The notes under the pieces are model-generated. The model worked only from the letters and a program-made list of their open reading frames with translations, had not been told where the DNA came from and ran no database searches. DNA of 64,000 nucleotides from positions 320,292,001 to 320,356,000 of the forward strand of contig OZ024743.1 in the NCBI GenBank assembly GCA_964016885.1, written 5' to 3'. This DNA is from Eledone cirrhosa (Eukaryota). The translations under genes and the position numbers were made by a program. Within the stretch, counting starts at the first letter, position 1. Each line of letters begins with the position of its first letter. Of this stretch, positions 1-64,000 are shown piece after piece.

Positions 1-310
1 ACATATGTCATTGCTGAAAATATGGACAGTGTTAACAAGTACATCCAACTCCTTCTCGCTTTTCCCAAAGAGTTTTAGATCGTCCATGAAGAGGAGGGTG
101 TTGATTGTAAGCTCTCATCTTCCCAGCTTGTATCCTGCTTTCACTTTTCTCAATATGAGGGACAAGGGTATGAGGGTAAGGACAAACAACAAAGGGGACA
201 AACTATCTCCTTGTAAGATACCTATCTTGATCTTCACGCCTCCCAAGGATTCTCGACCTGATGTTAGCTCGGTTTCCCAGGATTTAATACTTTTACTTAA
301 TAGCTGTCTG
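1..310 (-). pseudogene. Non-LTR retrotransposon RT fragment (R4/Dong-like)
   Basis: Minus strand reads IGILQGDSLSPLLFVLTLIPLS...LLFMDDLKLFGKSEKELDVLVNTVHIFSNDI, i.e. RT domains 4-5, with a stop; truncated by the window edge. Confidence 0.75.
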
Positions 311-337
311 ATGTCTTATTATTATTATTATTATTGG

Positions 338-470
338 TCTGAGTTCAAATCCCGCCGAGGTTCACTTTGCCTTTCTTCCTTACGGGGTCGATAAAATAAA
401 GTACCAGTAATGTACTGGGTAATTGCTGGCCTTGTGCCAAAAGTAGAAACAATTATTATTATTATTATTT
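338..470 (+). mobile_element. tRNA-derived SINE, partial
   Basis: B-box-like GAGTTCAAATCC, central ctttgcctttc..ggggtcgataaaataaagtaccagt and (ATT)n tail; related copies at ~9487-9660 and ~39668-39780. Confidence 0.7.
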
Positions 471-784
471 TACCAATAGAGAGAGTCGGTTTCTAACATA
501 GACACAAGACTCTCTCATTGGAATTTACACAACATCAACTAGGTAGATTATGTATGCATGCCTGCATGCATGTGTAGATATGGATGTTATTGTATGTGTG
601 TATGTGTATGTTTTGAGTTGTATGTGTGCATGTGTATATGCTTTGTATCTGTACATGTGTATATGCAGTTATTAGATGCAAAGTTTTTGGTATGTTTTAC
701 ATATTTTTTACTGTTCCATTAATGGATTGTACTTGTAACTTCTTAACTAGTTGTGTTCTTTCTGTTCCTGTGAAGCCTAGCTTC

Positions 785-1643
785 TCAAGATTGGTATTGA
801 GTCATACATCTGAAGGTGTAATCAGGGTGGAGTATCTGCAGATTTCTCATCAGTTCTGCATAAATATTCTCCTTTTCGCTAATCTTTGATATTATATTGG
901 CATTTGCTGGGCAGCTAATTTCCACTACTGTGCTTGCTTTCTTTTCTCTGTCCCATATCATAATATCTGGTCTGTTATGTCTGCATTTTATTGGGGTTTT
1001 TACTGGAACATTCCACCAGTACTCTTTCATATTATGTATATGGATGTCTTCCACATTGCTGTAGCTTTTACTGTGTTTATTATCGGGGCTATCTTTTCTA
1101 TGGATTGTATTGTACAGTCTTTTGTCCACTACATCATGCCTCATAGGTAGATAGTACCACTATGGCATCTTTGGACAGCTGTTGATGACATGGGTGACAT
1201 CTTCGTTGTTAATTCTAGGTGTTTTGCCTGCATCCCTATCACTTTTGTGAATCAGGTATTTTTGTCTTAATTTCCTGTTCTTGGATTGCAAAAGCGTATC
1301 CTTCAAAGTGGGAGCTAATATAGCGATTGTTCGTCCAAGATAGACTACTTTCTTTATCTATATTACTCTCACTCTGGAGCTTCCTGGTAACATATCCATG
1401 CATGAGTTTTTGCTGATAAGCATGCAGTTTTTCATCCCTGGATTCACTGCGATACTGCTGAGCGACTTCCCTGGGTGTGAGTTTTTGATTATCACACAGG
1501 GAATATCTCTCGAGGAGTTCCTTCCCAACTCTCATGATATTATCTGTTTCATGCAGATTGACTTGCTCGAGAGACGTGAAGGTGTGTGGCTTAGTGGATA
1601 GAGTGTTGCATTCGTGAGGTTGCGCAAGATATTCTGTTACCAA
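785..1643 (-). pseudogene. R4/Dong-like LINE C-terminal fragment (zinc knuckle region + restriction-like endonuclease)
   Basis: KLMHGY...FAIQEQEIKT, RHD motif, YWWNVPVKT..HNRPDIMIWD..VVEISCP (PD..D..E RLE motif); split by frameshifts. Confidence 0.8.
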
Positions 1644-1819
1644 TAGATAACTAAACTAATTTTAAATGTTACTCAATGACTCATTTTACAAAATTTAGTA
1701 AATCAATTATACAGTCATATATATATATCTACTGTTTCCCTTTATATACCTCTAATACCCTAAGTATTGAGTACTTTGGTGCGTTATGGTTCACCTGGTT
1801 CCTTACCACATTTCTTCCG

Positions 1820-1872
<53 letters not shown>

Positions 1873-3701
1873 TATATATGTGTGTGTGCGTGTATATGTG
1901 TTTGGGTGTATGTATATATGTATGTAAATATTTATATGCATATATACATGTATGTATATGTAGATGCATTTGTAATTTATATATAAATATATATGCTTGT
2001 GTGTGTGAGTGTATTTCTATGTATATACATATACTAGACAATACAATACAGATTAACAGATAACTAATACATCATCAATTTCTCTACTTTCAGTAACTAT
2101 GGAGCAAATCCCGACAATGCCAGTAAATTAATATAACTGATTTTCTCCTTCGGAACAAAATATTAAACTGCTGACATAGAAAGTCTATTGGCAGATTCTC
2201 ACAAATATATGGGCACACTTCCACCTACACAAACATACCTACGCAAACACACACACAAACATAATACATGCACACACATATACATATATATGCATGTATA
2301 TATATGTATATTGCTTATAAATAAAGTACTGTAGCATTTGAACTTTGGTTTTAGACTATTTATTCTTCTTACTATTTTCATTTACATATTGATTAGATTG
2401 ATAGGCTATGTGGTTGCTATTTGTACCTTTACTCATGGTGTGTGTTGTCAGGAGCTGGTGGCCAATAGTCTAACTGGCAAGGCACGCTTGAGATACTGCC
2501 AAAATATCAGTGTTCGAAATATCCAAGGTAAGGAGTTAGCAAGATCCTAGGGCTCCAAAAGCAGGAAACATGGGCGAAATGAATCGGTATCGTGTTTTGC
2601 ATAATTAGCTATTACCTACAGGTAAACGTCCTTTGCATCCAATTCCTTGTCCATAGAATGTCCTAAGGCGCCTGGTTAATTTTCTCACGTGGGGTAAGAA
2701 GAAAACACTTGCGTACACGCTCTATTCTACAGGGGGATCTTTGGAACATTTACACAGCATCTGCCCCGAAAGGCCATCACCAAATGCTTAATGTTATTGT
2801 TGGAACCATAGCCACTGTCCTCCGTGCCAGAAAACAGTGTCATACCTAAAGGAAATCATTTAGATTTGTCAAAATCGGTGAGAAACCTTGCCATAACGAA
2901 GAACAATGACGAATGTCCAAGTTTCATTGAGTAACACACACTAATAATTTGATGACTACTAGAGAAGCAATTGACACAGCTATAAACGTTATAAAGGACA
3001 AGATGGGTTTATACGTTTATTTTTGTTCTTTGCAAGGAAGAAGCCCATGGAAAAGCAGGAAAGATGAGGTATCATATAGGACGGAATTTGTGCAAAAATA
3101 AAGGCAAATTTAAATTCCAACAGGACAGTGTATAATACATAGATCAACAGAACGAGATGTAGCAAAACTTGAACATGGTGAGACATATGAGGAACCCTGG
3201 TAGGAGCCAACAGACCCAGTACCTCTACCCATCACGGTAACTTGAACCTTCCAGTATAGTTCATCAACAACAGGCCAAGTGGTACCAGCCCACAAGTTAT
3301 ACAGAAGTCACAGCTAAATTCATACAATGGAAGCCAGCATAGAAAGGTTTACCTCTAAAGCAGTGTTTCTCAACATTTTTGACCCCTGGGCTCACTTTTA
3401 GCTCCCTAAAAATGTCCGGGCCCCCTTATTTTACAAGCGTAAACTAGTGATCAAAAACTTTTTCGGACTATAACCCCGACATGATATATATATGCTTCTC
3501 AATGTTTTTGTTGTCCCGGCCCACTTTACTCCCTAGAAATTGCCAGAGTCAGTGCTCAAAAAGCATTCTGGAACACTTACCCCCATATGATCCCGACTGC
3601 ATTTAAATTTCACGAGTGAAAAACACGAATTCTTGATAAAAAGTCAATAAAAAATAAGAAACAATTTAATGGTCGTTTTAGCAATGCTCAAATGCTCAGT
3701 G

Positions 3702-5530
3702 CTAGTGGCTGCACTGCTCCTGATGACTTTCAACAAGACTGTCGATTTGGACTTCAAAGGATTGGTTCAATTTGAGCCGCAAATCTCCCCGGTTGATGGT
3801 TTGAAGAAGGTTTCTTTTTCTCAAAAAAATATCATTTAGCGTGGAAAAACCAGATTCAGCAAGCCACGTTGTAGGAAAAGAGAGAATAAAAGGAAAGGCT
3901 TGATCATAAAGGTTTGGAAATATTTTTTCAACATTAAGCCAGCCGAGAAGGCCCTCGCGTTCCATTTTCCCTATCAATAGCGCATTCTCTTTGAGTTCCA
4001 GCAAGTTGACTGCAAGATTAGGATCCAGAGTTTCGTCGCTAATAACATCAACGTTTTGAATGTCCAACAGCCACTGCGGGGTCTTCATGTCCAGTATATC
4101 ATGAAATCGTCGTTTGAAATCAGTTTGTAAATTTCTTATGTGGTCGACGCAACTGATCAAAACGGCGTCAGAAGGTGTCGTTTTGGAGAGATTTGGAAAG
4201 CATGCGAATTCACGTCTCTGCAGATGATTGGACCATAAACAATGCTTAGAGATGACGGATCGAATTTTTTCCGTACAATACACTATTGTAGTCGCACGGC
4301 CTTGAAGGGTCTTGTTTAATGAACTAATGTGTGCAAAAATATCAGACAGATAAAAAATGTTGGTCTTGGTATCGTTGTGGCTTAATTTTTCGACTAGGAG
4401 GCCTGCTCTTTCTCGTTGAATTCGTCTGCATGCCTCAGTCACCATTCGCTGTATGAATAGAAAAAGCGGATCCCATAATTTTACGAGACGATTTAGCGAG
4501 TTTCCCTTGGAAAGCCAGCGGTATGTAAAACCTCGGTATGTAAAAGAAGTGCACGATGTTCTTCATTTTCACACAGTTCTGAAAACAATCGTTCGTAGAC
4601 ACCATTCGCTTTTACGAAGTTAATGCTTGAAATAGCAACTTGAAGTGCATGCTCCATGTCGCTACTTAGGCATTTGGCTGCAAGGTGTTGATGGTGAATG
4701 ATGCAGTGTATGGATAAGACGTGCGGTGCGACTTTCTTAAGTTTTGCAATGAATCCATTATGTACACCCGTCATAGCATTTGCACCGTCTGTGGAAATCT
4801 GAAGTAGATTAGAAAGTGGGATGTTTTTTTCTTCAAAATATTCATACACTGATGCAAAAATGGATTCGCTTTTTGTGTCTTTCAATGATTTCATAAAAAG
4901 CATTTCTTCACGAATACACGTTCCCTCAATGAACCGAACATAAGCAAGAAGAAATGCACAGTTATGAAGAGTCGTTTCATCAATTTTGAGAGAAAATTTG
5001 AGTACTCGAAGCTTCTCCACCAGCTGATTTTCAATATCTGCTGCCATTTCATCCTGTCTGCGTTTGATTGTATCGTTGGAAAGTGGAATTTTCGATAAAA
5101 TATTGGCGGATTCTTCTCCCAGCATTTCCTTTGCACACGCAAGCATGGCCGGTTTTACCAGGAGTTCGGCGATCGTGTGAGGTTTACATACCTTTGCGAG
5201 CATTTCACTTACGATATAACTTGATTTAAGTGCCTTTTTATTAACATCGTTCTTTTTTCGCATGAACATCTGCATCGGAAGTTGTGACTTTCTTCTGTGT
5301 GTTTCCAACTTATTCTTAAAATATTCAACACTTCTTCCAACGGACGTCGGGTGTGCAGCTTTTTGATGCGGTAATAACTTTGACTTCTTCATGGAATCAA
5401 TTGTCATTAACTTTCCACACTCCACACATTCGGGCCTATCGGAATCGATTTCTGATGGTGCAAAGCCGAGATGTAGAAAGTCTGCATTATAGCTCCTAGT
5501 AAACGGTCGTTTGGTAGAATTCGATGACAT
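3702..5530 (-). pseudogene. hAT-Buster transposase, frameshifted
   Basis: BED-type CVEC..HQKAAH, LSNDTIKRR, IDETT, STDGANAMTG, HCIIH, LLLHTEV/RWLSKG, FPTTWLAESGFS; ORFs 4493-5575 and 3702-4445, broken by an 8-nt insertion near 4512-4520. Confidence 0.9.
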
Positions 5531-6090
5531 GATCCTGACAAAATTAGATAAAACTAAAACGAAAGAAAACGGCAAAAAGTTGAGTACGGCAAAAAGGCTG
5601 GTAGTTGTTAGATATCATGGCAAATTAACAATTTGGTTTTGCGAGCCCTTTTCATGTATGTCATATTGTTTAAGCAGCCGGGTGGTTCAAAGCAGGCTCA
5701 ATCTGAACGAATCATTTTATTCTGAAGATATAAGTGCTTACAACTTGGCCAACAAAAGCGTTGACGGACCAAATTTTATTTGTGGAACTGTGATTCTAGA
5801 CGCGATTACCGCGTACCAAAAAGCTATATAAATTGCTTAAAAAGGTACAAATTAATGTAATAGCATATTCTTTCTTTGTAAAATGCATGTTTACTAATAG
5901 TGTACATACGTTTGGCCCACTCTGTATGTTGCCTTAATGACATTAAAAATGTGGAACAACTTTATTATACAAGAAAAAAGTCATTGTTCGCTTTTAACAT
6001 AAATAATAACAATAAAAAGGTTGGAAATTGTTTATAGAAAACAGCATACTCACCTAGTAAAGACTGCAAAACAGATCCACAAGACAAAAT

Positions 6091-6465
6091 GGGTGCAGAA
6101 TTAATTTCGCCACTGAATTAATTTCGCCACATAATTAATTTCGCCACTGAAATAATTTCGCCACTGAAATAATTTCGCTCGGTGAACCCCAAACAAAGTT
6201 ACTCCCCTTGTTTATAACCGCAAAGTGACTAAATATTAAAACAAATGTAATATATTTTTGGGGGTTAGGGTTAGGGTTATGGTTGAGTTAGGGTTGGATT
6301 AGGGTTAGGGTTATTTTTTAGGGTTAGGGTTGGGTTAGGGTTAGGGTTCAATTAAAAAATAACCCTAACCGTAAATATATTACATTTGTTTTAGTCACTT
6401 TACTGATATAAACAACGGGAGTAACTTTCGTTGGGGTTCACCGGGCGAAATTAATTCAGTAACCC
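6091..6465. mobile_element. Non-autonomous foldback element (MULE-like MITE) nested in the hAT
   Basis: Ends GGGTGCAGAATTAATTTCGCC and GGCGAAATTAATTCAGTAACCC, long imperfect inverted arms, tandem AATTTCGCCAC subrepeats, 10-bp TSD AAGACAAAAT/AAGACGAAAT. Confidence 0.75.
6262..6348 (+). repeat. Degenerate (TTAGGG)n telomere-like tract forming the core of the MITE
   Basis: Repeated ggttagggttaggg units between the inverted arms. Confidence 0.85.
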
Positions 6466-7199
6466 AAGACGAAATGTAAAAACCTCAACTCAATTCCATT
6501 TCTATTGCACCCACATTTATAGCGTCCGAGATTTCAGGAACAGACATGACTTGAGTACGCACAGGTGTGCATGAATGTGCAAGAACGTACACATATGCAG
6601 GTATCTGCGTTATTGCACCCCAAACAATGCAGGTCAGCTTAAGTCATGTGATTTTATCACAGAACATTCAGACTTAAAAAAGAGTTTGTCATTTTGTATG
6701 ATCTCAAGTTCAAAGAAAGTTGAAAAAATTTCCAGGCCCACTGAAATTTCTCCGGGCCCACTCAAAATTGTCCCGGGCCCACTGAGTGGGCCCTTGGCCC
6801 ACCGTTGCGAACCACTGCTCTAAAGGTTTGACTACGTTGAAAAATATAACGCCAAGCCCAGAGCGTAACTCAAATTCAAGGCTCCGCAACATTCTAGCGA
6901 GAAGGCTTAGGACACTTTGTAACGCAGATGGAGAGAGATTGAAAGTGTGTGGGAGAGAGGGAGAGTGAGATATGAAAAAGATAGAAAGTGAGGGCGAGAG
7001 AGAAGAAGGATTCAAGAGGCGAACTACGTTCATTGTCAATCTTATTGCTTTTAACAAATAATTGGAAACAGACGAAATGGTCGTCTCATGTGCTCTAGAG
7101 AAGAAACAAATCATGTCCCCCGTGCTACCCTGAGTGATCCGTTGAGTTGGCAGGCATTTAAACCTAAGAACATTCTCATACACCTATTTCTTTAACAAC

Positions 7200-8200
7200 A
7201 TATTTCAATATGCGGGATCCGAGTCTGAATGAGGTGGAATGATTCATCAAGAGGGTACATTCAGCCTTCGCCATAAGCCCGTGGTATAGCCTACGTTGTT
7301 TACAAGTGTTGGTCAGAACTACTCAAACACTTATGGAAAACCTTGAAGGTGATATTGCAGAAAGCGAGAGTAGCGTGGCAATGGCGGCTGATTAAATGAG
7401 TTCCGCACACCTAAGTGGCAACGCTATTGTTCTAGGATTGGATCTAGCTAATGCATATGGGCCATTACAACACATACTACTTGAGCTTATAATGCATAAC
7501 TACCATTGCAAAGCACAACCCTGTTTCGAATAGGATCACACACCAGATCTTCGAATATTACATTCATTTTAAGTAAAGGGTCATTTCTGGGTCAGTAATT
7601 ATAAACAGGAACCGATTTTAGCAAGGAACTATAGCATGCTGTCCCATCTCAGTTGTTCAATTTGCTTTTGCCATAAACATAGTGGTCATGCCAATCGAAG
7701 TGGAGAACAGAATTCTTCTGGCCAAGTAAGGAGTATGTCAGATTGTTAGAACATTTATGGATGAGCTGACCATCATAACATGCTCGGTTTAAAACAATAG
7801 GTGAATTCTGCAGGATCTTCAGAAGCTCATCACAAAGACAAGGTTGTTTATGGCAGAAAGGTTTGTTTATAGCATTTAAGAGCAACTAATCAGGATTTTG
7901 AGGGAAGATTTCTTTTTATTTAACACTAACAGACTTTGTGACTATTAAATTGTTAGGAAAGGCCTTGAATATTGAGTTACAAGGATTGTAGAATCAGGCC
8001 TGTCTGGAAGATAATTTAAGATCTAGTTTTACTAACATTACAATCTGCTCCGTGTCAGATAGCTTCTGTTTATTTACATATCTCTCTTTAACAACATTGA
8101 TGTTCCTTGAATGGGATATCTGCAGGCTTCCATGCAGTTAGCTGGGCTTTCTACACAGCATCAGTTGGCACATACAAGAAAAATACTGTAATCTTTAGCT
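7200..8200 (+). pseudogene. Highly decayed RLE-class (HERO/R2/NeSL-like) RT remnant
   Basis: Fragments LDLANAYGPL (~7440), CPISVVQFAF (~7640), RTFMDEL (~7750); many stops; possibly continuous with ~2450-3360 left of the hAT. Confidence 0.5.
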
Positions 8201-8201
8201 T

Positions 8202-8985
8202 CTAGGACCGAGCGCATGATACTGAACGGCTGTGACATGACCGTTCACCTTCACAACTGAGCAGATGTCGCTGTGCATCGCAGCGATCCAACCCCTGAAA
8301 ATGGGCACGAAACCAGTCGCATTGAGGACCGCCGCCAGGTACCGATGGTCGACCCTTAGATTGATCTAAGTTGATCAGGGCCCCACCCGTGCCAGGTTCC
8401 TTAACCACCCTCTCTATGATGTATCGCATGTGGTGGAGGTTGTCGTGGATAGATATGTGTGGAATGGCGCATGTCTGTGCATTTCCTACCAGATTACCGA
8501 CGACAAGCGCCAATCTCGTTGCCAACACCTTGGCCAAAATTCTTGAAATCTTGAAATCTGAAGTTGTCTATAACATCCCCTTTGTTCGGGTCTTTTCTCA
8601 ACAGCGCCGCCGATTCCCGGCTCACAAAACTGGGAATGCTCCCGTTCTGCTGCCAGTTGCTGTAGACGTCTACGAATAGGTCGCCGAACAAGTCTGGCAT
8701 GTACGCATAAAGCTCGTAGGGCAGACCATCCCCCCTCGGGCAGTCAGACATCGCTTCCCCTATTTCACCTGCTGTTATCGGCTTTTCTCAATACTGCACT
8801 GCGGTCGTCGAGAGCTGCGACAGTCCCTCGACGTATGCAGTGAAGTTCATACTCCGATCCGGCCCGCCGCCGCTCCCAAACAGTTGAGCAAAGCGCTGCT
8901 GAAAAGCCTCACACATCTGCTCGGGTTCGAGTAACATGTACCCGTTTTGGTCAGCCAAGAATTGAATTGTGGCTTTGTTGCCACG
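8202..8985 (-). pseudogene. L1/Tx1-like LINE RT fragment
   Basis: PRGDGLPYELY, AKVLATRL..AQTCAIP..IHDNLH..GALINLDQSK; frameshifted. Confidence 0.8.
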
Positions 8986-10130
8986 TCTAGAAAGAGTTTC
9001 TAGAGTCTCAGCTAATAAAAATATATTTGATAACAAAGCTGAATACTATAACGACGCTTTACACTGAGCTGGATACACTAATACATTGAACTATATAGAC
9101 AGAAATATTAAAAACCCACATGCTAAAGTATATTGTAAAAAAACGAAAATAAACCACCTAACCAAAATAGTAAACCATATCAGAAAGCCAGAACCCGTTC
9201 TATAATTTGGTATTCACCTCCAATATCTTTAGGAATTAAGACATCTTTAACACATCAATTCTTTAGGGCTCTAGATGAATGTTTTCCTAAATCCCACAAA
9301 TACCATTCCATTTTTAACAGACATACATTCAAGCTCTCTTACTATGAATCTAACCCAGAATATAGCAAAAATTAATAATAGAAATATAAAAATAAACCAA
9401 ACTGAAATAAACCAAAATAGCAATAATAATATAATTAATAACATTAGCTATAATAATAATAACGTATACCTTAATAATTGTTTATACTTTTGGCACAAGG
9501 CCAGCACATAACCAGTACATTACTGGTACTTTATTTTATCAACCCCATAATGATGAAAGGCAAAGTTAACCACGGCGGGATTTGAACTCAGAATGGCAAG
9601 GGTCGTAACCCTATGCGTCAAAACATGGCGTCCGATCTTCTACTGCCAATCCACCGCTGTATACCTTAATAATGATACTACATCTTCAAATAATATAAGA
9701 AAATGTAATTGCAGAAATATCTCATGCCCACTCATTGCTTAGATACTAATTTAGTATATAAATGCACGATGAAAACTAACGATAAACTGTATAATTATAT
9801 AGGTGCCACTTAATGAAAATTTAAAGACGCTGATATAATCACAAAGATACTTTCGAACGCCCTGATAAGAAATTCTCAACTTCACTGTCTCAACTAATTT
9901 GGTCTTTAAAAGACAATAACATTAAGTATTCAATCTCTTGGAATAAAATCAGGTTGGTCCAGTATACCAAAATTCTTCAATTTCGAAAATTTGTCAGCTT
10001 TGTACCGAAGAAATCTTTCATATAATTACCAATCCTGGTAATATTATTAACAAAAAGAAAGAATATTTAATTCTTGTTTGCATAAATTTTCCAAAACCTT
10101 TCATAATCTCTATAAATGCTCTTTAACCAC
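8986..10130 (+). pseudogene. Penelope-like element 3' fragment (RT thumb/linker + GIY-YIG), decayed
   Basis: RVSRVSANKNIFDNKAEYYNDAL, IIWYSPP, CNCRN, NYIG motifs; interrupted by a SINE; followed by a hammerhead. Confidence 0.75.
9487..9660 (-). mobile_element. SINE inserted in the Penelope fragment
   Basis: Reverse-complement similarity to the SINE at 338-470 (ggcacaaggccagc, tactggtactttattttatc, gatttgaactc). Confidence 0.7.
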
Positions 10131-10353
10131 TTAACCAATTATATGATGCTCTGAAATCTGATGTAAGTTGTGTATTTACAATATAAATAATATAATAATA
10201 ATTATAAAACCTAATAAATCGAAGCATATCTTATTCAATGTTTATCGAAAACGAACCTTGAATGCAATACTTATAACCTTATACAACTTCAGTCTGCCAA
10301 TACTGGAATTGAACCATCAAGACAGTTGAGGTATGTCACACATCAATTCATGT

Positions 10354-10418
10354 ATTTTATCTGACGAGGACGTACTGAAAAAACAGCACAGTACCTCCGA
10401 AATATATATAATAAAACA
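10354..10418 (+). ncRNA. Type I hammerhead ribozyme 3' of the Penelope fragment
   Basis: ttttat-CTGACGA-ggacgtactg..cagtacctcc-GAAA-tatata-TA-ataaaa; stems I and II and a palindromic stem III. Confidence 0.8.
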
Positions 10419-10559
10419 TATATTTTGATTATGTGAACGTCTTCATTTATTAATATTTTGAATAATATAAATAACTTCAGAAAACGTCCTTGTAGAGTAC
10501 TTTTAATCTATTGTAAAACTACATTCATTGAGTAATCAATGAACCATATTAATCTTTGG

Positions 10560-10624
<65 letters not shown>

Positions 10625-10653
10625 TTATGTAATAAACAACATAAGATAATTAT

Positions 10654-10714
10654 TTCATATACCAGGGGTTTCTTAAAGGCTGTTGTTGTGTCTGTCTTCA
10701 GTCGTCAGAATGAA
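10654..10714 (-). ncRNA. Hammerhead ribozyme, 'ctgacgactgaa' family
   Basis: Reverse complement ttcatt-CTGACGA-ctgaag..cctttaa-GAAA-cccctgg-TA-tatgaa; relatives at 19929, 33912, 37449, 51669. Confidence 0.65.
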
Positions 10715-11149
10715 TAAATAACATGTTGTTTCTATTAAATATGGATTTGTAAACAAAATTTAGGAAATATGAAAGTGAGCCTGAAAAAAAAAACGGGCAA
10801 AAAGGAAATAGGGGAAAAAATATAAAAAATATATATAAAAATATATATATCCAGAACATAAACATACACACACTCAACTACGCGATTATACGTAATAGTA
10901 CGTAGACGTATACTTTCTCAATTAAGCGTATTTGCGTCTACATAGAAATACGAACAGGAATATAAATACATACACAAATATATACACAGATATATATGCA
11001 CTCAAAAATTTACACACAAATACACACGCACACATATAAAAATGGAGTGTACACACACATATAAACATACATACAAACACAAAAACACATAAACAAAAAG
11101 GTCTATACATACGCGAACGTGTATATACACATACACATATATCTATATC

Positions 11150-11185
<36 letters not shown>

Positions 11186-11234
11186 TACATACCCACACAC
11201 ACATATATACAAGCATACACACACACTCATACAC

Positions 11235-11467
<233 letters not shown>

Positions 11468-11543
11468 TACCCACTCTACTACCTCAAGTATTGAGTACTT
11501 TGGTGCGTTATGGTCCACCTGGTTCCTTACCACCTTTCCTACG

Positions 11544-11607
<64 letters not shown>

Positions 11608-11948
11608 GTATATACACATACATACACATACATGCACTAGCACGTATCAATATGTGCGAGTAATTTGGAAGTAGTTTAGAAACAGAAATAACTAACTAAA
11701 TAAATAAGAACAAAAAATAAAAAATAAAAAATATATATATATATAAGAAAATCAAAACCAAAATCAAAATCAAAATAAAATCAAAAAGGGAACGTGCTGA
11801 CAACGAAAGGTGTGAGTGTGTGGGGGAGGAGGGGGGGGAATAAATAAAAACAACTTAAAAATAAACAAATACACACGATATGCATATATACAGATATATA
11901 TATACATATAATAAAGAGGAATTAAAAGATGGTTAAAAGAGTTCCATA

Positions 11949-12018
11949 TATTTTATTATGCGTATTTCGAATACAAAATTATCATGGGACAAAAATTGTG
12001 TTCTCATGAGATAAAATA
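11949..12018 (-). ncRNA. Hammerhead ribozyme with mutated core (CTCATGA); mirror of the intact copy at 63131-63200
   Basis: Reverse complement tattttat-CTCATGA-gaacac..gtattc-GAAA-tacgca-TA-ataaaata. Confidence 0.6.
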
Positions 12019-12779
12019 AGGTAACATGATAAGAGGCATAATAACACTTGTTTACAGGAAAGTGCTAAGTCTACATATGACAGAATTATAAGTACTAAAA
12101 CTATAGTAAGAAATAGATAGGAAAATAGAAGAAAGGAAAGAAGAGGAGAAAAAAGAAAAGGAAGAGAAGAAAAGAAAGGAAAAAAAGAAGAAAAAAGGAA
12201 GAAAGAGAAAGAGAGAGAGATATATTTTGATCAGGAACGCTGTTAAAATGGAAACAGCTGTAAATAGCGGTTAAAAAGTAAATATGTGCGAATATTATAG
12301 ACGGTATTCAAATGTTAGGGGCCTAAATATAGAAACTGGGTATATTATTTTATATTGGGTTTAAATACTAAAAATTGGATTAAGAAGTGTAAAAATGTAT
12401 TAATAAAATAAAATAAAATAAAACAAATATAAAAAAAGGGATTTTCATAAAATAAAATAGAAATAAAAATCGTCTGTCTATGCCAAAATTAATAATTTCT
12501 AGTAAAAATATATATATATGTGGGGTATACTATTTAATTTTTATTTTATATCAACAAGTAAATAAAGGAAATTGCCAGAAAGATTTATAAACGTAGAAAA
12601 ACATATAACGTCATAATTTGTTTACAAAATCTACGAAGGTTTGAGCGAAAATCTGAGGCTATAGAAAAAAAGATCAAACCAAATTCATACATTGTAGAAT
12701 ATAATGAAAGATGTGTAAAGATAACCGTGACACATGGCATATGTTAAAGGACATCAGCTGTATACTTTGTGAAAGGTGT

Positions 12780-14312
12780 TGTAGGATTTACGGTTACAAA
12801 GTCCAAATAAATCGGTTCTTCGATTTATTATTGTGTTGAAATTCGAGATAATGGTAAATTTTTCAACTAGACATAAATTACAAACACTAGATATGGAAGC
12901 ATTGGAGTATGAAGATGCGTTGTAGATTTTACGCCAAGAAATTTTGTAATTTATGTTTTTGTCTTTTAAGGATCAAATAAGTTCTGAGAATGCGGTGCTG
13001 GTCCTTTTAAGTGGAGATTTAAATGTAGAAGAATGATTATAGAATCTTGCTTTAAAGGAGGTAGACGTAGAGCCAATATAGGTATAGGTGTTGGCACTAG
13101 TTACCATTTTACTAGGTTTTTATCGAGACAGAAATTACTAAGTGGACAATTAGTTCTAATAGGGCATTTGCATTTACGATTAATATTATTTACAGAGTCA
13201 TTTGAAAGTTGCCCAGGATTAATTATATTAGGAACTGGAGTGGTGGAATTAACTAAAGGAGGTGCTAAAGTTTCCAGATTTACATTACTATTTGATGCAT
13301 TCCTCAAAATTACGTTTGGCGTCGTATTTATACTTGTGTTATTTTGCCTAGATTTTACATTGACGTCGGCCCTTATAGTGTTATTATTATGACTCTCATG
13401 GTTGGATGCATATGAGTATTATTTAATATTTTAGAATTATGTCTTGAGATAATTTTGGAAATGTTCGAAGTAGTAGAACACAAGAATTTAATAGTATGCC
13501 TATTGAAAATCTTGCTATATATGTGTTAAGTAGGGAAGCTGTTATGTAAAGCCCTCAAAAATAATTTAGGGATATTATTAATAACGGAAAGACAGAAGGG
13601 AGCGTTGTACCAAATGATACTTTTATATCTAGGTCTCCTCCTTTTGTTAGCAGTGTGATTATTACTAGCTGCATTACTAGAGTTATTATAAGCTCTGCCA
13701 AGGTTAAGATGTTTAGTATACCTAATTTTATCTAGATATCCAGCCCTAGATAGGACATTATTATAATAGTTGGCATTGACTTTGAAGATATCTTTATTAG
13801 AGGGTAAACTAGAAATTCTTTTTTCTACACTTTTGACTATAGCAGTTTTAACATTAATAGGGTGGTTAGATTTAAAGTTAACGTAATTTAAGTTCTCATT
13901 ATCCTTATGATATGGGTAATATAGGCCGGTATCTAAATTAAGGGATATATCAAGTGAATTTGGTAGTTTAACATTATTCTCGAATTCAATTTTTAAGTTA
14001 AGATGCTTAAATACATCAAGTATATTTTTATTAATTATATTAAAGTTTACATTGTTACAATTAGAGACAGTAAAAAGAGCATCATCACGATTAATCCCAC
14101 CACGAAGTTGAGGAATTTTCCGGTTTAAAGAATTCAAGATGAAAATTCCAACTAAGTCGGTCAGTTGAGCTGAATCCGTCGAACCCATGGTGATGTCGAA
14201 ATTGTTGGAAGTATCCGCTCTTGTCCAGTATTCATTGTTAAATTCCAAGATGGTTTTCCTAGCGGTGAGAATGATGTTTATTTGTTCACTAGTGATGTCC
14301 GCATATTTTAAC
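12780..14312 (-). pseudogene. Penelope-like element, 5'-truncated RT + GIY-YIG, with stops
   Basis: FDITMGSTDSAQLTDLVG, GGINRDDAL, IIWYNAPF, CKCPIRTNCPLSNFC, YIGST; 5' end abuts (TA)n. Confidence 0.88.
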
Positions 14313-14366
14313 GCATATATATATATATATACATACACACACACACACACACACAGACACACACAT

Positions 14367-14452
<86 letters not shown>

Positions 14453-14825
14453 ATATACCTATACAGACATACAAACCAACACGCATATATGTATATATAT
14501 ATGAAATAAATATACATACACACACATATATATATATATGCATACATATATATATACATATATACACGCACATACATATATATATATATATACACATACA
14601 TACATACATGTACAAACACATCCACATACATACACATACAAAAAAATGTAAATAATATAGATAGATGAATATCAAAGGTACATAACCCACGTACATGCGT
14701 ACACATACGCGCGCGCACACACGCACGCAATAAAAATCAACACACGCATACATATAAACATTTACGTAAATCCATACACACATATATACACATATATACA
14801 AAAACATATATACATACACATACAA

Positions 14826-14866
<41 letters not shown>

Positions 14867-14899
14867 CATATGTATATATATATATATGTATATATATAC

Positions 14900-14939
<40 letters not shown>

Positions 14940-14940
14940 G

Positions 14941-16850
<1,910 letters not shown>

Positions 16851-17815
16851 CTTATGAAAGATTTCTTTATGGTTTATGCTTTGGATATATTCCAATGAAT
16901 GAATTTTTAAATGTTAACACGTTATAGCAAACAAATTTATGTTTTTAACAGTCATAACTGTATGACAGGTTGGAGTTATGAATTTATAACTTGCTATAAA
17001 ATAACATGAAATTCATACTCTAATTACAACATTAAGATGGATAATCAAAATTTTTAACAACTTAACTTTATAACATTTAACTTTATAACATTTAATCCTT
17101 AGAGCTATCTAAATTATTAATAAATTGCTAGCAATTTCCTTTACGCTCTACTGCTATTACAAATAAGGGATTATTCTTCGGTAAACTCTCGGAAATTCCA
17201 TGAGCTTAGAAATATTCGGATATTTTAAACTTACACATTTTTTAAAATAATTAATTAATAATAAATAATAAAATGATATATGGTTTTGTAATAATAACAT
17301 ATTTTAAATAATATATATTCTTTAACAATAATATATAGGTTTCAACTTTAATAATATAACATACACATTTAAACATTTAAACTACGGATTGAATTGAACA
17401 TTTAATCAAATTTATTAATTAAACATTAGATAAATTCTTCAACTTATCTTTATTATTGTTTATCCATCTTTATTAGTATCTGTTATTGTTTATTATTATT
17501 GTTTATCCATCTTACGGTATTCATCCACGCTTTATTTATTTCTTCGCCTCTTCTCTCAAAATTAGGCTATTCTCTCTCACTAAAATATACACAGGTTTCT
17601 CTCTTTCTTGCTTTCGTTTTTTTTCTCTTTCTTTTCTCTTTTTTCCATATTCAAACGGCTTAATTTAAATATACTGTTTTTAAACCTTTCCAACACTAAT
17701 TTGCATAATAAACCAACAATAAATCTAATAACTCCACTATCCAGGAGGTTCCAACCAGAATGGTTGCATTTTTTAAGGGTACGTCAATATTTATTTATAA
17801 AACTAACCTACATTA

Positions 17816-17881
17816 TATTTTATCTGATGAAAGCGCACCATAGTTTGCTCTAGTGGCCATTGAAATAGGTATAATGAAATA
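17816..17881 (+). ncRNA. Type I hammerhead-like motif (weak stem II); mirror at 58759-58824
   Basis: tattttat-CTGATGA..GAAA-taggta-TA-atgaaata; 8-bp stem I. Confidence 0.55.
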
Positions 17882-17891
17882 AATATGGTTT

Positions 17892-19477
<1,586 letters not shown>

Positions 19478-19928
19478 TATTGATATTTATATATATGTGT
19501 GTATGTGTATATACACATGCATGTATGTATAGAGCTTTTTGTTTATGTGTTTTTGTGTTTGTATATATGTATGTTTATATGTGTGTGTACACCGCCTTTT
19601 TATATGTGTGCGTGTGTATTTGTGTGTATATTTTTGAGTATATATATATCTGTGTATATGTTTGTGTATGTATTTATAATCCTATTCGTATTTCTATGTA
19701 GACGCAGATACGCTTATGTGAGAAAGGAAAGTATACGTCTACGTACTATTACGTATATGCGCGTAGTTGAGTGTGTGTATGTTTTTGTTCTGGATAGTTA
19801 TTTTTTTATATATATTTTTTATATTTTTTCCCTTATTTCCTTTTTGTCCATTTTTTTTTCAGCCTCACTTTCGTATTTCCTAAATTTTGTTTTCAAATCC
19901 ATATTTAATAAAAACACCATGTTATTTA

Positions 19929-19989
19929 TTCATTCTGACGACTGAAGACAGCCGCAACATCTGCCTTCAAGAAACTAGTGGCAAATGAA
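19929..19989 (+). ncRNA. Hammerhead 'ctgacgactgaa' family with degenerate cleavage site; mirror 51669-51729
   Basis: ttcatt-CTGACGA-ctgaag..ttcaa-GAAA-ctagtggca-aatgaa. Confidence 0.45.
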
Positions 19990-20092
19990 ATAATTATTTA
20001 TGTTTTTTATTAGATAACTAATAAGCTCTGTAGCCTACATAGAGCACTCTTGTTTCCTCTACCTTTCCGACGGAAATACTTCATATATATAT

Positions 20093-20297
<205 letters not shown>

Positions 20298-20774
20298 TAC
20301 ATACATATATATATATATATTAATATAAGCAGAACAAGCAAAATTCAACCAATTTTTTAAAATAAATTAAAAAATATAATGAATAGGTAAATATTTAAAT
20401 TATATTTTTTAATTTATTTTAAAAAATTGGTTGAATTTTGCTTGTTCTGCTTATATTAATATTATAGTTCTGGTATGTCAAATTGATACCATAGAACAAC
20501 CTTAAATCATAGACAACCTATGTATTTCCAGGGGTACTTAGTACCCACGGGCTTACTAACTTCTTCTATCACCCTCCATTTGTTGAGAACAATCACGTTG
20601 ATTCTATTTAGCTGCTATTTTTAGTAACGAGATAGACAACACGTCTATGTTTTTCCCGCTTTAACCTCGGGTAGTTCACGTACAGGTCATTTTTCGGCCT
20701 TTTGGATCTGTGCTAGCTGGCAGATAACAATATATTTTATCGTTCCTGGGTCTTTAGCCCTAGGAAAGGAAAAT

Positions 20775-20856
20775 GCTTCTCTGATGAGCCTTGATTTTCC
20801 ATTAGAAATCCATTGGGTCTCTGGTGTTTTACAAGGCGAAACCGATCGGTAAGAGC
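20775..20856 (+). ncRNA. Type I hammerhead ribozyme, unit 1
   Basis: gcttct-CTGATGA-gccttg..caaggc-GAAA-ccgatcgg-TA-agagc; predicted GUA cleavage after 20851. Confidence 0.9.
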
Positions 20857-21254
20857 CATATGAATAGGTAAATATTTAAATTATATTTTTTAATTTATTT
20901 TAAAAAATTGGTTGAATTTTGCTTGTTCTGCTTATATTAATATTATAGTTCTGGTATGTCAAATTGATACCATAGAACAACCTTAAATCATAGACAACCT
21001 ATGTATTTCCAGGGGTACTTAGTACCCACGGGCTTACTAACTTCTTCTATCACCCTCCATTTGTTGAGAACAATCACGTTGATTCTATTTAGCTGCTATT
21101 TTTAGTAACGAGATAGACAACACGTCTATGTTTTTCCCGCTTTAACCTCGGGTAGTTCACGTACAGGTCATTTTTCGGCCTTTTGGATCTGTGCTAGCTG
21201 GCAGATACAATATATTTTATCGTTCCTGGGTCTTTAGCCCTAGGAAAGGAAAAT

Positions 21255-21336
21255 GCTTCTCTGATGAGCCTTGATTTTCCATTAGAAATCCATTGGGTCT
21301 CTGGTGTTTTACAAGGCGAAACCGATCGGTAAGAGC
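21255..21336 (+). ncRNA. Type I hammerhead ribozyme, unit 2
   Basis: Same sequence as 20775-20856. Confidence 0.9.
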
Positions 21337-21735
21337 CATATGAATAGGTAAATATTTAAATTATATTTTTTAATTTATTTTAAAAAATTGGTTGAATTTT
21401 GCTTGTTCTGCTTATATTAATATTATAGTTCTGGTATGTCAAATTGATACCATAGAACAACCTTAAATCATAGACAACCTATGTATTTCCAGGGGTACTT
21501 AGTACCCACGGGCTTACTAACTTCTTCTATCACCCTCCATTTGTTGAGAACAATCACGTTGATTCTATTTAGCTGCTATTTTTAGTAACGAGATAGACAA
21601 CACGTCTATGTTTTTCCCGCTTTAACCTCGGGTAGTTCACGTACAGGTCATTTTTCGGCCTTTTGGATCTGTGCTAACTGGCAGATAACAATATATTTTA
21701 TCGTTCCTGGGTCTTTAGCCCTAGGAAAGGAAAAT

Positions 21736-21817
21736 GCTTCTCTGATGAGCCTTGATTTTCCATTAGAAATCCATTGGGTCTCTGGTGTTTTACAAGGCGA
21801 AACCGATCGGTAAGAGC
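21736..21817 (+). ncRNA. Type I hammerhead ribozyme, unit 3
   Basis: Same sequence as 20775-20856. Confidence 0.9.
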
Positions 21818-22008
21818 CATATGAATAGGTAAATATTTAAATTATATTTTTTAATTTATTTTAAAAAATTGGTTGAATTTTGCTTGTTCTGCTTATATTA
21901 ATATTATAGTTCTGGTATGTCAAATTGATACCATAGAACAACCTTAAATCATAGACAACCTATGTATTTCCAGGGGTACTTAGTACCCACGGGCTTACTA
22001 ACTTCTTC

Positions 22009-22064
<56 letters not shown>

Positions 22065-22095
22065 GTTTCAGATGTTCAAGTCCTTTAGTAATGAT

Positions 22096-22169
22096 GCTGT
22101 GATATATATTTCAATGGCGACAGTGGCCACACTGTTGCATGCGCCAGTGCCGTGACATCGTCAGACAGC
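22096..22169 (-). ncRNA. Type I hammerhead; mirror 51382-51455
   Basis: Reverse complement gctgt-CTGACGA-(long stem II)-GAAA-tatata-TC-acagc. Confidence 0.7.
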
Positions 22170-23159
22170 TTGTTACATAATAAGGTTATGTTTTCGAGGC
22201 AATCCAAATTGAATCGACATGGGAACGGACGAAGTGTGTGCTCTTGGGTTCTTCATCCGTTTCCTTGTGACTACCATTTCACCCCCACCGGTCTGCGCAG
22301 GCGCAGGTCCGAAGGAGGTTGACCATTAGCTACCGCAGAGTTCATCGAAATTCGCTTAGGCAGTTCCCCCTCTCAACCAAACTATGACCTATTCAGGCCA
22401 GTAATATATAGCTTACTGCTATACCCCGTCAGTGGCAGTCAACCGAAAGCTAGTGGGGGTGGGAGAGTATGAGTATCAATAGTTCTCAATACTACCCCAC
22501 ATTAAGCATGGGCAGTATAATTGACCATCAACCTCTAAGAGAAAATATACTTAATTCTAGGTATTATTGTTTCACAGTGGAAATTATGAATGAGAGTTGG
22601 AAATTAAAACTAAAAATTAAATTTCGAAAATCAGATATTAAAACTTAAAATTTAAAAATTAAAACAATTCACAAGTGAGAATCTAGATTGAAGTGAGTAA
22701 AAATATAGATTTAAGTGAGTAAAAACATATGTGCACCTATACTATCTACTACGTATGAAGATGTTTAAGTAAGATGTGTTGAAAGGGGTATTAATGTTAC
22801 AGATATATTATCTACATACTGAACGATAGTACCGTACAGTAGAAGGGAGTGCAAATTACAGTATGAAACGTAGTAGTTAGGCGGGTACATAGTTAGAATT
22901 TCCATCACATGGAACAAAACCCCCCCCAAAACACAGATATAAAATACACAAAAAAAACACAAAAAATATCCAATAAATACAAAAAATATATACAGTACAT
23001 ATATGCAACATGAGATAGGAGATACATGATTAATATGATTGTCAATTTGTCCATATATGGATTGAATTGATTGAATCTTATTCGATATTTACTCCGTTAC
23101 TCCTATGTGGAATAAGTAAGTTGAGTGCTTGAATTGAATTGCATCAATGTTTACCTTAA

Positions 23160-23338
<179 letters not shown>

Positions 23339-23378
23339 AATAACAGATTAAACTTTAATCTGTTATTTTAATAAATAA

Positions 23379-23414
<36 letters not shown>

Positions 23415-24049
23415 TAAAATAACAGATTAAAGTTTAAGCAAAGAATCGCTGCTTTCACCCTTAACGGGATCTTCTGAAACTAAAAAAAAAAACAATCTGT
23501 GAACGCAGAAGTAAATATTTCGAAAAACGTTGCAACTGAAGGAACACAGGAAGATGATACTTTGGTTCGTGGAAACGTTTCCTGACAAAGAACTGAAAAA
23601 AACGAAGATAATACGTCATTATTTGGACCGGTGAAAACAATTACACGCAAAGACAAAACCATGTTTATGGTATAACTGAAGTCGTAGACTAAAATTTTAT
23701 TTAGGAAACCGAATGATTCTCGGCTTCAGAGTTAAGAATAAGGTAAATAAATTACAGAAGTAATTGAAATCAACGCACGTCAACCTAAACACAAGTATAC
23801 ATATACACACACTCTACATACGTACGAACCCGCATACTCACACAGACGCAAAACTCACGTATACACATAACCATATGCACATGTCCCAGTATATATAATA
23901 TATACGCCTATATATAATCTAGTGTCTGTGTGTAATACATCTCATACAACACCTGTGCTTCATATATTAGTTGGGTTTACATATATTGATATATAGCTCT
24001 GATTATTTAATTTATTAACTCTTCATTGAGCCACAAAGTGACCCGTTGC

Positions 24050-24146
<97 letters not shown>

Positions 24147-24170
24147 GTGTGTGTGAGTGCGTGTAAACCT

Positions 24171-24203
<33 letters not shown>

Positions 24204-24643
24204 ATAAGTAAATACAAAGAAGTTTAGATGTTAAAGTCCTTTGTTGATGAACCTAGTTTTAAGTAAATAAGGAATATAGCCTAAAGTGTGGAGCGTGAAA
24301 ATTTAAACATAATAAGTTAATATCGTCTTCAATGCGATATGCAGGAAAAACAAGGGGTTCTTTGTTGCTTTTAGTTCTACTTATTTATCCAGTCGAAAGT
24401 TTGTTCAACATTTTAAATTCGTCCAGTGGTAGGGATTCAATTAATTCCATAGGAGGGAACTTCGTACGATAGTTTGCTATGGTTTGCGATAGTAGTCAGC
24501 TACATATCCAATATTTACACATGCGCAGACCTGCGGGCGTGAATTGAACCTCACTGGGGAACGGGAATTCGCTTCATGAAAAATCGTGTTTTTCCGTTTC
24601 CTTGTCACTTCAATTTTGGATTACCTCCTGATTATATAAGAAA

Positions 24644-24718
24644 CTGTCTGATGAGATCATGACACTGGGTACATGCAGAATCGCGTGGCCACTGTCGTCA
24701 TCGAAATATGTATCACGG
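24644..24718 (+). ncRNA. Type I hammerhead, diverged relative of 22096; mirror ~48646-48720
   Basis: ctgt-CTGATGA-gatcatgaca..tgtcgtcatc-GAAA-tatgta-TC-acgg. Confidence 0.7.
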
Positions 24719-24910
24719 CCTTATCAATAAAGGACTTTAACATCTAAATTACTTTGTATTTCCTTATTCTAAAAATACTCCGTCATTCCTATGTGGAAAA
24801 TGCCCGTTGAGTTCTCGAATTGAATTACATCAATGTTTTACAGTCTCTCTATATATATATAAATGAAATAATAGGAGGCTGGACTGGTGTAAATCCTTGA
24901 AAGCTTTATT

Positions 24911-24968
24911 ATACTATGATCATTTCAATGACCGGGTTCCATATGAATCCGGTGATATCATCAGGTAT
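24911..24968 (-). ncRNA. Type I hammerhead; mirror 48396-48453
   Basis: Reverse complement atac-CTGATGA-tatcaccgg..ccggtcatt-GAAA-tgatca-TA-gtat; palindromic stem III. Confidence 0.75.
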
Positions 24969-25855
24969 TGGAATATAACAAAGGAATATGTAAAAAGCCA
25001 TGGGTCCGAAAAACCATGGGTCCGAGAAACCAGAGACAGAGAGGGCGGCTGACCTACTAGCTTCACAGCCAGCCGCCCTCAAAGTGTTGGCAACCGAAAA
25101 CTACCAATGAATATCTGGTAAGGGGGCGCAGGCCTATCATATACTACCACCACTCCGTCAAAGAAGAAGAGGAAGAAAGAAAGAAAGAAAGAAAGGGAGA
25201 AATAAGTGTAGTGTAAGGGTCAAACTACATTCATGTTAGAAAATGCCGCGAAAAAAATGCTACCCAAAGAATCTATAGTGGGTGTCTAATGTGTGAACCG
25301 AAGATCGGAACGCTAAACTTATGTTGCGAGTTATAGGTTGAAATAAATTAAATTTAAAATATTATATTGCAAAGTGGTAATTTGAAAAATAGAGGTAGCG
25401 AGATTTATTTAACGAACTTACGGAGAGAGTCTTATATGAACATTTTTTTATTTAACTCGATAAGATATTAGGATGGGATATAGAGTAAAGATTTCGATTG
25501 GTAGTCCCAGCCAGCACACCCACCACCGTAAGTCAGCCAGTCTCAGGTGGTATCGTCCAGCGAAAGAAATGGAAATTAATTTTTCCGAGTACTCTAGGAA
25601 CGTAACTAACTTTGGCTCCGGGATCGCTAGCGGGAACCCCACAATTTCGACAGGCCATCGTCTATACAACGAATACTATTAAATCACACATTAGGGGTTT
25701 ATTTACGTGTCAATAGAGGCATGATAAAGCTAATAGTTGTGCCCAAACCTGGAGTTTGTAGGTACAGGTATAATTAGGCGGCCAAAACAGGTGGCGCGGT
25801 GGGACTGGGGCAGAGCAAGCCACTCCGAGTAATTTAATTTACAGAAAGAGGAGAA

Positions 25856-25942
<87 letters not shown>

Positions 25943-26068
25943 TTGAAATTAAATGAAAACGAAATTTCATTTCTCACTCTTAGTACGGCACTTACTTAAA
26001 TGTAAGTATGTGTGTATACGTACATACATATATGTATACAGACGTACAGTAGCATGCATACATACATG

Positions 26069-26116
<48 letters not shown>

Positions 26117-26282
26117 CACACACATACATACAGGTACACATACATATATGCACGTATCAATTTAGCGGACGCTTATTATAACGCCGCTTTGTTCGTTTGT
26201 AAACAAACTGAACAGCCTGAATTTTTATGCCGTACGGTGTTAAGGCAACCACGTCACCTTTTTGTTCAACACTGACACAGGA

Positions 26283-26325
26283 ACGATGTACTAGTTTCAA
26301 GCTTGTTAGCTATCATCAGCACCGT
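26283..26325 (-). ncRNA. Minimal hammerhead; mirror 46897-46939, decayed relative ~38376-38416
   Basis: Reverse complement acggtg-CTGATGA-tagct(aaca)agctt-GAAA-ctag-TA-catcgt; lies in a ~500-bp partial tandem (25940-26880) that ends in a fold-back. Confidence 0.75.
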
Positions 26326-26563
26326 ATACCCATCTGCCAAATAGTTGAACGTTCGAAAGTATATACTTTCCTTATGAAAATTAACGGCTGAGCAGCCTAA
26401 TTTGCATATCGAGTGAGCTAAGTCGGTCAGGCATACCGAAAACGATAAGTTGAAATAAGATGAAAACGAAATCTCATGTCTCACTCTTAGTACGGCACTT
26501 ACTGACATGTAAGTATGTGTGTATACGTACATACATATATGTATACAGACGTACAGTAGCATG

Positions 26564-26619
<56 letters not shown>

Positions 26620-26876
26620 CATACACACACATACATACAGGTACACATACATATATGCACGTATCAGTTTAGCGGACGCTTATTATAACGCCGCTTAGTT
26701 CGTTTGTAAACAAACTGAACAGCCTGAATTTTTATGCATATCGAGTGAGCTAAGTCAGTCAGGCATAAAAATTCAGGCTGTTCAGTTTGTTTACAAACGA
26801 ACAAAGCGGCGTTATAATAAGCGTCCGCTAAACTGATACGTGCATATATGTATGTGTACCTGTATGTATGTGTGTG

Positions 26877-26961
<85 letters not shown>

Positions 26962-26968
<7 letters not shown>

Positions 26969-27893
26969 TTAGAAACACACAGATACATGCGGACACACAC
27001 ATATATACATGAATGCATCCGCACCCAACTGTGAGTTAAGGGTGCCAATTTCACCGATGTGTGACTATCTCCCCCTCCGCCTTTTGGGATTATTTCTCAC
27101 GTCGTGTAGACGCGTTCTTGAGACTAGTAAAATGAGGTATCCTCTTGATAAGTCGGCAGACCTCGCAAGGACTCTATGTCTTTATGATATATTGTTTTTG
27201 TTTATGCCACGAAACTATGTAGTCGAGGAATCTAGAAGCAGTTTAGGTATGATACATTTTATTACTAATTATATCTAAATGTTTCTTCTCTCTTCATAAT
27301 GTATTTTTAACTCTGATACTGGTTCAGTCTAGTTCAACTGGATTGGTCTGTCCCAGTCATTCATTGAGCAACATCGGTGAAGTTGGCACCCTTAACTCAC
27401 AGTTGGGTGCGGATGCATTCATGTATATATGTGTGTGTCCGCATGTATCTGTGTGTTTCTAAATATATTGTTAATAACTCCCTCTGGTCGAGCAATCTTT
27501 GAAGTGTGGGGACAGCTGGAAAGTTTCCACTACTCATACTTCTCGCCTCCTTCACCACCTCTTCTACGGCCTCGATATAAATACCCCCTCCGCCTCCGTG
27601 GTATTTTCTTAGGGGTTATAAGAGGCTTAGCTCTGTTTCTCGACCGTTATATCGCGTGACTATCTCCCCCTCCGCCTTTTGGGATTCTTTCTCACGTCGT
27701 GTAGACGCGTTCTTGAGACTAGTAAAATGAGGTATCCTCTTGATAAGTCGGCAGACCTCGCAAGGACTCTATGTCTTTATGATATATTGTTTTTGTTTAT
27801 GCCACGAAACTATGTAGTCGAGGAATCTAGAAGCAGTTTAGGTATGATACATTTTATTACTAATTATATCTAAATGTTTCTTCTCTCTTCATA

Positions 27894-27898
<5 letters not shown>
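26962..27898 (+). mobile_element. Retrozyme/pLTR-like partial tandem (595-bp unit) with a ~98-bp 5' inversion
   Basis: 27060-27303 repeated at 27655-27898; 26962-27059 is an inverted copy of ~27371-27469; flanked by (TA)n; absent from the right arm. Confidence 0.8.
27140..27229 (+). ncRNA. U3-A8 variant hammerhead (second copy 27735-27824)
   Basis: tcctc-TTGATAA-gtcggca..tgccac-GAAA-ctatgtag-TC-gagga. Confidence 0.7.
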
Positions 27899-27934
<36 letters not shown>

Positions 27935-28002
27935 TATATATGTATGTATGCATGCTACTGTACGTCTGTATACATATATGTATGTACGTATACACACATA
28001 CT

Positions 28003-28077
<75 letters not shown>

Positions 28078-29081
28078 TTATTTATTAAAATAACAGATTA
28101 AAGTTTAAGCATAGAATCGCTGCTTTCACCCTTAACGGGATCTTCTGAAACTAACAAAGTCAATCTGTAAACGCAGAACTGGATATTTCAAAAAACGTTG
28201 CAGCCGGAGGAAGACAGGAAGACGATACTTTGGTTCGTGGTACCGTTCGCTGGCAAAGAACGGGAAAAAACGAATAATACGTCATTAATAGGAGCGGTGA
28301 AAAACAATTACGTGCAAAGACAAAACCACGTTTATGGTATAAAAGAGGTCGTAGACTAATGTTCACTTAGGTTTGTGCATATAGACGTTCTCTGGCAATG
28401 AACGAAAAAACGAAGATAATAAGTCATATGTGGAGCGTGGAGAACAAAAGCACGCAAGGACAAAACCACGTAAATCGTATAGCAGAAGTCGTAGACTAAA
28501 ATTATAACTAGGAGACCAAATGAATCTCCGCTACAGAGTTAAGAACAAAGTAAATAAATACGATACAGAAGTAATAGAAACAAATAAATACATACACGCA
28601 AACAGATACGTACATACACAAGCATACGCAAAACCTTACCATAGGTATACAAAACCACGCACATATAAATATGTGTGTGTGTGTATGCTTGTGTACAAAT
28701 AAATAAATAATTATATAAACGTATATAAGTAAATAAATACGTATATAACAAGCGCACACACATACCTACATATAAATACACGAATGTTCGGAGACGTAAG
28801 TCAACTAAAACAAGAAGTACACATATACACACACCCACCATACGTACGAACCTGCATACTCACTCGGACGCAAAACTCCCGTATACCCATAGCCAAACCC
28901 TAAATACCAGAATATGTAAAAATGATACGACATAACAGTCAAATATACGTACGAGAAGGTATACATACCTTCACAAAACATATGGGTAATATAGACTTAC
29001 CTATGCAAATAAGTAAAGGAATTAACAAAACATATACTTAGCTCCCACATCAAGACGTAAAATATCCACGTATAGATCGTG

Positions 29082-29830
29082 CTATCCGTTAGGGTATAAC
29101 GTGGGGCTGTAATACAGGAAAGTTTTGTGCAATTTATGTTTACAAGCCGAAATTGCCTCAGATTTTTTGTTTAAGATGTGGTCTGTGGCGTAGAGTATTT
29201 CCAGGGCCTCAGCGGCGCAGAGGTCACATGGTCTTTTATTTCCGTTATACGATCTAGCCCTAGCTAGGATCTCCCAGTGTAACTTATATTGGGTGTGGTT
29301 GTCTTTTAGACTCCAGATATAAGCTGAAAGTGACGTTATATTCCTTCTTAGAGGGTAACGAAAAGAATGGGTATACATGTAAAGACGCTGTTTGAAACTA
29401 TTGGCGGTTAACCCTATGTAGGCCCTACGGGACGTGGGTGTTACAACCTTACATTTGTAGACAATGTTACTAGAGAGGCATTTCCCGGATAGGGGGCAAT
29501 CAGCCCGATTCCTACAATTACAGTTAGTACTAACTACAGGGTTGCACCTGTTCCTACGGCTAGGTAGTTTAGCTAAATTTGAAGCTGTGATGTTATGTGC
29601 AAGGTTAGGAGTCGTAGAGTAAGAAATTTTAATAGTATTTCTATTAAAAATTTTACTATATTTATGTGTAGGGGGAAAATGCTTCGTAATAAGGGAAAGA
29701 AAGATCTTAGCTAATGGTGTGGCCACCTCCATATTATATGGTGGGTTAAACCAACAAATGCGACGGGATCTATTTCTTCTAGGTCTATTTACATACTCTG
29801 TATATGCTTCTTCAATTTTATTATTATTAC
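29082..29830 (-). pseudogene. Penelope-like 3' fragment, GIY-YIG domain still open
   Basis: ICWFNPPY, KHFPPTHKYSKIFNRN, CNCRNRADCPLSGKC, IVYKC..YIGLT, CDLC; 5' end at (TA)n. Confidence 0.9.
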
Positions 29831-29927
<97 letters not shown>

Positions 29928-30284
29928 CGTTTAAATAGCTTGACAAATCGAACATTGTGGTAGGCAAAATCTAACGATAGAACTAACAGGTTGAGAAAAG
30001 TACACCTGGTCAAATCAAACGATTATACGTTCAAAGTGTTTCTTTGAAATCCAAAATCAAATATCAGACTTACGTGACTGGCAAGCTCGTGGTATTCATG
30101 ATCGAACAGAGGATTCAGTTTTTCAGCAGGTTTTCGTTCTACCCAGAACAGGGGTGATAGGCTAAATGTTGCTGCTAGATGCAGCGTATCGTATCTATAT
30201 CTGTCACGTGTTAATTCCAGTAAGGGAAATAACCCGCGGTTTTTGGCGGGTCATTACAAATGTTAGACAAAGGAAATATTTTAA

Positions 30285-30379
<95 letters not shown>

Positions 30380-30440
30380 GGAGAGAGAGGGGGCGAGAGA
30401 GAGTGAGATAGAAAGAGATAGATAGATAGAGGATAGTGAG

Positions 30441-30472
<32 letters not shown>

Positions 30473-31189
30473 TGAGAGGGAGAAGGGGAGTGGCTTTTGG
30501 ATAGGCTGCTGGGATTACGATTGTATTTTCGGAGACTCATTTCTGATCTAGCGATTTGTCTATAAACAAACATTTTATTTCATTTCATAGCAGTCAATTC
30601 AACTGGCATAAATGAGTTGTAACTGTAATTCAAAATGGGCCAGCTTTCTCACACAGTTTGACGCTGATTAATTTTATGCATTTCAGAAAGTAACATCCTT
30701 TTTAGAAGATAATTACTCCTATTACTCTGTCTATCGCAGAATATTATTCCTTAATAGTAGCGCTATTTATATCAAGCAGTCTAATTTGCATATGCATTTA
30801 TTAGATAATGTAATTAATTAAATAATAAAATTCTATGCAGAACACATTGTATATTGAATGATGTAATATAAATGTAATATAAAAATCTGGAAGTGTAAAC
30901 GTTTAAAATGTTAGTTATCACCTGATAAGGAGGGAATAATTTCTAAAACCTGTGAAGATAATGTCTTGCCTTGGTACGGACATCATGTAAATTACACGCA
31001 TCGGTTAAATTACCCTTCGGTTTTACTATTTATCACTTATAAACCCCAAACCTGTTGGTTATTGAACTAATTTATTAATTATGTCACCTCATCGTTGGCT
31101 CATGCCCCCTGTGTTACCTCTTTCTCTCCTTAACGTTATCATATTTTTGCTGCCTGTATGCAATAGTGTTTTTGCATAATAATTGTTAT

Positions 31190-33124
31190 TTGGTTACTCT
31201 GGATGGATTTCCAACTTTATATCAATCAACATAGAGTTGCGAGTGGAAAAAGGAATGCATGACAAGATTGAGCTCTGCAAATTTCAAAGACTATCTTTGA
31301 TATTTGTTGATTGATATTGCAAAGCTCAACAAACAGGAAACTGAAGCCTTAAGCGGTCGATGTGAAGAACTGTTTACATGATTGGGCTCCCTGGTAGGAA
31401 CCAGTTGTTTCTTTGCCATAAAAAAATGATAGTGATTACTTCGATGAGATTTGGTAGTGTCTGTTTCGCAACCAATTCTGTTCTGTTACATATGTTTTGT
31501 GATCCAACTTTTGTCAACTTGTGTGAAGACATCCCAGCAGGTTCTAAATAGTTCAGACATTGATTAGATAATTGACTACTGTTTCATCACCTTGTCACAT
31601 TGTCAAAAAACTTACATATTCATGAGTCACCTGGAATATTTCGAAGAATAATTAATATGTTGAGCCATCTCATTCTTAAAAGCAAGGATTACCCTTTCAC
31701 TCAACCAAATTTCGTTGAAGAATTTCAGATATAGATTTGGATAAAATTTTGCCTTGGATTTGTCCAATTATTTTTACAGATTTTGAGAAATAATTCAGAA
31801 AACGCACCAGCTCTCATTCCTTATAAAATCACCCTGACGTTGGCTTGTTAACCAATCTTCGTAACTTGCTGCCATAGTTATGATATCACAATGAGTGTCT
31901 TCAGTTCTCTACTACAGTCGTCCCAAACAGCGAGTTTGCGCATATCCAAAACTTTTGCAAGTCCAATTAGTTTCTTAGTGTTTATTATGTTTACTCTTGT
32001 TGCAAGATCCAATGGCAGTTTGCGTATTGAATTTGCTGTTCTTTCTTCTTCCAACAATCTTACAACAATATCATATGAAGATAAAATCATGGCAATATTT
32101 GTCTCTTTGCCCATTACATCCAGAATTTAGTCTTTCCTGCTCCTCAAGTTGGGTCTAAAAAGATAAGTCCATTTTTGTTTTGCCCTTTGCAATATTTTGT
32201 TGTAGGTAGCTGGGAACACACATTCAGTAATGATATTAACAAAGTCATTGAATGTTTCAACGTTTCAACATTGTGGGAATATTTCTCTCAGTATTGCACA
32301 CTAAGTATTAAGTGAACAAGTTTTCAATTGGTTGAAACACTTCAAACTGTTTACGACTTTTTTCTGTTTAGCGTGATAATTTCGTTTTTGAGTTGCAGGA
32401 TAGCAACAATAAAAATAGACATAAAGAATTAACTCAACTCTCAGACTTTCTCATTGAAACTTCTTCATGTTATCTTCTGACATGCTTTCCATACAATTCT
32501 CTCAAATCCCAAAAGCATGATTGCAAATAGATTTCTCATGCGCGGAGAGGGTTTTGTAGCTTCTGCTTCGTTTAGAGGGTCATCTTAACGTGAATCATCA
32601 AGTAATCCATGTTGGTGGCAATATGGATCGTAAACTGTTCCTTTTACAGCTATGAAAGACTGAAATGAAGTTGGCCCTTTAGTTGTGAATAGTAGCAGCC
32701 GAAAGAATACAGATTTACTGTTTTTGAATTAACTTTATCAACTTTCAAGTGGATTGCTTGTCTTAATCATTGGATATACGTCATCCAATGCTCTTTACAA
32801 GCTAGTTGATTCCACGTGAGAATTGATTGGACAGCAGTGACTTTCCAAACACCCCTGTCCGGAGAATGTAGTGAGTGTTGTTTTTATGAAATCAATAGCA
32901 TTGTTCCATTGTCTTCGGAGATGCAAACCTTGTAATAATTATCTGGATATCGTTCTTAAATAGAAAAGTTGAAGATTCTTCACGAAGCTTAATTGTGGTT
33001 CTTTTCAATCAGAATGACAGATTGGTCACTTCTCGTGTTCATTTATTTGCAGATATTTACATGATGCTTTTCAGTGAGATTCAGAATTCGACATTGGTGT
33101 GAGAATCAAGTCTCTAGCACAGAA
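31190..33124 (-). pseudogene. Helitron Pif1 helicase remnant (mirror copy, truncated at 33124)
   Basis: Reverse complement of 40958-42950; SSYDIVVRLLEEERTANSIRKLPLDL..KLAVWDDCS. Confidence 0.65.
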
Positions 33125-33726
33125 ATTTCATTTCTCACTTTTAGTACGGCTGTTACTTAAATACAAGTATGTATACGTACATACATATATGTATACAGAC
33201 GTACAGCAGTATGTATATACATACATACATGCACACACATATATATGAACGTATGGGTTTAACGAACATTATAATAAATGTTTGTAAACCGAACATTATA
33301 ATAAATGTTCGTTAAACCCATACGTACATATATATGTGTGCATGAATATATGTACGAGCTTTCTTAGTGAGGAGGGTGATATTTGGACACCCTGCGGGAT
33401 GAAATACAAGACCCGGCAAAGAGCGGAGGAACTAAACAGAGTCAACGGCCATACAAATAGTACTCAAATCCACCTGGCAGTGAAAGGCCCCCCAGTTGTC
33501 ACAACACCTTTCTTAGAGAGGGAAACTCTGAAAAATACCTGCCGCTTCGGAAGCATCCGATGATGTTGACAAGTTCTCCTTTTCGGGTAGTGTTTTCGAT
33601 GCTCAGAAAGTGGGGATTGGTCGAGTGCAAGGCCTTTGTCCACGTAAAGAACCCTCAAAGCACAGGCATTGCTTGTTCAAGATCTCTTACAAGCGACTGC
33701 AATACATTTAGCAGAGTCTGCAGCCA

Positions 33727-33804
<78 letters not shown>

Positions 33805-33911
33805 TATATGTCTGAATGAAGTAATTCCGTCGGAAAGGTATAGGAAAAAAGAGTGTTCAATGTAGGTTACAGAGTTTATTAGTTATGTAATAAACAACAT
33901 AAGATAAGTTT

Positions 33912-33969
33912 TTCATTTACCAGTGGTTTCTTGAAAGCAGATATATATGCATTCAGTCGTCAGAATGAA
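33912..33969 (-). ncRNA. Hammerhead 'ctgacgactgaa' family; mirror 37449-37506
   Basis: Reverse complement ttcatt-CTGACGA-ctgaatgca..tgctttcaa-GAAA-ccactgg-TA-aatgaa. Confidence 0.7.
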
Positions 33970-34062
33970 TAAAACATGGTGTTTTTATTAAATGTGGATT
34001 TGAAAACAAAATATAAGAAATATGAAAGTGAGGCGGAGGAAACAACGGGCGAAGAAGAAAAG

Positions 34063-34093
<31 letters not shown>

Positions 34094-34146
34094 CGTGGGA
34101 AAGTGAAAAATCGGAGAATAGACCGTTAAAACATGTTTATTTAAAA

Positions 34147-34191
34147 TATCACCTACGTACGTTTCGCCCAGTTGGGCTTCTCAAGGGCATA
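34147..34191 (-). ncRNA. U3-A8 variant hammerhead in the Penelope 3' UTR; mirror 37171-37215
   Basis: gccc-TTGAGAA-gccca(ac)tgggc-GAAA-cgtacg-TA-ggtg; palindromic ACGTACGT stem III. Confidence 0.7.
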
Positions 34192-34439
34192 AACAATCAC
34201 AAGTGTTCCTTATATAGTTCAGAAAGAGTTTTGGGGGTTAAATCCACATCAAGATTCATTGCTCGCAAAAATATCTTGTTTTGATTTTGCAGCAGGTCAA
34301 GGGAGGTAACTTTGGCCGGTGTTAGGGCAGTCCTTCCCGGATAATTTTTGGTATGCAAGGATTGTTTTCTGGGTGTTATTTTGCTGCGCCTGCCCGCCGG
34401 GGTGTTAAGACTTGTTGCAGGGAGATCCAGTGTGCTATT

Positions 34440-36539
34440 TCACTCTTCATTCTTAACCCATCTAAAGAAGGATATTTTTAAGCGATGTGTACAACTTATC
34501 GCTGTTTCAGCTCTGCTGTTGATGAGCTCGTGGGGTGCAGTTATGATGTGGTAGAGCTCCATGAGGCAAAGATCGCATTTCCTCTTGAAGTTGTACGGTG
34601 CAGCCCTGTCGACAATCTCCCAGTGCGTGGAGAAGCTAATGTTTAAGTCCTTTAGTGATGTGATGTAGTCCGCGAGCGAGGTGGAGTGCCTTAGTTTTCT
34701 ATTTGTGAAAGAGTGGAGATGTGTTCGAAACCTAATTTTGAACGGGCCGGAGGTGGCCCCTATATAATGTTTAACGCTATTGTGGCTAGTAATAGTGCAT
34801 CTATTTATAACCCTATCGGTCAAGCAGTATCCTCTAAGGGGGCACCGTCCTCTGTCGCGGCAGTTGCAATTTCTGTCGCTGTTCCGTCTATTTCCCACGA
34901 TAAGGCTATCATTGTTGCTGCCTACGTTGCTAGCTGCGCTACCGCAGCTGTCGTTAGCACAATTACAGCCCACAGCACGCGGGATGGTGCGATTGTTATT
35001 CCGCACGCCACGTTTTGCATGCTCCCCAGTCACTTCGCGGTCATTCTGGTTGCGTCTGCGGATGCCGTTGCCAACACTATTGGATGCTGTCAGGGAGTTG
35101 TTAAGGCCGATACAGTTATTGTCAGGTGTAGGTGCGTCTGCGTCGAGGTGCTGTGTCTTGGTGATCTTACTGTGGTTCGTTGTTCCTATGATGTCTGCTA
35201 GGTTAGGAGTAGTAGAGAAGGATATTTTTATATTGTTCCTATTAAGAATTTTTCTATACCTATGGTTGGGTGGGAAGTTCTTCTCTAAGGCTTCGAAGAA
35301 TATCCGGGGTATGTTGGAGGCCACACTTCGAGAGTAGGGGGGGGGGGTGTGGAACCATAGGACGTTACGGTGGCGATTACGTGTCCTTGTACTTTTGCTA
35401 CGGGTGGTTCCATCTAAGTGATCGCTCATATGTGTGTTAATGCGCTGTCGCCCGTTCGGTGCCCCTTTCGCTTTATGCTCGGGTGCACTCTTTCTACCAC
35501 TTCCATGTTTATGTACACGAAGATGTTGGTTGGAAGGCGTTGGTAGTAGGCCGTCGCCTTTGTTGGTTTTGTAATAGGGTAATAGTTTGAGTAATCTACA
35601 GTATTCACCGTCGCCGGGGACGTGATCTTTGGTGCGGTTATCTATTCTATTATATCCGACTTTAACGAGGTCGCCGCGTGATCGGTTATAGGTATGGCTT
35701 ACTATAACGTTAGTTTTATGAGGGGGGTGGTTTCTAGAGCTAGCGTTAGGGATGTAGGAAATTCCTCGGTTAAAGCCGGCGCTTATCAGGGCCCTATTGT
35801 AGTAATCAGCAGCTTGGTTGAAGATATCCTCATTGGCGGATAGCCTCGAGATTCTATGTGAGATACTATAGACTATGGAGTTGAGAGTCTGCTTAGGGTG
35901 GTTGGAGGCATAATTAATATAAGAGAGGCACTCTCCAGGCTTATGGTATGGCTTGCATAAGCCCGTACTCAACTCCAGGGTCACGTCCAGGAAGTTGACA
36001 ACCCTGTGGTTGAGGTCCATAGTTACGGATAGGCCGTATGACTTAAAGAACCTGTGTATATGTTTGTTAAGGTTCTCTATCCTACGGGGGCTATGGTTCC
36101 TAACGGTAAACAGGGCGTCGTCCCTATATACACCTCCTTGTAGGGCCGGTATTTCTTCCCTAAGCTTATGTAGGAGGTATATCCCAACCAGGTCAGTTGC
36201 TTGCGCTGAGTCGCTGGACCCCATCGTGACATCGAAGTTATCAGGACGGTTGGTTCTGGTCCAGTGGGAGCCTTCGAACTGGATAATGGTTCTACGTGCC
36301 GCTAGAATTATGTCTATTTCTTTTTTGGTGAGGCTAGTGTTAGATCTAGCTAAGATAAGTGCCTTATTTAAGAGTATGGGGGAGATAGAGGCGTAGTAGC
36401 TATCTATATCAAACTGGATGAATTTCAGGGTGGCTTTATCCGGCAACTCGGTGAACCAATTTATGACCTGGTCGGTATTGCCCCAGAGGCAGACCTTAGC
36501 CTTTCTATTAAGCTCGAGTAGTACTCTGTCAATGATCAC
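34440..36539 (-). CDS. Penelope-like reverse transcriptase + GIY-YIG endonuclease (N-terminally truncated, uninterrupted 699 aa)
   Basis: FIQFDIDSYYASI, FDVTMGSSDSAQATDLVG, GVYRDDAL, VNFLDVTL, CNCRDRGRCPLRGYC, VINRC..HYIGAT..R, CDLCLME; homologous frame continues to the fold-back junction (DIGKISKV, ~36560). Confidence 0.92.
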   Translation of the reverse strand: MIIDRVLLELNRKAKVCLWGNTDQVINWFTELPDKATLKFIQFDIDSYYASISPILLNKALILARSNTSLTKKEIDIILAARRTIIQFEGSHWTRTNRPDNFDVTMGSSDSAQATDLVGIYLLHKLREEIPALQGGVYRDDALFTVRNHSPRRIENLNKHIHRFFKSYGLSVTMDLNHRVVNFLDVTLELSTGLCKPYHKPGECLSYINYASNHPKQTLNSIVYSISHRISRLSANEDIFNQAADYYNRALISAGFNRGISYIPNASSRNHPPHKTNVIVSHTYNRSRGDLVKVGYNRIDNRTKDHVPGDGEYCRLLKLLPYYKTNKGDGLLPTPSNQHLRVHKHGSGRKSAPEHKAKGAPNGRQRINTHMSDHLDGTTRSKSTRTRNRHRNVLWFHTPPPYSRSVASNIPRIFFEALEKNFPPNHRYRKILNRNNIKISFSTTPNLADIIGTTNHSKITKTQHLDADAPTPDNNCIGLNNSLTASNSVGNGIRRRNQNDREVTGEHAKRGVRNNNRTIPRAVGCNCANDSCGSAASNVGSNNDSLIVGNRRNSDRNCNCRDRGRCPLRGYCLTDRVINRCTITSHNSVKHYIGATSGPFKIRFRTHLHSFTNRKLRHSTSLADYITSLKDLNISFSTHWEIVDRAAPYNFKRKCDLCLMELYHIITAPHELINSRAETAISCTHRLKISFFRWVKNEE

Positions 36540-37267
36540 TTTACTAATCTTACCTATATCTATGCACTATTACTAGCCACAATAGCGTTAAACATTATAT
36601 AGGGGCCACCTCCGGCCCGTTCAAAATTAGGTTTCGAACACATCTCCACTCTTTCACAAATAGAAAACTAAGGCACCCCACCTCGCTCGCGGACTACATC
36701 ACATCACTAAAGGACTTAAACATTAGCTTCTCCACGCACTGGGAGATTGTCGACAGGGCTGCACCGTACAACTTCAAGAGGAAATGCGATCTTTGCCTCA
36801 TAGAGCTCTACCACATCATAACTGCACCCCACGAGCTCATCAACAGCAGAGCTGAAACAGCGATAAGTTGTACGCATCGCTTAAAAATATCCTTCTTTAG
36901 ATGGGTTAAGAATGAAGAGTGAAATAGCACACTGGATCTCCCTGCAACAAGTCTTAACACCCCGGCGGGCAGGCGCAGCAAAATAACACCCAGAAAACAA
37001 TCCTTGCATACCAAAAATTATCCGGGAAGGACTGCCCTAACACCGGCCAAAGTTACCTCCCTTGACCTGCTGCAAAATCAAAACAAGATATTTTTGCGAG
37101 CAATGAATCTTGATGTGGATTTAACCCCCAAAACTCTTTCCGAACTATATAAGGAACACTTGTGATTGTTTATGCCCTTGAGAAGCCCAACTGGGCGAAA
37201 CGTACGTAGGTGATATTTTAAATAAACATGTTTTAACGGTCTATTCTCCGATTTTTCACTTTCCCAC

Positions 37268-37355
<88 letters not shown>

Positions 37356-38623
37356 CTTTTCTTCTTCGCCCGTTGTTTCCTCCGCCTCACTTTCATATTT
37401 CTTATATTTTGTTTTCAAATCCACATTTAATAAAAACACCATGTTTTATTCATTCTGACGACTGAATGCATATATATCTGCTTTCAAGAAACCACTGGTA
37501 AATTAAATAATTATCTTATGTTGTTTATTACATAACTAATAAACTCTGTAACCTACATTGAACACTCTTTTTTCCCATAACTTTCCGACGGAATTACTTC
37601 ATTCAGACATATATATATATATATATATATATATGGTGGCTGCAGACTCTGCTAAATGTATTGCAGTCGCTTGTAAGAGATCTTGAACAAGCAATGCCTG
37701 TGCTTTGAGGGTTCTTTACGTGGACAAAGGCCTTGCACTCGACCAATCCCCACTTTCTGAGCATCGAAAACACTACCCGAAAAGGAGAACTTGTCAACAT
37801 CATCGGATGCTTCCGAAGCGGCAGGTATTTTTCAGAGTTTCCCTCTCTAAGAAAGGTGTTGTGACAACTGGGAGGCCTTTCACTGCCAGGTGGATTTGAG
37901 TACTATTTAGATGGCCGTTGACTCTGTTTAGTTCCTCCGCTCTTTGCCGGGTCTTGTATTTCATCCCGCAGGGTGTCCAAATATCACCCTCCTCACTAAG
38001 AAAGCTCGTACATATATTCATGCATACATATATATGTACGTATGGGTTTAACCAACATTTATTATAATGTTCGGTTTACAAACATTTATTATAATGTTCG
38101 TTAAACCCATACGTTCATATATATGTGTGGGCATGTATGTATGTATATGCATACTGCTGTACGTCTGTATACATATATGTATGTACGTATACATACTTGT
38201 ATTTAAGTAACAGCCCTACCAAGAGTGAGAAATGAAATTTCATTTCTTCCATTTATCGTTTTCGGTACACCCAGCCGACTAACTCACTCGATATGCAAAT
38301 TAGGCTGCTCAGCCGTTAATATGCATCAGGAAAGTATATACTTTTAAACGTTCAATTGACTGACAGGAAGGTATACGGTGCTATGACTGCTTATAAGCTA
38401 GAAACTAGTTCATCGTTTCTTTGTCAGTGTTGAACAAAAGGGCAACGAGGGTTGCCGAACACTGGACGGGTTAATTCGGGCTGTTTGTTAACAAACAAAC
38501 CCAACATTATAATAAATGTTCGTTAAACCCATACGTACATATATATATATGTGTGCATGTATGTATGTATATACATACTACTGTACGTCTGTATACATGT
38601 ATCTATGTACGTATACATACTTG

Positions 38624-38662
<39 letters not shown>

Positions 38663-39667
38663 GCACATACATGTAAGTATCTATGTATGTATAATTTTAA
38701 ACAACAGTATCTATGTATGGACATACGTATAAGTATGTGTTGCTATAGGAGTCGATCGAGGCAGGAGTAGGGATTGTGAGTGTGTAGGGGGTGGTTTACC
38801 TTGGGCTCGGTGTGGCGGGGCTACTGTCTCTATAGCTTGAGGGTAGTTCCCATCCCAATGTGTTGTTATTGTCCATATAGCTTGAGGAAGGTCCCGGTCC
38901 TGAGGTGTCTACATGTACCGAAGAAGTCGGTCTTGAGGTTTATTGGGCTGCTTCCACCGCTGAGTATCTCGAGGGTCTCGCTCAGACATAGTTTGCAGAT
39001 ACCAGATCCCCCCTCCTACTTCGTCGAGTGCTCCAATCTGCATACTGAGGTGTCGGTAAACAACCAACATATACTAAAAAAAAAAAAATATATATATATA
39101 TATATGACAAGTAAGTTTGTTTTGAAACAGCGAGCGAAGTTCGAAATTTTAGTAGAAATAGAAGCTTTCACCGAGTTTTTGGCTAGAGAAATTTTAGCCT
39201 GATAGTGCGGTTTAAAATCTTCTAAAAATTGGAAAATAATGAGTATTGACGTACATGCACGTCAATACTCATCCTTGTGTATGTATGTGAGTGTGTGTGT
39301 GTTTGTGAGCTTGTGCCTGTATGTATGTATATACGTATATATATTTTTTCTTGGTGAGACAGAGACAATATACTTTAGGATTATTCAAGTATTCGAAACG
39401 AAATAGATTTGTCACGTTCTCAATATGTTTTTGAACTTAAATGATGGAATGTCTAGAGATACAACCTCCAGATAAAACGATGCTATTTAAAATAGCTTTC
39501 ATCATTTTACACGAGAATCTGAAGCAACAAATATCACGTCGACAAAAGGATTGTGATATGATGAGAAGGTGATTACAAGAGACCGAAAGACAAACCAAAG
39601 TTATACGAATACAAGATCCTCTAAACCGGTTACAAGAGACCAAACAACAAACCAAAGTTATACGAAC

Positions 39668-39780
39668 ATAATTGTTTCTATGTTAGGCACAAGGCCAGCA
39701 ATTACCCAGTGTATTACTGGTACTTTATTTTATCGACCCCGTAAGGATGAAAGCAAAGTTAACCTCGGCGGGATTTGAAC
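39668..39780 (-). mobile_element. SINE fragment
   Basis: ggcacaaggccagc..tactggtactttattttatcgacccc..ggcgggatttgaac matches the 338-470 family. Confidence 0.7.
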
Positions 39781-39849
39781 ATAATATACGAACATAATAT
39801 TGGCTGTTAATCATTCAAAAGGGACTAAGAACTTTGAAAGAACTAATGA

Positions 39850-42800
39850 ATGGAACATTTGAATACAATCCATGTAACAATGACAAGTATCAACAAAAAA
39901 TGTGCATTGGTCGAATGTCTAGGATATGTCTGAAGTACAATGCAACGATATTTGGTAGAAAAACGCCCAAACGTTGTAGTAAAACTTGCAAAGTAAATAT
40001 ATCGGTTATAGAGGGCTTAGAAACTTGCCTGCCGTTGATAATGCAAAGAAGCTCCAATGAGCTGCTCTACCAATCTTTGAGCAATGTAAGAAAATATACT
40101 TCATTTTTCTAAATAGTGTACTAATAATGAGACTTCATGGATATATGCCAACATTTATGTTATCCTACACAGATGATGGTCTATATATATATATTCCTCT
40201 GCTAATAAGGAGGTCCAATTTCTAGTGGATCCATAATCATTAAAGTGTTTTACAACAGCTTTTACGCATACAGAAAAATGAATGTGATCTTCTACTTCAA
40301 ACCACAAAACTTCCAAATCAATTTGCTGTTAATATTTGTGCAACAATTGAAACTGAACGTCGTAATTTTCTTCGTTATAACCTAAAACAAAACAACTAAG
40401 ATTTGGAGACTACAAATATATGAAGGATGCTGTTGAGATATATGCTCGTGTAAATGATTTTAGTCACTTGGTGATATGACATTACATTCATCTTTCATCG
40501 GCGATCCGACATACATATGTGATAATATACAGATTCGTTTGAAAGTTCAAATGATGATGACTCTGATATACAAAGGAGATATATTTGGTTCTCTGCTGTC
40601 AGATGTTATATGTACTCTGTTAAATGACAGAAGAGGCGACTTTCGCAGTGACGCTCGGGTTTGATTGAAATGAAAAATAAATTTGATCAAACAGTTTGAT
40701 TCATCAGTGGGAAGCTGCCAAACCTGGAAGAGGGTTATAAACTTGTTTCAGATCATCAAAAACGACTACAGCTACATGGAGCATATTTCAATTTCAACAA
40801 AATTTCTCTACGTATGAAGGATAGAAAATGTTTCGAAAGATAACCTAGATCACTGAGGCTGAAAAGATAAAATCGGGCAAGAAGAATGTCTTATCTACCA
40901 GAGGGAAAGCTCAACTAATAGAATATTATTTACCAAAAATAAACCAATAGCTGCCCTCTTCTGTGCTAGAGACTTGATTCTCACATCAATGTCGAATTCT
41001 GAATCTCACTGAAAAGCATCATGTAAATATCTGCAAATAAATGAACACGAGAAGTGACCAATCTGTCATTCTGATTGAAAAGAACCACAATTAAGCTTCG
41101 TGAAGAATCTTCAACTTTTCTATTTAGGAACGATATCCAGATAATTATTACAAGGTTTGCATCTCCGAAGACAATGGAACAATGCTATTGATTCCATAAA
41201 AACAACACTCACTACATTCTCCGGACAGGGGTGTTTGGAAAGTCACTGCTGTCCAATCAATTCTAACGTGGAATCAACTAGCTTGTAAAGAGCATTGGAT
41301 GACGTATATCCAATGATTAAGACAAGCAATCCACTTGAAAGTTGATAAAGTTAATTCAAAAACAGTAAATGTGTCTTCTTTCGGCTGCTACTATACACAA
41401 CTAAAGCGCCAACTTCATTTCAGTCTTTCATAACTGTAAAAGGAACAGTTTACGATCCATATTGCCACCAACATGGATTACTTGATGATTCACGTTAAGA
41501 TGACCCTCTAAACGAAGCAGAAGCTACAAAACCCTCTCCGCACATGAGAAATCTATTTGCAATCATGCTTTTGGGATTTGAGAGAATTGTATGGAAAGCA
41601 TGTCAGAAGATAACATGAAGAAGTTTCAATGAGAAAGTCTGAGAGTTGAGTTAATTCTTTATGTCTATTTTTATTGTTGCTATCCTGCAACTCAAAAACG
41701 AAATTATCACGCTAAACAGAAAAAAGTCGTAAACAGTTTGAAGTGTTTCAACCAATTGAAAACTTGTTCACTTAATACTTAGTGTGCAATACTGAGAGAA
41801 ATATTCCCACAATGTTGAAACGTTGAAACATTCAATGACTTTGTTAATATCATTACTGAATGTGTGTTCCCAGCTACCTACAACAAAATATTGCAAAGGG
41901 CAAAACAAAAATGGACTTATCTTTTTAGACCCAACTTGAGGAGCAGGAAAGACTAAATTCTGGATGTAATGGGCAAAGAGACAAATATTGCCATGATTTT
42001 ATCTTCATATGATATTGTTGTAAGATTGTTGGAAGAAGAAAGAACAGCAAATTCAATACGCAAACTGCCATTGGATCTTGCAACAAGAGTAAACATAATA
42101 AACACTAAGAAACTAATTGGACTTGCAAAAGTTTTGGATATGCGCAAACTCGCTGTTTGGGACGACTGTAGTAGAGAACTGAAGACACTCATTGTGATAT
42201 CATAACTATGGCAGCAAGTTACGAAGATTGGTTAACAAGCCAACGTCAGAGTGATTTTATAAGGAATGAGAGCTGGTGCGTTTTCTGAATTATATCTCAA
42301 AATTAGAAATGGACAAACCTCTAGTGCTAGTTAGCAGAATGTTCAGAGAAATCTGTAAAAATAATTGGACAAATCCAAGGCAAAATTTTATCCAAATCTA
42401 TATCTGAAATTCTTCAACGAAATTTGGTTGAGTGAAAGGGTAATCCTTGCTTTTAAGAATGAGATGGCTCAACATATTAATTATTCTTCGAAATATTCCA
42501 GGTGACTCATGAATATGTAAGTTTTTTGACAATATGACAAGGTGATGAAACAGTAGTCAATTATCTAATCAATGTCTGAACTATTTAGAACCTGCTGGGA
42601 TGTCTTCACACAAGTTGACAAAAGTTGGATCACAAAACATATGTAACAGAACAGAATTGGTTGCGAAACAGACACTACCAAATCTCATCGAAGTAATCAC
42701 TATCATTTTTTTATGGCAAAGAAACAACTGGTTCCTACCAGGGAGCCCAATCATGTAAACAGTTCTTCACATAGACCGCTTAAGGCTTCAGTTTCCTGTT

Positions 42801-42950
42801 TGTTGAGCTTTGCAATATCAATCAACAAATATCAAAGATAGTCTTTGAAATTTGCAGAGCTCAATCTTGTCATGCATTCCTTTTTCCACTCGCAACTCTA
42901 TGTTGATTGATATAAAGTTGGAAATCCATCCAGAGTAACCAAATAACAAT
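39850..42950 (+). pseudogene. Decayed Helitron Rep/Pif1 helicase
   Basis: LHSSFIGDPTY (Rep region), PTSFQS..TVKG, Walker-A remnant GAGKT, RTANSIRKLPLDL, VWDDCS; many stops. Confidence 0.7.
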
Positions 42951-43661
42951 TATTATGCAAAAACACTATTGCATACAGGCAGCAAAAATATGATAACGTT
43001 AAGGAGAGAAAGAGGTAACACAGGGGGCATGAGCCAACGATGAGGTGACATAATTAATAAATTAGTTAAATAACCAACAGGTTTGGGGTTTATAAGTGAT
43101 AAATAGTAAAACCGAAGGGTAATTTAACCGATGCGTGTAATTTACATGATGTCCGTACCAAGGCAAGACATTATCTTCACAGGTTTTAGAAATTATTCCC
43201 TCCTTATCAGGTGATAACTAACATTTTAAACGTTTACACTTCCAGATTTTTATATTACATTTATATTACATCATTCAATATACAATGTGTTCTGCATAGA
43301 ATTTTATTATTTAATTAATTACATTATCTAATAAATGCATATGCAAATTAGACTGCTTGATATAAATAGCGCTACTATTAAGGAATAATATTCTGCGATA
43401 GACAGAGTAATAGGAGTAATTATCTTCTAAAAAGGATGTTACTTTCTGAAATGCATAAAATTAATCAGCGTCAAACTGTGTGAGAAAGCTGGCCCATTTT
43501 GAATTACAGTTACAACTCATTTATGCCAGTTGAATTGACTGCTATGAAATGAAATAAAATGTTTGTTTATAGACAAATCGCTAGATCAGAAATGAGTCTC
43601 CGAAAATACAATCGTAATCCCAGCAGCCTATCCAAAAGCCACTCCCCTTCTCCCTCTCACT

Positions 43662-43693
<32 letters not shown>

Positions 43694-43761
43694 CACTATC
43701 CTCTATCTATCTATCTCTTTCTATCTCACTCTCTCTCGCCCCCCCTCTCTCCTTCTCTCTT

Positions 43762-43852
<91 letters not shown>

Positions 43853-44214
43853 TAATTAAAATATTTCCTTTGTCTAACATTTGTAATGACCCGCCAAAAA
43901 CCGCGGGTTATTTCCCTTGCTGGAATTAACACGTGACATATATAGATACGATACGCTGCATCTAGCAGCAACATTTAGCCTATCACCCCTGTTCTGGGTA
44001 GAACGAAAACCTGCTGAAAAACTGAATCCTCTGTTCGATCATGAATACCACGAGCTTGCCAGTCACGTAAGTCTGATATTTGATTTTGGATTTCAAAGAA
44101 ACACTTTGAACGTATAATCGTTTGATTTGACCAGGTGTATTTTTCTCAACCTGTTAGTTCTATCGTTAGATTTCGCCTACTACAATGTTCGAATTCTCAA
44201 GCTATTTAAACGTA

Positions 44215-44309
<95 letters not shown>

Positions 44310-44311
<2 letters not shown>

Positions 44312-45058
44312 GTAATAATAATAAAATTGAAGAAGCATATACAGAGTATGTAAATAGACCTAGAAGAAATAGATCCCGTCGCATTTGTTGGTTTAACCCA
44401 CCATATAATATGGAGGTGGCCACACCATTAGCTAAGATCTTTCTTTCCCTTATTACGAAGCATTTTCCCCCTACACATAAATATAGTAAAATTTTTAATA
44501 GAAATACTATTAAAATTTCTTACTCTACGACTCCTAACCTTGCACATAACATCACAGCTTCAAATTTAGCTAAACTACCTAGCCGTAGGAACAGGTGCAA
44601 CCCTGTAGTTAGTACTAACTGTAATTGTAGGAATCGGGCTGATTGCCCCCTATCCGGGAAATGCCTCTCTAGTAACATTGTCTACAAATGTAAGGTTGTA
44701 ACACCCACGTCCCGTAGGGCCTACATAGGGTTAACCGCCAATAGTTTCAAGCAGCGTCTTTACATGTATACCCATTCTTTTCGTTACCCTCTAAGAAGGA
44801 ATATGACGTCACTTTCAGCTTATATCTGGAGTCTAAAAGACAACCACACCCAATATAAGTTACACTGGGAGATCCTAGCTAGGGCTAGATCGTAACGGAA
44901 ATAAAATACCATGTGACCTCTGCGCCGCTGAGGCCCTGGAAATACTCTACGCCACAGACCACATCTTAAACAAAAAATCTGAGGCAATTTCGGCTTGTAA
45001 ACATAAATTGCACAAAACTTTCCTGTATTACAGCCCCACGTTATACCCTAACGGATAG
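44310..45058 (+). pseudogene. Penelope-like GIY-YIG fragment, mirror of 29082-29830 with an extra frameshift
   Basis: Same peptide up to LARARS, then a 2-nt deletion (tcgtaacgg versus tcgtataacgg). Confidence 0.9.
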
Positions 45059-46060
45059 CACGATCTATACGTGGATATTTTACGTCTTGATGTGGGAGCT
45101 AAGTATATGTTTTGTTTATTCCTTTACTTATTTGCATAGGTAAGTATATATTACCCATATGTTTTGTGAAGGTATGTATACCTTCTCGTACGTATATTTG
45201 ACTGTTATGGCGTATCATTTTTACATATATTCTGGTATTTAGGGTTTGGCTATGTGTATACGGGAGTTTTGCGTCCGAGTGAGTATGCAGGTTCGTACGT
45301 ATGGTGGGTGTGTGTATATGTGTACTTCTTGTTTTAGTTGACTTACGTCTCCGAACATTCGTGTATTTATATGTAGGTATGTGTGTGCGCTTGTTATATA
45401 CGTATTTATTTACTTATATACGTTTATATAATTATTTATTTATTTGTACACAAGCATACACACACACACATATTTATATGTGCGTGGTTTTGTATACCTA
45501 TGGTAAGGTTTTGCGTATGCTTGTGTATGTACGTATCTGTTTGCGTGTATGTATTTATTTGTTTCTATTACTTCTGTATCGTATTTATTTACTTTGTTCT
45601 TAACTCTGTAGCGGAGATTCATTTGGTCTCCTAGTTAGAATTTTAGTCTACGACTTCTGCTATACGATTTACGTGGTTTTGTCCTTGCGTGCTTTTGTTC
45701 TCCACGCTCCACATATGACTTATTATCTTCGTTTTTTCGTTCATTGCCAGAGAACGTCTATATGCACAAACCTAAGTGAACATTAGTCTACGACCTCTTT
45801 TATACCATAAACGTGGTTTTGTCTTTGCACGTAATTGTTTTTCACCGCTCCTATTAATGACGTATTATTCGTTTTTTCCCGTTCTTTGCCAGCGAACGGT
45901 ACCACGAACCAAAGTATCGTCTTCCTGTCTTCCTCCGGCTGCAACGTTTTTTGAAATATCCAGTTCTGCGTTTACAGATTGACTTTGTTAGTTTCAGAAG
46001 ATCCCGTTAAGGGTGAAAGCAGCGATTCTTTGCTTAAACTTTAATCTGTTATTTTAATAA

Positions 46061-46192
<132 letters not shown>

Positions 46193-46251
46193 GTAAGTAT
46201 GTGTGTATACATACATACATACATATATGTATACAGACGTACAGTAGCATG

Positions 46252-46291
<40 letters not shown>

Positions 46292-46548
46292 CACACACAT
46301 ACATACAGGTACACATACATATATGCACGTATCAGTTTAGCGGACGCTTATTATAACTCCGCTTTGTTCGTTTGTAAACAAACTGAACAGCCTGAATTTT
46401 TATGCCTGACTGACTTAGCTCACTCGATATGCATAAAAATTCAGGCTGTTCTGTTTGATTACAAACGAACAAAGCGGCGTTATAATAAGCGTCCGCTAAA
46501 CTGATACGTGCATATATGTATGTGTTCCTGTATGTATGTGTGTGTATG

Positions 46549-46649
<101 letters not shown>

Positions 46650-47105
46650 GTATGTATGCATGCTACTGTACGTCTGTATACATATATGTATGTACGTATA
46701 CACACATACTTACATGTCAGTAAGTGCCGTACTAAGAGTGAGACATGAAATTTCGTTTTCATTTTATTTCAACTTATCGTTTTCGGTATGCCTGACCGAC
46801 TTAGCTCACTCGATATGCAAATTAGGCTGCTCAGCCGTTAATTTTCATAAGGAAAGTATATACTTTCGAACGTTCAACTATTTGGCAGATGGGTATACGG
46901 TGCTGATGATAGCTAACAAGCTTGAAATTAGTACATCGTTCCTGTGTCAGCGTTGAACAAAAAGGTGACGTGGTTGCCTTAACACCGTACGGCATAAAAA
47001 TTCAGGCTGTTCAGTTTGTTTACAAACGAAAAAAGCGGCGTTATAATAAGCGTCCGCTAAACTGATACGTGCATATATGTATGTGTACCTGTATGTATGT
47101 GTGTG

Positions 47106-47234
<129 letters not shown>

Positions 47235-47351
47235 ATGCATGCTACTGTACGTCTGTATACATATATGTATGTACGTATACACACATACTTACATGTCAGT
47301 AAGTGCCGTACTAAGAGTGAGACATGAAATTTCGTTTTCATTTTATTTCAA

Positions 47352-47411
<60 letters not shown>

Positions 47412-47412
47412 C

Positions 47413-47506
<94 letters not shown>

Positions 47507-49145
47507 TTCTCCTCTTTCGGTAAATGAAATTACTCGGAGTGGCTTGCTCTGCCCCAGTCCCACCGCGCCACCTGTTTTGGCCGCGTAATTATACCTGTAC
47601 CTACAAACTCCAGGTTTGGGCACAACTATTATCTTTATCATGCCTCTATTGACACGTAAATAAACCCCTAATGTGTGATTTAATAGTATTCGTTGTATAG
47701 ACGATGGCCTGTTGAAATTGTGGTGTTCCCGCTAGCGATCCCGGAGCCAAAGTTAGCTACGTTCCTAGAGTACTCGGAAAAATTAATTTCCATTTCTTTC
47801 GCTGGACGATACCACCCGAGACTGGCTGACTCACGGTGGTGGGTGTGCTGGCTGGGACTACCAATCGAAATCATTACTCTATATCCCATCCTAATATCTT
47901 ATCGAGTTAAATAAAAAAATGTTCATATAAGACTCTCTCCGTAAGTTCGTTAAATAAATCTCGCTACCTCTATTTTTCAAATTACCACTTTGCAATATAA
48001 TATTTTAAATTTAATTTATTTCAACCTATAACTCGCAACATAAGTTTAGCGTTCCAATCTTCGGTTCACACATGAGACACCCACTATAGATTCTTTGGGT
48101 AGCATTTTTTTCGCGGCATTTTCTAACATGAATGTAGTTTGACCCTTACACTACACTTATTTCTCCCTTTCTTTCTTTCTTTCTTCTTCTTCTTCTTCTT
48201 CTTTGACGGAGTGGTGGTAGTATATGATAGGCCTGCGCCCCCTTACCAGATATTCATTGGTAGTTTTCGGTTGCCAACACTTTGAGGGCGGCTGGCTGTG
48301 AAGCTAGTTGGTCAGCAGCCCTCTCTGTCTCTGGTTTCTCGGACCCATGGTTTTTCGGACCCATGGCTTTTTACATATTCCTTTGTTATATTCCAATACC
48401 TGATGATATCACCGGATTCATATGGAACCCGGTCATTGAAATGATCATAGTATAATAAAGCTTTCAAGGATTTACACCAGTCCAGCCTCCTATTATTTCA
48501 TTTATATATATATAGAGAGACTGTAAAACATTGATGTAATTCAATTCGAGAACTCAACGGGCATTTTCCACATAGGAATGACGGAGTATTTTTAGAATAA
48601 GGAAATACAAAGTAATTTAGATGTTAAAGTCCTTTATTGATAAGGCCGTGATACATATTTCGATGACGACAGTGGCCACGCGATTCTGCATGTACCCAGT
48701 GTCATGATCTCATCAGACAGTTTCTTATATAATCAGGAGGTAATCCAAAATTGAAGTGACAAGGAAACGGAAAAACACGATTTTTCATGAAGCGAATTCC
48801 CGTTCCCCAGTGAGGTTCAATTCACGCCAGCAGGTCTGCGCATGTGTAAATGTTGGATATGTAGCTGACTCCTATCGCAAACCATAGTACGAAGTTCCCT
48901 CCTATGGAACTAATTGAATCCCTACCACTGGACGAATTTAAAATGTTGAACAAACTTTCGACTGGATAAATAAGTAGAACTAAAAGCAACAAAGAACCCC
49001 TTGTTTTTCCTGCATATCGCATTGAAGACGATATTAACTTATTATGTTTAAATTTTCACGCTCCACACTTTAGGCTATATTCCTTATTTACTTAAAAAGG
49101 TTCATCAACAAAGGACTTTAACATCTAAACTTCTTTGTATTTACT

Positions 49146-49183
<38 letters not shown>

Positions 49184-49205
49184 AGGTTTACACACACTCA
49201 CACAC

Positions 49206-49290
<85 letters not shown>

Positions 49291-50251
49291 GCAACGGGTC
49301 ACTTTGTGGCTCAATGAAGAGTTAATAAATTAAATAATCAGAGCTATATATCAATATATGTAAACCCAACTAATATATGAAGCACAGGTGTTGTATGAGA
49401 TGTATTACACACAGACACTAGATTATATATAGGCGTATATATTATATATACTGGGACATGTGCATATGGTTATGTGTATACGTGAGTTTTGCGTCTGTGT
49501 GAGTATGCGGGTTCGTACGTATGTAGAGTGTGTGTATATGTATACTTGTGTTTAGGTTGACGTGCGTTTAGTGAACATATGTGTTTTTACATGTAGCTAT
49601 GTGTGTGCGCGCGTTATATACGTATTTATGTGTGTATATTTATATACGTTTATATAATTATATGTATACACGCACACACACAAACATATATATATATATT
49701 TTTTAATATATATTTTTATGTGTATTTGGTGTATACGTTTGTATATGTGCGGGTACAGGCGTTGCGTCGGTTCTGTATCTGCGTGCGTGTTTTGTTGTGT
49801 ACGGGCTTGTATTTTCATACCCATGGCAGTTGTTTTCGCGTATGCCTGTGTATCTACATATATGGATGCGTGCATGTATATAATTAATTTTTGTTGATTT
49901 CAATTACTTCTGTAATTTATTTACATTATTCTTAACTCTGAAGCCGAGAATCATTCGGTTTCCTAAATAAAATTTTAGTCTACGACTTCAGTTATACCAT
50001 AAACATGGTTTTGTCTTTGCGTGTAATTGTTTTATCGCTCCAAATAATGACGTATTATCTTCGTTTTTTTCAGTTCTTTGTCAGGAAACGTTTCCACGAA
50101 CCAAAGTATCGTCTTCCTGTGTTCCTTCAGTTGCAACGTTTTTCGAAATATTTACTTCTGCGTTCACAGATTGTTTTTTTTTTTAGTTTCAGTAGATCCC
50201 GTTAAGGGTGAAAGCAGCGATTCTTTGCTTAAACTTTAATCTGTTATTTTA

Positions 50252-50301
<50 letters not shown>

Positions 50302-50332
50302 TTATTAAAATAACAGATTAAAGTTTAATCTG

Positions 50333-50390
<58 letters not shown>

Positions 50391-51486
50391 TTAAGGTAAA
50401 CATTGATGCAATTCAATTCAAGCACTCAACTTACTTATTCCACATAGGAGTAACGGAGTAAATATCGAATAAGATTCAATCAATTCAATCCATATATGGA
50501 CAAATTGACAATCATATTAATCATGTATCTCCTATCTCATGTTGCATATATGTACTGTATATATTTTTTGTATTTATTGGATATTTTTTGTGTTTTTTTT
50601 TCTGTATTTTATATCTGTGTTTTTTTTTTGGTTTTGTTCCATGTGATGGAAATTCTAACTATGTACCCGCCTAACTACTACGTTTCATACTGTAATTTGC
50701 ACTCCCTTCTACTGTACGGTACTATCGTTCAGTATGTAGATAATATATCTGTAACATTAATACCCCTTTCAACACATCTTACTTAAACATCTTCATACGT
50801 AGTAGATAGTATAGGTGCACATATGTTTTTACTCACTTAAATCTATATTTTTACTCACTTCAATCTAGATTCTCACTTGTGAATTGTTTTAATTTTTAAA
50901 TTTTAAGTTTTAATTTCTGATTTTCGATTTTTAATTTTTAGTTTTAATTTCCAACTCTCATTCATAATTTCCATTGTGAAACCATAATACCTAGAATTAA
51001 GTATATTTTCTCTTAGAGGTTGATGGTCAATTATACTGCCCATGCTTAATGTGGGGTAGTATTGAGAACTATTGATACTCATACTCTCCCACCCCCACTA
51101 GCTTTCGGTTGACTGCCACTGACGGGTTATAGCAGTAAGCTATATATTACTGGCCTGAATAGGTTATAGTTTGGTTGAGAGGGGGAACTGCCTAGGCGAA
51201 TTTCGATGTACTCTGCGGTAGCTAATGGTCAACCTCCTTCGGACCTGCGCCTGCGCAGACCGGTGGGGGTGAATTGGTACTCACAAGGGAACGGATGGAG
51301 AACCCAAGAGCACACACTTCGTCCGTTCCCATGTCGATTCAATTTGGATTGCCTCGGAAACATAACCTTATTATGTAACAAGCTGGCTGACGATGTCACG
51401 GCACTGGCGCATGCAACAGTGTGGCCACTGTCGCCATTGAAATATATATCACAGCATTATTACTAAAGGACTTGAACATCTGAAAC

Positions 51487-51533
<47 letters not shown>

Positions 51534-52172
51534 AGAGAGAGAGAGAGAGAGAGAGAGATAAATATATATATATATGGAGTATTTCCGTCGGAAAGGTAGA
51601 GGAAACAAGAGTGCTCTATGTAGGCTACAGAGCTTATTAGTTATCTAATAAACAACATAAATAATTATTTCATTTGCCACTAGTTTCTTGAAGGCAGATG
51701 TTGCGTCTGTCTTCAGTCGTCAGAATGAATAAATAACATGGTGTTTTTATTAAATATGGATTTGAAAACAAAATTTAGGAAATACGAAAGTGAGGCTGAA
51801 AAAAAAATGGACAAAAAGGAAATAAGGGAAAAAATATAAAAAATATATATAAAAAAATAACTATCCAGAAGAAAAACATACACACACTCAACTACGCGCA
51901 TATAAGTAATAGTGCGTAGACGTATACTTTCCTTTCTCACATAAGCGTATCTGCGTCTACATAGAAATACGAACAGGATTATAAATACATACACAAACAT
52001 ATACACAGATATATATATACTCAAAAATATACACACAAATACACACGCACACATATAAAAAGAGGGTGTACACACACATATAAACATACATACATACAAA
52101 CACAAAAACACATAAACAAAAAGCTCTATACATACACGCATGTGTATATACACATATATATAAATATCAATA

Positions 52173-52264
<92 letters not shown>

Positions 52265-52268
<4 letters not shown>

Positions 52269-53402
52269 AAAACAAATAACGAAACGAAATTAAATTTCGT
52301 TTCGTTCGTAACTCACTTTTGTATGACTGACGCTTAAACAATTAAGTTAAAAATGTACATCCACATATGTATACTGAAATACTAGTATGCATATGAATAC
52401 ACACACGTATACATATGTAGATGTACCGAGTTTTTCACTGGTCACTTTACTGTGAGTGTCCAGCTATTCTGTATGTAAACACACAGACAAACCGGTTTTT
52501 AGAGTCATACTGGTTTTTGAGGAAACACCTTTCCTCTATTCTCCAGAAAGCCAGAAAAGGAATATTGAACTAGTTTCGTTGTTGTTACAACTCATCAGCA
52601 ACATTTACCTATCTTCCGGCGTTTCTAGAGAATCGTAAAAGCACATATCGTTATATGCTTTTTCTATGAAAATTAGTAGTGGGCAGACTAATTTGCATAG
52701 AGCGTGAGTACGTACCGGTTCAACGGAGACGATAAAAACAAATAACGAAACGAAATTAAATTTCGTTTCGTTTGTAACTCACTTTTGTATGACTGACGCT
52801 TAAACAATTAAGTTAAAAATGTACATCCACATATGTATACTGAAATACTAGTATGCATATGAATACACACACGTATACATATGTAGATGTACCGAGTTTT
52901 TCACTGGTCACTTTACTGTGAGTGTCCAGCTATTCTGTATGTAAACACACAGACAAAAGTGAGTTACAAACGAAACGAAATTTAATTTCGTTTCGTTATT
53001 TGTTTTTATCGTCTCCGTTGAACCGGTACGTACTCACGCTCTATGCAAATTAGTCTGCGCACTACTAATTTTCATAGAAAAAGCATATAACGATATGTGC
53101 TTTTACGATTCTCTAGAAAGGCCGGAACATAGGTAAATATTGCTGATGAGTCGTAACAACAACGAAACTAGTTCAATATTCCTTGTCTGGCTTTCTGGAG
53201 AATAGAGGAAAGGTGTTTCCTCAAAAACCAGTATGACTCTAAAAACCGGTTTGTCTGTGTGTTTACATACAGAATAGCTGGACACTCACAGTAAAGTGAC
53301 CAGTGAAAAACTCGGTACATCTACATATGTATACGTGTGTGTATTCATATGCATACTAGTATTTCAGTATACATATGTGAATGTACATTTTTAACTTAAT
53401 TG

Positions 53403-53403
<1 letters not shown>
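52265..53403 (-). mobile_element. 466-bp retrozyme-like array, mirror copy with one fewer unit
   Basis: Reverse complement of 17892-19377; the inverted unit here runs on to (TA)n. Confidence 0.8.
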
Positions 53404-53455
<52 letters not shown>

Positions 53456-53879
53456 AGTATTAAGGATACTATTTATGGTTATGTATATAATAAAACCTTT
53501 TATGGTTATATATTTTTTATATATAAACCCCAAATAGTGAAAGATAGTCATTCATTACTATCTCATAATAGAAGGTAATCATCCTGATATGAACACCTTT
53601 AGTAATTCTTAATAGACTACACTGTAATTTATAGATAAGTAACCTAATTTAGAAATTGGTTATAACCTCATATGATAGGGACTCATTTGCAACACCATTA
53701 ATGTAATTTAAGATAATAAATTTAACTAAGAAAATCAGCTAGTTACCTCCCCTTACGCATTAACTCCCCTTAGTCACACACACACTTCCGGAATATAATA
53801 AAATGTCATCTCACAAAACTAAAACAACCTGATCTATTAAGAAACGACAAGATATGGTTTATAACTTGGTTCTCCAGAC

Positions 53880-54200
53880 ACTCAATGAATCATCGTGGAT
53901 TGTGTGATAGTCCTGTAGTCTATATATTGCGTTTCATGGATTGTGTGAGTTGTGGTGTGTGCGAAGACAATGGTGCTGTTTTGCCTATTTTATAATATGT
54001 TTTATAATATGTATGATATTTTGGTGTATCTCTACATTCGGGATTGTATATCATACAGGTGTATGCGAAAACATGGTTTAACAATACGGCCCTCATGATA
54101 CTATTGACTGCCTGCTTTAACTGCCTGATTCTACAAGTAACAATCTGCCGCACTCTAAACCTGTATAAATAAGACACGCGTGCATGCTACACGTGAGATT
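53880..54200 (-). pseudogene. Possible decayed GIY-YIG (Penelope-like) remnant
   Basis: HVFAYTC..PEC..YKIGKT..LS pattern in ORF 53920-54177; weak. Confidence 0.3.
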
Positions 54201-54522
54201 GTTTCATACACTGACTACTCTAAACTTTCCTGTTGCTTTATCTTCATAAACTGCCAATGTTTTATTTTTATTTTTATTTTTATTTTTTATTTTAATTTTC
54301 ATCCTTTAACCTTTATATGTAAATTGCCATGCTATATCATTATGATGGATGTCAACCCACTGTGGGTCAATATATGCATATGTTTTTATATGTCTCTTGT
54401 GTTGAAAAGGAGGTCAAGTATGTTATAGATCACTAAATAGTTGCTACGAAGAATCCAAACCTCGGTTTGGAGGAAACAATTGTATCAAATAAATGATTTA
54501 AACTGAACTTTGATTATTGTAA

Positions 54523-54583
<61 letters not shown>

Positions 54584-54859
54584 TAAAATAACAGATTAAA
54601 ATTGTTTAAGCAAAGAATCGCTCCTTTCACCCTCAACGGGATCTTCTGAAACTAACAAAGTCAATCTGTTAGTTTCAGAAGATCCCGTTAAACTTGAATC
54701 TGTTATTTTAATAAATATTTGCTCTACGGTTCTTATATATTTGATATATATTTATCCTTATCGAGCCCTGTTTGAATTTTAGTCTTATTATTACTATATA
54801 TATATACACACCTACACATACCCATACACACATATATACAAGCATACACACACATACAT

Positions 54860-54938
<79 letters not shown>

Positions 54939-55189
54939 TACATACACACATATATATATGGCAGCGATAATGAGGGACAGAGCCCGCTGGAGAGAACTCG
55001 TCCATGGATCTCGGGAATTTTACCCGCCCTAGAATTAAAATATATATATATATATATACGTGTGTGTGTGTGTGCGCACGCGTGTGTGTGTGTGTGTGTA
55101 GAGGTTATATTTAATTTGTCGGGATACAACAAGCAAAATATTTTTATAACTGATATAAAACACTCAACAAATTATTGGAGTAAATATAC

Positions 55190-58100
55190 AATCATCACCA
55201 TCATCATCGTTTAACGACCATGTTCCACGCTTGCATGGGTTTGGACGGGAATTTTCCCACTTGTGGCAAGAGTGGTTGTCATTGCTCGCATAGGACTGTC
55301 TGGCGGGTTTTCTACAGCTGGATGCCCTTCCTAACACCAACCACATTTACAGTGTGGGGCTGGGAGGTTTTTACCGTGTTGCCTACACGGCCACATTACA
55401 GCGCGAACTGTGTGTTTTTTTGTCGTGACACCTACACGATCTCATTTGTTTCGGCCTGGATGTTGTGGCACCAACATAACTTTACATTGAAAGGGGCGGT
55501 GTGGATGGGGTGGGGTGGTGGGACGGGAGTGTATTTTGTTAGAGATGCCTACTGACTGTAGTAGGTTTTACTTTGTATTTAGGTAAGGCGGGTCTTCTCT
55601 ATTACTGAGTACCGCCAAAGGTCTCAGTCCAGTAACATTGTCTTGGAGAGGTGTAAGTGTGTGAGGTCGCAATTTACCAGCTCGTCCCAGGTTTTTTCTG
55701 GGTCTGCCTACTCCGTGGCTACCGTCTATCTTTATTGCCCTGCACTTTGTTATACAGCTGTCGTCTTTCATGCGCATCACGTGACCATACCAACGTAGCC
55801 TTCTCTCGAGTAAACAACATCTGATCCCTCTTAATTCTACTTTTTTCCTTAATTCGTTTATGCTTTGCCGTTCACGTATATTACTATTACCCATCCCGCG
55901 GAGCATGCAAGCTTCGTTCCTCTCTAGTCTGCGTATATCCTCTGCACACAATGCCCAGGTCTCACTGCCATGCAACATTGCTGTTCGTATGCAGGCATCA
56001 TACAACCTGCCTTTCATTTTTAGGGAGAACCCTTTAGCGGCTAATAGTGGTATAAGCTCTCTGAACTTTTTCCATCCAGTTCTGACTCTAGCTACTGTAC
56101 TTTCAGAGCACCCTCCCCCACTGCTGATTTTGTCACCCAGGTAACGGAAGCTGTCCACTATTTCTATAGAACCCTCTGCGCAATTGAAAGAGCTAGTATT
56201 TAGTGGGCACTTGCTGCTACTTATTGCGCCAGAGCACCGGCCACATGTAAAATCTATGTTCTTAGCTTACCTTTGATCCCACTACATCTTTTATGCACCC
56301 ATACTTTGCATTTGGGACATAAAATGGAGTTTCTACATACGCCTTTCCTACACACTGAGCATGGTCATTTCCCGGAAGGGACCGGCGCCTTATTTTCTTT
56401 CCTACAAACTAGAACTTTAGTCTTAGCCAGGTTAATTTTAGGGCCTTTTGATTCTAGGCTGTGCTTCCATGTTTGGAATTTCTTCTCTAGCTCGGCCATT
56501 GATTCAGCTATGAGCGTTAGATCTTCTGCGTATAGGAGTTCCCATGGGAAGCCGGTCTTGAACTCCTCTGTTATAGCCTGAAGGGCAATAAAAAATAGTA
56601 GGGGGCTAAGAACAGAGCCCTGATGGACACCAACTTTTACGCTAAACTCTTCACTATATTCGTTGTTAATTCTAACCTTGCTGACTGTTTCTTTATACAT
56701 GGTTTGTATAGCTCTCACAAGCCATTCGTCAACACCTAGTTTTCTAAGAACCCACCAGATAATGGAACGGGGGACTCTGTCGAAGGCTTTCTCCAAGTCG
56801 AAAAAAGCTAAGTATAGGGGTTTACTTTTAGCTAGGTACTTCTCCTGTAGTTGTCGTACAATGAAAAGAGCGTCTGTGGTACTTTTGCCTGACACAAACC
56901 CGAACTGCATTTCATCTAAATCAATTCTCTCTCTGATTAGTTGCGCTATTACTTTTTCCGTGACCTTCATGACCTGGTCGATTAATTTAGTGCCTCTATA
57001 GTTACTCCTATCTAGGGCGTCTCCTTTACCCTTGTAACAGTTAACGATGATGCTGCTACGCCAGTCCTTCGGAACAACCCCATTCTGTATGACTTGGTTT
57101 ACTATCCGGGTGACCATGGTGTGTCCCACCGTTCCAGAGGCTTTCAGCATCTCAGCAACTATTTCCGAAGGCCCAGCCGCCTTACCCGTCTTCATATCTT
57201 TGATTGCCTTACTTATTATACTACCTTCGACTAACACTGCTGGTCCCTCTATTGTTTCGATGTGGGGGAGACTGTCTTTCTCCCATTTATTCTCCTCATT
57301 TAGTAGCCTTTTGTAGTGACACTTCCAAGCTACCTTCTTATCAGCGTCAGTGATGGCAAGTACGCCATCATCGTTAAGTACACACTTCTCCCCGACAATA
57401 TCACGGTTTTCCTTGACACATTGCCTAGCAATCCTGAACACCTCACGTTTTTGGTCCTCGCGTTGTAGAACATGCTTGAACTTTCTTTCCTCTGCTTCCC
57501 TTCTTGCGAAGTACACTTGTCTCCTAGCTTCCCTCCTGGCCACCTGATAGTCTTCTCTACTTCCCCCATCCCGCCATACTTTCCAAGCCTACTTTTTGGC
57601 CTTAATCGACTCCTCCACCTTACTGTTCCACCACCATGTTACTCTCCTCCTGCATATAGGCCTACTCCGGCCACAGACTTCTTCTGTCGCCATCAGCAGG
57701 TTTGCTTTCAGGAATTCCCACTGTTCCTCTATATTGTACGACTCTAAATGCTCTTCCTTACTGTCGAAAGCATCAAGTAATATGCTTTGAAATTTATTTC
57801 TGGCTGTGGGGTCCTTTAGCTTCCATATTTTTCTCCTGAGGATAGTCCTCTTCTGCTGTCGGGTACGTCTCGTCCTGACTATGAGGTCGCTAATTATCAG
57901 TCTATATTGGGAGATGCATTCTTCATGGGGGAGGGATTTAGTGTTTGCAACAGACACTCTGTCACGTCTTCTGGTAAGGATATAATCTACCTGGCTGGTA
58001 TGTTCCCCCGATCTGTAGGTGATCAAGTGATTGTCTCGTTTTTTGAAGTTAGTGTTACAGATTGTTAGGTTATTTGCGTCACAGAATTCCAGGATTCTGA

Positions 58101-58740
58101 ACCCTTCCTCATTTCTAGTACCAAACCCATAGCCTCCGTGGATTCCATCATAGCCGTCACAATGTTGTCCAACGTGACCATTTAGGTCACCAGTAATAAT
58201 TATATAGTCACTGTCGGTTATTTGGGAGGTAGTGAGCATCAGTGTCTCATAGAAAGTGTCTTTTATAGCGCCAGGCAGTCCGGATTGGGGCGCGTACGCA
58301 GATATTATCGTCACAGTAGTTCTATTTAGAACAAGTCTTATTTTAATTATTCTGTCGTTTACTCTATTTACGTCTATTATCTTATCCACCCATTTTTCTG
58401 CTAACATGATTCCTACCCCACCCAGCCCATTGTCATTTCCCACCCAGAAAAGCTTATAGCATCGTTTTTTACCCACAATGAATCTAGCGGACCCGCCCCT
58501 CCACCTGGTCTCTTGGATACAGCAGACATCAACCTCCTTACGTTCAAGCATTTCTACAACCTCGTTAGAGCGGCCTTTTAAGGTCCCTACATTCATGGTA
58601 CCAACTCTGAAGTTTTGGATTGCGTTTGGTGGGTGGAGTGCAGGGAGGGGTGAGGTGGATGGGGTTGGGGTTATGTTGGCCATCCGCGGCCGCAATAAAG
58701 AGGGTGGGGCCTCGCCCTTTCGTCCGGCAGTTGGAAACTA
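55190..58740 (-). mobile_element. Near full-length RTE (BovB-like) LINE, frameshifted
   Basis: APE ORF 57589-58695 (GTMNVGTL, CIQETRW, GDLNGHVG, SQVDYIL), RT ORF 56365-57543 (QFGF, DLEKAFD, GVHQGSVLSP, YAEDL), Cys-rich finger ~56230-56365, C-terminal ORF 55568-56158, (GAT)n-type tail ~55190-55208. Confidence 0.93.
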
Positions 58741-58758
58741 TATTTATAAAACCATATT

Positions 58759-58824
58759 TATTTCATTATACCTATTTCAATGGCCACTAGAGCAAACTAT
58801 GGTGCGCTTTCATCAGATAAAATA
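58759..58824 (-). ncRNA. Hammerhead-like motif, mirror of 17816-17881
   Basis: Reverse-complement identity. Confidence 0.55.
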
Positions 58825-59451
58825 TAATGTAGGTTAGTTTTATAAATAAATATTGACGTACCCTTAAAAAATGCAACCATTCTGGTTGGAACCTCCTGGA
58901 TAGTGGAGTTATTAGATTTATTGTTGGTTTATTATGCAAATTAGTGTTGGAAAGGTTTAAAAACAGTATATTTAAATTAAGCCGTTTGAATAGGGAAAAA
59001 AGAGAAAAGAAAGAGAAAAAAAACGAAAGAAAGAAAGAGAGAAACCTGAGTATATTTTAGTGAGAGAGAATAACGTAATTTTGAGAGAAGAGGCGAAGAA
59101 ATAAATAAAGCGTGGATGAATACCGTAAGATGGATAAACAATAATAATAAACAATAACAGATACTAATAAAGATGGATAAACAATAATAAAGATAAGTTG
59201 AAGAATTTATCTAATGTTTAATTAATAAATTTGATTAAATGTTTAATTAATTATTTATCAATTCAATCCGTAGTTTAAATGTTTAAATGTGTATGTTATA
59301 TTATTAAAGTTGAAACCTATATATTATTGTTAAAGAATATATATTATTTAAAATATGTTATTATTACAAAACCATATATCATTTTATTATTTATTATTAA
59401 TTAATTATTTTAAAAAATGTGTAAGTTTAAAATATCCGAATATTTCTAAGC

Positions 59452-61145
59452 TCAGTCCACTTGCTTCCAACTGCTGTTTCCATAGCCAGAATTTATTCTC
59501 TAGCTCCTCTACTCATTCTTCTATAAGAACCAGATCGTCAGCATAGAGAAGTTCCCATGGACAGCCAGTCTTAAACTACTCTGTTATGGCTTGGAGGACT
59601 ATAATAAACAAGAGCGGGCTGAGGACCGAACTTTGATGTTCTCCTACTTGTATCTGGAATTCCTCACTAAACTCCATTCCTACCCTGACTTTACTGACAG
59701 CACCTCTGTACAAAGTTTGCACTGTCCTCACAAGCCATTCCTCAACATCTAGTTTCCTTAGGGACCACCAGATGACAAATGGGGATGCCCTATCAAAGGC
59801 CTTCTCTAGGTCAACAAAGGCTAAGTATAGTGGCTTATTCTTCTCTAAGAACCACTTTTGTAATTGTCCCACCAAGAAGAGGGCATCTGTTGTGTTTAGT
59901 TTAGTGCCTACGTACCCTGATGCGTTCAGCAGCTCAACAACTATCCCCGACGGACCAGCAGCCTTACCATTTTTCATTTCCTTAATCGCCTCTTGGACCT
60001 TATATTCGTCAATCCCAATAGCTGGTCCCTTTGTTGGATCTACTGAGGGTAATTTCTCTCTCTCCCATTCGTTCTCCACATTCATCAGTCTCTCATAATG
60101 ACATTTCCAGGCCTCCTTTTTCTGATCATTCGCGATACTAAATACACCGGCATCATTCCGGACAAATTTATCTCCAACAACATCCTGATTTGCATTGACA
60201 CACTGCCTTGCAATGTGGAACAGCGCACGCCTCTGATCTTCCCGTCGCAGAACATTGGCAAACCCCCTATTCTTAGCCTCCCTGCGTGCTAAGTACACCT
60301 GACGTCTAGCTTCTCTCTTAGCGGCTGTATATCCTTATCTTCTCCCACCCTTTTTACAAGCCTTCCATGCTAGTCTTTTTGTCTCTAATGGCCTTATCTA
60401 CTGTGCTGTTCCACCACCAGGTTACTCTCTGTCTGGTTGGAGCTCTGCTCCAGCCACAAATTTCATCAGTAGCCTGCAGTAAGTTGTCACGTAAGAAATT
60501 CCAGTTATTATCTATGTCATACGTCTCTAAATCGTCTTCTTTTTCGTCATACACATCTTCAAGGGCTTTCCTAATTTTGTATTTTAGTGAAAGGTCTTTT
60601 AGCTTCCAGACTTTTCTTCTCCACACCTTTCTGTATGTCTCATTCCATCTCTTGCTTACTGAGATATCACTAACGACTAACCTATGCTGTGTGGTACATT
60701 CTTCCCCAGGGTATGCCTTGGTATTTGACACCATCTACCTGTCCCGCTGCTTAACTAGTAACAAGTCAATCTGGCTTATATGCTCGCCTGATTTGTGGGT
60801 TATTAGGTGGTTGGCAGGTGTCTGGAAGTTAGTGTTGCAAATGGTTAGTTCACTTGCATCACAAAATTCAAGAAGTCTCACTCCTTCTTCATTTCTTGAG
60901 CCGTAACCACCATGTACTCTAGTGCAACCATTCCGGAGCTGTCCAACATGACCATTGAAGTCCCCTGCTAGCATAACTATGTTTCCGTCATCTGTCATTG
61001 CGGTTGTTTGTAAAAGTTGCTCGTAAAAGCAGTCTTTCTCTTCTTTGCCTAGGCCTGCTTGGGGAGCATCAGCAGAGATGATTGTCAGTAGTCTCCTGCC
61101 TACAACTAATCTAAGCTTAATTATTCGATTACTAACTCGAACAAC

Positions 61146-61147
<2 letters not shown>
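59452..61147 (-). pseudogene. RTE LINE fragment, mirror of 15123-16823
   Basis: 240-aa ORF 59576-60298 differs from 15976-16698 at only a few residues; shares the internal deletion. Confidence 0.9.
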
Positions 61148-61201
<54 letters not shown>

Positions 61202-61202
61202 G

Positions 61203-61251
<49 letters not shown>

Positions 61252-61610
61252 ATATATGTTTTTGTATATATGTGTATATATGTGTGTATGGATTTACGTA
61301 AATGTTTATATGTATGCGTGTGTTGATTTTTATTGCGTGCGTGTGTGCGCGCGCGTATGTGTACGCATATACGTGGGTTATGTACCTTTGATATTCATCT
61401 ATCTAATTTATTTACATTTTTTTGTATGTGTATGTATGTGGATGTGTTTGTACATGTATGTATGTATGTGTATATATATATATATATGTATGTGCGTGTA
61501 TATATGTATATATATATGTATGCATATATATATATATGTGTGTGTATGTATATTTATTTCATATATATATACATATATGCGTGTTGGTTTGTATGTCTGT
61601 ATAGGTATAT

Positions 61611-62370
<760 letters not shown>

Positions 62371-63130
62371 AAGACCTTTCACAAAGTATACAGCTGATGT
62401 CCTTTAACATATGCCATGTGTCACGGTTATCTTTACACATCTTTCATTATATTCTACAATGTATGAATTTGGTTTGATCTTTTATTCTATAGCCTCAGAT
62501 TTTCGCTCAAACCTTCGTAGATTTTGTAAACAAATTATGACGTTATATGTTTTTCTACGTTTATAAATCTTTCTGGCAATTTCCTTTATTTACTTGTTGA
62601 TATAAAATAAGAATTAAATAGTATACCCCACATATATATATTTTTACTAGAAATTATTAATTTTGGCATAGACAGACGATTTTTATTTCTATTTTATGTT
62701 ATGAAAATCCCTTTTTTTATATTTGTTTTATTTTATTTTATTTTATTAATACATTTTTACACTTCTTAATCCAATTTTTAGTATTTAAACCCAATATAAA
62801 ATAATATACCCAGTTTCTATATTTAGGCCCCTAACATTTGAATACCGTCTATAATATTCGCACATATTTACTTTTTAACCGCTATTTACAGCTGTTTCCA
62901 TTTTAACAGCGTTCCTGATCAAAATATATCTCTCTCTCTTTCTCTTTCTTCCTTTTTTCTTCTTTTTTTCCTTTCTTTTCTTCTCTTCCTTTTCCTTTTT
63001 CTCCTCTTCTTGCCTTTCTTCTATTTTCCTATCTATTTCTTACTATAGTTTTAGTACTTATAATTCTGTCATATGTAGACTTAGCACTTTCCTGTAAACA
63101 AGTGTTATTATGCCTCTTATCATGTTACCT

Positions 63131-63200
63131 TATTTTATCTGATGAGAACACAATTTTTGTCCCAGGATAATTTTGTATTCGAAATACGCATAATAAAATA
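63131..63200 (+). ncRNA. Type I hammerhead 3' of the Penelope fragment, intact core
   Basis: tattttat-CTGATGA-gaacacaa..ttgtattc-GAAA-tacgca-TA-ataaaata. Confidence 0.8.
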
Positions 63201-63789
63201 TATGGAACTCTTTTAACCAGCTTTTAATTCCTCTTTATTATATGTATATATATATCTGTATAGATATAGATAGGTAAATATACACGGGTGTGTATGATTG
63301 TGTATAGAAGATTATATTAATAAGAGGAATTCCAACTTTGTCTGATTTACTCGTTTTATTTACAATCCTTTAAAATATATATAATGGTATTATAATGAAA
63401 TAGTATGATAGAATATTAAATTCTAAGTATTAATTGAACAAGTACTTTCATGCTTTCGCAATCTTCAGGTTCATGATATGTGGTGACAGTCGAGTTTGCA
63501 ATTTTCATGCATATCTGTATATATGCATATCGTGTGTATTTGTTTATTTTTAAGTTGTTTTTATTTATCCCCCCCCCCCCTCCCCCACACACTCACACCT
63601 TTCGTTGTCAGCACGTTCCCTTTTTTATTTTATTTTGATTTTGATTTCGGTTTTGATTTTCTTATATATATATTTTTTATTTTTTGTTCTTATTTATTTA
63701 GTTAGTTATTTCTGTTTCTAAACTACTTCTAAATTACTCGCACATATTGATACGTGCTAGTGCATGTATGTGTATGTATGTGTATATAC

Positions 63790-63943
<154 letters not shown>

Positions 63944-64000
63944 GTGTATGAGTGTGTGTGTATGTGTATATACACGTTCGCGTATGTATAGACCTTTTTG

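Follow-up and report, generated by a model that had tools for sequence, protein, structure and literature searches.

A young hammerhead array in a (TA)n tract, with junctions that point to Penelope-like elements

Described retrozymes and Penelope-like elements

Non-LTR retrozymes are described as tandem repeats with type I hammerheads; circular RNAs are reported from coral, mussel and axolotl, with Penelope-like elements (PLEs) proposed as helpers (PMC7229834; PMC7761336). Multimeric retrozyme RNAs have also been observed in axolotl (PMC7229834). According to the cited section of a 2020 review, the repeats carry no motif that names a helper (PMC7761336). The class is already known, and the cited text of a 2026 preprint by Li, Clavereau and Pollet argues that animal retrozymes, with units of 51-972 bp, are non-autonomous PLE derivatives (bioRxiv 10.64898/2026.07.22.740005). 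Their case rests on co-occurrence in vertebrates and on Xenopus pLTR homology, and, by the same text, neither the life cycle nor any other organisms had been studied.

PLE insertions, as presented in the cited part of Craig et al. 2021 (PMC8557442), show partial tandems, an inverted 5′-truncated copy and a (TA)n target, and almost all Hydra families are found in (TA)n. The Hydra-clade proteins have the motifs CxCX5C, CxxC before E, and CxH. Non-autonomous Chlamys PLEs such as MRC1 belong to the green-algal clade, mostly lack hammerheads, and have 3′ ends in common with their autonomous partners (PMC8557442). For the Poseidon PLE, Frangieh et al. (PMC11167929) describe internal initiation, AT-rich cleavage, and uncut RNA as the main substrate in vitro, with no reads ending at the hammerhead site in the portion cited here.

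The window, which is the whole 64,000-nucleotide stretch analysed and comes from an animal-like genome, contains an array of 480-nt units that resembles both groups. Like metazoan non-LTR retrozymes, it is a non-coding tandem with one type I hammerhead per unit, a GC content of 36%, no LTR, PBS or PPT seen, and co-occurring PLEs. The hammerhead is present in at least two consecutive units, GC is below 50%, the unit is dispersed, and its predicted monomer fold is stable. The unit length is inside the range of Li et al. and slightly over the 150-450 bp given in the cited part of Cervera and de la Pena 2020 (PMC7229834). In contrast to non-LTR retrozymes as described in these texts, the array has a structured 46-nt insert in stem II, an inverted head, and a (TA)n target. 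Circular RNA has been shown for such retrozymes of coral, mussel and axolotl, and is a prediction for the 480-nt array.

With Hydra-clade PLEs, as far as PMC8557442 describes them, the array shares insertion into (TA)n, a partial tandem with a 5′-truncated first copy, an inverted 5′ copy, and a hammerhead near the 3′ end. In its layout (GAA-ac..gt-a, a GUA site, and a 3′ end not far beyond), the hammerhead agrees with the Hydra table of that paper, in which stem III is similar and the sites are GUA or GUU. The distance from cleavage site to 3′ end is 199 nt in the array and about 35-150 nt in that table, by hand arithmetic on 10 of its rows. Unlike these PLEs, the unit has no ORF, shows no sequence likeness to the only complete PLE 3′ UTR in the window (blastn, word 7), and has none of five short motifs in the published Naiad, Chlamys and Hydra consensi, by exact matching in which line breaks could hide matches. 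A literature search, with most subscription journals outside its coverage, returned no report of the 480-nt family and none of a retrozyme with an inverted head. The array is likely a new member of the non-LTR retrozymes, or non-autonomous PLEs. It is real and young, carries a long stem-II insert that appears to covary, and has junctions that point to Hydra-clade PLEs.

Layout, age and hammerheads of the array

The array had been predicted at 20316..22011 as about 3.4 near-identical non-coding units. The tandem part stands at 20379-22011 (Tandem Repeats Finder, TRF: 481-nt period, 3.4 copies, 99%), while 20317-20380 is an inverted copy outside the tandem that the original prediction overlooked. 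Aligned on the 3′ end, the forward-strand tandem consists of a 5′-truncated first unit of 191 nt that reaches the terminus of the element (20379..20569), followed by full units of 481 nt (20570..21050), 480 nt (21051..21530) and 481 nt (21531..22011). The units differ in two respects in all: an indel of a single A, which sets 20726/21687 apart from the middle unit, and a G>A change at 21677. Neither falls within a hammerhead, and all three hammerheads are therefore identical, as predicted. A dimer-periodic template was considered for the 481/480/481 pattern and set aside as unneeded, since a deletion together with a substitution accounts for the units. Neither strand of the unit has an ATG ORF longer than 40 codons.

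The insertion is flanked by (TA)n on the 5′ side (20124..20316) and on the 3′ side (22012..22064), as found by TRF and by inspection of the sequence. The inverted head is 64 nt long, lies on the reverse strand (20317..20380), and is a 100% reverse complement of 20399-20462, with 18 nt separating the arms. The junction of its outer end with (TA)n falls on an internal AT-rich site, the equivalent of 20943, and its inner end overlaps the direct start by 2 nt (AT). The direct part begins at the equivalent of 20860, which is 8 nt past the equivalent of the cleavage site, and the last unit ends in ...CTAT fused to (TA)n at 22011, 199 nt beyond the last predicted cleavage site. Both ends agree with the original prediction. 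No target-site duplication is discernible at the insertion.

Most of the window is a mirror repeat (11545-34800 versus 36562-64000) with arms of about 24 kb, centred on a PLE and its inverted copy. The arms diverge by 0.57% near the centre and by about 2% around 20-23 kb. Either the repeat is a genuine inverted duplication for which the PLE inversion was the seed, or the assembler has joined two haplotypes. At the position equivalent to the array, the mirror arm has plain (TA)n (51487..51530) between the same flanks and the array is absent, as had been claimed. The flanks differ from the mirror arm by 1.65% and 2.12%, and the units differ among themselves by 0-0.21%. The insertion postdates the split of the mirror arms or, should these be two haplotypes, is polymorphic.

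The three type I hammerheads are on the forward strand at 20773..20859, 21253..21339 and 21734..21820, with predicted cleavage at GUA after 20851, 21331 and 21812. The CUGAUGA motifs start at 20781, 21261 and 21742, and the first bases past the predicted cleavage are 20852, 21332 and 21813. In the first hammerhead, stem I (20773-80/20852-59) comprises 4 bp, a mismatch and 3 bp. The core CUGAUGA (20781-87) is followed by a 6-bp stem II (20788-93/20832-37), GAAA (20838-41) and a palindromic stem III (20841-50). Stem II is closed by the 46-nt insert, which itself contains a hairpin (20800-11/20815-26). The short loop 2 and the loop 1-loop 2 contact of the canonical hammerhead are absent, and Rfam gives no match; in the cited part of PMC7229834, most loop-contact nucleotides are missing in mussel retrozymes too. 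The original description as canonical holds for the core, and not for the interrupted stem I, the stem II with its insert, or the failure to match Rfam at the gathering score or at E<=1.

The hammerhead motif is not due to chance. On both strands, a relaxed descriptor matches none of 20,000 dinucleotide-shuffled versions of the unit, and over the whole window it gives nine matches in the real sequence and none in 20 shuffled windows. Rfam at the gathering score gives no match in the window. At E<=1 over 17800-22100 there are 44 matches, none of which is the hammerhead of the 480-nt unit; the hammerhead matches come from a neighbouring 466-nt unit only, and the others are low-score miRNA and snoRNA matches that are taken as chance. 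A degenerate hammerhead pattern matches no metagenome contig. A long covarying insert in stem II means that Rfam and short-loop descriptors overlook such hammerheads.

In nearest-neighbour folding, the active hammerhead fold lies about 4.2-5.8 kcal/mol above the free ensemble, and the minimum free energy (MFE) structures of the free folds are not the active hammerhead. Given this energy and the palindromic stem III, the prediction is that the hammerhead is weak or depends on a dimer. Hammerheads with a palindromic stem III, and their activity as dimers, are treated in the cited part of PMC4209133. Only one of nine predicted Xenopus retrozyme dimers was cut in vitro, as given in the cited text of Li et al. 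(bioRxiv 10.64898/2026.07.22.740005).

Relatives of the unit and their covariation

Seven of the 11 sequencing runs listed contain the unit or part of it, across three studies. Contigs or reads were examined from runs X1, X4, X6 and X9; the unit share in two other runs is 0.09 (X7) and 0.00 (X8). Run X1, from organism A, possibly the source of the window itself, has 530 matching contigs, with 131 at 99% identity or more, 151 at 95-99%, 173 at 90-95% and 75 below 90%. Run X4 (organism B) has 20 matching contigs, run X6 (organism C) has seven, and run X9, a separate study of organism A with RAD reads, has 403 matching reads. The head-to-tail junction 21050/21051 is spanned by one X4 contig. Judged from these matches, the unit is a dispersed and diverged family in three organisms, not one locus.

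The relatives vary in a way that supports the ribozyme fold, with apparent compensatory changes in stem II, stem III and the insert hairpin. In contig X4-10, eight of the ten pairs touched by variation stay paired, three of them through double changes: C-G>U-A at 20790/20835 in stem II, G-C>U-A at 20805/20821 in the insert hairpin, and C-G>U-A at 20843/20848 in stem III, where the palindrome is retained. The other two pairs look broken. Contig X6-18 keeps three of five touched pairs, one by change on both sides. None of the 17 variant positions listed in the motif falls on the 13 defined core positions, among the 40 variant rows listed of 103. G20788A, which is not among these 13 positions, is carried by X6-18 and by a minority each of X1 and X9, and disrupts a core-adjacent pair there, and contig X4-9 has an apparent C.A mismatch at 20790/20835. 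Variants were attributed to contigs through matching depth values.

Other copies also meet microsatellites. In X9, 60 reads that perhaps represent one locus have (TA)n behind 20947, which is 4 nt from the outer end of the inverted head, and in X4 it stands in front of 21121. One X6 contig has its terminus exactly at 21050. PLE insertions would be expected to have a fixed 3′ terminus, with an optional tail of 30-40 bp. Among the 24 rows listed of 126, the loose ends are concentrated at 21027 and 21045, and none of these 24 has a (TA)n tract behind 21050. The permuted ends in (TA)n that had been expected elsewhere have so far not appeared, as the single other 3′ end seen is at the same base.

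The depth profile of X1 differs along the unit. Summed contig depth, which is no copy number, rises from 2,013 through 11,846 to 69,820 across the cleavage-site region. It is minimal just beyond the 3′ terminus (48-2,554) and maximal from the cleavage site to the terminus (mostly 12,000-71,000). Such a profile would be expected of 3′-anchored, 5′-truncated copies, and is a hint of them given that depth is no copy number. X4 depth shows no step at the cleavage site, and in X6 the peak region (20869-20909) also matches unrelated contigs.

Template, helper and surroundings

The array is quite probably a young insertion of a non-coding hammerhead family, a non-LTR retrozyme, that was copied into (TA)n by the reverse transcriptase (RT) and GIY-YIG endonuclease of a PLE, the Hydra clade being the probable source. 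The retrozyme nature, the young insertion and the RNA-mediated origin proposed earlier are borne out by the empty mirror site, the family in three organisms, the compensatory changes, and the microsatellite junctions elsewhere. A PLE is the likely helper, a role inferred from anatomy only, because an inverted head, a tandem body and a (TA)n target are published PLE anatomy. Because the copy is young, faces an empty allele-like site, has PLE-type junctions and lies near a Hydra-like PLE, it makes a clean test case for the identity of the helper and for circle versus multimer.

This nearby PLE is at the centre of the mirror repeat (34094..37268, reverse strand). It is 5′-truncated, with (TA)n on both sides, an ORF encoding RT and then GIY-YIG (34440-36566), and an inverted copy (36562-37268). 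The 708-aa frame has YRDD, CxCX5C, YIG, CxxC before E, and CxH around N, which are the motifs given for the Hydra clade; it is truncated upstream of the RWK and DKT motifs. Its protein-atlas neighbours carry RVT_1, HTH_animal and GIY-YIG at 0.95-0.97, and Pfam gives no family for three PLE ORFs (seven of the nine proteins searched were without a match). A variant hammerhead is found 60 nt from the 3′ end, and the overall anatomy is the same as that of the array. In this hammerhead (34150-34190 on the reverse strand and 37175-37215 on the forward strand), the variant core CUUGAGAA replaces CUGANGA, with a palindromic stem III and a GUA site. Fragments of other PLE families are present at 29082-29930 (−), 44170-44895 (+) and 13526-14458 (−), the first with the Hydra-type CxCX5C, YIG, CxxC and CxH.

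A second retrozyme-like array, with a 466-nt unit and a GUU site, is located 940 nt upstream of the 480-nt array (17891..19378, forward strand). It has an inverted head, a tandem body of 2.5 units, and a 3′ end of ...TAT on (TA)n. Its mirror copy (52266-53404) has 1.5 units and the same inversion junction. The 466-nt unit contains a compact type I hammerhead (Rfam HH9, E 5.7e-8), and its circular fold has a z of -9.0. A 13-nt word is common to the 480-nt unit (20864-20876, just past the cleavage site) and the 466-nt unit (18566-18578, stem I/loop 1), and a similar word follows the PLE cleavage site; the sharing of the word may be chance.

The pathway that fits the junctions would begin with a master array transcribed into multimers, in which the predicted weak or dimer-dependent hammerhead would cut only some sites. 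The PLE protein would nick (TA)n, and reverse transcription would begin at a fixed internal site 199 nt past a cleavage site. Copying would then run through three uncut hammerheads and halt 8 nt short of the cut 5′ end of the RNA. The 64-nt inverted head would arise if the second target strand primed at the internal AT-rich site, or if the cDNA folded back. As the template, a linear multimer cut by the ribozyme (or else a series of cut monomers between which the enzyme jumps) is considered a little less than an even prospect. A circle, a cut linear multimer and later amplification in DNA would yield identical DNA.

The circular template is the next most plausible, though it falls clearly below even chances. 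Monomers cut at both hammerheads would be ligated into a 480-nt circle, around which the RT would travel 3.4 times, and the helper would still likely be a PLE. Seamless, near-identical units are consistent with this, as are the circular RNAs shown for coral, mussel and axolotl retrozymes in the cited part of PMC7229834 and the predicted circular fold of the unit (MFE -116, 60% paired), which is stabler than 60 shuffles (z -3.6). However, the copy stops 8 nt past the cleavage site, although a circle would offer no 5′ end; by chance such a stop would involve about 9 of 480 positions, in what is one case. A tandem transcript yields the same DNA, and a linear multimer with a cut 5′ end accounts for the stop beside the cleavage site more simply, so that the circle is not required. 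The start near the cleavage site is seen in this array alone, as the 466-nt array begins 77 nt after its own site.

Expansion in DNA is unlikely as the source of the unit number. A PLE-type insertion would have begun with 1.4 units and reached 3.4 through unequal exchange or slippage, and unit number can indeed change in DNA because the 466-nt array, with one inversion junction, counts 2.5 units in one arm against 1.5 in its mirror copy. The cited text of Li et al. (bioRxiv 10.64898/2026.07.22.740005) also proposes that PLE termini are amplified locally. Even so, a retroposed seed is still needed, and the youth of the insertion, with its low divergence between units and empty mirror arm, leaves little time for two gains.

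SINE-like mobilisation by a LINE is improbable. Broken LINE-type endonuclease and RT frames are present in the window at 55568-58737 (−; Pfam PF03372 and PF00078), with others at 15153-16698 (+), and LINEs can produce 5′ inversions through twin priming. The array, however, has no poly-A, and no 3′ tail is common to the unit and the LINE fragments, while head-to-tail units, a hammerhead, (TA)n and an inverted head recur together in the window's PLE as well as in published ones. A plain tandem duplication at this locus, or a satellite in which a hammerhead-like motif arose by chance, has only the tandem layout in its favour and can be dismissed because of the diverged relatives in three organisms with their compensatory changes and other (TA)n junctions, together with the empty mirror site and the absence of the motif from the shuffled units.

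Within the preferred PLE-mediated copying, hammerhead cleavage might also set the 5′ limit of copying in vivo, a speculative and rather doubtful extension. Cut monomers would then give solo copies of about 190 nt, from the cleavage site to the 3′ start site, only uncut multimers or circles would give arrays, and the conserved stem-II hairpin would tune the switch. The stop 8 nt after the site and the rise of depth in X1 are hints in this direction. If true, cleavage-limited copying would be a role for PLE hammerheads in transposition, and the junction anatomy would tie invertebrate retrozymes to Hydra-clade PLEs.

Two more single type I hammerheads lie on the reverse strand, at 33963 and 26319, with (TA)n following 120 and 176 nt after their ends. 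The family of the hammerhead at 33963 also has a lengthened stem II. A relative of this family near 19936 (+; 19370-20083) ends at the microsatellite that hosts the 480-nt array, and by eye has a G at the cleavage position. Two frames in 3702-5614 (−), without a Pfam match, presumably resemble a DNA transposase. A short, degenerate GGGTTA telomere-like repeat is found at 6262-6348.
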